DNA of 63,814 nt, the filler included, from Bdellovibrionota bacterium (lineage in GTDB: Bacteria; Bdellovibrionota; Bdellovibrionia; Bdellovibrionales; JAEYZS01), in the NCBI GenBank assembly GCA_963169515.1. It is 5 parts of 5 records of this genome, joined end to end, with 100 filler letters (N's around TTAATTAATTAA, not from the genome) between each part and the next. Parts side by side here need not be neighbours in the genome. Positions count along the whole stretch, not along the records: positions 13,121 to 34,274 come from CAUJEF010000052.1; 4 more parts are not named here. One strand, 5' to 3'. Each line of letters begins with the position of its first letter. Within the stretch, counting starts at the first letter, position 1. Below, piece by piece: positions 1 to 63,814 of the stretch. A program made the position numbers and the translations under genes. The notes below the pieces were generated by a model. That model did no database searches and had not been told where the DNA came from. It saw nothing but the letters and a program-made list of their open reading frames with translations.

Positions 1-102
1 CTCGGGTTGGCGATTGTAAAGCATATCATGCAAAAGCACGGTGGCACTGTCACTGTACGCAGCGAACTCGGCAAGGGCATCGAATTCGTATGCCGATTCT
101 AA
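1..102 (+). CDS. Sensor histidine kinase, C-terminal end (partial)
   Basis: Frame 1 reads LGLAIVKHIMQKHGGTVTVRSELGKGIEFVCRF*, the HATPase_c G2 box and terminal motif; runs off the window start. Confidence 0.9.
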   Translation, partial: LGLAIVKHIMQKHGGTVTVRSELGKGIEFVCRF

Positions 103-188
103 GGTACGCCGTTCCCTTTCAGGAGACAGCGCGCCATTTACGCGTGTTTATGGTGCGCTGTCTCCTGAAAGGGAACGGCGTACCTTAG
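99..188. repeat. REPIN-like long palindrome, copy 1
   Basis: 39-bp arms 99-137 and 150-188 with one G.T mismatch and a 12-nt loop; contains core AAGGTACGCCGTTCCCTTTCAGGAGACA shared with copy 2. Confidence 0.9.
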
Positions 189-448
189 GGCGCTCCAGTA
201 ACGATGTCGCCCGCTTTAAGGCCCTGCTTTTCAAAATAAGAACCTTTTTCAATAAAGGTAATTTGGTAACGAGTGCGACCATCAGCTGTTGGGGTTGTTA
301 GTGGCTTCAGTTTGAATTGCTTTAAAAGAGTCGTAACTGGAGTTTTGCCGGCTGTAACTGCTTTTTTCATTACCTCTTGCATATTTATGCCTGCATCCTC
401 GGCAAAGGAAGGGGGCCACAGAAAAAGCATTAAAAGAATGTACCTCAT
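185..448 (-). CDS. Small exported protein ending in a partial PDZ-like motif
   Basis: Signal peptide MRYILLMLFLWPPSFA, GGAG upstream, C-terminus IEKGSYFEKQGLKAGDIVT resembles a PDZ (GspC-like) segment. Confidence 0.6.
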   Translation of the reverse strand: MRYILLMLFLWPPSFAEDAGINMQEVMKKAVTAGKTPVTTLLKQFKLKPLTTPTADGRTRYQITFIEKGSYFEKQGLKAGDIVTGAP

Positions 449-482
449 AAAAAACTCCTTTGAAGCGTTGCCCGATGGCTTA

Positions 483-1463
483 CTAAACCATTTTTACAGT
501 TTGAAAAATTGTGCCGAAAATATTTTTTCCAGAAAGATCATTCATCCAAATTTTAACAGTATCGCCAGCCTTCATAAATGGTGTTTTAATTTTTCCCTCA
601 TTGATCTGTTCAATCATTCTTTTTTCCGCAAGACAGCTTGATCCGCGAGACGCATCTTCGTTGGAAACTGTGCCACTCCCGATGATTGTTCCAGCGGCGA
701 TATTTCGGGTGTAAGAAATGTGTTCAATTAATTTTGCAAAATTAAAAAACATTTCTTTTGCATCGGGATTACCAAAAAATGATCCATTGTATTCGGTGTT
801 AAGTGGTAAGTGGACTCGGCCTTCTTTCCAGGCTGACCCTAATTCATCTGGGGTGACGGCAAAAGGGGCAAAGCTCGACGATGGCTTGGATTGATAAAAT
901 CCAAACCCTCGACTTAATTCTGCGGGTATTAAACCACGCAGAGAAACGTCGTTGATAATGACCAAAAGCTTTATGTGCTTCAATGCGCTTTCCTGTCTTG
1001 TGCCCATTGGAATAAAGTCTGTGATGATGCCAACTTCGCTTTCAAAATCGAGCCCGTGTGATTCATCGATAAGAGGAATGCCTTCACGGGGTGCAAGAAA
1101 GGTATCACCACCACCTTGGTAAACTAATGGGACGTCATACAAATCGTCGGGCAAGGGAGCATTGCGGGCTTTGCGTACGAGCTTGATGTGGTGAACAAAA
1201 GCAGATCCATCGACCCAGTGAAAGGTTCGGGGTAGTGGCGAGTGAAATAGGTTTTCATCTACTGTTTCGGCGTTTTTGATTGAGCTTGAGTTTAGCTGTT
1301 GATAAAGGTCTTGCAGTTGCTTTGAAACAGCATCCCAGTTTTCAAGGGCTTCGCGTACAGATGTTACGATATCATCGATTTTAACGTATTTTGAGTTGTC
1401 GCGACTAACTAAAACAGGAATGCCATCTAATTTTTTCAAGTCCTTCAACGAACCAAACTTCAT
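483..1463 (-). CDS. Fumarylacetoacetate hydrolase family protein
   Basis: Motifs DGSAFVHH, LDFESE, NDVSLR, GSGTVSN; likely start MKFGSLKD at 1463 (ORF extends into the palindrome to 1502). Confidence 0.93.
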   Translation of the reverse strand: MKFGSLKDLKKLDGIPVLVSRDNSKYVKIDDIVTSVREALENWDAVSKQLQDLYQQLNSSSIKNAETVDENLFHSPLPRTFHWVDGSAFVHHIKLVRKARNAPLPDDLYDVPLVYQGGGDTFLAPREGIPLIDESHGLDFESEVGIITDFIPMGTRQESALKHIKLLVIINDVSLRGLIPAELSRGFGFYQSKPSSSFAPFAVTPDELGSAWKEGRVHLPLNTEYNGSFFGNPDAKEMFFNFAKLIEHISYTRNIAAGTIIGSGTVSNEDASRGSSCLAEKRMIEQINEGKIKTPFMKAGDTVKIWMNDLSGKNIFGTIFQTVKMV

Positions 1464-1568
1464 ACCAAAAGGTACGCCGTTCCCTTTCAGGAGACAATGC
1501 ATTATGATCTGTGTCTCAAGGGAATAATGCGTTGTCTCCTGAAAGGGAACGGCGTACCTTTTGGTATG
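1461..1568. repeat. REPIN-like long palindrome, copy 2
   Basis: 45-bp arms 1461-1505 and 1524-1568 with one G.T mismatch and an 18-nt loop; same 28-bp core as copy 1; outer ends are CAT and ATG. Confidence 0.9.
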
Positions 1569-2204
1569 GTTTTGTACAGTTATTTTCGGAGTTCAGCCAG
1601 TTATCGTGTTCGTTGTGCTTTGCACTTAAAGGCGATTGAGTTTGAATATGTTCCTATCCACTTAGTTAAAGAGGGTGGAGAACAATTCAAGCCTGAATAT
1701 AAAATGCTAAACTCAATGTCGCAAGTTCCAACCATTGTGGATGGCGATTTTGTTCTTGCTGAGTCTATGGCGATTATTCAATACATTGATTCAAAATGGA
1801 AAGAGCCACCGCTTTTTCCAAAATCACCTAAGCAATGGGCCCCTATTTTACAGGTCTGTGAAGTGATTAATTCTGGAATGCAGCCCTACCAAAATGCAAT
1901 TGTGATGAGTCGTTTAGAAAAACAATATGGTTTTGACGAAGGCAAACGAACGGAGTGGGTTCGTTTTTTTATGAGCCGTGGTTTAGAGTCTTTAGAGAAG
2001 ATTCTTTCTAAAACGTCTGGAAAATATTGCTTTGGAAATGAAGTCACGGCAGCGGATTGTTTTTTGGTTCCACAAATATTCTCAGCTGATAGATTTAAAG
2101 TTGATGTTGGCCCATACAAAACACTGCAAAAGGTTTACGAAAACTGTGAAAAACTGTCGGCCTTCCAAAATGCTCATCCTTCAAAGCAAGTTGATTTTCA
2201 ATAA
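1566..2204 (+). CDS. maiA: Maleylacetoacetate isomerase (GST zeta class)
   Basis: LYSYFRSSASYRVRCAL, QVPT, ESMAII, ADCFLVPQ, AHPSKQ motifs. Confidence 0.95.
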   Translation: MVLYSYFRSSASYRVRCALHLKAIEFEYVPIHLVKEGGEQFKPEYKMLNSMSQVPTIVDGDFVLAESMAIIQYIDSKWKEPPLFPKSPKQWAPILQVCEVINSGMQPYQNAIVMSRLEKQYGFDEGKRTEWVRFFMSRGLESLEKILSKTSGKYCFGNEVTAADCFLVPQIFSADRFKVDVGPYKTLQKVYENCEKLSAFQNAHPSKQVDFQ

Positions 2205-3218
2205 TTAATTGGACACGATTTCTCCGTCAAAACGGTCTAGCGTATTAGAAAGTTCATCTTGGCATTGAAACGTCATAATCCCATTCAGTGCAGTCAACAA
2301 AGTTTTGAATGGGGTCTTTGTTAGTTTCGTTGTCATAAATAGACGCGTGGAATTTTCAACCGCATCTTCAAGAAGTTTTGAAAAGTGGTTTGCGGAATCG
2401 CAAGAGAAAAAACCGACAATCGCAGGTCGATGTCTTGCGCTCTTCAAAGTTGTTTTTACTTTCTCGATGTTTTCCTTGCTTGCTTTACCTGCGTACGGGA
2501 AAAAATCAGGCCCACTTCCTTTTCTGGAATGTCCCAAATACAATACGACATTTTTAAAATTTAGCGCGTCGTAATAAAGTCGGTGTGCTTCCATGGATCG
2601 GTCGTCCTGTTCATTTTTTCTTGCTTGCCGATTGTTCCGATCTAGGGGCGTTACGCTGCTCGCTGTAATTGCCAAAACCACTCGGCGCGTTTCTGCATTA
2701 GGCATGGTAAGCTCTTTTACGAGGAGCGATTTTCCTGGCCCGTCAAAAGAATTCGAAATAGCTTCAAACCCACAGAGTTGGTGCACAGGGGTTGTGTTCG
2801 AGTACAGCAGTCTTGAGGTGCGACATGGTTTGATCAGCCATTCATTAAGAATTTCAAATGCAATGAGATCCTCAGTTAAGCCCGTTTTGTTTTTCAAATC
2901 ATCGATGTACCCGATGGCAATATGCAAATAAACGTCACCAGAGTCGTTTGGGCTTTGTAATACGCCTTGATATTGCTCTGGGCAGGTTCGCGGCTGTTGC
3001 TTTGTACGTAACACATCTTCGGTCTTTTCAGAGACCACACCGATCACTTCCCTAGCTTGAGCGTCATAGTTTGAAAAATTGTTGTCATATATTTTTTGTT
3101 GTTCGGGGGATAGCCCGGGAGAAACTTGTATGTTTTCTGAAGCATTAGCGACCAGAGCTAAAAATAGAATGGCCAGAGCAGCTATAATTTTACTTAAACT
3201 CACGTTTTTCATAGTCAT
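2205..3218 (-). CDS. Secreted hypothetical protein, possible clan CD-like His/Cys peptidase fold
   Basis: Signal peptide; VVLYLGHSRKG and IVGFFSCDS motifs. Confidence 0.6.
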   Translation of the reverse strand: MTMKNVSLSKIIAALAILFLALVANASENIQVSPGLSPEQQKIYDNNFSNYDAQAREVIGVVSEKTEDVLRTKQQPRTCPEQYQGVLQSPNDSGDVYLHIAIGYIDDLKNKTGLTEDLIAFEILNEWLIKPCRTSRLLYSNTTPVHQLCGFEAISNSFDGPGKSLLVKELTMPNAETRRVVLAITASSVTPLDRNNRQARKNEQDDRSMEAHRLYYDALNFKNVVLYLGHSRKGSGPDFFPYAGKASKENIEKVKTTLKSARHRPAIVGFFSCDSANHFSKLLEDAVENSTRLFMTTKLTKTPFKTLLTALNGIMTFQCQDELSNTLDRFDGEIVSN

Positions 3219-3306
3219 TTCACAAAGCCTAATAGTTGTACATTTGCCCGTTTTGGGGCCCAAGAGGACCCGTTATACGTTCTCTTGTGTTGTTATCTCC
3301 TCACAA

Positions 3307-3322
3307 AGCAAACTCAGTGCCG
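3307..3322 (-). promoter_or_regulatory. Putative sigma54 promoter
   Basis: Minus strand CGGCACTGAGTTTGCT, GG-N10-GC, upstream of 2205..3218. Confidence 0.6.
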
Positions 3323-3474
3323 TCCATCAAGGGTACGGAGCGGCAAATTTTAAATGTGGCCTGTTATTTCAATAGGATACCTCGTCTACCTAGGCGTTGG
3401 TCCAAGGTCGCTCCTTGAACGTACTTAAAAGGTGGACTACAAGTCTTCGAAACGAAAAAAGGAAACCCCCCATT

Positions 3475-3936
3475 ATGAAACGAAATAGCATTGCGTTTGA
3501 TCTCAATAAGTCAAACCTTGGAAAACTTGTTCTCGTCTATCTGAGCCTTCTCATTGCATTTTTGATTTCAAGCTTGGCCCAAGCCAGTTATGAGTGCTCT
3601 CTTGTTCGTCAGCTGTATGATCAGTTGGCGTGCTACAATCAGTCGGGTGGCGCACCAGGGGGGGCTCTTGGCGCAAATCAACCGATTCCAGACAACCAAT
3701 TTCTGATTTCTTCAGAGTTCGGCCCATCACTTTGCAAGGCAAAACAGACTCTTGATCCAGTTCGAAAAGAGTTGAAGGCAGAATGCGAAACTTGGATGAA
3801 AGAGCGCAAAACGGATCTTGGTGTAAATTATCTCACGGGAACGTGTGAAGAAAAACAAGACCCATGTAATGGCGGATTGGTGCGGTTGACCGTAAGGGGC
3901 CTTGTTCATTATTCTAAAGCTGCTGTCACAAAATAA
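3475..3936 (+). CDS. Secreted cysteine-containing hypothetical protein
   Basis: Hydrophobic N-terminus ending LAQA, six Cys in mature part. Confidence 0.7.
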   Translation: MKRNSIAFDLNKSNLGKLVLVYLSLLIAFLISSLAQASYECSLVRQLYDQLACYNQSGGAPGGALGANQPIPDNQFLISSEFGPSLCKAKQTLDPVRKELKAECETWMKERKTDLGVNYLTGTCEEKQDPCNGGLVRLTVRGLVHYSKAAVTK

Positions 3937-3953
3937 AATCATTACGGGAGTAT

Positions 3954-5009
3954 TTGGTGAGCTTGGATATTCCCCCATACCAAAAAAATTTTGCATCTGA
4001 TAACAACTCAGGGGTTCATCCTGAAATTTTAAAAGCTATTGAGTCCGTTAATATTGGGCATGCTCCAGCTTATGGCGGAGATCCAGTCACAGAACAAGGG
4101 CAGGAAGTGTTTAAAAAACACTTCGGTAACAACATTGATGTTTATTTTGTTTTTAATGGAACGGCATCTAATGTCATAAGCTTAAAATCACTTTTAAAGT
4201 CTTACGAGTCTGTAATTTGCTCTGATACATCTCATTTAAACATAGACGAATGTGGCGCCCCGGAAGCAATTGGTGGGTTTAAATTGATTACCGTTTCCAC
4301 TCGAGATGGGAAACTAAGTCTCAAGGAAATCGAAAAAAAATATATTCGTTTGGGCGATCAGCACTATTCTCAGCCGCGAGCAATTTCATTAACTCAACCC
4401 ACGGAGTTGGGCACGGTCTACACGGCGGGAGAAATAGAATCAATAACCAAATGGGCGCACGAACGAAATATGTTTGTTCATATTGATGGCGCCCGTTTTG
4501 CCAATGCTGTTTATACGCTTAAAACAGATTTTAAAAAATTGAGCTCTGATTTGGGCGTGGACGTTTTATCTTTAGGTGGGACAAAAAATGGATTGCTATT
4601 TGGCGAAGCAATCGTGTTTTTTAATTCAGAGCTATCGGAAGAATTTAAATTTGTACGCAAACAATCCATGCAACTACCATCAAAAATGCGCTTCTTGGCG
4701 GCCCAGTTCCATGCCTATTTATCCACCGATTTGTGGTATCGAATCGCAAAAAATTCGTGTGATCGCGCACAGGAGCTGGCGCAAAAGTTAAAAGAGCTGC
4801 CCGAAGTAAAAATTACCCAACCTGTGCAGTCCAACGGTGTTTTTGCTGAGTTTCCTCGAACGTGGATAAAGCCGCTAAAAGAAAAATATTTTTTTTATAT
4901 TTGGAACGAAGAAACTTTCGAGGCTCGTTGGATGTGTAGCTTCGATACCTTGTCTGAAGATGTCGAAGCTTTCGTTGGGGAAATGAAAAAGCTAAGGGTC
5001 CAGTCCTAA
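3954..5009 (+). CDS. ltaE: Low-specificity L-threonine aldolase
   Basis: [29 protein letters not shown] (PLP lysine). Confidence 0.92.
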
Positions 5010-7888
5010 GATTTTTTTGTATCGCTAAAAAAATCGTCGCAGGTGCAAAAAAGATTTTTATCTCCGCGAGCGTTATCGATCCGAGCCACTGCGGGCCAGA
5101 ATTTATTTTGTTTTACCCATGCGATTGGAAATGCCGCTTGTTCGCGCGTATAGCTGCGGTTCCACTCGCTTCGAGTAACATCTTCTGCCGTGTGGGGAGC
5201 CATTTTCACAACTTCTGGATTTTTATATGCTTCGTCTTTTATCGCAATAATCGCTTCACAAAAACGATCGAGTTCGGCTTTTGATTCGCTTTCAGTTGGT
5301 TCGATCATAAATGTTCCAACTACCGGAAACGACATCGTTGGGGCATGGAATCCATAGTCCATCAAACGTTTTGCAATGTCTTCAACAGAAACATTTGTTT
5401 CCGCCGTTAATTTTCTACAATCAATTATACATTCGTGTGCGACGAGCCCATTTTTTCCACGATATAAAATTGGAAAATGGCTTTCTAGTTTTTTTACAAT
5501 ATAGTTCGCGTTTAAAATTGCAATTTGAGTAGCCTTTTTTAAGCCTGTGGGCCCCATCATCGCAATGTACATATATGGGATTGGCAGAATGCTTGGGCTT
5601 CCCCATGGGACAGAAGAGATCGCTCCGATTGCCTGGTTTGTTCCCATTCCCATTGTTTTGTGACCCGGTAAAAATACTGCCAGGTGCTTTGCGACCGCAA
5701 TGGGTCCCATTCCTGGGCCGCCACCACCGTGAGGGATGCAAAATGTCTTGTGAAGGTTTACATGACATACATCGGCTCCAAAATCGCCCGGACGACTGAT
5801 GCTCACCATTGCATTTAGATTTGCTCCGTCCAAGTACACTTGACCACCGTTATCGTGGACGATTTTGCAAATCTTTTTAATATCTTCTTCAAACACGCCG
5901 TGGGTGGATGGGTAAGTGATCATAATCGCAGCGAGGCTTGCTTTGTTAGCGTCCGCTTTTGTTTGTAAATCAGAAACGTCCACATTTCCATTTTCGTCGC
6001 ACCGTACTGGCACGACTTTCATTCCGGCCATGACAGCACTCGCAGGATTTGTGCCGTGTGCAGAGGTCGGGATCAAACACACATTACGATTTTTTTCGCC
6101 TCGGGATTCATGATATTTTTTTATCACAAGAAGGCCAGCATACTCACCTTGAGAACCTGCATTAGGCTGTAATGATGTCGCAGAAAATCCCGTAATTTCT
6201 GATAGCCAACCTTCGAGGTTGGTAATCATTTCAACATAACCCTGTGCTTGCTCAAGCGGTATGAACGGATGCAAATCCCCCACAGAGCTCCAGGACACGG
6301 GAATCATTTCAGAGGTCGCATTGAGCTTCATCGTGCATGATCCCAGGGGGATCATCGAGTGTGCGAGGGACAGGTCTTTGTTTTGAAGTTGTTTAATGTA
6401 GCGAAGCATTTCCGTTTCAGAGGAATGGGTATTGAATATGGGTTGAGTTAAAAATTTTGTTTGTCGGCGAAGATCCAATGGGATTTGTTCGTCTGCGAGA
6501 TCTTTTACTTCAAGATCAACGTCGCGCCCATGGTTAAATGCGCGCAGCAAAGCTTCGATATCTTCAATTGTTGTGGACTCGTCAATGGAAACGCCGATTG
6601 TCGTGTTTGAAAAGTAACGAACATTGATTTTTTCAGTCAGCAACAGAGTGCGTGGAGAATTTTTGAATTCAAGTTTCAAAGTATCAAAATAGTTAGAATG
6701 TAAAACTTTTATCCCTAATTTTTTAGATGCTTGCGCCAATGCGTGGGTTAACGAATGCACACGCAATGCAATTGAAAGCAGACCTTTAGGGCCATGATAA
6801 ACAGCATAGAAACTTGCCATAATTGCAAGCAGCACTTGCGCTGTACAAATATTGCTAGTCGCTTTGTCGCGGCGAATGTGCTGTTCGCGCGTTTGCAAAG
6901 CCAGGCGAACAGCTTTGCGCCCATCCCGATCTACAGACACGCCTACGAGACGTCCTGGCATTTTGCGTTTATATTCATCTTTCGTTGCAAAGTAAGCGGC
7001 GTGGGGGCCGCCATATCCGAGAGGCACACCAAAGCGTTGAGTGCTTCCAACAACAACATCAGCCCCCCATTCGCCTGGCGGTTTTAAAAGTGTAAGTGAT
7101 AGCAAATCAGCTGCGACGCACATCAGGGCGTCGTTTTCATGTAATTTTGCAGATAGCATTTCATAGTTTTCAACTCGTCCGTCGGTTGTTGGGTATTGCA
7201 CAAGACCAGCGAAAACAGTTTTGTCTAATTGTTTTGTCCAAGTTTCAGGCGAGCTGATTTCGACTTTGATCCCCAAGGGTTCGGCACGTGTCAATATCAC
7301 TTCGATTGTTTGTGGATGGCAATCTGCCGATACTAAAAACACATTCTTTTCGGCTTCGCCTTTCACGCTGTAGGCAAGCCCCATCGCTTCTGCAGCAGCA
7401 GTGGCTTCGTCTAACAAAGATGCATTTGCGATTTCCATTTTCGTAAGCTCAGTAACAATAGTTTGAAAATTTAAAAGTGCCTCGAGGCGCCCTTGCGAAA
7501 TTTCAGCTTGGTAGGGGGTGTATTGTGTGTACCAGCTTGGGTTTTCCAAAACATTTCGCTGGATCACAGCGGGGACAAGCGTTCCGTAATATCCCATTCC
7601 GATAAAGTTTCTAAAAATTTGATTTTTGTTAAAAACCTTCTTAAGGTGTGACAGAGCTTGGGCTTCACTTTTTGCTTTTGGTAAATCGAGTACGCCCTTC
7701 ATTCGAATTTCGGCAGGAACTGTTTTGTCGATTAAATCGTCTAGGCTTTTCAAGTTTAATAGCTGAAGCATCTCACGCTGGTCGTTTTCAGAAATCCCAA
7801 TGTGTCGATTAACAAATGCTTCGGTGTTGTTTGAGCTCGTTTGACTTGTTTTCAAGGGTGCCCCCTTAGATGTTGTCTGAATTTCCAT
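5006..7888 (-). CDS. gcvP: Glycine dehydrogenase (decarboxylating), single-chain P protein
   Basis: [38 protein letters not shown] motifs; 960 aa. Confidence 0.98.
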
Positions 7889-7954
7889 AATCCACCCAAT
7901 TTTGTGGAGACCATATCAGTTTTGAGTAAGCTCTGTATATAACACGACGCAAAA

Positions 7955-8866
7955 TTACAAGAGCAGTTTGCCTTGGACGGACCCCTTTTCCGACATTTTA
8001 TCAAGTATAAATTGATTCGTTTTCATTTTATACCGTGTCCATTCCGGCGCAACGAGTTCATCCCACCGACTTGAAACAGCGCCCAAGCGTTGAACTGCTA
8101 TTTGCGGCGACAAATGCTCTAAAAACAATCGAACACGCTCAGCATAAGTGTTCAAATCCAGGGGTTGAAATTTTCCATCTAAATAATATTTTTCAAGGGT
8201 AGTGTTTTTTAAAATATGCAGGTTGTGAAGTTTTACATTATGTATTGGCAAACGATTTGAGATTTGGGCCAGCTCTACGATGTCCTTGTCGGTCTCGCCA
8301 GGATTCCCCAAAATATAGTGAAGGCCAACATCGACACCGATACTGCTAATTTTTTCAATTGCATCCATCGAACATCTGGAATCGTGCCCGCGTTTCAAAA
8401 AATCTAAAAAAATATCGTTAAAGGTTTGAACCCCCAATTCAACAGAGAGATATGTTCTTTTTGAAATATTCGACCATAAATCAAGGAGCCCCTGTGAAAT
8501 ACAATCGGGCCGTGTCCCAACAACAATACCAACAACGTCTTTGTGTTCGAGCGCGGCTTCATAATAGGCTTCTAGCTTTTTAACAGCGACAAAGGTATTT
8601 GTATAAGATTGAAAGTAAACTAAAAATTTATTGGCGTGGTATTTACGGCGCAGATGTTCCATTAGCGCAGTAATTTGGGTATTGAGTTCATCATCCCGAA
8701 TTTCAGGGTAAGCTGCCGAACCCCACACATCGCAGAACACGCACGTCTGCATCCCTTTAAGGCCTAGGCGATTCGGGCAAGTGTCGGCAACAGAAACAGA
8801 AATTTTCTGCACCTTTTCGCCAAATTTTTTCTTGTAGAATTCGCTGATTGAGTAGTACGGTTTCAC
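7955..8866 (-). CDS. TIGR01212 family radical SAM protein (YhcC/YtqA-like)
   Basis: TCPNR...CVFC cluster motif, YFQSYTNT, GTRPDC, ELGVQT, KLHNLH; start uncertain (GTG ~8866). Confidence 0.9.
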   Translation of the reverse strand: MKPYYSISEFYKKKFGEKVQKISVSVADTCPNRLGLKGMQTCVFCDVWGSAAYPEIRDDELNTQITALMEHLRRKYHANKFLVYFQSYTNTFVAVKKLEAYYEAALEHKDVVGIVVGTRPDCISQGLLDLWSNISKRTYLSVELGVQTFNDIFLDFLKRGHDSRCSMDAIEKISSIGVDVGLHYILGNPGETDKDIVELAQISNRLPIHNVKLHNLHILKNTTLEKYYLDGKFQPLDLNTYAERVRLFLEHLSPQIAVQRLGAVSSRWDELVAPEWTRYKMKTNQFILDKMSEKGSVQGKLLL

Positions 8867-8941
8867 CAACACCGTATATAGTTCATAGTTGAGTTTAGAG
8901 CAAACGGACTTTGAGGGGCAAATAGACTTTTTGAAGAGCAA

Positions 8942-9646
8942 ATGAGTTTTGATAAAAACATTGAGCTAATTTTGACGGGCGATGGATCGCCAACGGCGCG
9001 GCATTTATTCAATAGCATTCCGGGCGAGGCTATGCACCACACGGACGGAGCATTGTCTGAAACATTATATATTTATGGGCCGGCTATTGATTTTGCGTTT
9101 AAAAACCAAAATGTTCCTCAGATTTTGTCGGTTGGGTTGGGTCTTGGGTATAATGAATTGTTAACAATGGCCCATAGTTTAAAAAGCCAAAGACCGTTTC
9201 AAATGGAATCTTTAGAATCAGATGTGAATTTGCAAAGTGCTTTCATGGAGTTTTTAGATGGGGCAGGCTACGAGCACTACGAGCTTATTTTAAAAGGGAT
9301 TGCTAACGCGTCGGCAGTTGAGCCAATGGCGATCCGTAACGGCCTGAAAAACGCATTATTAAAAAAAACATGGGTCTTGAATGGGCCACTAAACGAAAAA
9401 ACACGATTTACAAAAACATTTCATGCGATCTTATATGATCTGTACAGCTCGAACACTGTGGCAGAGTTATGGACGGAAGAATTCCTAACAGACTTCGTAC
9501 AAAGAGCTGCCGATCCAAATTGTGTATTTGCAACCTATGCAGCAAAGGGGAATTTGCGGCGCGCTTTAGAAAGTAATGGATTTAAGGTTGAGCGTAAAAT
9601 TGGGTTTTCGGGCAAGAGCGAATCTATTTTTGCTTTTCGTACCTGA
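8942..9646 (+). CDS. Stand-alone MnmC-type (MnmD) tRNA methyltransferase domain
   Basis: TGDGSPT, GALSETLYIY, VGLGLGYN, ELWTEEF, FATYAAKGNLRRAL, GFSGK motifs; no FAD oxidase domain. Confidence 0.8.
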   Translation: MSFDKNIELILTGDGSPTARHLFNSIPGEAMHHTDGALSETLYIYGPAIDFAFKNQNVPQILSVGLGLGYNELLTMAHSLKSQRPFQMESLESDVNLQSAFMEFLDGAGYEHYELILKGIANASAVEPMAIRNGLKNALLKKTWVLNGPLNEKTRFTKTFHAILYDLYSSNTVAELWTEEFLTDFVQRAADPNCVFATYAAKGNLRRALESNGFKVERKIGFSGKSESIFAFRT

Positions 9647-9659
9647 GACATCAAACTCG

Positions 9660-9763
9660 CGGGGGTAAGGATCAAGAAAAGTTAGAATCCTGCGAGATGG
9701 CGGCAGGCCTGGTTTTTAAGAGCTTTTCTGGAAGTTTGCTTTGGCATCTTGATCCATCCCCCG
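9660..9763. repeat. Imperfect long hairpin between convergent genes
   Basis: CGGGGG-TAA-GGATCAAGA ... TCTTGATCC-AT-CCCCCG. Confidence 0.55.
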
Positions 9764-9854
9764 TATTGAACCTAGATATATCAAGAATAGCCATTATTTA
9801 AAAATCGTATGATTTGATGATCGCTATAAGAATAATTTGTGTAATAAGATTATT

Positions 9855-11195
9855 TTATTGGGACAAATAGAATTCTCGAGTTTTTCTTATATCGCTTTCA
9901 TTTACAAGTGCCATAAACAAGCGATCAACGCCCAGGGCGATTCCAGCAGACGGCGGCAGGCCACAATCGAGCGCGTTTATAAATTCTTGATCAATTGGAA
10001 CCTCCGGCCTTCCCAACCTCTTTCTTAGAATATTGTCAGAATCGCAGCGCCGTCTTTGTTCGGCTGGATCATTTAGCTCATCAAATGCATTCGCCAGCTC
10101 AAGCCCCTTCCAGTACACCTCAAATCGCGCAGCCCATCCGTCTTCAGTCAGCCGGGCAAGTGCGGCTTGTGTGGGTGGATAATATTTTACAATCTGGGGG
10201 CCGGACATCCCGAGGTGATTTTCTATTTTCTCTATGAAAATTCTGAAAAATAAATCGTCAAAACTATCGCTTTCTTGCGTTGATATGCCGAAGCCAGAGC
10301 ACAGATGGACTAACTCTGTCTGTGTTGTTTTCGGCGTTAAGGTGAAGTTACAATATTTTTGAAATAGCTCTGCAACAGTCGTCGAGGTCAAAAATCCAAA
10401 GTTTGAAACTGGATCGGGCCAGTGTAACTTAAGATAGTTGAAAATACTTTTCACATCTTTTTCTAAATGGGCCAAACCAGAATAAGCGCGGTACCATTCG
10501 AGCATTGTGAATTCGGGTTGATGGTGTTCAGACACCTCATTATTTCTAAAGCAGTTCTTAAACTCATAGATGCGCACCCAGCCGCGGGACAACATTTTTT
10601 TAAGGTGCAACTCGGGGCTCGTGGGAAGGTAATAGGTTTTATCTTTAAAAGTCGTTGTAAAATGATCCAGATAGGGCTCTGTACCGGGAGAAGGAACCAG
10701 GGTCGGTGATCGAACCTCTGTAAACTCTAAAACTCCAAAACATTTTCGGATTAGGGACAGAAGAAGCATCCACTGTTTTGCACGCTTAAAATCCATGTTT
10801 TCGTGTTGAGTTTGGGTCAAGGCAGGGGCTAAGAGTTTTACCGAGGAAACCAAAATTTGGAAAGGCCGGGCTTCGAATCCACGCGATTCGACTTGTACGC
10901 TGTCCCAGCTAGCAGAAATTAAAACGTGGTCGCCACTATCCAAAATATCAGTGAGCTGATTTTTAAATTTGAATTCAATTCGAATTTGTTCACCGTCACT
11001 TTTGATCCAAAGCGAGTCATGCGTTCGGAAAAGACGCCCGCCAATTTGAAAGTCTTGCGACTTTGCAGAAACCTTTCCCATTGAAATTTCGGCAAATTTC
11101 TTAATAAAACTTAAAACAGAGAACGCAGAAACGGGCAGAGGAGGGTATTTTTCCCACGTATTTTCGAGGTAAAAGTGACGCTTTTCGTTTTGCAT
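9855..11195 (-). CDS. epmA: EF-P lysine aminoacylase with N-terminal extension
   Basis: SPGTEPYL, LPTSPELHLKKML, FRNNE, HQPEFTMLEWYR, ELANAFDEL, LPPSAGIALGVDRL. Confidence 0.92.
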   Translation of the reverse strand: MQNEKRHFYLENTWEKYPPLPVSAFSVLSFIKKFAEISMGKVSAKSQDFQIGGRLFRTHDSLWIKSDGEQIRIEFKFKNQLTDILDSGDHVLISASWDSVQVESRGFEARPFQILVSSVKLLAPALTQTQHENMDFKRAKQWMLLLSLIRKCFGVLEFTEVRSPTLVPSPGTEPYLDHFTTTFKDKTYYLPTSPELHLKKMLSRGWVRIYEFKNCFRNNEVSEHHQPEFTMLEWYRAYSGLAHLEKDVKSIFNYLKLHWPDPVSNFGFLTSTTVAELFQKYCNFTLTPKTTQTELVHLCSGFGISTQESDSFDDLFFRIFIEKIENHLGMSGPQIVKYYPPTQAALARLTEDGWAARFEVYWKGLELANAFDELNDPAEQRRRCDSDNILRKRLGRPEVPIDQEFINALDCGLPPSAGIALGVDRLFMALVNESDIRKTREFYLSQ

Positions 11196-11302
11196 ATGGA
11201 TCAAGCAAATACACTTTTAATTGACGCCTTGGTAGGGCGAATTTTGCGGCGACTAACACAATGAAATTACTACAGTTTTTTGGCCGGCCTAAAGGGGTGT
11301 TT

Positions 11303-11318
11303 GGGCACGCACATTGCT
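11303..11318 (+). promoter_or_regulatory. Putative sigma54 promoter
   Basis: GGGCACGCACATTGCT, GG-N10-GC, ~70 bp upstream of 11387. Confidence 0.65.
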
Positions 11319-11386
11319 TTATAGGCTCTTAGGAATTAGTTTGTCCGATGATCGGATGAAATAGCGGAAAAAGGAACCTGGAACCT

Positions 11387-12127
11387 ATGAATATGTTATT
11401 TATTATGGCTCTTATAATGCCGGCGTTTGGTTTTATTAAGACGGGCGAAAAATCTATCGGCTCGGTTGTAAAAAATCTGCAAGAAGCAAAACATGAAGGC
11501 TTGGGACATTCTCAGCACGAATTGAGGGTAAAACAAGAGCTTCAGAGCTTAAAACAAAAAAATCCGTCATCTTTTCACGAGAAAGTCTTCGATGAAGAAG
11601 CCTCAAATCCAGCAGAATATCAAAGTTTTTTATATGAAGTTTTGGCCGGGAAAAGTGATGTGGAAAAGGCAAAAATTCTGGCGCAGTTGGAAATATTAAA
11701 AGCCGTACAAAAAGACTGGAACATTTTGAAAACCACAGTGTTGAATGAATCAAGTCATGAGGACTTTGGCAGCTTCAAACCACGACTGTTGTCGCGACTG
11801 TCGACAATCATATTTTCCCCAGTGAAAAGGTCGGATTCGATTGATACAAAAAATTACAGATTTAAAATAGAAGACTGGGCCTACATTGTAGTTTCAAAAG
11901 ACTTGAAAAAAATTAATTGGAAAATCACAATCAGTGCAGCAAACGATAGAAATAAATTGGAACCTGGCGCTGATAAGATTCGAATCCTATGTAAAGACGA
12001 ACCCAACAGTTTGCATATCGACGGTGATTCGGGCTCAGATGCGGGCTATGAAAGTTACGATAACGGCGGCGGCCCGAGTGATGATGAATCTGTTCCTGAG
12101 AGTGATGATTCAGAATTGTTATACTAA
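11387..12127 (+). CDS. Secreted hypothetical protein with acidic C-terminal tail
   Basis: Short signal peptide, 246-aa ORF, D/E/S/G-rich end. Confidence 0.7.
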   Translation: MNMLFIMALIMPAFGFIKTGEKSIGSVVKNLQEAKHEGLGHSQHELRVKQELQSLKQKNPSSFHEKVFDEEASNPAEYQSFLYEVLAGKSDVEKAKILAQLEILKAVQKDWNILKTTVLNESSHEDFGSFKPRLLSRLSTIIFSPVKRSDSIDTKNYRFKIEDWAYIVVSKDLKKINWKITISAANDRNKLEPGADKIRILCKDEPNSLHIDGDSGSDAGYESYDNGGGPSDDESVPESDDSELLY

Positions 12128-12130
12128 ATC

Positions 12131-12439
12131 TTAGTCACTGTCTTTTGGTAACGGCTTTCCGGCGTGCTTATTGATTTCTTCTTTTAATTCCTTGCCGACT
12201 TTAAAAAACGGAAGCTTTTTTTCTTCGACTTCGATGACTTCGCCTGTGCGCGGGTTGCGCCCCTTGTAAGCTTCATATTTTCTGTTTACAAAAGATCCAA
12301 AACCTCGAATTTCAATGCGATCACTTTTCATCAGTGATTCAATCATGGAATCAAAAATCGTATTCACTACCGTTTCCGCTTTGACTCTTGTGATACCGGC
12401 CTTTTCCGCTACAACATTGATGAGGTCTGCTTTTGTCAT
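12131..12439 (-). CDS. ihfB: Integration host factor beta / HU family DNA-binding protein
   Basis: MTKADLI, RIEIRGFGSF, GRNPRTG, PFFKVGKELKE. Confidence 0.85.
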   Translation of the reverse strand: MTKADLINVVAEKAGITRVKAETVVNTIFDSMIESLMKSDRIEIRGFGSFVNRKYEAYKGRNPRTGEVIEVEEKKLPFFKVGKELKEEINKHAGKPLPKDSD

Positions 12440-12528
12440 CGAAATCATCCCTTTATTTAGATACTTACAGGCTTAGTTTACCCTTGAGTGTTTACATTTC
12501 AATGAAAAATAGGAAAAAATCTGTATTT

Positions 12529-13020
12529 TCAAATGGATGGGGTCTGACGCGATCCAAGAATTTCAGCAAACCAGGACCTTTGTCCGTCAACGAGGGTGCG
12601 ATATGCGTCTATTGTTGCCATCACCATTTTTTTTGTATCGAATAAATCGCCCACTTTTTTATGGGCCTTTTCCCCAATCGCAAGAGTGTCAATTTGGCCA
12701 TTCAAAATGCTAAACAAAAGCTGTGCTAGATGATTAATGTCTGCCGGTCGGATCAAAAATCCATCAGCCCCATCGTCAACAATTGAAAACATCGCACTCA
12801 CTACGGAACCAATAATGACCTTCTTTTGTAGCATGGCCTCTAATAGAGAAGCTTCAAACCCTGTTGTATTCGGATTAATATTTATAAAAATATCGCTCAA
12901 GGCTATGTAGTCAGGAACATCAGCATTGTTGACGGCACCTGTGAGGATGACTTTATTTCCCAGCGCCAGATTATAAATCATGTATTCAATTTCATGTCGT
13001 CGCGGACCATGTCCCAATAC
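12529..13020 (-). CDS. Glycosyltransferase family 4, C-terminal part (partial)
   Basis: GHGP, SDIFI, GFEASLLEAM, DGADGFLI; truncated by contig end. Confidence 0.85.
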   Translation of the reverse strand, partial: VLGHGPRRHEIEYMIYNLALGNKVILTGAVNNADVPDYIALSDIFININPNTTGFEASLLEAMLQKKVIIGSVVSAMFSIVDDGADGFLIRPADINHLAQLLFSILNGQIDTLAIGEKAHKKVGDLFDTKKMVMATIDAYRTLVDGQRSWFAEILGSRQTPSI

Positions 13021-13120
13021 NNNNNNNNNNNNNNNNNNNNNNNNNNNNNNNNNNNNNNNNNNNNTTAATTAATTAANNNNNNNNNNNNNNNNNNNNNNNN
13101 NNNNNNNNNNNNNNNNNNNN
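13021..13120. other. Artificial contig linker
   Basis: N44-TTAATTAATTAA-N44 (six-frame stop spacer). Confidence 0.99.
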
Positions 13121-13407
13121 TGCTTCGGGCGAATATCAATCGGTTATTTCGCAAAACCTGGTGTACTACAAAAAACATAGAACGCTTAAAAGACCATATC
13201 GAGCTCTATGTTTACTATCACAATCATGTGCTTTTAGAAAAGACAGCATAAAGGGTCCCTGCTCTTAGGAATCCAGAAAACGCTTGCCATTTGTGGCGAG
13301 CGCCACAGGTTTGGCCATGGATGGCCAAATTTTCGGGATTCAAAGACAGGATGTCTTAGTTCTTCTGGTTCAAAGAGGTGTTTTTTCAACAATCATGTGA
13401 GCCAGTT
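13121..13407 (+). mobile_element. 3' end of IS1-like transposase plus structured right-end region, copy A
   Basis: 13123-13251 encodes LRANINRLFRKTWCTTKNIERLKDHIELYVYYHNHVLLEKTA*, resembling the IS1-type C-terminus; near-identical inverted copy at 33989-34274; at a contig end. Confidence 0.75.
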
Positions 13408-16074
13408 TTATTTTGTCTTCATTTCAAACACGCCATCCCAATCTTCAGGCGGCATTTCTTGCAAATAATTTTGGCACCTTTGAAGGTACACTTGAGACGC
13501 ATAGTCATCAGGTTTTGCGTTGAGAGCCTTATTGAAGGCGTCAATAGCTTTTTCAAAGCTTCTGGCATGATAAAAGCGAGTTCCTTCTTCAAAATATTTG
13601 ATTAAATCCATTTGGTTTCCTGACAATGGCGCTCCAGAAATGAGTTCAAAAATTTTGACTGGAAGCAATTTACCCTTAACACGTACCCAATCTACTTCGC
13701 GGGTCACAAAGCCATCATTTTTGATTTCGCTTTGAGTGAATTCACTGATGATGATGCGGGTGCCATATTGTTTGGTGATGCCCTCAAGCCGCGATCCTAG
13801 GTTCACGGCATCCCCCATAACGGTATAAGAACGGACAATATCTGAGCCCATGTTACCGACACTCATGTCGCCTGTATTTATGCCAATGCCGATATCGATT
13901 TTTGGATACTGTTTCTTTTCAAACTCTTGTTGAATGACCGCAAGTTTTTCAATCATTTGGAGTGCACAATTGCATGCATACTTGGCATGGTCAGCATAGG
14001 TAATCGGCGCACCAAAAAATGCCATGATCGCATCTCCCATATATTTATCCAAGGTCCCCTTATTTTCAAACACGAGGCGGGTCATCGGAGTAAGGTATTC
14101 ACTTAAAACATTGGAAAGAATGCGTGGGTCCAACTTTTCTGAAATTGTGGTGAATCCGCGTACATCAGAAAACATGACAGAAATTTTTTCCTTGCGCCCG
14201 CCCAATTGAATGTTTTCAGGGTGTGCCAAAATTTCGTTCACAATGGCAGGGGAAACGTATTTTTCAAATGTACCTTTGAGTTCCTTTTTCTTCCGCTCTT
14301 CCGTAAGATACTTATAAAAAGTCAGGATCACATAGGTAGAGGTCACAAACAGGATTGGAAACATAATTCGGATAAGAATATTGTTGTTGAAAAAGAAAAA
14401 CTTGTCACCATAGTACAATATAGAAAGGGTGGCCAGTATAGTAATTAGACCGGATACCGCCCCCAGTTTTGAAATTAATAAACTTAAAACAACTCCAATT
14501 GTAAAAATAGCAGCCATCATCCAATATTCTTCGCGCTCATCTATCCGCAAGAAATTGTTATTAAGTAAATTGTCTGCGACGTTAGCGTGGGTCTCTAAGC
14601 CGGGGAAGTTTTCTTCAAACGGCGTTACACGCAAATCAAAAATGCCAATTGCAGTTGCGCCAAAGAAAAATATTTTATCTTTTATCCATTCGGATTTTTT
14701 TACTTTGAAGTGTTTAGGAGTCTTATTTACGATTTGTGTAATTTCGATATCATCACCTGGGGACAAAAGTTGGGCCACACTGAGGTGAGGGTAAGAATAT
14801 TTGGGGCCAGCGTAGTTTATGTATATTGAAGAATCAGATTGGACTTTGTAGTCGACGGAAATTTCATTTGTTTTGGGATCAAAAAGAGAAATTTCACTGA
14901 TTTTCTTAAAGCCTTTACGCTTCGGATGCTTTATGAAGTTTACAACTACATTTTGATTCTGAGCCGTCATTATGGCTTTCAATCCTAAGGATGGAACAAA
15001 TATGTCGTTGTACAATGCAAGGAGCGTGGTTCGTCGAATTGTGCCATCGGTATCTTGAAAGGCATTGAAGTATCCAAAGTTTTTACTAACACCGGTGAAT
15101 TCGGGGATATTCATAACAAGCGAGTCAATTTTTGGCAGGTCATCGACATATAAAAATTTATCTAGCCCGGTCATGTAATCTTCAAACGAAAGAGAAACTT
15201 GCTCCTTGTATTTTTTTCGAGTTTCTTCCCAGATTGGGCTCATGGCTTTGATAAAACTTGGGTCTCTCAGCGCAAATTGTTCGCAAAAGATCTGGAGTTC
15301 ACTTTTGACTTTGGTCGCATTGTCGTAACTGGAAGAGCTTGGATTTGTTTGCTTAACATTTTCGATCGCAAAAGAAATTGTATTTTCAATAATTTCTTTC
15401 ATTGGCAAGGTGTAATTTGAGGAGGTCGAATCATCGCTATAAATTTTTGAATTTGAGTCTATGCTAGTAAGGTAAATGTAGTTATCGTGGTACTTATTGG
15501 CGATACGGTTACAAAAAATATAGTATGGCTCCCGAGATTTATATTCTTCGAAGAAGCCGCCTAGAATTACCTTGTCTGCGTGAGCTTCAATTGACGTAGC
15601 TAACTTTTCATCGTTATTCTGTTCTGCCAACTCTTTATTGAGAAAGGTCTGATAACTGGAGGGAAGCGAGCTGAACTCTTTTGTTTTTTCTATAAATTTA
15701 AGCATGGGATTGTATTCGGGCTCTGCAAAGACAGAATCAAAGGCTATTGTCTTGGCGCCGTTTTTCAAAAGCTCCTCAATAACTTGAGCAATTTCTATTC
15801 TCGGCCAAGGCCATCTTCCTATTTTTTTAAGTGCTTCTTCATCAACTGTTACAAGGGCAATTTTTTCTGAAACGGGACGCGGGCCACGTAAAATGAAACG
15901 AAAATCTGTAGATTTTAAGTTAATCGTGTGGAGAACATTGAGAAGATTTGAATTTTTGATTTCGTATTCAGGAGTTTCATAATATAAGTAACATACGTAC
16001 GCAAATGCGAATGTAAAAAGGATTCCAATCTTGAATGCATTCGGTTCGATTATTTTCTTAAAGTGTTTTTTCAT
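13408..16074 (-). CDS. CHASE2-domain class III adenylate cyclase with C-terminal TPR
   Basis: GRWPWPR, DTDGTIRR, PGLETHA (CHASE2); three TM helices; FSDVRGFT, DKYMGDA, YTVMGDAVNLGSRLEG (Lys/Thr indicate ATP specificity). Confidence 0.95.
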   Translation of the reverse strand: MKKHFKKIIEPNAFKIGILFTFAFAYVCYLYYETPEYEIKNSNLLNVLHTINLKSTDFRFILRGPRPVSEKIALVTVDEEALKKIGRWPWPRIEIAQVIEELLKNGAKTIAFDSVFAEPEYNPMLKFIEKTKEFSSLPSSYQTFLNKELAEQNNDEKLATSIEAHADKVILGGFFEEYKSREPYYIFCNRIANKYHDNYIYLTSIDSNSKIYSDDSTSSNYTLPMKEIIENTISFAIENVKQTNPSSSSYDNATKVKSELQIFCEQFALRDPSFIKAMSPIWEETRKKYKEQVSLSFEDYMTGLDKFLYVDDLPKIDSLVMNIPEFTGVSKNFGYFNAFQDTDGTIRRTTLLALYNDIFVPSLGLKAIMTAQNQNVVVNFIKHPKRKGFKKISEISLFDPKTNEISVDYKVQSDSSIYINYAGPKYSYPHLSVAQLLSPGDDIEITQIVNKTPKHFKVKKSEWIKDKIFFFGATAIGIFDLRVTPFEENFPGLETHANVADNLLNNNFLRIDEREEYWMMAAIFTIGVVLSLLISKLGAVSGLITILATLSILYYGDKFFFFNNNILIRIMFPILFVTSTYVILTFYKYLTEERKKKELKGTFEKYVSPAIVNEILAHPENIQLGGRKEKISVMFSDVRGFTTISEKLDPRILSNVLSEYLTPMTRLVFENKGTLDKYMGDAIMAFFGAPITYADHAKYACNCALQMIEKLAVIQQEFEKKQYPKIDIGIGINTGDMSVGNMGSDIVRSYTVMGDAVNLGSRLEGITKQYGTRIIISEFTQSEIKNDGFVTREVDWVRVKGKLLPVKIFELISGAPLSGNQMDLIKYFEEGTRFYHARSFEKAIDAFNKALNAKPDDYASQVYLQRCQNYLQEMPPEDWDGVFEMKTK

Positions 16075-16122
16075 GGTTGTATCTGACACGAGCAGTGATG
16101 TAACTTTGCACACATATACATT

Positions 16123-16150
16123 TATTCGGAAAAAAATTAAGAAGATTTGA
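16123..16150 (-). promoter_or_regulatory. Possible sigma28 promoter
   Basis: Minus strand TCAA-N16-TCCGAATA upstream of the cyclase. Confidence 0.4.
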
Positions 16151-16976
16151 TATCTTGGATGATTTTATAAATTTCTTTTCGAGAGAAATTGGACTCTTTA
16201 GCCATTTGAGCAGCTATGTCTGAATCCTTCATATCTTGTTTTAAAAGACTGTGTATTTTTTCTACCAGTTTTTCTTTCGAAAGTCCTGGATGGTCCAGTC
16301 TGGGGAGGATGATAACAAATTCGCCCTTGGGCACATTTTTTTGAATCTGGGAAATTGCATCTGAAATTTTTAAGAATTTTGATTCTTCAAAATGCTTGGT
16401 TAGTTCACGATGGAAAGAAAATTGAACATCGCCGAAAGTTTCTAAAATACTTTTCAAGGTTTCTAAAATCCGATGAGGTGCTTCAAAAAAAACGATACGA
16501 TCTGCGGCGCCAACATAATCGCTTAAAAATTTGATAGGGTTTTTTGATGGCAAAAAACCTAAAAATACAAATGTCTTACCGCCCACAGGGGAGACACTCA
16601 GGCTGCTTGTCACGCTTGAAGCGCCCGGAATCACCGTAACTGGAACATCTGCTTCGTAGGCGAGCTTTAGAATATTGTGTCCAGGGTCACTGATTCCCGG
16701 GGTTCCAGCATCGCTAACAAGGGCAATGGATTTTCCAGCAAGTAAAAATTTTATAAGTTCTGGGGCAGACTGGGTTTCATTGTGCTCATGGTAAGCAAGC
16801 ATACGAGCATTAGTTTCAATCTTTAATGCGGCCAATAGTTGTTTGAATTCTCGTGTGTCTTCGCAGGCTACAATGTCGACATTTTTAAAAATGTCGACAG
16901 CACGAAAGGTGAGGTCTGCTGGATTCCCAATGGGGAGTCCAACAATATAGAGCGTTCCTGGGGATTTATTTGCCAT
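16137..16976 (-). CDS. rsmI: 16S rRNA (cytidine-1402-2'-O)-methyltransferase
   Basis: LYIVGLPIGN, ACEDTR, SDAGTPGISDPG, FEAPHR, RELTKHFEE. Confidence 0.96.
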   Translation of the reverse strand: MANKSPGTLYIVGLPIGNPADLTFRAVDIFKNVDIVACEDTREFKQLLAALKIETNARMLAYHEHNETQSAPELIKFLLAGKSIALVSDAGTPGISDPGHNILKLAYEADVPVTVIPGASSVTSSLSVSPVGGKTFVFLGFLPSKNPIKFLSDYVGAADRIVFFEAPHRILETLKSILETFGDVQFSFHRELTKHFEESKFLKISDAISQIQKNVPKGEFVIILPRLDHPGLSKEKLVEKIHSLLKQDMKDSDIAAQMAKESNFSRKEIYKIIQDIKSS

Positions 16977-17051
16977 ATGGCCCTTCGTACAGTTGTGGTC
17001 ACTTTCGACACCATACTATAATCAGTAATGTAAGTAAAGCGGGGTAGATCG

Positions 17052-17516
17052 ATGAGAGCTTCTGTCAGCAAAGTTCAAGGAATTACAATCGTAAGTATTG
17101 AAGGGCAATTGAATTTTGAAACGATCTTGCCGTTTCGAAAACAATGTATTGAAAAGCTATGGGGTGAACGAGTCATTTTTAGCTTTGAAAGCTTGAGTTT
17201 CGTTGGATCGAGCGGGATCACTTCATTTTTTGAAACGATAAAAGATTTCATTGATAATAATTCCCATGCGCCTAAATTTTGTTGTGTTCGGCCTGAGTTT
17301 CAAAAGTTATTTGAAGCATGGTTCAGTAATCAAATTGAAATTTACGACAAAGCCGATCTGGCAGTGAATGCTTACAATAACCCAGAACACACGTCGTATG
17401 CCCGAAAGCTAAATAGTCAGAATCTGGGGCTTCCCAAATTGGATGTAAAAGAAGAAGAAATGGATCCCGTCAACAGCGATGCCAATGTGGACGATAATAT
17501 AAAAGGCCAGCTCTAA
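17052..17516 (+). CDS. STAS-domain protein (anti-sigma factor antagonist-like)
   Basis: IVSIEGQLN, LSFVGSSGI motif. Confidence 0.8.
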   Translation: MRASVSKVQGITIVSIEGQLNFETILPFRKQCIEKLWGERVIFSFESLSFVGSSGITSFFETIKDFIDNNSHAPKFCCVRPEFQKLFEAWFSNQIEIYDKADLAVNAYNNPEHTSYARKLNSQNLGLPKLDVKEEEMDPVNSDANVDDNIKGQL

Positions 17517-19012
17517 CTGACATCCCCATTTTCTGATTCAAGCTGGGCAGTCGATGTGTTCTCATCAACTATTGAATAACCGCTTTGGATTTCAGATAAT
17601 AGAATTTGAATTTTTGAAATCAATTCAGTGTTTCCTGCGGTCACGGAAGAGGTCTTTCCATCATTAATTTTCTTGTGAAGGTTAACGGTTTCTTGTTGGA
17701 AACGGTTTCCCATGGCAGACAATCGCCGATCAAACGTGCTTTCAGCCTGAGCCAGTTTTTCTGCCAGGGTCTCTGATTTCTTTCGCTGTTCGTTTAAGGC
17801 GCCACTCAAATCTTTATTAATTTTATCGGCAGCAGATATTTTATGTTTTGCATCTTCAAGATGGCTAAGATTCTCATTGTAGAGAAGTTGCAAACTGTCG
17901 AGTTGGTCACGGAGTTGCTGGTTTTCGGTTTCAGTATTCGAGAGTTTGCTTTTTGTTTCTTCCAGGTCGGTTTGAGCTGATTTTAGATTAATTTCTAAAC
18001 TGTGAGCCTGCGAAGAAAGGTTCAGTCGTTTTGTATTAAAATCTTGGGTCAAAACATCAATTTCGTTTTTGACTGCTTCATATTTTCGCTCGAGCAAAAC
18101 AATTTTGTTTTGATACTGAATTTCATTTTCACTAAACTGGCGTGATTTTGTATCCAATTCGTCTTTCAAACTTAGCGAATAACTCTCAAATCCTGTGCGC
18201 ATCGTGTGGATTCGGGCTTCATATTCTTGATTTAATTGGATGGTCCGTTGACTGAAGGTTTCGTTAAGTTGGAACAGTTTTTCGGCTAGAGATTTGTTCT
18301 CATCTTCAAGTTGTTTTTCCTTCTTTTCGAGGAATTCAACCGATGACTTATAGCGACCGAGATCTTCTATAGTCTGTTTATATTTTGATTCATGGTAATT
18401 AACCAATTCAACCTGGTCCTTCTCGTATTTCTTATGCTGAGTTTGAATATGCTGTACGGCAGACTCTAATATTTGACGCAGATCTTTGATTAATTCATCT
18501 TGCTTTAGTTTTTGGGATTGGGCCGCATGAAATGCGGTTTCAATCTCTGAAATTCGGTTTTTCAGAGATTGAATAAAAGGGCGAACCTGTTTTTTTACCC
18601 GAACTCTGTACTTTTGATAACGGTGATGGCGGCGTTGTAAATCTTTGCGTTTTAGCTCCTCACCCTCAGTCTGTGAATACAATTGAGCAAAGTGCTTTTC
18701 TGTTTCCGATTTGTCGTCGTTTAGCTTATTGACTTCAATTTCAAGCTGGCTGATGCGTTCTTTGAAAAAACGGGAATGATCTTTGTAAACGTCGTATTCA
18801 GCAAGGAGAGTATCATAACTGTATTTTTGATCCTCAAGCCGTTGTTCCAAATCGATATTACGTTTCAATGCGACAGTGAGTCGAGCCATTAAATCTTGCG
18901 TTTGATTTATCAACGACTGCACGGTCCGCGACTTTAATAGCCCTGGTTCCTGGACCGGAACGGCATCAGGCATTTCGTTCGGCAAAGGGGGTAAGTTATC
19001 ATAATCCATCAT
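17513..19012 (-). CDS. Coiled-coil hypothetical protein
   Basis: About 500 aa of E/K/Q/L-rich heptad-like sequence, no recognisable catalytic motif. Confidence 0.8.
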   Translation of the reverse strand: MMDYDNLPPLPNEMPDAVPVQEPGLLKSRTVQSLINQTQDLMARLTVALKRNIDLEQRLEDQKYSYDTLLAEYDVYKDHSRFFKERISQLEIEVNKLNDDKSETEKHFAQLYSQTEGEELKRKDLQRRHHRYQKYRVRVKKQVRPFIQSLKNRISEIETAFHAAQSQKLKQDELIKDLRQILESAVQHIQTQHKKYEKDQVELVNYHESKYKQTIEDLGRYKSSVEFLEKKEKQLEDENKSLAEKLFQLNETFSQRTIQLNQEYEARIHTMRTGFESYSLSLKDELDTKSRQFSENEIQYQNKIVLLERKYEAVKNEIDVLTQDFNTKRLNLSSQAHSLEINLKSAQTDLEETKSKLSNTETENQQLRDQLDSLQLLYNENLSHLEDAKHKISAADKINKDLSGALNEQRKKSETLAEKLAQAESTFDRRLSAMGNRFQQETVNLHKKINDGKTSSVTAGNTELISKIQILLSEIQSGYSIVDENTSTAQLESENGDVS

Positions 19013-19123
19013 GAACCCTCTCAATTTAGACACTAACAGTATCAAATCGGTACAAGGCGAAAGTCAAAATTAAAAAACAGCTGAAAGGCTTAAGGATTTA
19101 AGTCTAGGCTTCCGATTTAAGTT

Positions 19124-19708
19124 GTGATGGGAGCTCCAGACTTAAATTTACCCGTATCTCCAGCGCTACTCGACGAACGTCTATCAAAGATGGATCGGGT
19201 ACTGAATCGTGATTTGAGCCGTAATGTTGTTGGAAAGGCAAATGGTCTCCGTCATGTCATTTTGAGTTCTGTGGTGGATGGCAACTATGATGGGGCTATT
19301 AAGGAACTTCGCTTGTATGAGGACCTCAATTCTACTTTACCTATCTTTAAAGTTCACTCAGAAAGGTACTTTAGCCATTGCGAAGAATTGATTCGTGCGA
19401 TTGATTCCAAAATTAAGTTTTCAGGAAGTAAGAGTATCACCAGAACGCAAAAACAGGATCTGCATGCTATGGTGCGAAAACATTTTAGGGCTCTATCCGA
19501 TTCTTTACGCCAGGTTGAGACAATAGAGAATAATATCCGTGTTCAAGACTTGCGATCGACCATTTGGATTATTAAAGCTGCAATTCTATCAGTTTCGACA
19601 CTACTTGCTTTTTTCGCTTTTATGGAGGCTCGGGGATCTTTGATTCAACCCATTCTGAATTTTTTGGACACAACCGTTAATAACTGCGTCCGGTTACTGT
19701 TTTTATAG
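19124..19708 (+). CDS. Hypothetical protein with C-terminal TM helix
   Basis: 194-aa ORF; upstream TAAG-N16-TCCGATTT. Confidence 0.75.
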   Translation: MMGAPDLNLPVSPALLDERLSKMDRVLNRDLSRNVVGKANGLRHVILSSVVDGNYDGAIKELRLYEDLNSTLPIFKVHSERYFSHCEELIRAIDSKIKFSGSKSITRTQKQDLHAMVRKHFRALSDSLRQVETIENNIRVQDLRSTIWIIKAAILSVSTLLAFFAFMEARGSLIQPILNFLDTTVNNCVRLLFL

Positions 19709-20854
19709 CGAATTATAGAGAGCTTCTAAAACAATTAAAAGATTTCCGCCCGGCAGTATTTTTCCATTTACAAATATAGTCGGGGTACCCTGCACACCAT
19801 ATTCTTTGGCCTTGTTGCCATTGACGCTAATGCCTTTGGCCAATTCGATGGAATCAATGCAGGTGTGTAGCTCGGCTTCATTAAGGGCAAATTCTTTAGA
19901 AGCATTAGAAACTGTGAGTACGTCTTTATCTGCAAAGTGTTTAAAGGCCCAATGATAAATATCCCAACCCTTGCCGTGCTTGTCCGCGCATAGAGTGAGT
20001 TTTGCAAGAGTGCAGCGAAGCCCCCCATCGGACATTTGGACGACGGGATTACATTGGCTGTCGAGTGGGAAAGGATAAAAAGTTAATTGCACATCAGGAT
20101 GTGCAAGGGCAAAACCGCTCAACATGGATGCTGCATGCATACAGTGGGGGCAAAGAAAATCTGCAAATTCTATTATTTTAAAACGCGCATTTTCGGGGCC
20201 TAATTTAATTCCCACAAACTCTGAAAAGTCGCGAATGGGGTTGTCCGACCACTCTTGAATACTCGAAAGTTTGATTGAGCGTGTGGCATTTTTGAATTCA
20301 CGCAAATTCATGTCATTTACAAGAAATGTTAGAATCGGGACAGCAACAAATCCAGCGGAAAGCCACTTGTTGACAAATAGTCCTCTGATATCCGCAGTCG
20401 TTATAAATTTAGCATTCTGGTTTGTAATCCAGAGGCAAATGAGAGTGATAACTGAAAGAATATAAGCAAATATACAAAATAAACAAAAGGTCGCCATTTT
20501 TGTCAGAGATATTGACGCCATAACAATGCTTGCCGCCACGGCGACAGTGGCGAGTGTAACCGTCCAACGATAGAGCCTCGCATCTTTGCTCGTGGCAAAG
20601 CCTATAAGTGTGAAAAAAATTAAAAGTGAAAAAAATAACGCCCAAAGGGCAAGTGGCGCTCCAAAAAGTTCTGCGTAGGGACTCATTGCAACGGCTTCGC
20701 AATTAAACTTGTCGCTTATGGAGCAAATGGACTGGCCCCCAGCCGATCCGGTCTTTAGGCCAAAGTGCATTAGGGACAAATAAAGGTGAGTTGCAATGGT
20801 TAAAGCTAATGATATGAACGCGATCCGTAACGGGAGTTTCTTAGCATTTTCCAT
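19703..20854 (-). CDS. VKOR family protein fused to DsbA-like thioredoxin domain
   Basis: VKOR loop Cys pair (CSISDKFNC), FCLFC; EFADFLCPHC and GVQGTPTIFVNG. Confidence 0.92.
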   Translation of the reverse strand: MENAKKLPLRIAFISLALTIATHLYLSLMHFGLKTGSAGGQSICSISDKFNCEAVAMSPYAELFGAPLALWALFFSLLIFFTLIGFATSKDARLYRWTVTLATVAVAASIVMASISLTKMATFCLFCIFAYILSVITLICLWITNQNAKFITTADIRGLFVNKWLSAGFVAVPILTFLVNDMNLREFKNATRSIKLSSIQEWSDNPIRDFSEFVGIKLGPENARFKIIEFADFLCPHCMHAASMLSGFALAHPDVQLTFYPFPLDSQCNPVVQMSDGGLRCTLAKLTLCADKHGKGWDIYHWAFKHFADKDVLTVSNASKEFALNEAELHTCIDSIELAKGISVNGNKAKEYGVQGTPTIFVNGKILPGGNLLIVLEALYNSL

Positions 20855-20938
20855 AAGCTACATCTTACGATGAGAATCTGCTTAAAATCACATCCTTTCT
20901 GGGTTGACGAGGCGCAAGAGGAACCGCGACAATAAGAT

Positions 20939-21481
20939 GTGGAAAGTAAAGATTGGGTTTTGTTGATTAAAAATCAGACAAGAGGTCCGTACTCTAGGGG
21001 AGAGGTTGAGCAACTTCTAAGCTCTGGGGAAGCAAGATATTCTGATTATATTTGGACGTCGAAACTCACAAAATGGTACCCCGTCCGCGAGATTGCCAAT
21101 GTTAATTTTGATCCAGAACAGGTGGGAGGAACAACAGAGCCAATCTCGGATGCCACCTCGCCCAAAGAAGATTTTTTTTCTGAAGTGGTATTCCAGCCCC
21201 GGGAACGAGTGAATCTTGCCTTTATCGAGGAAGATCCTGCGGAGGCCGAGACAGAAAACCTGGCTTTCTCTCCTTTGCGCGAGCTTGTAAGTGAAATTGT
21301 GTGGGACAAAGACCTTGAAATGATTCAACCCGAGAAGAAGACGGGGACGGCGTATTCATCACGATTATTGCATCTTACACAATCTTTTGGCTTTTCAATT
21401 CGAAATACGGAAAAACCATTTATTTTGGGTTGGTTCTTTGTTATTTCTGGATTATTAATGCTTCTAGCATATATTCTATAA
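20939..21481 (+). CDS. GYF_2 (DUF4339) domain membrane-anchored protein
   Basis: W...QTRGPYS...IWTSKLTKW; C-terminal TM. Confidence 0.75.
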   Translation: MESKDWVLLIKNQTRGPYSRGEVEQLLSSGEARYSDYIWTSKLTKWYPVREIANVNFDPEQVGGTTEPISDATSPKEDFFSEVVFQPRERVNLAFIEEDPAEAETENLAFSPLRELVSEIVWDKDLEMIQPEKKTGTAYSSRLLHLTQSFGFSIRNTEKPFILGWFFVISGLLMLLAYIL

Positions 21482-21495
21482 TCCTGGAGTCATAG

Positions 21496-23181
21496 TTGAT
21501 TGAAGAGCTTAAAGCACAAACTGCCGAGTTTATCAAAAAGACTCTTAAGGTAGACAGCGTAGATCTGGAAATTCCAAAAAACTTAGAACATGGCCATTTA
21601 GCATACCCTGTATTTTCTTTTGCAAAAACACTCAAGAAAGCCCCCCCAGTGATTGCACAGGAATTTTCGAAAGCTCTATCCGAGGGGAAACCTGAGTATG
21701 TGGAATCAATCAATCCGCTCGGCGGATATGTTAATGTTCTTTTCAAGAATGAGTTTTTGCAGGCATTTTTATTTAAGAAAATTTCCGAGAATGAAAATAA
21801 ATTAGGCTATTCGAGTCGTGGACAGGGAAAAAGGGTGGTTATTGATTACTCATCGCCGAACGTGGCAAAACCAATGAGCATCGGACATTTGCGGGCGACT
21901 GTGATTGGACAGGCCATTCGAAATTTAGCGGTAACCCAAGGCTATGAAGTGACGGGCCTAAATTATCTTGGCGATTGGGGCGTTCAGTTCGGCAAGCTCG
22001 CATGGGCTTATATGAATTGGGGAAATGAGTATCCATTCAAAGAAAAACCATTTGAGTCACTTTATAATTTGTACGTGCGTTTCCACGAGGATGCTGAAAA
22101 AAATAAAGAGCTCGAAAAGGAAGGATCTCTTGTTTTTAAGAGGCTTGAGGAAAATGACCCCGAGATCTCGAAGTTATGGAAGATGTTCCTGGATATTTCA
22201 TTGAAAGAATACAATAGGATTTATGGATTGCTCAATATTAAATTTGATTTGATTCAAGGAGAATCGTTCCATAATAAAGATTTGGAGCCTACGGTTGATT
22301 TGCTCCGTGAAGCTGGAATTTTGGAAGAAAGCGATGGAGCACAGGTGGTCTTTTTAGGAGAAGACAAGCCTCCATGTATTATTAAAAAATCAGATGGTGC
22401 ATCACTTTATGCCACCCGAGATCTTGCCAGCGCTATTTATCGCAAAAAAGATCTTAAGGCTGACAAAATTTTGTATGTCGTTGGTGTAGATCAGACCTTG
22501 CATTTTCAACAGGTTTTCGAAGTTCTTGGAAAAATGGGATTTGGCTGGAGCAAAGACTGCCACCATATTGCATTTGGAATGTATCGTTTCAAGGATATTG
22601 GTCGTATGTCGACGCGCAAAGGGAACGTCGTGTTTATGGATGACGTTTTAACAAAAGCGATTGAGCTAGCAAAAAAAATTATCAAAGAAAAAAATCCTGA
22701 CTTAAAAAATCAAGATGAGATTGCACGATTGGTAGGGGTTGGGGCAATTGTTTTCCATGATCTTTTGGGTGATCGGGTGAAGAATGTGGATTTTGATTGG
22801 GATCGTGTCTTAGATTTTGAAGGGGATAGTGGCCCCTATGTTCAATACACAATTGTTCGCTGCAAAAGCATTTTGCGAAAATCGGACATCCTACCTAAAT
22901 TTGAAAAAACTTTGAACACCAAAGAGGAACAAGAGCTTGTGAACCAGTTACTTCATTACTCTGAGTATTTAAAAAATGGATTTGAACATTTCAAACCGAA
23001 TCTCCTTGCTCAATATTTGATCGACACCTGTCGTGCGTTTAACTTGTACTATGCAAAACATAAGATTTTGACGGGCGACGCTGCTTTGGTCCCATCTCGT
23101 CTAATGCTTGTGAAAGCCACAGAGACCATTTTGGCAAGCGGTCTTAAAGTCTTAGGGATAGAATCTCCTGCCGAAATGTAA
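21496..23181 (+). CDS. argS: Arginine--tRNA ligase
   Basis: DYSSPNVAKPMSIGHLR, GDWGVQFG, MSTRKG, GDSGPYVQY; TTG start. Confidence 0.98.
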   Translation: MIEELKAQTAEFIKKTLKVDSVDLEIPKNLEHGHLAYPVFSFAKTLKKAPPVIAQEFSKALSEGKPEYVESINPLGGYVNVLFKNEFLQAFLFKKISENENKLGYSSRGQGKRVVIDYSSPNVAKPMSIGHLRATVIGQAIRNLAVTQGYEVTGLNYLGDWGVQFGKLAWAYMNWGNEYPFKEKPFESLYNLYVRFHEDAEKNKELEKEGSLVFKRLEENDPEISKLWKMFLDISLKEYNRIYGLLNIKFDLIQGESFHNKDLEPTVDLLREAGILEESDGAQVVFLGEDKPPCIIKKSDGASLYATRDLASAIYRKKDLKADKILYVVGVDQTLHFQQVFEVLGKMGFGWSKDCHHIAFGMYRFKDIGRMSTRKGNVVFMDDVLTKAIELAKKIIKEKNPDLKNQDEIARLVGVGAIVFHDLLGDRVKNVDFDWDRVLDFEGDSGPYVQYTIVRCKSILRKSDILPKFEKTLNTKEEQELVNQLLHYSEYLKNGFEHFKPNLLAQYLIDTCRAFNLYYAKHKILTGDAALVPSRLMLVKATETILASGLKVLGIESPAEM

Positions 23182-23310
23182 ACTGTGGCTCTTCGACCTA
23201 GGGTGAGATTTCCCGAAAACCTGTCTTTTTTTGAGACGTCTTTAATCTCTGTTCACGAATCTACCCCCAAAGCCTAATTTTAGCCTGGTTTTTGACCGAT
23301 GAAATGACTG

Positions 23311-23982
23311 ATGAGGCTCTCAAATTTTTCAATGTTTTCATTGGGTTTGATGATTTTTTTATTTGTGGCTTTCACAAGTTTTAAAAATCATTTCAGCGGT
23401 CTTCGTGAAACAAAGGAAATGCTCACTCATACGCAGACATTACTGGAACAAGAAAAAATTAAATCTTCGATTGCATACTACGAACTTGAAAATATGCGGC
23501 AAAACGTCGCAATGGTTTTACCGAAAAGTACAATATCCAAAGATTATCCTGTGCGAATGCTTGCAAGCGTATCGCGCGATTCACTAAAAAAACCATTAGA
23601 GGGATTTTCAAGTACGGCCGCGTTCAACAATGCAAAAAAACAGTTTCGTGATAAAAATTATAAAAAATCAAACGCTTTGTTTGCAGATATAATTCGGACT
23701 TACAAATATTCCATTCATTTGCCAGAGGCCTATTTTTTGCTTGTAGAGGGACTTTACCAAGTCAGTGATTACGAGAAGTGCTTAAAAGAACTCAATGTTA
23801 TGATCGATCAGTTTCCGGAAAACGAATTGACCGGTTTCGGTATGATTCGAATGGGACAAATCTTTGAAAAAAGAGAGCGCCTGGACGAAGCAAAATCAAT
23901 TTACACATCTGTTTTACATTCTTTTGAAAATAAGGAACTCAAAAAACAGGCTCAATTTTTGCTGGATAAAATAGATTTATGA
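23311..23982 (+). CDS. Membrane-anchored TPR protein (CpoB/BamD-like repeats)
   Basis: N-terminal TM; TPR-like helices; upstream TAAT-N16-ACCGATGA. Confidence 0.75.
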   Translation: MRLSNFSMFSLGLMIFLFVAFTSFKNHFSGLRETKEMLTHTQTLLEQEKIKSSIAYYELENMRQNVAMVLPKSTISKDYPVRMLASVSRDSLKKPLEGFSSTAAFNNAKKQFRDKNYKKSNALFADIIRTYKYSIHLPEAYFLLVEGLYQVSDYEKCLKELNVMIDQFPENELTGFGMIRMGQIFEKRERLDEAKSIYTSVLHSFENKELKKQAQFLLDKIDL

Positions 23983-24734
23983 AAATGCTTCGAATTATTC
24001 TGGTATTCCTTTCATTTTCTATGGAGATCCATGTAGAAGCCGAGTGGGTGACTTTATTGAATCAAGCCGCACTAATTCAGTATCCGGCTGATTGTGTAGA
24101 GGTTTGCGGTTATAAAACCTTCCCATTACGGAAATACACTATCGAAGAGGGGAAGCGAAAAATAACTTTAGGTAGTGATACGATTATTCTAAAAAAAGCG
24201 TCAGAAATTTACGCATTTGTTTCGGGTGAAGCTTTATTTAAGGGCGTGGTTGCCATTGAACTTCCAGTAGGAATGCTGAAAGTCGAAGACGAAAAAAGTC
24301 TGATTTATGTTTCTAAGCGTGATGATAAATATTTAGTGCGAACACTGCTTGGAGCTGTAAAAGTTGAACCTAAGGGGGCTGCAAAAGGCGTAGAAATCCC
24401 TCAAGGTTATGAAAACACGATATCTGGCGTAATAGTAAATGGATTTGCAGAAGTTGGGTTCCCCATTTCAATCGACGCGAATGAAATGATTTATAAATGG
24501 GCTTCGATGTATGATGGGTCTAAAAAGCAATTTGCAGCAGAAGTGGCTGTGTTCAAAGAAATCCATGCGCGTGCACGCAACGAAATCAGCCAAGTCTATA
24601 CTGAAATTTCAGAACGCATGATAGCCTCTCATAATGAGCAGATGGAAAAAGAAAAGATTCGTAGAGAGAAGGATCGTCGTGAGCGTGCTGCGCTCCAAAG
24701 GATGTATGAGCGCAAGGTAATGGGTCTCGAATAG
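23979..24734 (+). CDS. Exported protein with degenerate FecR-like beta region and charged C-terminal helix
   Basis: Signal peptide; ITLGSDT...FVSGE...LPVG...VRTLLGAVKV...IPQG pattern; ATGA overlap with upstream gene. Confidence 0.6.
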   Translation: MKMLRIILVFLSFSMEIHVEAEWVTLLNQAALIQYPADCVEVCGYKTFPLRKYTIEEGKRKITLGSDTIILKKASEIYAFVSGEALFKGVVAIELPVGMLKVEDEKSLIYVSKRDDKYLVRTLLGAVKVEPKGAAKGVEIPQGYENTISGVIVNGFAEVGFPISIDANEMIYKWASMYDGSKKQFAAEVAVFKEIHARARNEISQVYTEISERMIASHNEQMEKEKIRREKDRRERAALQRMYERKVMGLE

Positions 24735-24885
24735 GTACTGAAAAAAATACATTCTAAGCGTCAATAAACAGCTCTTAACCCCCTAAAATTCATTGGAAAT
24801 CGCTTATCGGGCTTGTTTCCGGGGTATCTTTTTTGCTTGTTTAGAAGCCAGGTCAAACTTATCTAGAGAAATCGGGGTTATTTAC

Positions 24886-26139
24886 GTGAAGGGTAAAGTT
24901 TTGCACGCAATTGTATTGGCAATTTTATTGCTGAGTTCGAATGTCCAGGCTGATTTTGGTTTGGCCGCTACGCTACCCAAAGGGGTACGTTTATTTTCGT
25001 TTCGGTTAGGGTACATTTCTGGATTCACAGAAGAATTTGATCCCAATGGGACCTTACGTGCTCTTGACCGCTACAATATTCAAATGGATGCAAAAGCAAT
25101 CCAAAAATTAAGTCCAAACAGTTATAACCTTTTGAAATCGGTTTTGGACACCCAATCGTTTAGTAATCTTGCGCCCGCCGAATCGTTAAATATTGGGCAA
25201 CTGAATTTCAATGGAGATTCAGATTTGAAGATTTTTGTTCCTGTCCTAGGGATCGGGCTCACTGATGGATGGTCGATTGGTCTTGCGGTCCCAATTGTAA
25301 CCCATACTTCAAATATAACAATAGGGCAGTCAGGATATAATAACACGCTGGATATTTTTGGACAGATATCTTCAAACCCGGGTTCACTGAGCCCAGCTTT
25401 GGCGCAAGCGGAACATGATTTATCACAAGGCCCTGCGTACCTGTTTAACAAAGAGCGTGTAAGAATGGGATACAAGGAAGTAAGGCCGTCGGAGACGCAA
25501 TTTTTAGGCGACATCGTGATGGCCAGTCGTTTGAAGCTCACGGAAAAAGGACGGTGGGGGATGTACTTCCTGCAGGATTTAAATCTTCCGACAGGACCCG
25601 AGGACGACCCAGACAACCTTGTTGATTTGCCCGTATTTCATAAGTTGTATTTGGACAATACCTTAATGCAGAACTATTCATTGAGCCGAAAACTTGCGTT
25701 GGCCTGGGGCCTGAAGTACCGGTTGAATCTGCCGGATCAGATTTCGGTTCGCGTTCCAGAGCAATCGGGCTCACCCCTTGTGGCATTGGATCGGAAAGAG
25801 CGGGTCGATAGAGATATAGCGGATGAGTTTTCGACACAATTAATATCGATATTAACACTTGTGCAAGAAATAAAACTAGGCGCTGCCTATGAAATGGGAT
25901 TCAAAGGTAGCGATGGATTTTCTGGTGATCGCGGGTATGACTATAGCTTGCTAAGCGAGAACACAGATTCATTTTGGGGCATTATGAGATTAAAGGGAAC
26001 TTATTCCACGGTTGAACACTATCGGCGCAGGAAAACAGGTATCCCTTTTGATATCACATACACGTTTTCCGATGTCATCGTTGGGAAAAACTATGAACGT
26101 CAGATGTCCCATGAAATTTTAGGAACTTTATACTTTTGA
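24886..26139 (+). CDS. Putative outer-membrane beta-barrel protein
   Basis: Signal peptide ending VQA, LGIGLTDGWSIG and NLPTG barrel-type motifs, terminal aromatic (TLYF). Confidence 0.7.
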   Translation: MKGKVLHAIVLAILLLSSNVQADFGLAATLPKGVRLFSFRLGYISGFTEEFDPNGTLRALDRYNIQMDAKAIQKLSPNSYNLLKSVLDTQSFSNLAPAESLNIGQLNFNGDSDLKIFVPVLGIGLTDGWSIGLAVPIVTHTSNITIGQSGYNNTLDIFGQISSNPGSLSPALAQAEHDLSQGPAYLFNKERVRMGYKEVRPSETQFLGDIVMASRLKLTEKGRWGMYFLQDLNLPTGPEDDPDNLVDLPVFHKLYLDNTLMQNYSLSRKLALAWGLKYRLNLPDQISVRVPEQSGSPLVALDRKERVDRDIADEFSTQLISILTLVQEIKLGAAYEMGFKGSDGFSGDRGYDYSLLSENTDSFWGIMRLKGTYSTVEHYRRRKTGIPFDITYTFSDVIVGKNYERQMSHEILGTLYF

Positions 26140-29114
26140 AAAACGTAATATTTATTTTTATTTTGTGTATATCGGTTGTAGCGTGTGCGCCAAAAGCACA
26201 ACATTCGCCAAAGGCAACCGACGGATTCGCTGACTTTGGACCAACCACGGAAGACTCGGTGGTTGAAATTAACAAATCAGCAACTTTCGACAGTTTGTAT
26301 CCAACATCCAAGCTGACGGATTCAGCGGCAGATATTTTTCGGTTTGCAGATGAAGTTTTAGATTATTCTAATGCACAAGCTGGGAATGTTGCTTTAAAAA
26401 AATTCGCACATAATCTGCTGGCCATGTTTTATTCGACTCCGGATACGACGACCCATTTTGAACCGGAGAACTCGGCCTATTTGCAAGCGGCAATGGCTTT
26501 TGAAGGCGAGAATATCTACAAGTATGTTAAATCTCTCAGTTCAGAAGACACGGGTAAAAGAATTGAAGCTGTTATTGAAAATGAAAAATTACCTTGGCCT
26601 GCCAGTGTAACCTTGGAGCCTAAGGTTTTCATTGTTGCCATCAAGAACTATTTGAACTTGCTTCCAGCTAAGATGAGTCAAAATGGGGTTTCTGCTCCAA
26701 TAGTAGAGTCATTTGATGTGGCCATGAAACGAGATTTCATCCCAAGTTTAGATGAAGCCCAACAACACCTCGAGGATGTGGGGCCAAAGGCACCCCTGAA
26801 GGAAAATTTGGTTGCGATAAAAAATGCCGTGACGAAATTGACTGTATTGCCAGTGACATTGCGAGCAGATATTCAGAAACAATTACAAGAAGCTGAATCC
26901 TATCAAAAACTCATCAGTCGCACTGACAGTTCTGCGTCGAAGGCTGACGATATGGTTCAGGTTGTGACCAGAATATGGCTCCGATTGGCGCCCGAAGATC
27001 GCGTGAAGTATATCAGGGGAATAAATCAAAAGTTGTATGAGGTATTAGTTGAGGCGACGCCTCAACAGTTACAGTATTTCGCAGGGTTCACTCGCGAGTG
27101 CAAGTCCGGAGAAACGGCAGCTAATTGTTACGACCCCGGGATCAGAGACAATTTGTATCGTCAAGGTTTAGATAAGGGATTCAAAAACAGCTGCTTTGAT
27201 AAGGTTACGCAAGCGCTTAATGAATGGCTATTTAAATATAACGAATATGGAAGGATGCAGGTCTTTCGAAATAAGTATCCAGACATATATCAATTATTCA
27301 CGGAACCGGTTGGTGGTAAGCAGTTAAGCGACGAAGACTTAAAAGGATATGTTGGAAGTTTGGGTGGCTATCCCATCCTTCGATCAGAGGAATCCCTGGC
27401 TTTTGAACGACGGACCCAGAACCTCTGTATTAGCGGGATTGCAAATTCTGTGGTTCAATCGATCAACGAATTCTTATTGCGCAAATTAGATAGCGTGATC
27501 CGCGCACAAGATCAGAATTTACAAAAGGTTGTGTTGGGCTCTGTAAAGAAAAATTTGGAAAATCTAAGAAAGTCTGTGGGACAAATTTCGGATTTTGGAC
27601 AGTATTTTGATAAATTAGCAATTCCTGAATTAAAGAGGGTTATGTTTACTGACATCGAATCGCTTCCCGCTATTGAGCGCAAAGATGTAAGTTTAAATTT
27701 AATAGATAGACGTCTTACGATTAAGCCCATAGTTGGCACTACTTTTATAACTGGAGCTGAAGTTTTGGGTGCTTCCATGTCGGCAAATTCAAAGCGGTTT
27801 GAGGGACTTAGCAAAATTGAAGGAAAAGATCCAAAGACAAAAGAGTATTGGCGGGTGGTCTTTGCAGAAATTAATAAAATGCTCGCAGTACTTGGGTTTC
27901 GAAAGATGGACAATACAATGTTTCAATCTTTGCATCGCCCAATTTTTGGCGCGTTGAGCGAGCTTGATGTTTATAAATATGACTGTAACCCAACCCTTTT
28001 GGATAAACAGGAGAAATTAAAAACTGAAAGCAAATCAATGCCAACAGCAGACAATAGAATCACTCGCCTTGAAGACTGCAACGGATATACTCAGTTCTCG
28101 GACTCATATTTTGCAATTCCGGATACACTGGTAATTGAGAGTGGCTTTACTCCTGTTGATGCAGGAACGCCAAATGTGTCTGTGGCAGGGCAAGCAGAAG
28201 TGCTGAAAGGTGCAAGCGGAATGCTGTCTTACTTTAAAGATTGGGAAAAGACAGAGGATGATTACGACGTGGGTTTGGGGCAGTTGGACTATCGTGGGTT
28301 TCGCTTACTTCCAAAGCAAGCCTTCGTAAACCTTTCGTTTGGAATTATGTCTGTTGCCCTTCGAAATTTGCGAAGGACACAAACCCAACTAAGAATGTTT
28401 GATCAGTGGGGACAAGAGATCAAAGATTGGATGAAATCAAACGATCCACGGTCCCTTCGAATTTCGGCCGCATTGTCAAACTTGAGTGCGGATGGGCGCA
28501 GTCAGATTATTAGGTCGTCCGATCTGGCACGTTTTATTATTGCTATTGACGAATTTGCAAAATCTACGGACGGGATTGAGGGGACGAAAGCGTCGGTGAT
28601 TAATCCCCCTGACAAAAAAGAGCGTATCAATTTAAAAGCCTTGATCGCAGGGAAGAAACAAGTTTTAGTCATGATGGTGGGGTTGCAGAATTTTCTTGTA
28701 AGTAAGTTTCAAGACAAAGATGGCGGATTTTGGCATACGTATTCTTTAGATAAAAACCAATTGATAGATACGGAAACTCCTCGTAAGCTCGAAGATCAAG
28801 CGCTGATCCAAAACGCGCTTTTGCGAACCTATGCACGCTGGGGCGGGCAAGGTGCAAAATGGGCGGCAATAGATTCTGTTCACTTTTCTAATACAAAACT
28901 GTGGAATGGTAAGATCGGATTTTATAATGCAACTGAATCTGGCGGCCAAGTAAATCCGTATGTCTTTGTTCTTACGCTGCGCAATTTGAGAAATGTGATT
29001 CCCCTTTTTAAGAGTGAAAAAAGCCGAGATCAGGCAAAAAGGGTTCTTGAGTTTTGGGATTCAAAGTTTATTGAGTGGGCGATAGATCAAGACAAGATTG
29101 GTCCGCGCCCTTAG
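26136..29114 (+). CDS. Large lipoprotein, unknown function
   Basis: Lipobox VVAC; 992 aa; C-terminal DGGFW...LEDQA...LWN..IGFY resembles an (alpha/alpha)6 barrel segment. Confidence 0.8.
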   Translation: MKNVIFIFILCISVVACAPKAQHSPKATDGFADFGPTTEDSVVEINKSATFDSLYPTSKLTDSAADIFRFADEVLDYSNAQAGNVALKKFAHNLLAMFYSTPDTTTHFEPENSAYLQAAMAFEGENIYKYVKSLSSEDTGKRIEAVIENEKLPWPASVTLEPKVFIVAIKNYLNLLPAKMSQNGVSAPIVESFDVAMKRDFIPSLDEAQQHLEDVGPKAPLKENLVAIKNAVTKLTVLPVTLRADIQKQLQEAESYQKLISRTDSSASKADDMVQVVTRIWLRLAPEDRVKYIRGINQKLYEVLVEATPQQLQYFAGFTRECKSGETAANCYDPGIRDNLYRQGLDKGFKNSCFDKVTQALNEWLFKYNEYGRMQVFRNKYPDIYQLFTEPVGGKQLSDEDLKGYVGSLGGYPILRSEESLAFERRTQNLCISGIANSVVQSINEFLLRKLDSVIRAQDQNLQKVVLGSVKKNLENLRKSVGQISDFGQYFDKLAIPELKRVMFTDIESLPAIERKDVSLNLIDRRLTIKPIVGTTFITGAEVLGASMSANSKRFEGLSKIEGKDPKTKEYWRVVFAEINKMLAVLGFRKMDNTMFQSLHRPIFGALSELDVYKYDCNPTLLDKQEKLKTESKSMPTADNRITRLEDCNGYTQFSDSYFAIPDTLVIESGFTPVDAGTPNVSVAGQAEVLKGASGMLSYFKDWEKTEDDYDVGLGQLDYRGFRLLPKQAFVNLSFGIMSVALRNLRRTQTQLRMFDQWGQEIKDWMKSNDPRSLRISAALSNLSADGRSQIIRSSDLARFIIAIDEFAKSTDGIEGTKASVINPPDKKERINLKALIAGKKQVLVMMVGLQNFLVSKFQDKDGGFWHTYSLDKNQLIDTETPRKLEDQALIQNALLRTYARWGGQGAKWAAIDSVHFSNTKLWNGKIGFYNATESGGQVNPYVFVLTLRNLRNVIPLFKSEKSRDQAKRVLEFWDSKFIEWAIDQDKIGPRP

Positions 29115-29240
29115 TCCTGCAAAGCTATACCTAAGCATTAAAATTTAAGACTGTTTTTATAACCTAATACATTCCCATTTTTGTACTTCTAAGCCTGTGA
29201 TAATATAAAAGAAAATTGGTAAATCAAAAGGGGGACATGG

Positions 29241-30893
29241 ATGTCCACAGATTCAGTTAATAACGACGACAAAAGAGCGCAGAACTACAGCCGGGTCAAA
29301 AAAGAATATGATCTGCGTGAGGCCCGACTTAAACAGAAACAACAGGAACAATTAAACCGATTGAATCAAGCACACGCTGAAGAAATTCGAAATATTGAAA
29401 AGCAGCACGCAAAAGATTTGGAGTCTTACCGTGTTAATAACCGGAATGCGCTCACCAAGACTGAGGCGAAATATCAAAAAGATATTCAAGATATGCAAGA
29501 GGCCAATCGAAAAAAATCTATGCAAGATGCCGAAGAACAGTCTGCACGATTAAAACACAATGAAAATGAGAAAAAGACCACCATCGAAAAAAACAAACAA
29601 ATTCACGACAGTCAGATGAAGACTTTAAATGAAACTTATGAGCGCAATATGAGTAATCGCAATAACGAATACGCAGACACTGTAAAAGACATGAAAGAAA
29701 GTCAGCGGAAATCCATTCAGCATGAGCGTGAGAGCCTGACTGAGGCTCACAATAAAGAGATGGATAGCTACAAGGAATATTCTGACAACAAAATTAACAA
29801 CTTGGGACGTGATCTGCAAAATACCCGCGACGTTAAAGGCAATGAAATCACAACGCTGAAAACAAAATTGATGAATCAACAAATGAAGGCAAGTAGCGAT
29901 AAAATTGCGGCCCTCAATGACGAACGAAAAATGCAGCAGAATTATTTAAATAAATACAAATCGGGTGTGGAGGCTGATCGTGAGGCGCTTCAGCGAACCC
30001 ACGAAGAAACAATGCTCAAGCAAAATAATGAGTTTCAAAAAGGTATGAGCAATATGAGAGCGAACACTCAAACTACGTACGGGCGCACCATTGCAGAGCT
30101 TGAGCGAGAGGTTCGCGATAAAGAATATCAGCGCGATATCGATAAGTTTAACAATCAAATTGCAATGCGAAATGAACGAACACGCATGAAAGAAGCGCAC
30201 AGGAACGAATTGGAATCTGCTGAAGACAAGCGTAAGCAAATCGTAGGAATTGCAAACGAACGTTCGTCCAACGATATCAAGAAGTTGCAGAAGGACAACA
30301 TGGAACGAATGACCGATCAAAGATATTTTTACGAAGACAGAATCGGACAGATGCAGGACAAATATGCAGAAGATGTTCAGACTCGAGTTTTGAACCTGCA
30401 AACGCAAAACGATCGGGATAAACGTCAAGATGAGCTGCGAGATCGCAAGGTTGAGCGTCTCTATGCGGATGAGAAGGCTCAAGTTGAAGGCTATTTTAAA
30501 GACGTAATTGATCAAAAAGAAAAGCAGCATAAAGAGGAAGTAGTCGCCCAACGGGACAAATTGCTCGGCGATCTAAAGAGTAATGCAGAAATGTACCGCG
30601 GGAAAATACGTAGCATGGATACGGATTTTAATAAAAAGCTTCTGCTTCAAGAAGAGACCTATATGACGAGAATGAACGATATGCAGCAACAGCATAAAAA
30701 TGAACTGCAGGCGCTTCAAAGAAGGTACCAGGCGCGCATTGACGAAATGGATAAAACACGTAAGTTTGAAGTAGAGACCCAGAAAGCGCAAAGTGCTGCA
30801 AGAGAAAATCAAATTAAAGAGCAACATAATCGTCAAATGGAGCAAATGCGTGTTTCCCATATGCAAAACCAAATTAAAAAATCTGAAAGTTAA
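29241..30893 (+). CDS. Coiled-coil hypothetical protein
   Basis: 550 aa, highly Q/E/K/R/N-rich, no Pro, Cys or Trp seen. Confidence 0.85.
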   Translation: MSTDSVNNDDKRAQNYSRVKKEYDLREARLKQKQQEQLNRLNQAHAEEIRNIEKQHAKDLESYRVNNRNALTKTEAKYQKDIQDMQEANRKKSMQDAEEQSARLKHNENEKKTTIEKNKQIHDSQMKTLNETYERNMSNRNNEYADTVKDMKESQRKSIQHERESLTEAHNKEMDSYKEYSDNKINNLGRDLQNTRDVKGNEITTLKTKLMNQQMKASSDKIAALNDERKMQQNYLNKYKSGVEADREALQRTHEETMLKQNNEFQKGMSNMRANTQTTYGRTIAELEREVRDKEYQRDIDKFNNQIAMRNERTRMKEAHRNELESAEDKRKQIVGIANERSSNDIKKLQKDNMERMTDQRYFYEDRIGQMQDKYAEDVQTRVLNLQTQNDRDKRQDELRDRKVERLYADEKAQVEGYFKDVIDQKEKQHKEEVVAQRDKLLGDLKSNAEMYRGKIRSMDTDFNKKLLLQEETYMTRMNDMQQQHKNELQALQRRYQARIDEMDKTRKFEVETQKAQSAARENQIKEQHNRQMEQMRVSHMQNQIKKSES

Positions 30894-30895
30894 TT

Positions 30896-32365
30896 ATGCT
30901 GGCTGATCGCCGTGTGAAGATTGTTGCAACTGTGGGACCCACCAGTCGGGATCCACAAGTTATAAAAGGGCTCATTGAGTCCGGCGTAAATGTATTTCGT
31001 TTAAACTTTAGCCATGGCTCGCATGAAGAACATTTGACTGTTATTCAAGCGATTCGTTCTTTATCAAAAGAACTGAATGCCCCTGTTGCCATACTTCAGG
31101 ACCTTCAAGGCCCCAAAATTCGAGTAAATCGATTGAAAAACAAGTCTGTCATTCTGGCAAAAGGGGATACTGTTGCGCTAACGCCGATGGACGTGGAGGG
31201 CTCAAAAGAGCTCATCCCTGTGGATTATAAGGATTTGGTTGGAAGCTGCAAGGTGGGAATGCGGGTTCTGCTTGACGATGGATTACTTGAGCTTCGAGTG
31301 ACTGAAATTAAAAAAAACGAAGTGGTGTGTTTAGTTGTTTTTGGGGGGGAGCTTAAGGAGCGTAAAGGTGTAAACATTCCAGGTGCTCAACTTCAAATTG
31401 ATTGTCTCACAGACAAAGATTTAAGAGACCTTGAGTTTGGTTTAAAAAATGAAGTCGATTACATTGCGTTGAGCTTTGTTCGCCATGAAAATGATGTGGT
31501 TCAGTTGCGGGAACGAATTGAAAAGGCAAAGTCCAAGGCTCGAATCATCTCAAAGATAGAAATGCTCGAAGCACTTAATCGTTTGGAATACATCATTCGC
31601 GAGAGCGACGTTGTGATGGTTGCCCGAGGAGATTTGGCGGTTGAGGTTGGACAGAGCTTGTTGCCAGGGACCCAAAAAGAAATCATTAAACTGTGCAATT
31701 ACTATTCAAAACCGGTGATTACAGCGACCCAGATGTTGGATAGCATGGTCATAAATCCGCGACCCACACGAGCAGAGGTCACAGACATTGCAAATGCCGT
31801 TTTAGATGGTTCCGATGCGTGTATGTTATCTGCGGAAACGGCGAGCGGGCGCCACCCCATATTATGTGTTCAAACAATGGCAGACGTCATTACAGAGGTC
31901 GAAAAGACGTCCCAAAACTATTACAACATTGATTTGAAAGCTGAATTTTTGACTGTGGCTGAATCCATTGCCGCGAGCGCGTGTTTGTCTGCTTTGAAGC
32001 TTGATGCTAAGGCGATTGTGTGTTTGACGTCATCTGGGAAAACGGCGACTCAAATTGCGTCTTACCGGCCAAAAGCAAAAATTTTTGCAGCGACACATAA
32101 CCTTCCGACATTAAATAAACTAGAAATGGTGTGGGGGGTGCAAACGCTTGAAATTGTGGATTATAAAACTTCTGACGATGTTTTATGGCAAGTTGCACGA
32201 CTGCTATTTAAGTTTGAGATTGTGCAGCCAGGGGATCGGATCATTCTGACACTGGGGTTGCCAGTCAAGGCAAAAGGTACAACAGATTCAATGCGTGTCT
32301 TCACGGTTCCGGATAGTTTAGACCTACCAGAGACATCCGTTCCGCTTCGATTTCAAAAATTATAG
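30896..32365 (+). CDS. pyk: Pyruvate kinase
   Basis: KIVATVGP, FRLNFSHG, DLQGPKIR, MVARGDLAVE, TATQMLDSM, PTRAE. Confidence 0.98.
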   Translation: MLADRRVKIVATVGPTSRDPQVIKGLIESGVNVFRLNFSHGSHEEHLTVIQAIRSLSKELNAPVAILQDLQGPKIRVNRLKNKSVILAKGDTVALTPMDVEGSKELIPVDYKDLVGSCKVGMRVLLDDGLLELRVTEIKKNEVVCLVVFGGELKERKGVNIPGAQLQIDCLTDKDLRDLEFGLKNEVDYIALSFVRHENDVVQLRERIEKAKSKARIISKIEMLEALNRLEYIIRESDVVMVARGDLAVEVGQSLLPGTQKEIIKLCNYYSKPVITATQMLDSMVINPRPTRAEVTDIANAVLDGSDACMLSAETASGRHPILCVQTMADVITEVEKTSQNYYNIDLKAEFLTVAESIAASACLSALKLDAKAIVCLTSSGKTATQIASYRPKAKIFAATHNLPTLNKLEMVWGVQTLEIVDYKTSDDVLWQVARLLFKFEIVQPGDRIILTLGLPVKAKGTTDSMRVFTVPDSLDLPETSVPLRFQKL

Positions 32366-32737
32366 AACCGCTTCTTCAAGAATTTTCAAATAGCCTTGCA
32401 GATAAGATTTTTTCTGACTTTTGGATCGGGGCTTTTGATTTATATACTTCGGCTCGTAAGAAACTAAGGTTGTATATTCTAATTCGGATAAAGAACCTTG
32501 AATACGCTCAATTTCAGTTTGAATTTCAGTGTCATTTCGATCATTAATAAAAAATTCCGCATCTGACATTCCCATATCATGGAATGAAAACGGCACGGTA
32601 TTGATGCTTGAATAATCGTATGTGAATTTTTTTGTCTTTTCTTTGTGAAGGCGTGCTGCCCGTGTCTCTTTTTTATTTAAGGCAAAAGTGGGCGTCACAA
32701 CCAGTAATGCGAGCAAAATGCTAAATATTGTTTTCAT
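32360..32737 (-). CDS. Secreted hypothetical protein
   Basis: Signal peptide ending TFA; RBS and sigma54-like promoter upstream. Confidence 0.7.
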   Translation of the reverse strand: MKTIFSILLALLVVTPTFALNKKETRAARLHKEKTKKFTYDYSSINTVPFSFHDMGMSDAEFFINDRNDTEIQTEIERIQGSLSELEYTTLVSYEPKYINQKPRSKSQKKSYLQGYLKILEEAVL

Positions 32738-32779
32738 AGTCTTATCCGTCCCTTAAATAGTTATTCTAAAGGGTTTTAT

Positions 32780-32795
32780 CGCAATCTGCGTGCCC
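32780..32795 (-). promoter_or_regulatory. Putative sigma54 promoter
   Basis: Minus strand GGGCACGCAGATTGCG, GG-N10-GC. Confidence 0.65.
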
Positions 32796-32941
32796 GCCTG
32801 TTGTCGTATTGAAACTGGCAATAGTTGGACAGTACTGTAACAGTTTCAAAATAAGAGACACTTTCAGGCACGCAAGATCCTGATTTTTAAGCGCGCCAGG
32901 ACTTATGGCCATTGCATAATTGCTGTTTAGTCCAGAGGCCT

Positions 32942-32968
32942 TCAGCTGCAGAGGCTAACTACCGAATA
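32942..32968 (+). promoter_or_regulatory. Possible sigma28 promoter
   Basis: TCAG-N15-ACCGAATA upstream of 33008. Confidence 0.45.
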
Positions 32969-33007
32969 TGATTAAGTGAAATTTAGCAACTGAAGGTGCT
33001 ACAGCAT

Positions 33008-33988
33008 ATGGCGGGGCAAATAAAAAAATTGGAAAAAGGGGATTATCTTTTCAAAGAAGGTGATACTTCCGACGCAATGTATGTGGTGAAAAAAGGAAGT
33101 GTTGGAATCTATAAGGCAAAAGGCCAAGCAGAGGTTGAACTGGCAACAGTGAAGCCGGGGCAAATGCTAGGCGAGATGGCATTTTTTGATCAAAAACCCC
33201 GAAGTGCAACTGCGAAAGCTGTAGCACAGTCAGAGGTGATCGAACTTCCATTCAATGCACTCCAAGCCCATTTCAATCAAATGCCGGAATGGCTAAAATC
33301 AATGGTGAAGACCATTAACGAAAATCTACGCGATGCAAATAAGAAGATTAAGCAATTGGAAAAGGTCGAAGAAGGTAATCAGCACGCGTTTCCCCCGCAC
33401 ACCATCACGCGCTTGTGTGCGATAATTGCAATGGTCGCAGAACGCTATGGTGAAGAAACTGCCGAGGGCGTGGTTCTGCCCCAGTACACGTTAAGGAATT
33501 ACTGCATTCAGATTTTTCAGCAACCAACAGCAAAGATGGATCGGCTGATGACAATACTTGAAGGCTTTGGAATTATGAAAGTCGAAGATTTGGGTGAGCA
33601 AAGAAAAAAAATTATCTTGTTCAAAAAAGATTTTCTGTTTGGGTTTGTTGAATACTACAATGACTATTTATTCAAGGATGAATCAAAACGGGTGACTGTA
33701 GAAGACAAGGACCTAAAAATTTTAAAGGCTCTAATGCATTTTGGTCGCAAAGTCCCTGCAAATGATAAAAAACGTCACAAGGTCAGCCTTGAGCAAATTC
33801 AAAATGAATCCATGAAGGAAGTCGGCTATGTCGTTACGACTAAGGATTATGAGAATGTTATTTCAAAGCAGCTTACTTCTGAAAAAATTGCTGATCCAGA
33901 TGGCATAAAGCTCGAAATAGATATCGAGTACTTAGAAAAAATAGTTCCTTACTGGGAAGTAATATACGGAATTGAACGGAACGGTTAA
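33008..33988 (+). CDS. Cyclic-nucleotide-binding (Crp-like N-terminus) protein
   Basis: LFKEGD, MYVVKKG, GEMAFFDQKPRSATA phosphate-binding cassette. Confidence 0.88.
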   Translation: MAGQIKKLEKGDYLFKEGDTSDAMYVVKKGSVGIYKAKGQAEVELATVKPGQMLGEMAFFDQKPRSATAKAVAQSEVIELPFNALQAHFNQMPEWLKSMVKTINENLRDANKKIKQLEKVEEGNQHAFPPHTITRLCAIIAMVAERYGEETAEGVVLPQYTLRNYCIQIFQQPTAKMDRLMTILEGFGIMKVEDLGEQRKKIILFKKDFLFGFVEYYNDYLFKDESKRVTVEDKDLKILKALMHFGRKVPANDKKRHKVSLEQIQNESMKEVGYVVTTKDYENVISKQLTSEKIADPDGIKLEIDIEYLEKIVPYWEVIYGIERNG

Positions 33989-34274
33989 AAACTGGCCCAC
34001 ATGATTGTTGAAAAAAGGCCTCTTTGAACCAAAAGAACTAAGACATCCTGTCTTTGAATCCCGAAAATTTGGCCATCCATGGCCAAACCTGTGGCGCTCG
34101 CCATAAATGGCAAGCGTTTTCTGGATTCCTAAGAACAGGGACCCTTTATGCTGTCTTTTCTAAAAGCACATGATTGTGATAGTAAACATAGAGCTCGATA
34201 TGGTCTTTTAAGCGTTCTATGTTTTTTGTAGTACACCAGGTTTTGCGAAATAACCGATTGATATTCGCCCGAAG
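33989..34274 (-). mobile_element. 3' end of IS1-like transposase plus structured right-end region, copy B
   Basis: Reverse complement of 13123-13407; coding part 34146-34274 identical, six substitutions in the non-coding part. Confidence 0.75.
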
Positions 34275-34374
34275 NNNNNNNNNNNNNNNNNNNNNNNNNN
34301 NNNNNNNNNNNNNNNNNNTTAATTAATTAANNNNNNNNNNNNNNNNNNNNNNNNNNNNNNNNNNNNNNNNNNNN
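34275..34374. other. Artificial contig linker
   Basis: N44-TTAATTAATTAA-N44. Confidence 0.99.
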
Positions 34375-35637
34375 AACCAAGAATTTTTTTGCGAACGTAT
34401 CCAATGTCTTTTCAATTTCGTCCACAGGCAAATGCTGATTCACGTTGTCCGGATAATGGAACTGCGAAAAATCACGAACACTCTCGAGATCTTTTAAAAT
34501 GCTCCCAACAGGTACAGTTTTTGATGAAGCCCACGGGTGGCTGAACGCCAAAATCGAAAAGCGATCAAGCATCGGACCGGACATTTTCTGAATTGAGTTT
34601 AAACAAAATTTAGGTCGCCCCTTGCAATCGAACTCCGCGGCTGGGATTAAATGTCCGCATGGACACAGATTTGTCGTTGCCAACAGAATAAAACGAGCGG
34701 GGAAAACCATAACGCTTCCGGTGCGTGAAATGGTTATTTTCCCCGCTTCGAGTGGCTCGCGAAGAGCCTCAATGACCTTAGGCTCAAACTCCAAGAACTC
34801 ATCCATGACGAGCACCCCCCCATGAGCCCTTGTAATTTCACCCGGTTTGGGCTGCCCCCCACCACCAATCATGGCAAGGTTGGTGGATGTGTGATGTGGC
34901 GCGACTACAGGCCGCCAATTTGTTGGAATACCAAAATGTCTAGAAATCTGCTGTGATTTTTTAAACTCGTTCGAATTAGGCTCCCCCAATAAATTGGCGA
35001 TCACAAATGCAAGCGTTGTTTTTCCGGTCCCGGGAGGTCCTGCAAATAATGTGTGGTGCTCCCCATGGGCGGCTATTTTTATCAGCTCTGCTTGTTCAAG
35101 TGTGACTTTGATGTTTGGCAATTCAGGACGATTTGCTCGAATTCCCAAATCAACGGGTCTGATGAAATTCGGGCTTTTTAAATCTTTAAGTTCGCCCAAG
35201 CTCATCACTTCGAAATCACATTCCGTTAATCTACCCGTATAGAATGTGCGTGACCGCGGTAGTTCTATGATATCCGTAAAATCATCTGGGACCAGGACGT
35301 CCCCTTTGAGCGACAGTTCTCCATATAAAGCAACGGATTCAACCTCAGGCGCAACTTCTTGATTTGTTTCCCACAAAATTCCTGCCGCAACAGCAAGATC
35401 CAACCCTCTGCTGCTTTTCTTCAGATAATTGGGGCGCAAATTTACTAGAATTTGTTTTGATTTTGGCAACCGATAACCCTGATGCTTTAGCGCTGATTGA
35501 ATGCGAACAACACTTTCCCTTATCAAAGGATCAGGCAAGCCCAGAAATTGAATCTTAGGAATACCAGGGGTTAGACTGATTTCTATTTCAACAGGGCGTA
35601 AGCCCAAACCATCGCGAATATAAGACGTAAGTTTCAT
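34375..35637 (-). CDS. comM: YifB/ComM family Mg-chelatase-like AAA ATPase (3' partial)
   Basis: GLPDPLIRES, GLDLAVA, GPPGTGKT, APHHTS, PGEITRAHGGVLVMDE, NLCPCG, SGPMLDR. Confidence 0.92.
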
Positions 35638-35719
35638 GGAAAACAGACAGTGCAAAGATGCCAAGCACTGCCAAATTGAAATTAATTAGTTATTAAATAA
35701 ACTTTGTCCGATATACGAA

Positions 35720-36589
35720 TTATATGTCTTTTAATTTCGAAAGCGGATGATGCTCTTCAACTGTTTCAACAAGCTTTTTGGCCGTCACAGTTGTATAGAT
35801 TTGAGTTGTTTGAAGACTTGAATGTCCTAAAAGCATTTGGATCGATCGCAAATCTGCCCCTGATTCCAGCAAGGCGGTTGCGCAACCATGACGGAATTGG
35901 TGCGGGCCGATTGGCTCACTAAAGCCAGCACGTTTTGACCAAGATGAAAGCCAGCGCCAAATATCAACACGGCTTGGACGATTGCCACGATCATTTATTA
36001 AGATGGAATATGTTGTGTCCTTGATCAAATCAGGCCTGACAGTCTCTAGATAGGCCTTCAATTCCGTTCGCAGATTTTCAGTCAATGGGACCACGCGCTG
36101 TTTATTGCCTTTGCCCATCACAGTAAGCCAGCTTTGCGTTTCGTTGAAATCGTGAATATTAAGTTGAATCAGCTCAGACACACGGCAGCCCAAACCAAAA
36201 AGCATCATTAATGTTAATTTATTTCGTTGGGTTCTGTTTGTATCGTCAACAACACAGGCATCAAATAGTTTTTTGTAATCTTCGTGGGACAGGACCTCTG
36301 GCAGCTTGGTTTGAACTTTTGGTAAGCGCAATTCACGCAATTCTGGCGCAGGGACTCCACGATCTTCAATAAATTTAAAATAGGTTCGAAGACTGCTGAT
36401 CGCACGCGCCTGTGAACGATCACTCAGTTTTTTCTTTTTCATATAGGGATAAAAACCCTTGATGCCTTGATTTGATTTTTTGTATTCGACGTACAACTCT
36501 AAATCATGACGGTAGGCTTTAACTGTATTTTGTGATCGCCCCCGCACATTTTGCAAATCTTGAAAAAACTCGGTCCAAAGTTCTAACAT
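35720..36589 (-). CDS. xerD: Tyrosine recombinase XerD/XerC family
   Basis: GCRVSEL, GKGNKQR, PHQFRHGCAT.LL, GADLRSIQMLLGHSSLQTTQIYT. Confidence 0.8.
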   Translation of the reverse strand: MLELWTEFFQDLQNVRGRSQNTVKAYRHDLELYVEYKKSNQGIKGFYPYMKKKKLSDRSQARAISSLRTYFKFIEDRGVPAPELRELRLPKVQTKLPEVLSHEDYKKLFDACVVDDTNRTQRNKLTLMMLFGLGCRVSELIQLNIHDFNETQSWLTVMGKGNKQRVVPLTENLRTELKAYLETVRPDLIKDTTYSILINDRGNRPSRVDIWRWLSSWSKRAGFSEPIGPHQFRHGCATALLESGADLRSIQMLLGHSSLQTTQIYTTVTAKKLVETVEEHHPLSKLKDI

Positions 36590-36694
36590 TGCTTTCCTTC
36601 AGTCGTAGATAGCATTAACTGTAGGAAACTTTAAAGAATTGGCAAGTCTTTCGCGTGTGCGGCTTAAACGCAATCCGTCAATGTGGATAATTAT

Positions 36695-37306
36695 TTAGAT
36701 TGAAAATCCTTCGAGATTTGAAAATTTGCCCAGATACAGCGTATTGTCATTGGCATCATAGATCTTTAATTGAATATCGGCGTCCAAATCGCCTTCGGCA
36801 ACATCATAAGATTCAAGCACTAATCCCCCCGATGTTCCTTCGACAAGTGTATTGAATACACCGCCATCCGAGAAGCCCGGTTCGCCTGCATTAACATTGC
36901 TAAAATATTTTACGTGCGATGTGCCTGCAATTTGGTATTCGAGCACAAGCACATCGTCAGAGGTCTCATCAGAGTATATCTTGTGGAAAAAATAAACGCG
37001 AACCTTTTCAAGATCGGTTTCAGAGAAGTTTTCTCCCGTTATAAGATTCCAAGAAATTGGCGCAACTGCATTCAAGGGCCCCATCGGTTCATAACCACGT
37101 TCCCATTGCGCAAAATAAAAGTACGTATTTGGATCTTCGTACATTTGACGCAAAGACTCGGACTGGCCCGTCAACGGGAGCACATTGTTCATATAATTTT
37201 GAATGTCTTCAGCGCTGGCACCGCTATCCACATTGCGGTATCTGAAATCGCACGCCGTAAGGGCCAGACATGCGCTAATTAATAGAATGTTAAGATACCG
37301 TTTCAT
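36695..37306 (-). CDS. Lipoprotein, unknown function
   Basis: Lipobox LTAC. Confidence 0.75.
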   Translation of the reverse strand: MKRYLNILLISACLALTACDFRYRNVDSGASAEDIQNYMNNVLPLTGQSESLRQMYEDPNTYFYFAQWERGYEPMGPLNAVAPISWNLITGENFSETDLEKVRVYFFHKIYSDETSDDVLVLEYQIAGTSHVKYFSNVNAGEPGFSDGGVFNTLVEGTSGGLVLESYDVAEGDLDADIQLKIYDANDNTLYLGKFSNLEGFSI

Positions 37307-37321
37307 ATTGCCTCTAAAAAA

Positions 37322-37807
37322 TTAATATAGCGGAACCTGGCAAAAACCGTCCGAGATCGTTACGTTAAGCTTACCTTGGTTGCCAAGAACGACACCCTGG
37401 ACATAAATGCCTGGGCCAATTTGCATACCCGCTGACAAAGATCCTTCTCCGTAAACTTGCATACCTTGACCCATCTGTTGGAAGCCGCGGCATCCATACG
37501 GATAGGCAGGGAACACAAGCTGGCCTTGCAATCGTTGATACCCTTGGCCAAGATTTTGTAGGTTAACAGCTAAAACGATTGTTGGCGAAGATGGGTTATC
37601 CATTGCGCAGTATTGGAACATACAACTACTGCCTCCACCGGGGCCTCTTGGTCCGCCAGGTCCTATTGGACCGCCCGGATAAATATTCCCTTGATAACCG
37701 TTCTTGTTCTTATCACTCTTACCGCACGCACCCACTGTTACAACAACGGTGGCCGCAAGAGCCACAAAAGCGATCGCTCTTAATACTTTAGCAAAATTTG
37801 TTTTCAT
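37322..37807 (-). CDS. Gly/Gln-rich lipoprotein, unknown function
   Basis: Lipobox VGAC, PGGP linker. Confidence 0.75.
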   Translation of the reverse strand: MKTNFAKVLRAIAFVALAATVVVTVGACGKSDKNKNGYQGNIYPGGPIGPGGPRGPGGGSSCMFQYCAMDNPSSPTIVLAVNLQNLGQGYQRLQGQLVFPAYPYGCRGFQQMGQGMQVYGEGSLSAGMQIGPGIYVQGVVLGNQGKLNVTISDGFCQVPLY

Positions 37808-37828
37808 AAAAAATCCTCTTAAAAAAAA

Positions 37829-38656
37829 TTAATCCTCAATATTTAAAGCTTTTATTAAATCCACGTTATCAAAACGTCCCAACTCTTCATATCCAGATGG
37901 GGGCAACGTCGGTGAATTCGCGTTGTTCAAAATCGTGCTGCACGCATAAGGTCCCTTTGTAAGAAACCAACAAGGAATCTTTGAGCCGTCCATAACTGGT
38001 ACCAAACTTGATAGAGCCCGGTAATCGCGGATTGGTTGTTCATTACATATATATGGATAGTGCGTACCGCAAATATCATAGTTAAAGTTCTTCATAAACA
38101 CTCGGCCGCTCCAAGAACCAAGGTCGTTTGTTTCTTCGCTAAATACGATCACAAGCGCGCCGAGGCTATCTTGTACATAAAACTTAAACGCAGTCGTACC
38201 TGCGTAGAACACGTTGTATTGGGAGTCGAAAAGCTGGTTTTCGGCCAGCGTTGAATTGCTCGACCAGAACTTTGCAAGTTTATTAGATGAGCCCGTAACA
38301 TTACCGTTTACAGGGTCTAATATCGCTTGCGTGTAACCGATACGAACCTCACCGTTATATTTTGGTGCAGCTTGAGACTCTTCAATATTTTCAAAATCAA
38401 AATTAATAGTCGCGTTTTCAATATCATCTAAGCTGATCGCCCGACCCGTATATTTTTGAAGCATTGCCGTGCTTTTGAAAGCAAACTCAACCGTTTCCCC
38501 GCCTGTGTGGTTTTCGCCGTTATCATCGTCGTCATTGCGCGGGTCCACAGTTACAGGCGGATTAAATGCTTTAGCTTTTGTTTTTTTACCACAACCAGTG
38601 CCCAACACTGCCAGCAATGCCAGTAGCATGAATATGGTTAATGTTTGTTTTGCCAT
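37829..38656 (-). CDS. Lipoprotein, unknown function
   Basis: Lipobox GTGC; C-terminal Cys pairs (CWF..KGPYAC). Confidence 0.75.
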   Translation of the reverse strand: MAKQTLTIFMLLALLAVLGTGCGKKTKAKAFNPPVTVDPRNDDDDNGENHTGGETVEFAFKSTAMLQKYTGRAISLDDIENATINFDFENIEESQAAPKYNGEVRIGYTQAILDPVNGNVTGSSNKLAKFWSSNSTLAENQLFDSQYNVFYAGTTAFKFYVQDSLGALVIVFSEETNDLGSWSGRVFMKNFNYDICGTHYPYICNEQPIRDYRALSSLVPVMDGSKIPCWFLTKGPYACSTILNNANSPTLPPSGYEELGRFDNVDLIKALNIED

Positions 38657-39108
38657 AATGGCCGCCTCTCTTCTTCTTTCTCGAGGATGTCCAATAATAG
38701 GGTTCTCCTCACAGAGTAGTAATTACAATGACCATGCCGATATGCCAGGCTGGCTTAACTGGTTTGAAACACTTGGTTTTTCAAAATAGCATCTCAAAAT
38801 GAGACACTCGGTCACAGGGGATAAAGTGACCTTCTACGTCTCTTGGAAAAGTTGTTTGTGCATTCCCCAGTTCTTTTAAGCCCTTACCTTGCTTTGTTAA
38901 AATATTTTATTGAATAAAAATGCCTGCTCAACATCAAAGGGCCTAACTGCCCAAGGGTAATGTTCGTCAAACTATTCAACTGTCAAAAGCCTAAACAAAG
39001 AAGCTTCCTGTTTTGCTTTTGCGCCGCAGTAGCAATACTTTTAAATAGACTCCATCCTTAAAGATTTATCTACTGGTCTGGCTTAGAAAATTCTTCGGGG
39101 GGGGAATC

Positions 39109-40845
39109 ATGCGAAGTCTATTCATCATTGTGCTATTCACGTTTACTCAAGCAAACGCAAAATGGGTAAGCTTGGAACAAAATCAAAAACAGGCTCCAGA
39201 AAAATCCGTTGTAAAAACAGAGACTGGCTACTTAATTAATGTCAAAACGACAGGATTTGATTATCAACCTGTAAAAGTAAAAGGTATCAATTTTAGTCGA
39301 CTAAACTTGTACAAAAGCAACAGCGCACTACAAGAGGTCGGAAAGCCTCAAATCCCTGTGATTCGCCAATTGGTGGAATTACCGACAGGTGCCGCAATTC
39401 TAAAAATCACTTCAGCCGAAAAAAAACGAATTCACCTTCCTTTGGCGGGTATTGCTGATCGAATTGCTCCTGCCCAAGAATCTTCAGCAAAACTTCCAAA
39501 CGCAGCCGAGATCCCATTAAAACTGGATCCAAAGATCTACAATTTTGATTCTGTGTATCCGCAGTTTGAAGCTCGCATTGCCTATCAGGGCAGTGTACGC
39601 GGTCACCAAATTGCGATGATTGAAATCGCCCCTGTGCAATACAATGCAACTCGTGGCGACATAGTATATGCCCCAGACATGAAAGTTGAAGTGATCAACC
39701 AGGCCCCAACGTCTGAGCTTCCCAAAAAATTTAACTCAAAAAGCTTCGACGCCTACCAAACCGATATCATTGAAGGTTACAAACCAACAAGCGATGTAGC
39801 CAGTGCCGAAGGCCTTCTTGTCATCGTTGGCGAAGGCTTTGAAAAAAGCGCAAACGTAACTGCGCTTGTTGAGAGCAAAAAATCCCGCGGCTATGCTGTG
39901 ACTACGCGAAACGTGGCCGACCTGGGTAATGATCCGCAAAGTATCCGCGCTGCAATTCAAAAATTATACAAAGAAGCACCATCCTCAAGCCCACTCGTAT
40001 ACGTGTTGCTCGTCGGTGACGTCGACAAAATCGCTTCTTACGACCAAGGCGAATTTACGAACAATTACTATGCCGCTATCGACAAAGGAACTTACGCGGA
40101 AGACTCTACATTTCCCGATCTTGCCGTTGGTCGTTTGACTGTCAGCACAGAAGCCGAGCTTGCTGTGGTTGTAAATAAAATCGTAAAATACGATATTCGC
40201 AAATTTAACGACTCTAGCTGGCGCAATAAAATTTCGTTTATAGCGACAGATGATCTTTATGAAGTTGCCGAAGGCACACACAACTATGTGATTAATAACT
40301 ACACTGGAAATTTAGGGTACAAGGGCATTTTCCCAACGGCCGATGAAAAGGGCGGCGACAAACTCTATGCGATTACAAATAATGCAACTTCCGCAGACGT
40401 AATCAACTCAGCCAATAATGGGCGCGTTCTTATTTCTTATTCTGGGCACGGAGCAGAAGATGGCTGGCTCGGCCCTCAGTTCGGCATGGATGATGTAAAA
40501 TCTCTGACACATGACGAAGCCCTTCCTTATGTGATGAGCCACGCGTGCCTAACAGGTTCTTTTGGCAATTCAAGCGATAGTTTCGCAGAGGTTTGGTTGA
40601 AAACCGAACACGGTGCCATTGGTTACTGGGGAACAAGCAATCTATCTTACTGGGACGAAGACGATATTTTGGAAAAGGCATTCTTTGATGGCGTTTACAA
40701 AGAAGGCATCAAAACGGTAGGCCAAATGAATCTCTTTGGTTTACAGGGTGTACGCACATTCTATAACAATGAAGGGCGTACAGAATACTACTACCAGATT
40801 TACAATTTGATGGGTGACCCAACGACCGAACTCATGCTGCCATAA
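39109..40845 (+). CDS. Gingipain-like C25 cysteine peptidase with propeptide
   Basis: Signal peptide; EVGKPQIP propeptide motif; YVLLVGD, PDLAVGRL, SYSGHG (His), HACLTG (Cys), YNLMGDP. Confidence 0.9.
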   Translation: MRSLFIIVLFTFTQANAKWVSLEQNQKQAPEKSVVKTETGYLINVKTTGFDYQPVKVKGINFSRLNLYKSNSALQEVGKPQIPVIRQLVELPTGAAILKITSAEKKRIHLPLAGIADRIAPAQESSAKLPNAAEIPLKLDPKIYNFDSVYPQFEARIAYQGSVRGHQIAMIEIAPVQYNATRGDIVYAPDMKVEVINQAPTSELPKKFNSKSFDAYQTDIIEGYKPTSDVASAEGLLVIVGEGFEKSANVTALVESKKSRGYAVTTRNVADLGNDPQSIRAAIQKLYKEAPSSSPLVYVLLVGDVDKIASYDQGEFTNNYYAAIDKGTYAEDSTFPDLAVGRLTVSTEAELAVVVNKIVKYDIRKFNDSSWRNKISFIATDDLYEVAEGTHNYVINNYTGNLGYKGIFPTADEKGGDKLYAITNNATSADVINSANNGRVLISYSGHGAEDGWLGPQFGMDDVKSLTHDEALPYVMSHACLTGSFGNSSDSFAEVWLKTEHGAIGYWGTSNLSYWDEDDILEKAFFDGVYKEGIKTVGQMNLFGLQGVRTFYNNEGRTEYYYQIYNLMGDPTTELMLP

Positions 40846-40867
40846 TCTAAATCCGAAGGGGGGGGCC

Positions 40868-41224
40868 TTACTCGATTTCGCCGAGGGACCCCAGGGTGCA
40901 GCTGGTTTTGTTCATCTTAACAATCACACCCAACCTGGTCCCAATTTTTACCTTGTGCTGTTGCCCTGTTTCTTCCATAATGACTTCGGTATATTTTACT
41001 TTTACAATAGCTCTTTTTAAGTATCCACTATTACCGGCATAGTTCTTAAGTTTTATCGGACCAATCGAAAGGTCCGAGATAGTGTCGCTTTGATAACCCT
41101 CGACAATCCACTTTTTGACCTTTATCACGCAGGCTTTTTCTGGGGACACAATTTGTCCCATTGAGACCGAGCTTAGAACAGACACGGAAAGCAGAACCGC
41201 AAACATTAGAATATTTGATTTCAT
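40868..41224 (-). CDS. Small secreted hypothetical protein
   Basis: Signal peptide, two Cys, GGGAG upstream. Confidence 0.7.
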   Translation of the reverse strand: MKSNILMFAVLLSVSVLSSVSMGQIVSPEKACVIKVKKWIVEGYQSDTISDLSIGPIKLKNYAGNSGYLKRAIVKVKYTEVIMEETGQQHKVKIGTRLGVIVKMNKTSCTLGSLGEIE

Positions 41225-41237
41225 AATTTTCTCCCTA

Positions 41238-41337
41238 NNNNNNNNNNNNNNNNNNNNNNNNNNNNNNNNNNNNNNNNNNNNTTAATTAATTAANNNNNNN
41301 NNNNNNNNNNNNNNNNNNNNNNNNNNNNNNNNNNNNN
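41238..41337. other. Artificial contig linker
   Basis: N44-TTAATTAATTAA-N44. Confidence 0.99.
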
Positions 41338-42111
41338 TATAAAAGCGAAGAAGAGATGGACCATTGGGTGGCTTCTGCAAGTGCACACATTTGGAAAAAG
41401 AATGCGCCCAGTTTAATGGTCGTACACCTTGCGAATGTGGATCACGTTGAGCACGGAACGGGTCGTGATTCGGATGAAACAAAGGCCGCAGTTTTTGACG
41501 CCAACAATAACATAAAAACAATATTACAAGCTGTCGATTTGGTAAATACATGTGTGATGATCGTTGGAGACCATGGCTTTTATGATGTTTCAAAAAGCAT
41601 AAATTTAAACGTACTTTTTTTGGAAAAAGGCTGGATCACAGCAGATGAAACAGGGAAAATAGAAAGCTGGAAAGTTGTAGCACATTCGAGCGGTGGCCAA
41701 GCTGCGATTTATTCTAAAGACAAATCCCTGAGGGCCGAAGTTTTAAAGCTTCTTGAAGACAATCAAGTTCTTGGTTATCGATTGATTAAAAAAGCGCAGC
41801 TTAATAGCTTGGGATCCTATCCTGATGCGATTGCGGCAATTACGGCAAAAGAAGGATTTACGTGCGGCAATACTGCAAAAGGCGAGATCATTGCAGGCAC
41901 AAGCGTAAAGGGGCAGCATGGAGCTTTGCCAGATGATTCAAAGCTTCATACTGGCTTTATTGCGGTCGGTTGTGGGATTAAGGGCGGCCAAAACCTTGGG
42001 GTGATCTCAAATCTTAACGTGGCTCCGACTATTGCAAAATGGTTAGGGGTTCCAATGCCATCGGCTGAACAACGATCACTTCGAATCGTGCGAGATGGTC
42101 GAAAGAACTAA
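41338..42111 (+). CDS. Alkaline phosphatase / nucleotide pyrophosphatase family (5' partial)
   Basis: DHVEHGTG, VGDHGF, GQHG, NVAPTIA. Confidence 0.88.
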   Translation, partial: YKSEEEMDHWVASASAHIWKKNAPSLMVVHLANVDHVEHGTGRDSDETKAAVFDANNNIKTILQAVDLVNTCVMIVGDHGFYDVSKSINLNVLFLEKGWITADETGKIESWKVVAHSSGGQAAIYSKDKSLRAEVLKLLEDNQVLGYRLIKKAQLNSLGSYPDAIAAITAKEGFTCGNTAKGEIIAGTSVKGQHGALPDDSKLHTGFIAVGCGIKGGQNLGVISNLNVAPTIAKWLGVPMPSAEQRSLRIVRDGRKN

Positions 42112-43421
42112 ATTTTCATTCGAGCTCGGGTTGCCTTCCAGGCAATTTGGGCCTTCGTTTGAATTTCCTGATGCTTAAATTTCAATAATTTTGAGTCCCG
42201 AACAATCAGTTCGCCGTCGATTAAAACGTCTCGGACATCGCTTGCTGTCGCACCATAGACAATCTGGCTGGCAGGATCACCGTCTGGGTGTAAAGACATG
42301 GAATCACGCTTTATAATTGTGATATCAGCGGACTTACCAACCTCAAGCGTTCCGATTTGATCGAGGATATTAAGCGCACGTGCGCCTTCACGCGTTGCCA
42401 TACCCAGTACGGTCCAAGCGTCCATCGCGCGGGGGCCATGTTTTATTTTATGCACAGTTGCAGCAAGCGACATTTCCTGAAAGATCGAAAGCTTATTATT
42501 GCAAGGGGGGCCATCTGCCCCCAGCGCCACGACAATTTTATTTTTCAGGTATTTGGGAACGTCTGCAATTCCAGAAGCCAATTTTAAATTTGCGCCAGGG
42601 CAGTGGCAGATACGTGTATTTGTGTCTTTTAATGTTTTAAGTTCAGAGTCAGTCACATGAACCCCATGGGCAAGAATCACATCTTTTCCTAGAAATCCAA
42701 CTTTCTTCAAATATGCGATGTTGGATTTCTTTGTTAATTTTTTTACACGGCGAACTTCATTAATGCTTTCATTTGCATGGGTATGCAGAAGCCAATTGTT
42801 TTTTCGAGCAAGCTTTACAGCTTCTTTCATTAGAATCTCAGTGCAGCTCAACGCGAATCGAGGTTCGACGACGTATTTCAATCGACCGTTGTTGTTCCAT
42901 TTTTTTCCGAGATCTTCGGCTTCTCGTAAAGAGTATTCCGTATTTTCTAAAATCTGTTTCGGGACGTCAGTGCCTGTATCCATATGGGTCTTTCCGCTGA
43001 AAAGACGTATCCCCATGCCGCGTGCGGTTTTAAATACGCGATCGTGATTATGGGTTGTCCCAAAATCAAGAGCTGTCGTTGTCCCACCCAAAAGGAGCTC
43101 TGCAATTCCCAGTTCCGAAGCGGCTTCAACACCGTCGCCATCCAAAGCTGCTTCGTAGGGCCAAGTTCGCTTTTTAAGCCAATCTAAAAGCTCAAGATCA
43201 TCAGCCTGATGACGCAAAAGCGATTGAACCGTGTGAACATGGCATTGAATAAAACCGGGGAGCACAAAGCAATCGGTTGCATCGATAACCATGCAGTCTG
43301 CGCTTATAATTTGTCCGATTTCTTTAATTCGGCCATTTTCAATTAGAATGTCCCCAGCAAAATATTTTCCGGATTTTATCATGGGGACTAGAACGCCATT
43401 TTTAATCAAGATATTTTGCAC
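42108..43421 (-). CDS. Amidohydrolase, 5'-deoxyadenosine/MTA-SAH deaminase-like
   Basis: PGFIQCHVH, HTHANE, AHGVH, HCPGANLKLASG, GADGPPCNN. Confidence 0.88.
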   Translation of the reverse strand: MQNILIKNGVLVPMIKSGKYFAGDILIENGRIKEIGQIISADCMVIDATDCFVLPGFIQCHVHTVQSLLRHQADDLELLDWLKKRTWPYEAALDGDGVEAASELGIAELLLGGTTTALDFGTTHNHDRVFKTARGMGIRLFSGKTHMDTGTDVPKQILENTEYSLREAEDLGKKWNNNGRLKYVVEPRFALSCTEILMKEAVKLARKNNWLLHTHANESINEVRRVKKLTKKSNIAYLKKVGFLGKDVILAHGVHVTDSELKTLKDTNTRICHCPGANLKLASGIADVPKYLKNKIVVALGADGPPCNNKLSIFQEMSLAATVHKIKHGPRAMDAWTVLGMATREGARALNILDQIGTLEVGKSADITIIKRDSMSLHPDGDPASQIVYGATASDVRDVLIDGELIVRDSKLLKFKHQEIQTKAQIAWKATRARMKI

Positions 43422-43461
43422 AGAAGACGATTAAATTATGTCCGGAATCCGGATGTCAATT

Positions 43462-44292
43462 TTAGAATTTGAACATCATGCCAGCGCGTAATGCGAAAAT
43501 GCCGATTTTTGCATCGTCTTGGCCCATGAACATATCATATTCACCCTGGATCGGGATAAAAAAGCTGCCCATCGGGATATTAACACCCGATGCGACTACG
43601 ACCGCCCCAGAACCGCCAACGGATTCCAAAACATTTGCCTTGGATGAAGAGGCTGAGTAGAAGTCAAATCCCAAACCAACCCAGATTTGTGTCGCTGTAT
43701 CAAGAAACGCATACTGCCCCATCAAGCCTGTTTTGATGAAGTTAATGGAAACTTCTGGGGCAAAGGTGCCAGCGGCTCCGAAATTTTTAACTCCGCTGTT
43801 CGTTTTGAAAGTCTCATAGCCAACATGGCCGCGCAAATAAAAACTTGAAAACAGCTTGTAATCTGCAACAACATCAAAACCGAAGCCGCTGCCAGACATA
43901 TCTACATCGCCGACATCGGTTGTGACAGTCATGGAATCAATTCCATATCCAAGCATACCGCCAACGGCCAAACTTCCGTCGCTTGAGCTGCGCGAGGCGC
44001 TTCTTTCGCTTTTTGATTTCCCTTTGACAAGAGCCATATTGGGGACGGCTTTGCCCTTTACAACTTCACCGAGGGCTTTTTCGCCTTTTACCTTTGTGAT
44101 TTTGACGATGGCTTTTCTTTTGCCGTTGGCGTCTACGGCGAAGAATTTTTCTCCGGACGACATTTCGTCACCTTCAGTGCTGACCATAACTTTTTTGCCC
44201 TTAACTTTTGTGATGGTTGCTGCATTAGAAGATGTTGGGAAGAATAAGAAAAAAGATAAAATGACGAAGGTGACTGTCGCCTGAATTCTCAC
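43462..44292 (-). CDS. Outer-membrane beta-barrel protein with small N-terminal beta domain
   Basis: Signal peptide, amphipathic strands, terminal FKF; start codon uncertain. Confidence 0.75.
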   Translation of the reverse strand: MRIQATVTFVILSFFLFFPTSSNAATITKVKGKKVMVSTEGDEMSSGEKFFAVDANGKRKAIVKITKVKGEKALGEVVKGKAVPNMALVKGKSKSERSASRSSSDGSLAVGGMLGYGIDSMTVTTDVGDVDMSGSGFGFDVVADYKLFSSFYLRGHVGYETFKTNSGVKNFGAAGTFAPEVSINFIKTGLMGQYAFLDTATQIWVGLGFDFYSASSSKANVLESVGGSGAVVVASGVNIPMGSFFIPIQGEYDMFMGQDDAKIGIFALRAGMMFKF

Positions 44293-44466
44293 GATGATTC
44301 CCCTTTGTTGAATCTATAGATTTATCATGACATCGTGGGTGAACTGCCGCAATAAAATCCAAGAATTTCAGATATTTGTCCAGACTTCGGCAGAGCTAGC
44401 AAGACCTTTGTCGTACGATGGGTGACTAATACTGTATCAGATTGAAACACTTTTGCCCTCTTTGCT

Positions 44467-44493
44467 TAAGAAAAGTGCCATTGTCTCCGATTG
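44467..44493 (+). promoter_or_regulatory. Putative sigma28 promoter
   Basis: TAAG-N15-TCCGATTG upstream of 44518. Confidence 0.55.
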
Positions 44494-44517
44494 AGATAGA
44501 TAGGGGTCTATGGCGTT

Positions 44518-45153
44518 ATGAAACTTCGAGTTTTTTTAATTTTTACGGTTGCCTTGCTGATCCTTGGCTATCAGAACTGCTCAGTTTATCAATCCGAAGG
44601 ACGACAAAATTTGGAAATGCTATTGAACACAACCACAAAGGGCAGCTGTCTTCCATATTTGGATTCAAATATTGCGGCAATCATTATGCAAGATGATGTC
44701 ACTGCTTTTTTCAGTTTAACACCGCCTGCGGGCAGCGTGGCTGAATGTCGAATTGCGACCTCTAGCGATACAACCCGAGGTATTGACCGTGTCGTCTGCG
44801 GTTTATCGAATAGCTACAGCCAAACGGCATCATTGGGGCGCGACGATGCAAACAGCATTATTCAGAAAAGCGTGAGCGAACAAATATCCTTACTAAACCA
44901 AGACGCGGCTAATTTTATTGAGGTTCTTGAAGACTATCAAACGGAACTTGAGGGTGGTAGTTTTGCGTACTCCTATAAAGTCGAAGAAAAAGTCGTCATG
45001 CGATTTCTTGGTGCCAATCAAAGTAGCTCCATTGGCGTTGCCTGTTACATCGTGTTTCCATCGTTAGAGGAATATGAAGACTCTGCGATCGGGCGTGATG
45101 AAGCGGGCCGAAGGCTTTCAGATTTTGTTCATGAAATTGTGAGCCATCTATAG
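44518..45153 (+). CDS. Lipoprotein, unknown function
   Basis: LGYQNC lipobox variant of the kind common in Bdellovibrio-like genomes. Confidence 0.75.
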   Translation: MKLRVFLIFTVALLILGYQNCSVYQSEGRQNLEMLLNTTTKGSCLPYLDSNIAAIIMQDDVTAFFSLTPPAGSVAECRIATSSDTTRGIDRVVCGLSNSYSQTASLGRDDANSIIQKSVSEQISLLNQDAANFIEVLEDYQTELEGGSFAYSYKVEEKVVMRFLGANQSSSIGVACYIVFPSLEEYEDSAIGRDEAGRRLSDFVHEIVSHL

Positions 45154-46215
45154 AAAAATATTTTCGCAAGTTTGTCCGTTGCTTGGTCTGAAAAAATCTA
45201 AAATCTTACGTGCGATCTTGTGAACGGTATCATAGCCGTCTTTAAAGATGTCATCTGCGTTGGATCCAATTTTTATAAAACCGGGGAACAGCCGAGAAAT
45301 CGCAATATTTACAATGCTGTATTGACTGGTTCTTGCCTCGTAACCATAGAGGCTATCAAGGCTTGGCATACCAACACCAAAATAAATAGATTCTGGCAAC
45401 AGTTGGACATCAAACGGGCCAGGTGGGTATTCACCGCGTCCACGGGAAACGGTAATTCCACCGTCGGCCCAATCGCGAGTTGCAAAATAAACTTGCACCT
45501 TAACGGGAATTGTTGGGCCGATCAGCGTTAACGCTTTGAGCGCCGTATCTACGTTTTTAAAAACATTTATGACCAGCGCTTTTGCATCCGAATTATAGCC
45601 GAAAGAAATCCCAATCCCGAGACTTTGGAAAAAGCCCCAGTTTTTAGAGCGCACCATCAGGCCAGCCCCGCCACCAGCAAATAGGGCAGCGCCAAATTCA
45701 TTCTGCCTAGCAATGAGTTTTGGAGCTTGCCAAAGTTGATAGTCGATCAGTCGAAGGATCTCTTTTGTTTTTTCTATAGATTTTGAGATTTTTGTATTTT
45801 CTTTTGGTGGACCTTGTTGGAGCTCAAGCAAGTATTCGACAGGGTGCAGGTCTTTTTCATTCCGATTAAATGGCCGCAAAATCTGATAGAATCTGTTTTT
45901 GACCATTGTCCCCAAACCAAATCTTAGTCTTGATTTGAAATGTAAAAGGCGGCCAAGTGCTTGCAGAAAGCCTGCGCGATTTTCGCAGAATTTTATAAAT
46001 TCTTCATGAGAAAGTTGGCTCAGTTGTTTTTGAATTTCCGGAGTTAAAACAGGGGCAGGGATAACGTAAGTAGTTCCATCCTTCATCCGAAGGGTGGCAT
46101 TGCCATTCCAATAATTGGTTTCAAGCTGTCCCTCTGGTGGGAGGCTTTCATAAAAATTGGGGTCAGCAAACGCCGGACCCCACAAAAATAATATAAATAG
46201 GATATACTTAACCAT
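45148..46215 (-). CDS. Secreted hypothetical protein
   Basis: Signal peptide MVKYILFILFLWGPAFA; C-terminal CENIFL. Confidence 0.7.
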   Translation of the reverse strand: MVKYILFILFLWGPAFADPNFYESLPPEGQLETNYWNGNATLRMKDGTTYVIPAPVLTPEIQKQLSQLSHEEFIKFCENRAGFLQALGRLLHFKSRLRFGLGTMVKNRFYQILRPFNRNEKDLHPVEYLLELQQGPPKENTKISKSIEKTKEILRLIDYQLWQAPKLIARQNEFGAALFAGGGAGLMVRSKNWGFFQSLGIGISFGYNSDAKALVINVFKNVDTALKALTLIGPTIPVKVQVYFATRDWADGGITVSRGRGEYPPGPFDVQLLPESIYFGVGMPSLDSLYGYEARTSQYSIVNIAISRLFPGFIKIGSNADDIFKDGYDTVHKIARKILDFFRPSNGQTCENIFL

Positions 46216-46447
46216 CTCTCCATCCGTCCTTTTATCCGCCCACCTGCACCGGTAAGGTAACTGCAATTGGGACAACCGATGAAAATCTTAGATAGGTAAT
46301 GTTTATAAGCAAATTCAGGTCTATTTCCATAGGGTTATGTCGTTCGATTGGAGTAGGGCTTTTGAAGGGGGTACGAGCCTAGAAGAAAGTTCAAAGAGGA
46401 AGACAAAAAATGTTCGGGTAGGCCGTACCTTTTTGATGTGCGGCGCG

Positions 46448-47704
46448 TTATTGGGATGGGACGTACCCTTTGAGTCTCTCGATTCTCTGTAAAATAGGCG
46501 GGTGGGTATACTCTAGAAAAACCTTAAGGGGATGGGGTGTAAGGTTTGAAAGGCTGTCTACACTCAATTTTTTTAATGCCGTAATTAGTGAATCTGCTTT
46601 TTTAAAAGTATCGACGGCGTATTTGTCGGCCTCAAATTCATATTTGCGAGACAAATACAGGCTATAGAGTGAAATCAAGCTCGAAATCGGAGAATAAAAA
46701 ATACCAAAAAACAAAAGGCTTGCGTAAACCGAGGTGTAGTCCATCTTGAAGGCTAAAAAAATGTTTTGATTATAAATAAACTGCCCCATGATAAAAAGGG
46801 TCAACCCAAGGGACAAGACCGAAAGCACCAACTGTCTTGGTATGTGGTGCATTTTGTAGTGGCCGATTTCATGAGCAAGCACGGCCACCAACTCATCCAC
46901 ATTTTGCTTTGCAATCAACGTATCAAATAAAACAATTCGACGAAAGCGCCCAAAACCCGTGAAATAGGCATTCGCTTTGGTGCTCCTTCTCGAGCCATCC
47001 ATTACAAAAATTCCTTGTAGCTTAAAATTTTGTGCATGGGCAAATTCGTTTATTTTATTCTTAAGTTCGCCGTCATCAAGGGGCCTAAACTTATTGAACA
47101 ATGGCATAATGGTTACAGGTGCGATGTAGAGCATAAACATTTGCACTGCGAACAAGAAAAGCCAGACGTAGAGCCACGCCAAATTTTCAAATTTTTCAAA
47201 AAACCAAAAAACAGCGGCAAGCACTGGTCCGCCGATGACAATACCAAGAAAAAGACTTTTGAGCTCGTCAAAGACAAAGGTTTTTGCCGTCATTTTATTA
47301 AAGCCGTATTTTTCTTCAATTACGAATGTGCCATAGATGTTAAATGGCAAATGAATCAACCAAGAAAGTGCGGCCAATATGCCTATAAATATAAGCCCAA
47401 TTTGGACTTGTCCGAGCCCAAAATCGTGAGCAAAGCCACGGGCAAAACGGTCTACATAATTGAATCCGCCGAAATAAATAAAAACCACCAACATCGGAAC
47501 AAAAATAAAACTGGTAAGCAATCCAAAGCGGACGTTTTCTTTTAAGTAGGATTGAGATCTTTTATACTTTTCCTGATCGTACCAACCTTCAAATTCTTTG
47601 GGTAACACGTCTGAAAGATTTTTTAGGTTGAGTTTTTCGATCAACGTATTCAGCGCAAGACCACCGAGTAAAATAATATAAACTAGGATTTCGTAATTAT
47701 TCAT
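46448..47704 (-). CDS. M48 family (Ste24-like) membrane metallopeptidase
   Basis: NAYFTGFG, AHEIGH, EFEAD, YTHPP. Confidence 0.95.
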   Translation of the reverse strand: MNNYEILVYIILLGGLALNTLIEKLNLKNLSDVLPKEFEGWYDQEKYKRSQSYLKENVRFGLLTSFIFVPMLVVFIYFGGFNYVDRFARGFAHDFGLGQVQIGLIFIGILAALSWLIHLPFNIYGTFVIEEKYGFNKMTAKTFVFDELKSLFLGIVIGGPVLAAVFWFFEKFENLAWLYVWLFLFAVQMFMLYIAPVTIMPLFNKFRPLDDGELKNKINEFAHAQNFKLQGIFVMDGSRRSTKANAYFTGFGRFRRIVLFDTLIAKQNVDELVAVLAHEIGHYKMHHIPRQLVLSVLSLGLTLFIMGQFIYNQNIFLAFKMDYTSVYASLLFFGIFYSPISSLISLYSLYLSRKYEFEADKYAVDTFKKADSLITALKKLSVDSLSNLTPHPLKVFLEYTHPPILQRIERLKGYVPSQ

Positions 47705-47763
47705 TCTCCCTGCTCTTCCGTTCGGGAACGGACATCCGAATTCAAAACAAGTACTGCAATAGT

Positions 47764-47791
47764 AAAAAAGCCTTCTGGAAGGAAGGCTTTT
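47764..47791 (-). terminator. Rho-independent terminator downstream of ssb
   Basis: AAAAGCCTTC-loop-GAAGGCTTTT, with T-tract on the minus strand. Confidence 0.8.
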
Positions 47792-47814
47792 AGATTTTAA
47801 ACTATAAAAGGAAA

Positions 47815-48237
47815 TTAAAAAGGAATTTCTTCGTCGGAATCAAATGATGGTTCTGAATCCGTGCCTGTGGATCCTTCTTGCGAAGCGGCTCGCTCGCCAC
47901 CGGCAGAACCCAGAAATTGAACGGTTCCGGCTACGATTTCAGTCGTGTATCGTTTTTGCCCTGACTTTGGATCTTCCCACTGACGTGTTTGTAGGCGGCC
48001 TTCGACATAAACTTGACGGCCTTTTGCAAGGTGCTCGCCGCAGATTTCCCCCAGGCGTCCCCAAACGACAACGCGATGCCATTCTGTCCGTTCTTGTGGA
48101 GCTCCGGTTTCTTTATTTTTCCACTGCTCGCTTGTAGCAACATTAAACCGCGCAACAGTTTGACCATTTGCGGTCTGTTTTACCTCTGGATTTGCACCGA
48201 GACGACCCACAATAATAACTTTATTTACACCTGACAT
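47815..48237 (-). CDS. ssb: Single-stranded DNA-binding protein
   Basis: [31 protein letters not shown], acidic tail EEIPF. Confidence 0.98.
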
Positions 48238-48446
48238 ACCTATGCCCCCTTTTTGTTTGATGGCCACTCGGCCACCACTCATCTTAATTAACTGACGTGC
48301 CAGGCACGCCATTTAAGTTTTAGAGTTTGTTATCTAATAAAAATATATAAAAGTAAAAAGGCAAATGTCCCCAATTATTCGTGCGCAATAATTAAGCACA
48401 ATCGCTTTAGTCAGTTAATGTTGCAAATTGGTAATACCAAGCAATA

Positions 48447-49436
48447 TCAATTAAATGAAGTTAGAGGGGTCATATTGGGCGGCATTCGGACGTCGGACGT
48501 TTCGACGCGGAACATATACTCCGGGTTAGCTGTCGAGCTCGAAGAGACTTTCATGTTTTCGATAAATGCAAAAAAAAGGCTCGCACGATCTTGAAAAGCC
48601 TTTTTTGTTTTAATTCGAACACTCAGATTGTAGCCCCCCAATACTGGCGAGACCTGCCCGCGATGGGCTTCTACGGTCACCCTGAGCGTTCCCTTGATTT
48701 GAGCGTATAGATCATCGGTGTCATTTCCGATAATGCCTTCCTCTATATTCAGGCGTCCTTCCTGCAGAACCCCTTTCAGTCTTAGTTTTTGCAAAGAAAT
48801 GTCGGGCAGGGGAAAGGCCCCCATCACTGTGTCGATGGAAAAGTTCACCAACTGAACTTTTTGTCCCTCGACAAGAAGATCCATGCTGGGTTGTTCTTCA
48901 AATTGTGGATCTATTTTTCCTGAAACTCCTAAGTCGATTTTCCCCTCTAGGCCAGAAAGGTTTGAAACCATACTTAAAGCAGACGCGAGATCTAACCCAG
49001 ATGCATCCAATTCAATATTTTGCAGGACCTTAGCGGCTTTGCCGTCGGTGGCTTTTTTTTCACCGCGGGTGGATAGACTGACATCGCCTTTCAGAAGACC
49101 TTTTGCTTTTGCAGTTAATCCTGGATTAAAAGTGAGCAGCCCCAGTATAGTCGGCGCCAACGTCAATTCGCGTGCTTTGACTGCGGGAAACGCAGTGGTC
49201 TGAACCTCTACGTTTGTGAAATCAAGCCCCAGCGGGAACACGGACAAACTGAGTTCATCAAATTTCAGAAATACGTTATTTTGTGATTGTTCTGCGACTT
49301 GTGCAGTTACGAATGTTCCCAGGTCATTAAACGGAAATAGAATGAATAAAAATAAAATAAAACTACAAAATGCCAGAAGCAGCTTTAGTTTATGAAACCG
49401 AAAAATATCCCCCAAAAACTGCAGGACACGCTTCAC
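48447..49436 (-). CDS. gspN: Type II secretion protein N
   Basis: N-terminal TM with LFP motif, beta-rich body, last gene of the gsp cluster. Confidence 0.75.
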   Translation of the reverse strand: MKRVLQFLGDIFRFHKLKLLLAFCSFILFLFILFPFNDLGTFVTAQVAEQSQNNVFLKFDELSLSVFPLGLDFTNVEVQTTAFPAVKARELTLAPTILGLLTFNPGLTAKAKGLLKGDVSLSTRGEKKATDGKAAKVLQNIELDASGLDLASALSMVSNLSGLEGKIDLGVSGKIDPQFEEQPSMDLLVEGQKVQLVNFSIDTVMGAFPLPDISLQKLRLKGVLQEGRLNIEEGIIGNDTDDLYAQIKGTLRVTVEAHRGQVSPVLGGYNLSVRIKTKKAFQDRASLFFAFIENMKVSSSSTANPEYMFRVETSDVRMPPNMTPLTSFN

Positions 49437-50146
49437 AGCTCTTCCCCTTCTGAATCTGTGGGTTTTCCCTTAAACGACTTTGGTTTTTGGGTCTTAGAGG
49501 CTTTGCCTTTAACATCCAAGGCTTCTTTTTCTGTTTCATTAACATTGAAGCTCGCAATTGCATATTTGACGTCATAATAATGATTATCCGAAGGGTGGGC
49601 AATCACATCAGCAGCCACAATTTTGACAAGCGGGGAAATTTTTGAAAATGCGAACTCGATCTCAACCATCTGTTTGATGTTTAATTGGCCAAGTTCCACA
49701 TCTACGATATTTTGTACAACACTTGCGGGGATCAATTCATTTGCGGCGGCCCGCCCCGCACGTTCATTAACACCTTTAATTTGTTCCGGGGTTAATCCGG
49801 CCTCTTGCAGTCGCGCATTTAAGGTTACTTTCAACTGGGCCCCATCCATACGCGGCGGAAGGGGTGGTAAGGATTTTGAAGTTTGTGTGACTTGTAAAAG
49901 CTCTTGCGCCTGATCTTTTTTTTCTTCAAAAACTGTGATCGAATCGCCGGCGGATGTAAGAAATGCGTTGGGAATCATAAATACGATAAACAAGAAAAAT
50001 ATCAATCCTGCCCATAGGATACTTTTTTGTCCCACCGGGGAGAGGCTATCGTAGCGTTCTTTCAGTTGGGAATAGAGTGGGGATTCTTGGAATTCTTCCC
50101 ACTTGGCAATTAAGGTATCTTTGATCCTAGCCAGTAAGTCGTTCAT
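49433..50146 (-). CDS. gspM: Type II secretion protein M-like
   Basis: YDSLSP..QK before a single TM; position after gspL. Confidence 0.7.
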   Translation of the reverse strand: MNDLLARIKDTLIAKWEEFQESPLYSQLKERYDSLSPVGQKSILWAGLIFFLFIVFMIPNAFLTSAGDSITVFEEKKDQAQELLQVTQTSKSLPPLPPRMDGAQLKVTLNARLQEAGLTPEQIKGVNERAGRAAANELIPASVVQNIVDVELGQLNIKQMVEIEFAFSKISPLVKIVAADVIAHPSDNHYYDVKYAIASFNVNETEKEALDVKGKASKTQKPKSFKGKPTDSEGEEL

Positions 50147-51825
50147 TCCAAGACTCCGGGGCTGCGGTCCACTTTGAAGTTGAGTCCAAAATTTATTTTT
50201 CCAGGGGCAGGCGGAAGGCGGGTGGCGATTTCACTGATTTTTCCTCCCTGAGCGATCTTTTTCATTTCGCGTTTGATTTGTTCTAAGTGAATTTTTTGGG
50301 AGACCTCGCCTTCCAGCGTGACTGTTTCATAATCCAAGTTGAAATGGCGAATATCAACCATGATTTCCTTTTTGCTCGGCATAGCTTTAGAGATTTGATT
50401 TAAAATATCAATTGGTGAATTGATAAATTGCAAATGTGACAGTTTCTTACTGTCTTCGTTTTCTTTTTTCTTGTCGCGGATGTAGCGTTTGACGGATATT
50501 GAATCCCCTTTGATTCCAATCTCATGGGATTCCGCAATTTTTCGAACTGCTGTTCGACTTTTTGCTTCCATAGAGCTCGCAAGCTGGCTTTTAATTATAC
50601 CATATACCAATAAAATTCCAAAAAAGGCGGCGGCGTAATATGCGGTCGTATTCCAACGCTGCCAGAATTGTTTGATTGAGCGTCCCTCTTTGGCAAGATC
50701 GCCTTTTCTAAAATTCAACGGTGGATTTCCAGGTCGTTTGAGACCCTCAATTGCTATGCCGATTGCCACTGCCGAGTTTTTTCGGAGCTCAGGTGATTCC
50801 TCTACATTGGATTTAAACCCAATCGCTAAATGGTTGAAAACATTTGTAACGACGTTGAGTTTTTGAGTGATGTATGGAGCAAGATTCACAAGCGAGCTCA
50901 AACCGCCCAATAAGTGGATTTGGCTGACGGCAATTTCGAATTGGCTTTGCGCCTCAAGAATTGTTTTTCGAATGTCGACCAGAAATTTGTCAAGCCCCGT
51001 CGAAATCGCCTTGGCAAAAATAATTTGGTCTTGAGATGCTCCTTCGGCCTTTGTCAAAACAAATCCTTTTTCGTTCAAGCCCTTCAAGGCCTCTGCATAG
51101 CCAATGTCATAGGTTTTTTGAATACGAGCTACGATTTGCATCCCACCAAAGGTAATGCTTCGAATCTCAAGGATAGAGGCCCCGCGCATAAGAATAACCA
51201 GGGATTTATTGTGCCCCATGTGAATGTATAATTCCGCGGCGGGCATGACCTTATCACCGTCGGCACCGCTCTCGATCTGAACAAGTTCTGACGGGCTGGT
51301 GAGTGGATCTGCCTCTGAAGGGGGCTCGTCCCAATTCGTAATCAGATTCGTCAGGGCAAAGCCGTCAGCGGTGATTACGTCAGGATCGATGCCCGCATCT
51401 TGTACGAGTCCAAGAACCTCTTTGACTTTGCTAATCGGGCAGACGGCGGCTAGCAGCTCGCTTGATTTATCGCGGTAACGTAGGATTTTCGCATCAAAGA
51501 TCGCATTAGAGGGATCAAACGGGACGTCGTCTTCAAGCTCAAAAGGAAGACTTTTCATAATTTTCAGTTTTTCTCGAAATGGAAAAACTTTGTGGCGAAC
51601 GGCGACCAGGTCCTGGGATACGGCAACCGAGAAACGAGTGGATGCCGGGTCGTAATGCGTGGCAATTTTTCTTAAAACATCAAGGATTTGCACTTTTGGA
51701 TCTTGAGATAAATCAAGCGCGTAAGGGACTTCGATGTAGTCTTTAAGAGTAAAATTGTGATTCGAGCCTTCAACCTCTGCGATCTTGACGGATAAGGTTC
51801 CGATGTCGATTCCTACTGAGCGCAT
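50143..51825 (-). CDS. gspL: Type II secretion protein L (PilM-like cytoplasmic domain, TM, PilN-like domain)
   Basis: VGIDIG actin-like start, LPFELED, LNFRKG, TM. Confidence 0.8.
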   Translation of the reverse strand: MRSVGIDIGTLSVKIAEVEGSNHNFTLKDYIEVPYALDLSQDPKVQILDVLRKIATHYDPASTRFSVAVSQDLVAVRHKVFPFREKLKIMKSLPFELEDDVPFDPSNAIFDAKILRYRDKSSELLAAVCPISKVKEVLGLVQDAGIDPDVITADGFALTNLITNWDEPPSEADPLTSPSELVQIESGADGDKVMPAAELYIHMGHNKSLVILMRGASILEIRSITFGGMQIVARIQKTYDIGYAEALKGLNEKGFVLTKAEGASQDQIIFAKAISTGLDKFLVDIRKTILEAQSQFEIAVSQIHLLGGLSSLVNLAPYITQKLNVVTNVFNHLAIGFKSNVEESPELRKNSAVAIGIAIEGLKRPGNPPLNFRKGDLAKEGRSIKQFWQRWNTTAYYAAAFFGILLVYGIIKSQLASSMEAKSRTAVRKIAESHEIGIKGDSISVKRYIRDKKKENEDSKKLSHLQFINSPIDILNQISKAMPSKKEIMVDIRHFNLDYETVTLEGEVSQKIHLEQIKREMKKIAQGGKISEIATRLPPAPGKINFGLNFKVDRSPGVLE

Positions 51826-51834
51826 GCCGTGTCC

Positions 51835-53043
51835 TTACTCTTCTTGCCAGTAAACAATTTTTGGTTTTCCGGACAAAGGGGGCTTTGATTTTGCCGCCGA
51901 GTTCCCGCTGTTGCCCCCGGGGGTTGCCGTCGGGGTGGGTGTGGGGGTGCCGCCCTGTTGGTCTTCCTTGTCCATGAATTCCTTTAACCTCTCTTTGACT
52001 GTATCAAAGTCATAGACAATAGCAATGATTTCACTTCGAGATTTCGAATAACTTCCAATGCTTGTAATGCGGAAATTATATTCTGAACCAAAGTACAGGG
52101 GGATTCCGGAATCTTCAATTTCCTTCCAATTTACTCTGTTCCCGAGAAACCCTTTGAACTCTTCCATAGAGGCAAAAGGTCCCTCGTCTGGGTCTTGAAT
52201 TCGTGCGATGATTTCGTCAACAATTTCAGCTGTAAATGTCGGATGAATGGACATTAAAACTTCTTTTTTTGCTAGATTTACACTAATGCCCTTGGTTCCA
52301 TAAACTGTTATGTAAGGAAATATTAAATTGAAAATTTCGTCCGTCATTCCCTTGACCATGTGAAGTTCTTGAAAGGTTTTAAATGGGCGGTTTGGTGGAT
52401 AAAACTCACTGTCGACCCCAAATTCCTCATAATTATTTTTTTCGTCTCCGCCATTCAGGGCCTTGTCGTCTGCATCGATCCAATCAGTGATGTCGTTTAA
52501 AAGCTCGTCTGTTTCTAAGTTTTCATTCCAATCATCATCTTCATCGATTCGGTTTTGGATAAGCTGTCCGATAAGCTTTCGGGTGCTTTCCCTTAAAACT
52601 TTTGAAGGTGAATCCAAGTCGTTGATATCAATCTTGCTTCCCTCAGACTCTATGCGAACGTCGTAACTTGATCCCATCAAAGACTCGCCAACGGACTCTG
52701 TGATGGCTTCTGAATTGGTCAGGCTCAGATCTTTTGGGATAAAAGGTGGCCATTGAAACGGGAATGCCCAAATTTTATTTAACAACTCGGTCTGACCCTT
52801 TAAGTTTTCACCGAATTGGTTCATGATATTTTTAAACAACTGAATGCGGAGCAAGGCCAGCTCTACGCCAGACTTCGCTGCATAATAGGCGCGTACCTTA
52901 TGATAATCGCTATTGGAAACTCGATATTCGACGCTGGTTTCATAACTGATTTCAACGGCAACAAAGGTCATCAACATGATTGCAAAAATTGTGATCATGA
53001 TGGCAACGCCGCGATTTCCAGGTCGAAGAGGCTTAATCGCCAC
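51835..53043 (-). CDS. gspK: Type II secretion minor pseudopilin K
   Basis: RG|VAI prepilin site, AKSGVELA, SKIDIN, DWIDAD, ELHMVKGM; likely GTG start 53043. Confidence 0.9.
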   Translation of the reverse strand: MAIKPLRPGNRGVAIMITIFAIMLMTFVAVEISYETSVEYRVSNSDYHKVRAYYAAKSGVELALLRIQLFKNIMNQFGENLKGQTELLNKIWAFPFQWPPFIPKDLSLTNSEAITESVGESLMGSSYDVRIESEGSKIDINDLDSPSKVLRESTRKLIGQLIQNRIDEDDDWNENLETDELLNDITDWIDADDKALNGGDEKNNYEEFGVDSEFYPPNRPFKTFQELHMVKGMTDEIFNLIFPYITVYGTKGISVNLAKKEVLMSIHPTFTAEIVDEIIARIQDPDEGPFASMEEFKGFLGNRVNWKEIEDSGIPLYFGSEYNFRITSIGSYSKSRSEIIAIVYDFDTVKERLKEFMDKEDQQGGTPTPTPTATPGGNSGNSAAKSKPPLSGKPKIVYWQEE

Positions 53044-53902
53044 CAACACCCCCCGTGCCGCCGGCCCCACCGTTAACTCCCCCAGGGGCGTCTGCCGCAT
53101 TGGGATCTGTTTTTTCTTTATTGTTGGGGAATCGCAGTGGAACAACGCGAATGGCCGACATGGTCTTCCCCTTCTCAGCTCCTTTTTCTTTCCACTCGGT
53201 AGACAGAGAAACTTCAACTGCCAATGGAAAGTTGTCTTTTGTTATGTCGTCGCCGCTCTCGTTGGTCTTCCATTCTTTGTACCAGTCTTCTTTGCCCTTT
53301 CCAAAATAGCGAAGTTCGAATTTCTGCACCCCTTCAAGCACAACATTTTCGTCCCCACCCTCATCGACTTTATCGTCAATGTAGGGACTGGTCCGTCTCC
53401 ACAGACACTGGCCCTTTAATTCAGGCTTCATCACGCTTTCGCAATTTTTTAAAAAATACCCAACCTCTTGCTGATCACTTTGCTGTGAATTTTCGCTCAC
53501 ACGGATATTATTCAAATTTGTGAAATCTAATTTATTTTCAGAACCTAAAAATTGGGTTAGCTGCTTTAGCGGCTTTAGTTTGCTGACAAATGGCGGAAAA
53601 ACTGACGTGGTTCCGTTTTTTTTAGCGTCTTCTTCGGCCTTTTTCTTTTCAGCTTCATATTTTGCTTTTTCCATTTCGACATCGAGATCGTAATAAAAAT
53701 CTTGGTAGTGAAATGCGAGATTAATATCGCGTTCAATGATTTTCATTGCGTTGTTAAGTGCCGTTCGCTGATCAAGGCTACCCTGTAATTTCCCCTTGAA
53801 TTGAACGCCTTGGCGAATGCTCCTTGCGGTAAACAAAGAAATAAACCCCACGATCATAATTGAAATAAGAACTTCGATTAGGGTAAAGCCGTTACGTTTC
53901 AT
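53033..53902 (-). CDS. gspJ: Type II secretion minor pseudopilin J
   Basis: NG|FTLIEVL, IERDI, QEVGYF, LWRR, FPLAVEV. Confidence 0.88.
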   Translation of the reverse strand: MKRNGFTLIEVLISIMIVGFISLFTARSIRQGVQFKGKLQGSLDQRTALNNAMKIIERDINLAFHYQDFYYDLDVEMEKAKYEAEKKKAEEDAKKNGTTSVFPPFVSKLKPLKQLTQFLGSENKLDFTNLNNIRVSENSQQSDQQEVGYFLKNCESVMKPELKGQCLWRRTSPYIDDKVDEGGDENVVLEGVQKFELRYFGKGKEDWYKEWKTNESGDDITKDNFPLAVEVSLSTEWKEKGAEKGKTMSAIRVVPLRFPNNKEKTDPNAADAPGGVNGGAGGTGGVGGD

Positions 53903-54414
53903 GGGCCACCTATTGCGGGAAGTTGATTTTGATAATTCACCAAATAGGTCGTTGCAGAATACTCGACGTTGCTTTTCCCGGCGGACCAAGTAATCGTGAC
54001 TTTCATTTCTTTAATGTTTTTTGAAAAATGTTCGGTCATTTTTTGAATTGTTGTAATTAACATCTCATCATTTTGCCCTGAAGAAACTAAAATCTGGGAC
54101 AAATCGGGGAACGCGAGCAGTTTTACTTCTGCCTTCCATTTAAGGTCGCTAAATTCCTTGTACTCGCCCTCTTCTTGTTCCGTTATTTGGTCAAAGGGGA
54201 GCTCTGCATACTTAATTTCAAGCTCTGAAATTTTACTTTTCAAAAGCGATGTGATCAGCTGAACCTTGTCCGATTTCCGATAGGCAAACAGGCTTCCGCT
54301 CCAGGAACTTGTGAGTGTCACCATTGCAACGCTTAAAATCATGATCGCCACTAAAACTTCGATCAACGTAAATCCGCCGTTGCGGATTCTATTGAATGTC
54401 TTTAAGTGCGACAT
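53899..54414 (-). CDS. gspI: Type II secretion minor pseudopilin I
   Basis: GG|FTLIEVLVA; cluster position. Confidence 0.85.
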   Translation of the reverse strand: MSHLKTFNRIRNGGFTLIEVLVAIMILSVAMVTLTSSWSGSLFAYRKSDKVQLITSLLKSKISELEIKYAELPFDQITEQEEGEYKEFSDLKWKAEVKLLAFPDLSQILVSSGQNDEMLITTIQKMTEHFSKNIKEMKVTITWSAGKSNVEYSATTYLVNYQNQLPAIGGP

Positions 54415-55024
54415 AGGTTTGGGCTGCATAGCTTTGTCCGGTTAGGGGATGAATTGCAATCGTAAATTTTTTATCCTTGCCGTCGGAAATGTGAATTGCG
54501 GCTTTTGTGGCGAAACCCTGTGGAAAAAAGTAAACATAGGCTTTGCCAGTGGTGACTTTTTCTTGTTTTGATCCGAATTCGACATCATCGAATTGGTAGC
54601 CCTTGGGCAATTCCATGGGCTTTTTTAAAATACCTTTGTCCAAAAGAAAATCTGACTTTGGCGCAGGTGAGCCTTGTGGATTGATTTCTTCATTCGATTT
54701 CAGAGAAACAACGGCCGTACTTCCTCGCTCCACATACAGAGAATTTGGACTTCCTTGTCCTAGTTCGATGACCATGCGATAGGGAATGCCTTTTAATCGC
54801 GATGTTGAATGTACGTATCTTGCCAGGACCGTGATTTTTCGTATGATGGCTTTTGCCTGATCACCAGATCGCAAACGAGGGAGGGTCAAACTCATAATAC
54901 CTGCAACAAGCGTCAGGGCGATCAGTATTTCCAGAAGGGTCATTCCGCTTTCAAACTGGGTTTGCCAACGGCAAATGGAGTTTGAAAGGAAACCTTTATT
55001 CCATTTCGTATTCGATATCGGCAT
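54389..55024 (-). CDS. gspH: Type II secretion minor pseudopilin H
   Basis: SG|MTLLEIL, YFFPQG, HPLTG. Confidence 0.85.
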   Translation of the reverse strand: MPISNTKWNKGFLSNSICRWQTQFESGMTLLEILIALTLVAGIMSLTLPRLRSGDQAKAIIRKITVLARYVHSTSRLKGIPYRMVIELGQGSPNSLYVERGSTAVVSLKSNEEINPQGSPAPKSDFLLDKGILKKPMELPKGYQFDDVEFGSKQEKVTTGKAYVYFFPQGFATKAAIHISDGKDKKFTIAIHPLTGQSYAAQTYVALKDIQ

Positions 55025-55406
55025 TTTTCCCTTCGCCGCCCTCTTCGCCGTCAGCGCCAAGTGATCTCAGGGTGAAGGTGCTACCGTCATTTGAGTAGAT
55101 GAGTTCATTTTGCCAAGGATCTTTTGGAACTTTTCTCATATATGGATCCGGGCCCCAGCTTTCGCAGTTTTCTGAGTTTGATGAAAGCGCGGCCAGGTCA
55201 GCAGGGTAAGAACCACAATCTTGTTTGTACATTTGAAGTGACTTTCCAATTTCTTGCATGACAAGCTTTGCAGCTTTTGCATTTGCGCGGCCGAAGGTGT
55301 CGAAAACGGTTTTGCCAATGTAACTTAGTACACCGCCAAGTAATACGATCACCAACATAATCTCAATTAACGTCATACCTTTTTGGTTGCGGAACCTTTT
55401 GGTCAT
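54996..55406 (-). CDS. gspG: Type II secretion major pseudopilin G
   Basis: KG|MTLIEIM, PKDPWQN, SLGADGEEGGEGKNADI. Confidence 0.93.
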   Translation of the reverse strand: MTKRFRNQKGMTLIEIMLVIVLLGGVLSYIGKTVFDTFGRANAKAAKLVMQEIGKSLQMYKQDCGSYPADLAALSSNSENCESWGPDPYMRKVPKDPWQNELIYSNDGSTFTLRSLGADGEEGGEGKNADIEYEME

Positions 55407-55517
55407 TTCTTCCTCCGATGAGCTGGTCTTTATTGAAAAGTATGACATTCTTTCCACCCTTGGACAATGATGTCTAATTAATTTTTTTTAATGATTTTGC
55501 CACTTTAACAGGGAGGC

Positions 55518-55991
55518 TCAAAAATCTTTGCGGATTTTCTTCATTTCTTGACGCACAAGACCAGCAAGCTCTCCGCTTAAGTTTGCGACAGGATGATGGT
55601 AATAGCGACCGAACTGTTCTGCGCTTAAAAGTATAGCATTCATCCAAAAGTCTATGTTTTTGAATGCGTTCTCATCATACTTTTCAAATTGCTTTATCCA
55701 TTCACGGGCAATTTCACGGGCGGCTTGCTCAAGTTCCTTACGGGCACGGTTCAGCATATCTCCAACTTTATAAAACAGGTACATGGGGGCGCAAATTCCA
55801 AAAATAAAAGTCAGAAAACCGACAATGATCAGTTGTTTTACCTTTTCAGGGGCAATGGTCAGGTCGGACCAATATGAGCCTGTTAAAACAAGGGAGGTCA
55901 CCAGACAAAAAATATTCAAAGCAAAAAACGTAATGAGAAGTTTTTTGTAAAACTGCCATTTACGCCAGCTTTCATACAATGCAAAGTTCAT
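55518..55991 (-). CDS. Two-TM hypothetical membrane protein
   Basis: Two hydrophobic helices; ATGA overlap with upstream gene. Confidence 0.7.
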   Translation of the reverse strand: MNFALYESWRKWQFYKKLLITFFALNIFCLVTSLVLTGSYWSDLTIAPEKVKQLIIVGFLTFIFGICAPMYLFYKVGDMLNRARKELEQAAREIAREWIKQFEKYDENAFKNIDFWMNAILLSAEQFGRYYHHPVANLSGELAGLVRQEMKKIRKDF

Positions 55992-57256
55992 ATGATCCTA
56001 TAGGCTTTTAAGCCGTGGAAAAATGTTTCAAGCACCACTTTGACAACAACAATTGTCGGAATTGCGAGTAACATCCCTGCAAATCCAAAAAGCATCGAGC
56101 CACCGAAAACACTCAAGATCACAACGATCGGGTGCAGATTTACAGCGCCACCAAGCACAAGGGGCTGAAAAATCGCATTGTCCAGAAAGTGAGCGATCAA
56201 TACAACGACGACAACCCCGATCATTAAATTGTTGGCGTTCATAAACGGAATTATGGATTGCACGTCTTCGGCGATCAGGGCGTACGCGCATCCTACGATA
56301 CAGGCCATAACCGTTCCAAAGAAAGGGATTGCATTTGTGAATCCACCAATGGCACCGATCAAGAAAGCCGCTTTAAATGGCATACCGCAAATCCAAAAGC
56401 CAATATTCAGTGTGATCCCGACAAGTGTGCATTCCACGACAGTTCCGCGGATGTATTTTCCCAATGCTTCGTCTACGCGATCAATTACGGTTAACATTAA
56501 TTCAAAATAACGGTTTGGAATTTGGCGTACCGTAAAGCGCAAAATTTGACCTTTATCAAAAAGCAAAAATAAAAAAGTAAGCGGAAAGATCAACCAAATT
56601 GATAAGCTATGGATCAGGCTAAAAAGGCCCTCTTTTTTTTCTGCGATGACCCTGTTCTCTGCGTCTGCCGTGCCATCTTGCTTTAGAAGATTTGCTTGAA
56701 ACTCCTCTGATATTTTCGAGTTTTGCAGAAAGTATTCATAATATTTATCTGAAATTGGGGGCTCACCGTTGTGGCCTTTCCGATAGAGGAAGAACAGGCG
56801 GATTTGATCTGGGGCGAGTGTGAGGAAGTCATTTATCTTTTTAACTATTGGATTTAGCTCTTCGCCGAAATTGTTGTAGATTACGTTTCCTTTCTTGGTT
56901 TCCTCATTGATACCCATCCAAGTGACGTAGCGTTCATTCAATCTGTATTTGAGTCGAACTTGCAATTCTAGTTTTTCTCGCTCTGAAGGTAGACTTTCTT
57001 TTATTAGTTTTCCCCCCCAATAAAAGACGGTGCCAACAAAAATTGTTAGCACTGCGATTTTGCTATATTTTGTAACAGTGGATCCTTTAAAGCTATTAGA
57101 CAGAGGTTTAAACAAATAAGCTAAGAACGCGCCCAGGATAAAGGGCAATATCATTGGACGGAGTGACCAGATTAAAAAAATCGCTGTGAACAGAAATATT
57201 GCTCCTGATACAGAATAGATAACAATGCGATTTAATTTGCGCTGACTTGCTGTCAT
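55988..57256 (-). CDS. AI-2E (PerM) family transporter
   Basis: PFILGAFLAYLFKP, LGKYIRG, NAIPFFG, VNLHP, GFAGMLLAIP. Confidence 0.92.
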   Translation of the reverse strand: MTASQRKLNRIVIYSVSGAIFLFTAIFLIWSLRPMILPFILGAFLAYLFKPLSNSFKGSTVTKYSKIAVLTIFVGTVFYWGGKLIKESLPSEREKLELQVRLKYRLNERYVTWMGINEETKKGNVIYNNFGEELNPIVKKINDFLTLAPDQIRLFFLYRKGHNGEPPISDKYYEYFLQNSKISEEFQANLLKQDGTADAENRVIAEKKEGLFSLIHSLSIWLIFPLTFLFLLFDKGQILRFTVRQIPNRYFELMLTVIDRVDEALGKYIRGTVVECTLVGITLNIGFWICGMPFKAAFLIGAIGGFTNAIPFFGTVMACIVGCAYALIAEDVQSIIPFMNANNLMIGVVVVVLIAHFLDNAIFQPLVLGGAVNLHPIVVILSVFGGSMLFGFAGMLLAIPTIVVVKVVLETFFHGLKAYRII

Positions 57257-57807
57257 TATGCGGCCTCGGATCGGCGCTCGAGAAGTTCGTTAGTCGCTTT
57301 CAATCTCTGGCCTACAATGTGAGCGAGAGCCTTGAAAATATGAGTTGTGATTTCGGGATCAATAGCCTTGATTTTATCAATGTCGCTGCGGAAAAGCGCC
57401 AAGGCGTGTGTTCGTGTTATGGAACGCGCCGACGCTGATCGAGGAGACTCATCAAGCAGGGCCAGCTCGCCAACAAAAGATCCCTTAGAGAGGACTGCAA
57501 TTTGTAGTGGAGTTGGTTCATCTGTTTTGATTTCAACGGCAACTTCGCCGTTTTGTATGATAAAAACTGCGGCTCCGGGTTGGCCTTCTTCAAACATAAA
57601 TTCGTTTTCGTTGTATTCACGTTCGTGGATGATTTGTGCGATAATGTCCAGTTGATGGCGGCGTAAATTTTCAAAAAATGGGATTTTTTTAAGAAACTTT
57701 ATTTTATCCATCTCGGGTGCGTTGCGATCTTTTTTGCGCAGATTTCCCCAAAAAATCCGTAGCGAGGACAAAATATGTGGCGCCCGTTTAAGCGAAATAA
57801 TCTTCAT
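57256..57807 (-). CDS. Stand-alone cyclic-nucleotide-binding protein
   Basis: FLKKIPFF, FEEGQPG, GELALLDESPRSASA; no HTH. Confidence 0.9.
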   Translation of the reverse strand: MKIISLKRAPHILSSLRIFWGNLRKKDRNAPEMDKIKFLKKIPFFENLRRHQLDIIAQIIHEREYNENEFMFEEGQPGAAVFIIQNGEVAVEIKTDEPTPLQIAVLSKGSFVGELALLDESPRSASARSITRTHALALFRSDIDKIKAIDPEITTHIFKALAHIVGQRLKATNELLERRSEAA

Positions 57808-57833
57808 AAAGGACCTGTACCTTCCCCTTTAAT

Positions 57834-57860
57834 AAATCGGCGTTTTTCAGCGGTATTTTA
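57834..57860 (-). promoter_or_regulatory. Putative sigma28 (FliA) promoter
   Basis: Minus strand TAAA-N15-GCCGATTT, near-consensus. Confidence 0.7.
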
Positions 57861-57926
57861 GGGTGCCAGACACCAAGCGTCCGCCCGCCCGACGTACGGC
57901 AGGCGGACGCGTTGTGTATGGCACCC
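57861..57926. repeat. GC-rich imperfect palindrome (REP-like) at contig end
   Basis: GGGTGCCA...GCGTCCGCC...GGCGGACGC...TGGCACCC. Confidence 0.65.
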
Positions 57927-57933
57927 ATACAGG

Positions 57934-58033
57934 NNNNNNNNNNNNNNNNNNNNNNNNNNNNNNNNNNNNNNNNNNNNTTAATTAATTAANNNNNNNNNNN
58001 NNNNNNNNNNNNNNNNNNNNNNNNNNNNNNNNN
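57934..58033. other. Artificial contig linker
   Basis: N44-TTAATTAATTAA-N44. Confidence 0.99.
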
Positions 58034-58034
58034 T

Positions 58035-58487
58035 TACCACAATACATTCAGTGAAACGACCTCTATCCAAAAAATGTATCGCGTGTCGTTTGATCTTGAA
58101 GCGCGCCAGGTCGACGCTCGAATGGTTGACGGTAACGTAACGGGAGCTTTGGAAGAGTGTAATTTTAATTTTGATTTGAGCGCAGAACAGGTGCAAGAGC
58201 TAAAACTGCTGCTTGGGCGAATTGAGCTTTGCGACGATCCAGCGGCAGAGTCTCGTGTGTGCGCGGGGTCTTGCCCTTACGATGCCTACAATTTCTATTC
58301 AAACACATTCTTAAAATCGGGCGCCCCTGTTGAAAATGGGTGGCTCCGCGTTTCCAAGAATGAAAACGATATCTCAAGCCGAATATATTTCTGTGGCGGC
58401 CAAGATAAATTATTCGGATATTTAAAAGCGCGAGTGGAAGAAAACCTTCCAGAGCAATGTCCAAAAGATTTTCCAATATTGTTTTAA
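58035..58487 (+). CDS. Cys-rich hypothetical protein (5' partial)
   Basis: Frame open to contig edge; six Cys. Confidence 0.6.
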   Translation, partial: YHNTFSETTSIQKMYRVSFDLEARQVDARMVDGNVTGALEECNFNFDLSAEQVQELKLLLGRIELCDDPAAESRVCAGSCPYDAYNFYSNTFLKSGAPVENGWLRVSKNENDISSRIYFCGGQDKLFGYLKARVEENLPEQCPKDFPILF

Positions 58488-58667
58488 TCGTAGAATAACC
58501 ACAATCCAGACCTTAGACCGAGTGTTTATTGTGCGTTTCCATTCCATAATTTTCTCTGGTGATTCGAATTCATAATGATCCGAACTTAGATTTTGAGTGT
58601 AACGGTTATTGGGATGGACACTATCAAGTTTCTGCAGGCGCTGTAGCGAACTCGAAAAGGGGGGGGC

Positions 58668-59246
58668 ATGAGGCCATTATTATTTTCACTTATATTTTTT
58701 GTCGCAGCACAGGCACAGAGTGCTTATAATTTTCACGAAATTGATCCGGGGAAATTTTATCGCTCGGAACAGTTGAATATGAGAGATTTTGAAAAATATC
58801 TTAAAAAATATGGTTTTAAGACCATTGTAAATCTACGGGGGCCACGCTTCAAAGATTATGAGGCGCAAAAATACATGGCAGAGCAGTATGGCGCAAAATA
58901 CTATACGATCTCTCACAGTGCGAAGACGATTCCTACTCGAGAAAATCTGTTAGCTTTGCTTGACGCTTTTGAAACGGGCGAGCGACCAATTTATGTCCAT
59001 TGCAAAGGCGGCGCTGACCGCACGGGCGAGGCCTCGGCACTCTACCAACTGCTTTATATGCACAAAACAATGAAACAGGCTCTGAAGATGTTGACCGTTA
59101 AATACCTCCACTTCAAAATGTTCTACCCAGCTAAGACCTATTTTATTAAAAAAGTGTGGGGCGGGCTTGATTGGGCAGTGAACGAGTACGAACCTTGCTC
59201 AGGTCAATACAAGTACTTTGATGTTGCAGCCAACTGTAGCTACTAG
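58668..59246 (+). CDS. Exported protein-tyrosine/dual-specificity phosphatase family protein
   Basis: Signal peptide ending AQA; NF...FYRSEQ, TIVNLRG, HCKGGADRTG P-loop. Confidence 0.88.
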   Translation: MRPLLFSLIFFVAAQAQSAYNFHEIDPGKFYRSEQLNMRDFEKYLKKYGFKTIVNLRGPRFKDYEAQKYMAEQYGAKYYTISHSAKTIPTRENLLALLDAFETGERPIYVHCKGGADRTGEASALYQLLYMHKTMKQALKMLTVKYLHFKMFYPAKTYFIKKVWGGLDWAVNEYEPCSGQYKYFDVAANCSY

Positions 59247-59261
59247 AAGCCAAGTTATTAT

Positions 59262-60332
59262 ATGCTAAAAATTGTAAAGTATTTTTTAAAATTGGGGATA
59301 TTAGGGTTTGGCGGTCCTTTTGTTTTAATTGCCCAGATGCAACGGGATCTAGTTGAAAAGGAACAATGGATTACACAAGAAAAATTCAATATGGTGCTGC
59401 CGCTCATTAAGACGATGCCAGGCTCGATTGCTTTTCAAATGGCTATATATCTCGGACGGCAACGGGCCGGGGCCTTGGCGGGAATATTGTCGGGGATTGC
59501 GATCGTTTTGCCTGCATTTCTTATTGTACTTGTGTTTGCTGCTTTTGAGTCTCTTGCGACAAATTCGCCAATATTCAGAGGCCTTCAAATTGCAGCATTG
59601 GCTGTCATTTTTGGAACATGTGTGAACCTTACGCACGGATTTGAAAAGCTTCCAAAATTTTGGTTTTTTGTAATTGTCTCCTTTGTATTGACATGGATGT
59701 TTCCAAAAGCTGAGGCTGTTTGGATTGTCGGCCTAGGCCTGCTATTTACAGTTGCCATTGATCCCAAAAAATTTTTTGCAATCGTACCGTTTGTTCATGA
59801 TTCTGATCGTTTGCCACAAATTTTTTGGACGTGCTTTAAGGCGGGTGCATTTACATTTGGAAGCGGTCTCGCAATTATTCCGCTTATGGAATATGATTTT
59901 GTGAACTATTTAGGCTGGCTAAACCATACGGATTTTATGAATGGTCTTGCGATTGGACAAGTGAGCCCAGGGCCGGTTGCAATCACGGCTACCTTTTTAG
60001 GTTTTAAGGTGGCAGGGTTCGCGGGTGCGCTTACCGCAACAGTTGGAATATTTCTAGCAAGCACAGTGAATATGCTGACATGGTTTCCTAGGGCGGTGGA
60101 TTATGTTTCTCGGTTTTCAAAAATCACACTTTTTTCGACAGGCTCGCTGGCAGCCGCTATCGGTGCTATCGCAGCGGCATGCTTAAAAATCGCATTACAG
60201 TTACAGTTAGATCCGCTTGAAATTATTGTTGTTTTTGTAACACTCGCTCTCATGTTGTTTGTCAAAAAAATTCCGGTTTGGGTGCTTGTGATCGGCCCCG
60301 GCGTCATCTACTTTTTTATACGGTCGGTATAA
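59262..60332 (+). CDS. chrA: Chromate efflux transporter (long-chain CHR)
   Basis: LGFGGP, MPG, FTFGSG, GQVSPGP duplicated domains. Confidence 0.92.
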   Translation: MLKIVKYFLKLGILGFGGPFVLIAQMQRDLVEKEQWITQEKFNMVLPLIKTMPGSIAFQMAIYLGRQRAGALAGILSGIAIVLPAFLIVLVFAAFESLATNSPIFRGLQIAALAVIFGTCVNLTHGFEKLPKFWFFVIVSFVLTWMFPKAEAVWIVGLGLLFTVAIDPKKFFAIVPFVHDSDRLPQIFWTCFKAGAFTFGSGLAIIPLMEYDFVNYLGWLNHTDFMNGLAIGQVSPGPVAITATFLGFKVAGFAGALTATVGIFLASTVNMLTWFPRAVDYVSRFSKITLFSTGSLAAAIGAIAAACLKIALQLQLDPLEIIVVFVTLALMLFVKKIPVWVLVIGPGVIYFFIRSV

Positions 60333-60419
60333 CCAGAACTTATATCTGTCATTATACTTATCTTTTTGCTTTTTGGTTTAGCAGTTACTATAAGCGTTCT
60401 ATCGCCGGGGGGTGATGGG

Positions 60420-61103
60420 ATGTCAAAATTAATACTTTTCACAGGTTTATTCGTTTCATTGTCAGCGGGTGCGTTGGAGTTTCAGAGTGGCGTTCCTATG
60501 GATATTCAAAAACAAATGATTCAAGACCTCGATTTTTTTTACAGCGTAAGTGGGGAAGCCGTATCAGAACTTCATAAAAATGTTTTTGGCGATGTTTCAG
60601 GATCCGATTATAAAAAATTTTTTGAAAGCCGAGTCTCAGTTGTCGGCGCCGGAACCTGCGGGAGCGCGTCTGCCGTTGCTTGTGTGTGGCCCGGGGTCAG
60701 TTCAGGGGGAACGCATACAGATAATATGTTTATTACAAAAAACTATACAAAGCTGAGCCACCCACAAATTGCCAGGCTCATGGTTGTGTATCATGAAGCC
60801 CGCCATACCGAAGACGAAAATGAAAACTGGCCACATATAGATTGTCCCACTCCATATTTAGATGAAAACGGACATGATCGAGTGAGTATTTGGACGCAAA
60901 CTCCGCTTCAGGGATTACCTGGTTGCGATGAAACACCGATCGGTTCCTATGGCAGCTCGGTGGTGTTGCTTAAAAATATTCAGAAATACTGTGTTAACTG
61001 TAATGAGAAAGTAAAAATGGATGCCGGAATTTACGGTGATGATCAGCTGGAAAGAATAACCAATGCAGAAGCGAAAAAAGATTTACAGCGCGATCTCTAC
61101 TAG
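60420..61103 (+). CDS. Secreted Cys-rich protein with HExxH motif
   Basis: Signal peptide ending AGA; VYHEARH. Confidence 0.7.
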   Translation: MSKLILFTGLFVSLSAGALEFQSGVPMDIQKQMIQDLDFFYSVSGEAVSELHKNVFGDVSGSDYKKFFESRVSVVGAGTCGSASAVACVWPGVSSGGTHTDNMFITKNYTKLSHPQIARLMVVYHEARHTEDENENWPHIDCPTPYLDENGHDRVSIWTQTPLQGLPGCDETPIGSYGSSVVLLKNIQKYCVNCNEKVKMDAGIYGDDQLERITNAEAKKDLQRDLY

Positions 61104-61719
61104 CCTTATCTTGTTGGGACTAATTTTTGTATTGCAAAGACAAAAGACGTTAGTTTCAGAGGAAGTAAATGCGCCAATTCCAACAACGGTTTCTCCACAG
61201 CTGGAAATTGACGATCAGGCTCCGTCGTTCTCAACCGCGGTGACAGTTATTAAAAAGCCTGCGTCAAACTGGAATCAAAAAACAAATCTACTTATAAAGT
61301 TGCTAGAAAATAAAAATGACAATGACCCGCGTTATGACTCGGAGCTTAAAGTTTTAGAAGAGAATGATAAGGCCGAATTTCGTAAACTATATCATGGTCT
61401 GAAGCCAGAAAAACGCAACGAACGAGGCACAATAGTGTTTCTGCTTGGGCGGAATATTCAGTCTGTAAACGATTTAGAGTTTTTCCGCGAGGTTATAACT
61501 GAGCCCAAATGTTTAAGCATGACGAATTGCCATATATCTGAAAATACTGACGATATTACCTTGATTTATCCCCAAGTTATGGCGCTAAGAATGTTAAAAA
61601 CCAATGCCTCATTAAAGCCTGAAATACAGGCCATTTTACGGGTGGCGAGCACAAACCCAGATCCCCGAATATCTAAATTGGCAAGGGTCAGCGTCGGGTC
61701 CAGTAACATCAACAAGTAA
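61063..61719 (+). CDS. Membrane-anchored helical hypothetical protein
   Basis: N-terminal TM; HEAT-like end (NPDPRISKLAR); overlaps upstream gene. Confidence 0.7.
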   Translation: MQKRKKIYSAISTSLILLGLIFVLQRQKTLVSEEVNAPIPTTVSPQLEIDDQAPSFSTAVTVIKKPASNWNQKTNLLIKLLENKNDNDPRYDSELKVLEENDKAEFRKLYHGLKPEKRNERGTIVFLLGRNIQSVNDLEFFREVITEPKCLSMTNCHISENTDDITLIYPQVMALRMLKTNASLKPEIQAILRVASTNPDPRISKLARVSVGSSNINK

Positions 61720-61805
61720 CGATTTGATTAGTATTAATTTATACTATTTTTTATAGCTAAACTAAACTAAATTGATTTATTATAAAAGATATACAATAAG
61801 TATAC

Positions 61806-62156
61806 GTGAGACACTCGAACAGGTTGGGGGATCTGGTGCAGGAAATTAAAAATTCATATGGTATTGAAATAAATTTTTCAAATTTCACTGCAAAAGTAAA
61901 CGGGGAACGGGTGAACCTTACGCCAACAGAGTTTAAAGTTTTAAATATCCTTTTTTCTGATGCCGGTAACATCTGCTTGCGAGCGCGGCTCGAGCAAATG
62001 GTTTTTGAGGAAAGATCTTTAACCAGAAGAAACTTAGATGTCCATATCCATCATCTTCGTCACAAACTAAAACGCTTTGGTCTGACAATCACTAATTCGC
62101 GCGGGTTGGGGTATTGCTTGGATCGCGCCCGCGAGCGCAGCTTGGATGCATTTTAA
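61806..62156 (+). CDS. Stand-alone OmpR/PhoB-type winged-helix protein
   Basis: LTPTEFKVL, RNLDVHIHHLRHKL, RGLGY; no receiver domain. Confidence 0.8.
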   Translation: MRHSNRLGDLVQEIKNSYGIEINFSNFTAKVNGERVNLTPTEFKVLNILFSDAGNICLRARLEQMVFEERSLTRRNLDVHIHHLRHKLKRFGLTITNSRGLGYCLDRARERSLDAF

Positions 62157-63814
62157 GGTTCAATTTCGACAGGTGGCTTCGTTAGGGTTTCAATTGCATC
62201 TTCCACACGCTTGAGCTGCAAGCTTTCCGGTTTTTTTGTGTTGATAGCGTTTACAAGATATTTTCTTAAAATAGTATCAATGCGTGGCCGTTGACGTCGT
62301 CCGTACCAGTCGTCTATAACGCGCATCCAGTCTGATTTTAGATTTTTTTCGTCAAGGTACACAAAAAATCGGGCTGCCTGATGGGCACCGAAAATTGCGA
62401 GCATCGATCCAATGTCCAAAAGACTTCGTTTGTCGGCTATAATAAATGTTACAGCTGCAAGCGTTGGCACGACACTCATAAGTGGATAGATTACGCCAGC
62501 TGATTTTTTTGTAATGGTTCGGTCTTTTAATCGCGTGGCAGCCGCTTCAGTGAATTCGCCCTGGATCTGAGCCGTCAGTCCGTAAAAATCCCGTAGGACT
62601 TCATTTTTTGCTTGTTCTTTAATACGAACCCAATCACGATCTCGATATTCTTTTAATTGCTGGTGCAAATATCCGGGGTCGGCAAGATGCACAATGGCGG
62701 TGCTTTTATCAACAAATTGAATACTCGGATGCGTGTCCCCTTGAATATTATTTTGCAATCGATAATCTTCTATTTCTGATCGAAGGCGCTCAAATTCTTT
62801 GGTCGTGGTTCGAATTCGAATATTACCTTGGGCTGTTGCAAGCAAGAACTGTGTTACAACGCCAGTAACGACGCCTTCCAGGTATCGTTCGACCTCTTTG
62901 GTGCCCTGGGACGAAACATGAAGAGTTGCTTCCCGAGTTCCACGCAATTGGCGAAGGGGGTGAGCGATCCAACGACCAAGGCCACGCAGACCGTGTGTTT
63001 GACCAAACCAGTAGTGTTCCAAATCACGACCTAGTTCATTATAAGGAAAAACACCGATTACTTGGTCTAAGTTGTCTTTTAAAAGCGCGCTTAAAGCGCT
63101 GCGATAAATTTCAAGTTCTTCGTTTTGCTGCTGATCAATACGGATTTTTTGGGCCAACTCATCGGCAATCACATCCATGCTCTCTTCGATTGCATTTTTT
63201 CTGATCGATTCCGCGGAATGATCAAGATCTAAAATAAGTTTATCAAACTTTGGTGATTGGCCAATTGGGGTAAGCTCGGGCGGGCCGCTTTGGTTCATAA
63301 TAGCATAGGAACCGAGTACGGATGACGGCATTTCACCTTGTGCTTTTGGATAAATGGCGTGTGCGACCTCATGAATATGTAAGACAGCCTGTTCTTCGGA
63401 CACTCTGGGGCCAGCCCGATAAACCAAAATAGATTTTCGGTTTCCCATCTCAGTGAATTTTTGCCGAATGTATTCCAGGTTGGATTCACTTTTATAGTTT
63501 TCAGTCGAAAAAACAAACATCACGACATCGGCCCACAGAGTTGCTTGATCCGCCACGGGTCTTTCTGATTTGACGTCAAATGACGGCGTATCAATAAAAA
63601 TCAAGTTTTTCAGAGGACTATCAATCGAATAGGCCAGAGGCGCCCCCTCATAAGACGACGTATCGGCATCGGTCCATAGTTTAAGCGGGGATCCAAATCG
63701 ACGTTCGAGCTTGCGTTTTTGTTCTAATGTGGAATCCGCTATCAGCATAACGGGTCGAGATGTTTCACCGCCCCATGTTCCCACCTTGGATATTTCCCGC
63801 GGAGGTAGCACCCC
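62153..63814 (-). CDS. Dynamin-like / TRAFAC GTPase-related protein (5' partial)
   Basis: LIFIDTPSFD and WADVVMFVFS motifs, helical stalk, two C-terminal hydrophobic helices; G1 lies outside the window. Confidence 0.6.
   Translation of the reverse strand, partial: GVLPPREISKVGTWGGETSRPVMLIADSTLEQKRKLERRFGSPLKLWTDADTSSYEGAPLAYSIDSPLKNLIFIDTPSFDVKSERPVADQATLWADVVMFVFSTENYKSESNLEYIRQKFTEMGNRKSILVYRAGPRVSEEQAVLHIHEVAHAIYPKAQGEMPSSVLGSYAIMNQSGPPELTPIGQSPKFDKLILDLDHSAESIRKNAIEESMDVIADELAQKIRIDQQQNEELEIYRSALSALLKDNLDQVIGVFPYNELGRDLEHYWFGQTHGLRGLGRWIAHPLRQLRGTREATLHVSSQGTKEVERYLEGVVTGVVTQFLLATAQGNIRIRTTTKEFERLRSEIEDYRLQNNIQGDTHPSIQFVDKSTAIVHLADPGYLHQQLKEYRDRDWVRIKEQAKNEVLRDFYGLTAQIQGEFTEAAATRLKDRTITKKSAGVIYPLMSVVPTLAAVTFIIADKRSLLDIGSMLAIFGAHQAARFFVYLDEKNLKSDWMRVIDDWYGRRQRPRIDTILRKYLVNAINTKKPESLQLKRVEDAIETLTKPPVEIEP

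What the first reader, a model, noticed from the sequence alone, without database searches (positions are those of the whole stretch)
13252..13407. Transposase-associated structured 3' region with CsrA-type GGA hairpin loops
Seen: after the transposase stop, GAATCC-A-GAAAA (13269-80) pairs with TTTTC-G-GGATTC (13330-41), closing a three-way junction with hairpins CGCTTGCCA/TGGCGAGCG and TTTGGCCA-TGGA-TGGCCAAA. A further hairpin AAGACA-GGA-TGTCTT follows. None of the six substitutions in copy B hits these stems; the one inside the fold is in a loop. ACAATCATGTG occurs both in the ORF end (13220-30) and near the element end (13389-99). Established: CsrA/RsmA binds ANGGA in hairpin loops, and ACAGGAUGU closely matches its preferred site; some IS families (IS200/605, IS110) carry functional non-coding RNAs. 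Inference: either an undescribed ncRNA of an IS1-like element (CsrA sponge, regulator or guide), or a MITE that the IS specifically targets.
Basis: partly seen in the sequence, partly recalled or inferred. Interest (0 to 1): 0.7.

Follow-up and report, generated by a model that had tools for sequence, protein, structure and literature searches.

The report
Portable structured cassette in transposon tail
The tail of a small jumping gene carries a folded cassette of about 100 bases that also occurs scattered through related genomes; its loops look like docking sites for the RNA-binding regulator CsrA, but its function is untested.

Summary
Window 13252-13409 is the non-coding 3' end of a ~1.1-kb IS1-like insertion sequence. 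The assembly broke inside it: the window is several contigs joined by N/TTAATTAATTAA spacers. The genome holds five copies of this tail.

Positions 13262-13360 fold into a closing stem, a three-way junction with two hairpins, and a further GGA-loop hairpin. A transposase relative (64% identical over the 110 C-terminal residues on its contig) keeps all four helices, with 13 of 34 pairs changed on both sides.

A covariance model finds the cassette in 8 of 151 genomes of the same order and in one genome of another order. There it follows multi-copy HNH-endonuclease genes (11 of 12 copies in one genome), follows ordinary genes (28 dispersed copies in another), or forms inverted doublets (51 hits). 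No Rfam family matches it.

It is therefore a portable structured cassette, not a private part of this IS. Of 58 loci encoding transposase relatives, only two carry it, and one of those is the same element.

The CsrA idea remains plausible. The third hairpin has GGA in its loop in 12 of 12 representative copies. The genome has csrA next to fliW. One flagellin leader holds two similar loops. Nothing shows transcription or binding, and a DNA-level REP/MITE-like role is a serious rival.

The parts
13021..13121 (.). Artificial contig joint: runs of N around TTAATTAATTAA. It is not biology.
   Evidence: four such spacers in the window. One search places window 13121-34274 on contig C52:1-21154.
13122..13251 (+). 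Last 43 codons and stop of the IS1-like transposase gene, cut by the contig end. The full gene is 288 aa in copy G000:C135.
   Evidence: NCBIfam NF033558 scores 54.8 bits, below its cut-off of 100. tblastn hits at 23-27% identity are annotated as IS1 family transposase.
13220..13230 (+). ACAATCATGTG inside the ORF end (codons H-N-H-V). It is an exact direct repeat of the inner half of the right terminal repeat.
   Evidence: It is present in the three copies that reach this place. It is not repeated in the relative L120, so its meaning is uncertain.
13262..13360 (+). The structured cassette, as matched by the covariance models.
   Evidence: R1 scores 122.2 bits and R3 79.2 bits.
13269..13280 (+). 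5' strand of the closing stem (GAATCC-A-GAAAA).
   Evidence: In copies C135 and C49 every change keeps pairing as G-U.
13281..13302 (+). Hairpin 1, 9 bp with loop TTTG. This is the most variable arm across the family.
13310..13329 (+). Hairpin 2, 8 bp with loop TGGA (GGA at 13319-13321). The core CATGGATG recurs across lineages.
   Evidence: GGA in this loop in 9 of 12 representatives.
13330..13341 (+). 3' strand of the closing stem (TTTTC-G-GGATTC).
13343..13357 (+). Hairpin 3, AAGACA-GGA-TGTCTT (GGA at 13349-13351, 30 nt after the first GGA).
   Evidence: GGA is in this loop in 12 of 12 representatives while the stem covaries. In the minimum-energy fold its 5' half pairs with 13258-13266 instead.
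13387..13409 (+). Right terminal inverted repeat of the IS (CAACAATCATGTGAGCCAGTTTT) and the end of the element.
   Evidence: In the full copy it matches the left repeat at 21 of 23 positions. The five copies diverge beyond this point.
33988..34274 (-). Copy B of the same IS tail: terminal repeat 33988-34010, cassette 34037-34135, transposase tail 34146-34274. It also ends at a contig joint.
   Evidence: R1 scores 123.5 bits.

Best explanation
Window 13262-13360 is one copy of a portable structured cassette of about 85-100 nt. Here it sits in the 3' untranslated tail of an IS1-like insertion sequence, between the transposase stop and the right terminal repeat.

Shown:
- The cassette folds into an 11-12-bp closing stem, a junction bearing two hairpins, and a third hairpin just downstream.
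- These helices are kept by compensatory changes in a diverged IS relative and in nine other genomes.
- The same cassette rides behind unrelated selfish genes (HNH endonucleases) and behind ordinary genes.

Inferred:
- It acts in the transcript of the upstream gene, that is, as the 3' UTR of the transposase mRNA.
- Hairpins 2 and 3 display GGA loops about 30 nt apart, in the format that CsrA dimers bind.
- CsrA then binds the tail of the message. This would protect or mark the transcript and, at high copy number, draw CsrA away from its flagellin targets.
- The cassette persists because it helps the carrier's expression, or because it spreads on its own account while using carriers.
For: Structure:
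- The fold has z -4.2, and 0 of 200 shuffles fold as well.
- L120 encodes a transposase 64% identical over the 110 C-terminal residues on the contig. It keeps all four helices: 13 of 34 pairs are changed on both sides and 98.5% of cells are paired, against 18-50% when partners are slid.
- Ten diverse copies give 21 of 34 pairs changed on both sides and 88.5% paired, against 24-45% slid.
- Twelve representatives from 11 sources give 17 of 27 pairs changed on both sides and 89.2% paired.

Portability:
- Model R3 hits 8 of 151 genomes of the order (G141 28 copies, G020 12, G000 5).
- It hits 4 of 151 genomes in a sample of the phylum, including G279 in another order with 29 copies.
- In G020, 11 of 12 copies lie directly 3' of an HNH ORF on the same strand.

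Sense-strand action:
- 34 of 44 copies that have an upstream ORF of at least 110 aa are co-oriented with it (G141 19 of 26).
- Non-Watson-Crick cells in stems are G.U 33 against A.C 4 in 27 distinct G141 copies, and 8 against 0 in the own-IS set.
- Hairpin 2 is flanked by UGA..GAA or CGA..GAG in most lineages. I read these as tandem G.A pairs, an RNA-type feature recalled from general knowledge. Watson-Crick UUU..AAA replaces them here.

CsrA:
- GGA is in the hairpin-3 loop in 12 of 12 representatives and in the hairpin-2 loop in 9 of 12.
- csrA lies next to fliW in this genome.
- Flagellin leaders hold similar loops: two in one leader and one in another.
- B. bacteriovorus CsrA was shown to be functional (PMC13443453, abstract and passages read).
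- There is a weak rsmX match at 13285-13386, 24.9 bits, E 0.011.
Against: - No evidence of transcription or of an RNA end. The RNA-library data are only low-depth contigs.
- No promoter or intrinsic-terminator consensus lies in the cassette.
- The rsmX score is far below Rfam's gathering score of 56.
- Hairpins of the strict CA(N)GGA(N)TG type are not rare. There are 76 in the genome against 40-57 in shuffles, and only 1 of them is in a flagellin leader.
- Each unit has only two GGA sites. Three of 12 lineages lack GGA in hairpin 2, and several G141 copies have CGA there.
- Across lineages the wobble asymmetry vanishes: G.U 10 against A.C 8.
- The opposite strand folds nearly as well. L120 and L125 score almost as high in reverse.
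- In G279 the copies form inverted doublets, the pattern of DNA-level REPIN/BIME repeats.
- The alignments used for pair counts were fitted to the model, and copies within one genome are not independent.
Confidence: 0.4

Rival explanations
1. A DNA-level selfish repeat of the REP/REPIN or MITE kind. One strand of the cassette folds as single-stranded DNA and is recognised by a mobilising enzyme. Candidates are the multi-copy HNH protein, the IS1-like transposase, or an unidentified one. The copy in the IS tail is a hitch-hiker or a subterminal recognition structure, and any effect on RNA is a by-product.
For: - Copies are numerous and dispersed: 28 in G141 and 29 in G279.
- In G279 a search of the fetched loci gives 51 hits arranged as head-to-head inverted doublets.
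- The whole region is an imperfect palindrome, and both strands fold.
- L120 and L125 match the model in both orientations.
- The cassette is linked to two unrelated classes of selfish genes.
- In two other lineages of this IS family the 3' tail is a long palindrome. In one genome that palindrome also occurs as a ~200-bp unit without the transposase: 67 matches, 17 full-length copies aligned.
- G.T wobbles and strand asymmetry are equally expected for a single-stranded DNA substrate.
Against: - There is no solo copy in the window's own genome: 5 of 5 are inside the IS.
- No terminal inverted repeats of the IS type flank the cassette here or in G141.
- The IS1-like transposase was not found in G141, G020, G037, G005 or G012 with this query.
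- Y1 transposase genes are adjacent to only 1 of 28 G141 copies.
- Orientation is biased towards the upstream gene, 34 of 44.
- The loop GGA is conserved while stems change completely. That points to a sequence-specific reader of the loops.
Confidence: 0.3
2. A plain 3'-end RNA element. The junction and hairpin act as a barrier to 3'-to-5' exonucleases, or as a weak terminator for the upstream gene, as REP and ERIC elements do in enterobacteria. CsrA plays no part, and the GGA loops are inherited sequence.
For: - The cassette lies directly after stop codons: 7-35 nt in three G141 copies and 11 nt here.
- It is co-oriented with the upstream ORF in 34 of 44 cases, and the next ORF downstream is convergent in 26 of 44.
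- The fold is stable.
- U-rich stretches follow hairpin 3 in some lineages, for example L126.
Against: - No terminator consensus was found, and U tracts are not conserved.
- A simple barrier does not explain why GGA is kept in the hairpin-3 loop in 12 of 12 lineages while the stem changes.
- It also does not explain the conserved CATGGATG core of hairpin 2.
Confidence: 0.2
3. A guide or bridge RNA that programmes the transposase or the HNH nuclease, as in the IS110 or IS200/IS605 families.
For: - The cassette lies immediately 3' of the nuclease or transposase ORF in two element classes.
- The structure is conserved while the sequence varies.
Against: - 28 copies in G141 follow ordinary genes, and no IS1-like transposase was found in that genome.
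- Only 1 of the 28 G141 copies lies within 1 kb of one of that genome's 14 HNH-family matches.
- Most relatives of this transposase lack the cassette.
- The variable parts are stems that covary, not free loops that could pair with a target.
- No Rfam guide-RNA family matches.
Confidence: 0.03

Closest known systems
MITEPpu9 / ssr9 module of ISPpu9 (IS110 family, Pseudomonas putida KT2440; PMC12288879, abstract and passages read)
   Same: - A small structured non-coding module sits downstream of the transposase gene inside some copies of an IS.
- It is absent from close relatives of that IS.
- It is also found without the transposase.
- It is read as a selfish passenger that uses the carrier.
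   Different: - The carrier is a different IS family (IS1-like DDE, not IS110).
- No duplicate end-boxes flank the cassette here. The only candidate is an 11-nt direct repeat.
- There are no solo copies in the same genome.
- The cassette spans many genera and several kinds of carrier.
- Ssr9 acts by pairing with an antisense RNA, whereas here the conserved features are GGA loops.
REP / BIME / REPIN elements, and transcribed MITEs such as ERIC (recalled; reviews PMC3184786 and PMC10969869 seen in a search listing only)
   Same: - Short extragenic imperfect palindromes.
- Tens of copies per genome in some lineages.
- Inverted doublets, as in G279.
- Placement after genes, where their RNA hairpins can affect mRNA ends.
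   Different: - The fold is a branched junction with two or three hairpins plus a flanking hairpin, not a single stem-loop.
- The loop sequence is conserved.
- No link to a RAYT-type Y1 transposase: only 1 of 28 copies is adjacent to one.
- It occurs embedded in IS and HNH elements.
CsrA-binding RNAs: CsrB/RsmX/Y/Z sponges (Rfam clan CL00106) and flagellin-leader sites of the FliW-CsrA system
   Same: - GGA sits in hairpin loops closed by C-A..U-G, with two sites about 30 nt apart.
- The same loop format occurs in this genome's own flagellin leaders.
- csrA and fliW are present.
   Different: - The score is below every Rfam threshold (rsmX 24.9 against 56).
- There are only two sites per unit.
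- The position is 3' of genes, not in a 5' leader or a stand-alone sRNA gene.
- No promoter was found.
- Binding has not been tested.

Membership tests
IS1 family insertion sequence (the carrier) | The transposase is related to IS1 family transposases. | tested here: inconclusive
   NCBIfam NF033558 gives E 1e-14 and 54.8 bits, below the cut-off of 100, and covers residues 5-149 only. Pfam DDE_Tnp_IS1 is not among the hits. Three tblastn hits at 23-27% identity cover 50-97% of the protein and are annotated IS1 family transposase.
IS1 family insertion sequence (the carrier) | Terminal inverted repeats of about 20-25 bp and a length of about 0.8-1.1 kb. | tested here: met
   The full copy G000:C135 is about 1.1 kb. 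Its terminal repeats are identical at 21 of 23 positions.
IS1 family insertion sequence (the carrier) | insA/insB' in two frames joined by a frameshift, as in classical IS1 (recalled). | tested here: not met
   There is a single open frame of 288 aa. This fits the single-ORF IS1 subgroups, which I know only from recall.
CsrA-binding sponge sRNA (CsrB/RsmZ clan) | A match to an Rfam model at its gathering score. | tested here: not met
   rsmX scores 24.9 bits against 56. No match was found in 11 other loci that carry the cassette.
CsrA-binding sponge sRNA (CsrB/RsmZ clan) | GGA motifs displayed in hairpin loops. | tested here: met
   There are two per unit, at 13319-13321 and 13349-13351. GGA is in the hairpin-3 loop in 12 of 12 representatives and in hairpin 2 in 9 of 12.
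CsrA-binding sponge sRNA (CsrB/RsmZ clan) | Many sites per RNA, and a stand-alone transcript with its own promoter (recalled). | tested here: not met
   There are only two sites per unit. No sigma-70-type promoter lies in or before the cassette in the IS.
CsrA-binding sponge sRNA (CsrB/RsmZ clan) | Binding by CsrA. | not testable with these tools
   csrA and fliW are present, but no binding data can be obtained here.
MITE derived from, or targeted by, this IS | Terminal inverted repeats of the parent IS on both sides of a short non-coding unit. | tested here: not met
   Only the right terminal repeat follows the cassette, and no inverted copy precedes it. By contrast, in the L029 and L009 lineages an inverted copy of the repeat does precede their palindromic tails.
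MITE derived from, or targeted by, this IS | Solo copies in the same genome. | tested here: not met
   All 5 copies are joined to the transposase tail. Models R2 and R3 find no others in G000.
REP/REPIN-like repeat | Many extragenic copies, often as inverted doublets. | tested here: inconclusive
   Met in G141 (28 copies) and in G279 (51 hits arranged as doublets). Not met in the window's own genome.
REP/REPIN-like repeat | An associated RAYT (Y1 transposase) flanked by the repeats. | tested here: not met
   PF01797 hits exist in all five genomes searched. Only 1 of 28 G141 copies is adjacent to one, and none is adjacent in G279.
Intrinsic terminator | A G+C-rich hairpin followed by a U tract. 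| tested here: not met
   The consensus scan finds none in the cassette. A T6 run at 13381-13386 has no conserved hairpin before it.
Transposon guide RNAs (IS110 bridge RNA, IS200/IS605 omega RNA) | The carrier belongs to those families and the RNA matches their models. | tested here: not met
   The carrier is IS1-like. No Rfam match was found.

The most novel reading that the evidence does not exclude
The cassette is a mobile CsrA decoy. It is a short RNA module with two high-affinity CsrA sites that selfish genes (IS1-like transposases, HNH endonucleases) carry in their 3' UTRs and that also multiplies alone. Together the copies would form a distributed CsrA sponge. That sponge would couple mobile-element load and expression to the FliW-CsrA-flagellin switch of predatory Bdellovibrionota. 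It would be the first RNA antagonist or 3'-UTR target of CsrA described in this phylum.
Probability: 0.2. Interest if true: 0.8.

Novelty: new variant of a known kind. Interest (0 to 1): 0.6.

Why it matters
If the reading holds, this is an undescribed structured motif family. It has clear covariation and is absent from Rfam 15. My four literature searches found nothing on it.

It shows that insertion sequences and other selfish genes in Bdellovibrionota exchange a small folded cassette. This resembles the single known case of ISPpu9 and ssr9, but here it happens across genera and across carrier types.

If the DNA-level reading is right instead, this is a new branched kind of REP-like repeat whose mobilising enzyme is unknown.

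Tried and rejected
1. RNA evidence. One search for sequencing runs and one laying of four RNA-labelled runs gave only low-depth Logan contigs. One 151-nt contig, from a run whose RNA label is a guess, covers the cassette and the transposase 3' end. It shows neither strand, nor ends, nor that the stretch is transcribed.

2. Strict CsrA-type hairpins (short motif recalled, plus at least 3 more pairs). There are 76 in the genome against 40-57 in five mononucleotide shuffles. Ten are the IS cassettes and one is in a flagellin leader, so the pattern does not discriminate.

3. Hammerhead ribozyme. The UGA-stem-GAA flanks of hairpin 2 recall it. The CUGA box is missing, the junction pair differs, and Rfam gives no hit. 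Rejected by reading the sequence.

4. Integron attC site. The placement after ORFs and the structure-over-sequence conservation fit. However, the AAAAC/GTTTT boxes lie next to the junction rather than at the base, and copies are dispersed rather than in arrays. Rejected by reading, and no integrase search was made.

5. RAYT link. Only 1 of 28 G141 copies is adjacent to a Y1 transposase gene.

6. Homology with the long palindromic 3' tails of other lineages of this IS family (the L009 type and the L029 type). They share the layout of a long stem closing two hairpins, the second with an AGGA loop. Model R3 does not hit them, so homology is unproven.

7. A relic right end directly after the stop codon, or at the 11-mer. 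The 10 nt after the ORF copy of the 11-mer share 0 of 10 positions with the tip of the terminal repeat, and L120 has no such repeat. Left open as chance or a lineage-specific feature.

8. Promoter and terminator consensus scan. Nothing was found in the cassette.

9. Earlier notes of this scan. Nothing was returned.

Full report
**Setting.** The window is not one stretch of genome. Runs of N around TTAATTAATTAA occur at four places (seen). Window 13121-34274 equals one contig, G000:C52. The finding lies at the very start of that contig. A 98%-identical inverted copy lies at its very end (33988-34274, minus strand). Both are tails of a repeat at which the assembly broke.

The genome (173 contigs, 96% complete) holds five copies of the 286-nt tail:
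- one full element, G000:C135, about 1.1 kb;
- four right ends at contig ends;
- in addition, one left end at a contig end.

**The carrier.** The full copy has terminal inverted repeats identical at 21 of 23 positions (AAAACTGGCCCACAT...) and one ORF of 288 aa. Evidence on its family:
- The best family match is NCBIfam IS1 transposase, at 54.8 bits, below the cut-off of 100 and over the N-terminal half only.
- Pfam sees only helix-turn-helix motifs.
- Three plasmid tblastn hits at 23-27% identity, two of them covering 86-97% of the protein, are annotated IS1 family transposase.

I therefore call it IS1-like. The stop codon is at 13249-13251 and the element ends at 13409. The finding is thus the whole non-coding 3' tail.

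**Observation check.**
- The RNA fold of 13245-13410 has energy -60.4 kcal/mol, z -4.2, and 0 of 200 shuffles fold as well.
- The other strand folds almost as well (z -4.0), because the region is an imperfect palindrome.
- The six differences between copies A and B are at 13262, 13293, 13365, 13379, 13380 and 13400. None touches the listed stems, and 13293 is in a loop.
- Across the five copies, every change in the closing stem, in hairpin 1 and in the extended stem keeps pairing as G-U on the transposase strand. The sample is small.

**Is the cassette part of this IS family?** Mostly not. One search returned 38 loci from Bdellovibrionota metagenome-assembled genomes that encode relatives (36-64% identity). 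One search returned 20 metagenome loci.
- All these elements end in a similar tip (GGGCCAGTTT-like).
- The stretch between stop and end is 33-34, 66, 77, 82, 128-138, 185 or 218-220 nt long, and the sequences are unrelated.
- Models R1 and R3 find the cassette only in L104, which is the same element at 97% protein identity, and in L120.

L120 is informative. Its transposase is 64% identical over the 110 C-terminal residues on the contig, and its flanking non-coding DNA is unrecognisable. All four helices are nevertheless kept. Thirteen of 34 pairs are changed on both sides and 98.5% of cells are paired, against 18-50% with slid partners. The caveats are that this is one independent sequence and that the alignment was fitted to the model.

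**The cassette outside this IS.** I built model R2 from the own copies plus L120, and model R3 from ten diverse copies, and searched whole genomes.
- In a sample of 151 genomes of the same order, 8 have it: G000 5 copies, G141 28, G020 12, G037 3, and G005, G003, G012 and G114 one each. No reverse-strand hits were reported.
- In a sample of 151 genomes of the phylum, 4 have it, including G279 in another order with 29 copies.
- A search of the fetched G279 loci gives 51 hits arranged as head-to-head inverted doublets.
- No Rfam family matches.

The contexts differ between genomes:
- G020: 11 of 12 copies lie directly 3' of ORFs of a multi-copy HNH-endonuclease family (25 matches in that genome).
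- G141: the cassette is the core of a dispersed repeat of at least about 140 nt. It lies after ordinary genes, such as DUF302, S41 peptidase and HMG-CoA lyase-like genes.
- L125: it lies between a beta-helix gene and a DDE_Tnp_1 transposase gene.
- L126: it lies near a phage-type integrase gene.
- The IS1-like transposase was not found in G141, G020, G037, G005 or G012 with this query. G279 has two places that encode it, but their tails lack the cassette.

Twelve representatives from 11 sources were aligned, and three reverse or second-copy rows were dropped. Seventeen of 27 model pairs change on both sides, and 89.2% of cells are paired.

**Conserved features.**
- The closing stem ends in AAAA(C) on one side and (GAA)UUUU on the other.
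- Hairpin 2 has the core CAUGGAUG in most lineages, with GGA in its loop in 9 of 12.
- In most lineages hairpin 2 is flanked by UGA..GAA or CGA..GAG. I read these as tandem G.A pairs (recalled as an RNA-type motif). In this IS they are replaced by Watson-Crick UUU..AAA.
- Hairpin 3 has GGA in its loop in 12 of 12 representatives, although its stem changes completely.
- Hairpin 1 is variable and is sometimes doubled.

**RNA or DNA?** Evidence for action on the sense strand:
- Of 46 copies examined, 44 have an upstream ORF of at least 110 aa, and 34 of these are co-oriented with it: G141 19 of 26, G020 8 of 8. These are heuristic ORFs, three rows without such an ORF were dropped, and the G020 copies are not independent.
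- Wobble pairs greatly outnumber A.C cells within families: 33 against 4 in G141, and 8 against 0 in the own set.

Evidence against, or neutral:
- Across lineages the asymmetry disappears, 10 against 8.
- A single-stranded DNA substrate would show the same asymmetry.
- L120 and L125 score nearly as well in reverse.
- The G279 doublets look like REPIN/BIME repeats.
- There is no promoter or terminator consensus in the cassette.
- The RNA-library contigs are uninformative.

I put the RNA-level readings together at about 0.6 and a purely DNA-level selfish repeat at about 0.3.

**CsrA.** The two GGA loops, at 13319-13321 and 13349-13351, fit the loop format of CsrA/RsmE sites as I recall it.
- In this genome csrA is followed by fliW, and flagellin genes lie on the same contig.
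- One flagellin leader holds two hairpins of the same format (GCCA-AACGGA-TGGC and AATCA-CGGA-TGATT), and another holds one (GGGC-TCGGAT-GCCC).
- B. bacteriovorus CsrA has been shown to act on a GGA-bearing flagellin leader, and little else is known of CsrA in this group (PMC13443453, abstract and passages read).
- Against: the Rfam rsmX match is weak (24.9 bits against 56). Strict hairpins of this type are common in the genome. Some copies have lost GGA. Nothing shows binding.

**Related tails in the same IS family.**
- In the L009 type, the 219-nt tail is a long palindrome. Its outer arms are an inverted copy of the terminal repeat plus the repeat itself, and it closes two hairpins, the second being GGGC-AGGA-GCCC. 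That genome has 12 copies, of which 11 coincide with transposase loci.
- In the L029 type, a ~200-bp palindrome of the same layout also occurs without the transposase. There are 67 matches, with the two strands counted separately, and 17 full-length copies were aligned. Their arms show extensive compensatory change and their core is conserved. Only one transposase locus from that genome was returned, which was not an exhaustive search.
- R3 does not hit either type. I report a shared architecture, not shown homology.

**Comparison and verdict.** The nearest described case is ISPpu9 with its ssr9 module, MITEPpu9 (PMC12288879): a small RNA module downstream of the transposase gene, dispensable, and also found alone. 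The present cassette differs in four ways. Its carrier family is different. It lacks duplicate end-boxes. It has a wide taxonomic range with several kinds of carrier. It has a branched fold with conserved GGA loops.

Its function remains inferred.

Noticed in passing
window 13021-13121, 34275-34375, about 41239-41337, about 57935-58033: The window is several contigs joined by N runs around TTAATTAATTAA, a spacer with stops in all six frames. Features that cross these joints are artefacts.
   Followed up: yes
window 13408-13410 and ORF 13408-16113 (minus strand): The last two bases of the IS form part of the stop codon of a convergent 901-aa ORF. The insertion therefore abuts, or supplies, that gene's stop.
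   Followed up: no
window 1461-1568: A 45-nt inverted repeat, 98% complementary, with 18 nt between the arms.
   Followed up: no
window 13122-13409 against 33988-34274: All six differences between copies A and B lie in the 158-nt non-coding tail. None lies in the 130-nt coding part.
   Followed up: partly
L003 (G000:C135), just upstream of the transposase start: A short upstream frame (ATGGCTCAG...TAA) overlaps the transposase ATG out of frame, which suggests translational coupling. No clear Shine-Dalgarno sequence is present (read).
   Followed up: no
L074-L103 (genome G008): A ~200-bp palindromic repeat related to the 3' tail of the IS copy L029 is scattered over the genome. Its arms covary, and the tip of its first central hairpin was swapped in several subfamilies for GGA-containing loops.
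   Followed up: partly
G020, G141, G037, G114 and G000:C142:5183-6070: A Bdellovibrionota-rich HNH-endonuclease family of about 270-320 aa is strongly multi-copy: 25, 14, 15, 2 and 1 matches respectively. In G020 it forms a repeated unit of ORF, cassette and a further ~100-nt palindrome.
   Followed up: partly
L127 1516-1528, L188 about 1384-1395; IS left end in L003: The junction-side end of the cassette in other genomes (AAAACTTGGCCC and AAAACTTGCCC) resembles the tip of the IS terminal repeat (AAAACTGGCCC). It could be chance, or a reason why the two associate.
   Followed up: no
G000:C1:6132-6159 and C115:21411-21436: Two solo 26-28-nt matches to the IS terminal repeat (93-96% identity). 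The C1 match lies about 310 nt from one of 12 Y1_Tnp-like ORFs in this genome.
   Followed up: no
L146, L151, L153, L155, L158, L170 (G141): A subset of G141 copies shares a conserved stretch of about 45 nt just upstream. It contains a -35/-10-like pair (TTGCTA, 16 nt, TAACAA), so some copies might be transcribed on their own.
   Followed up: no
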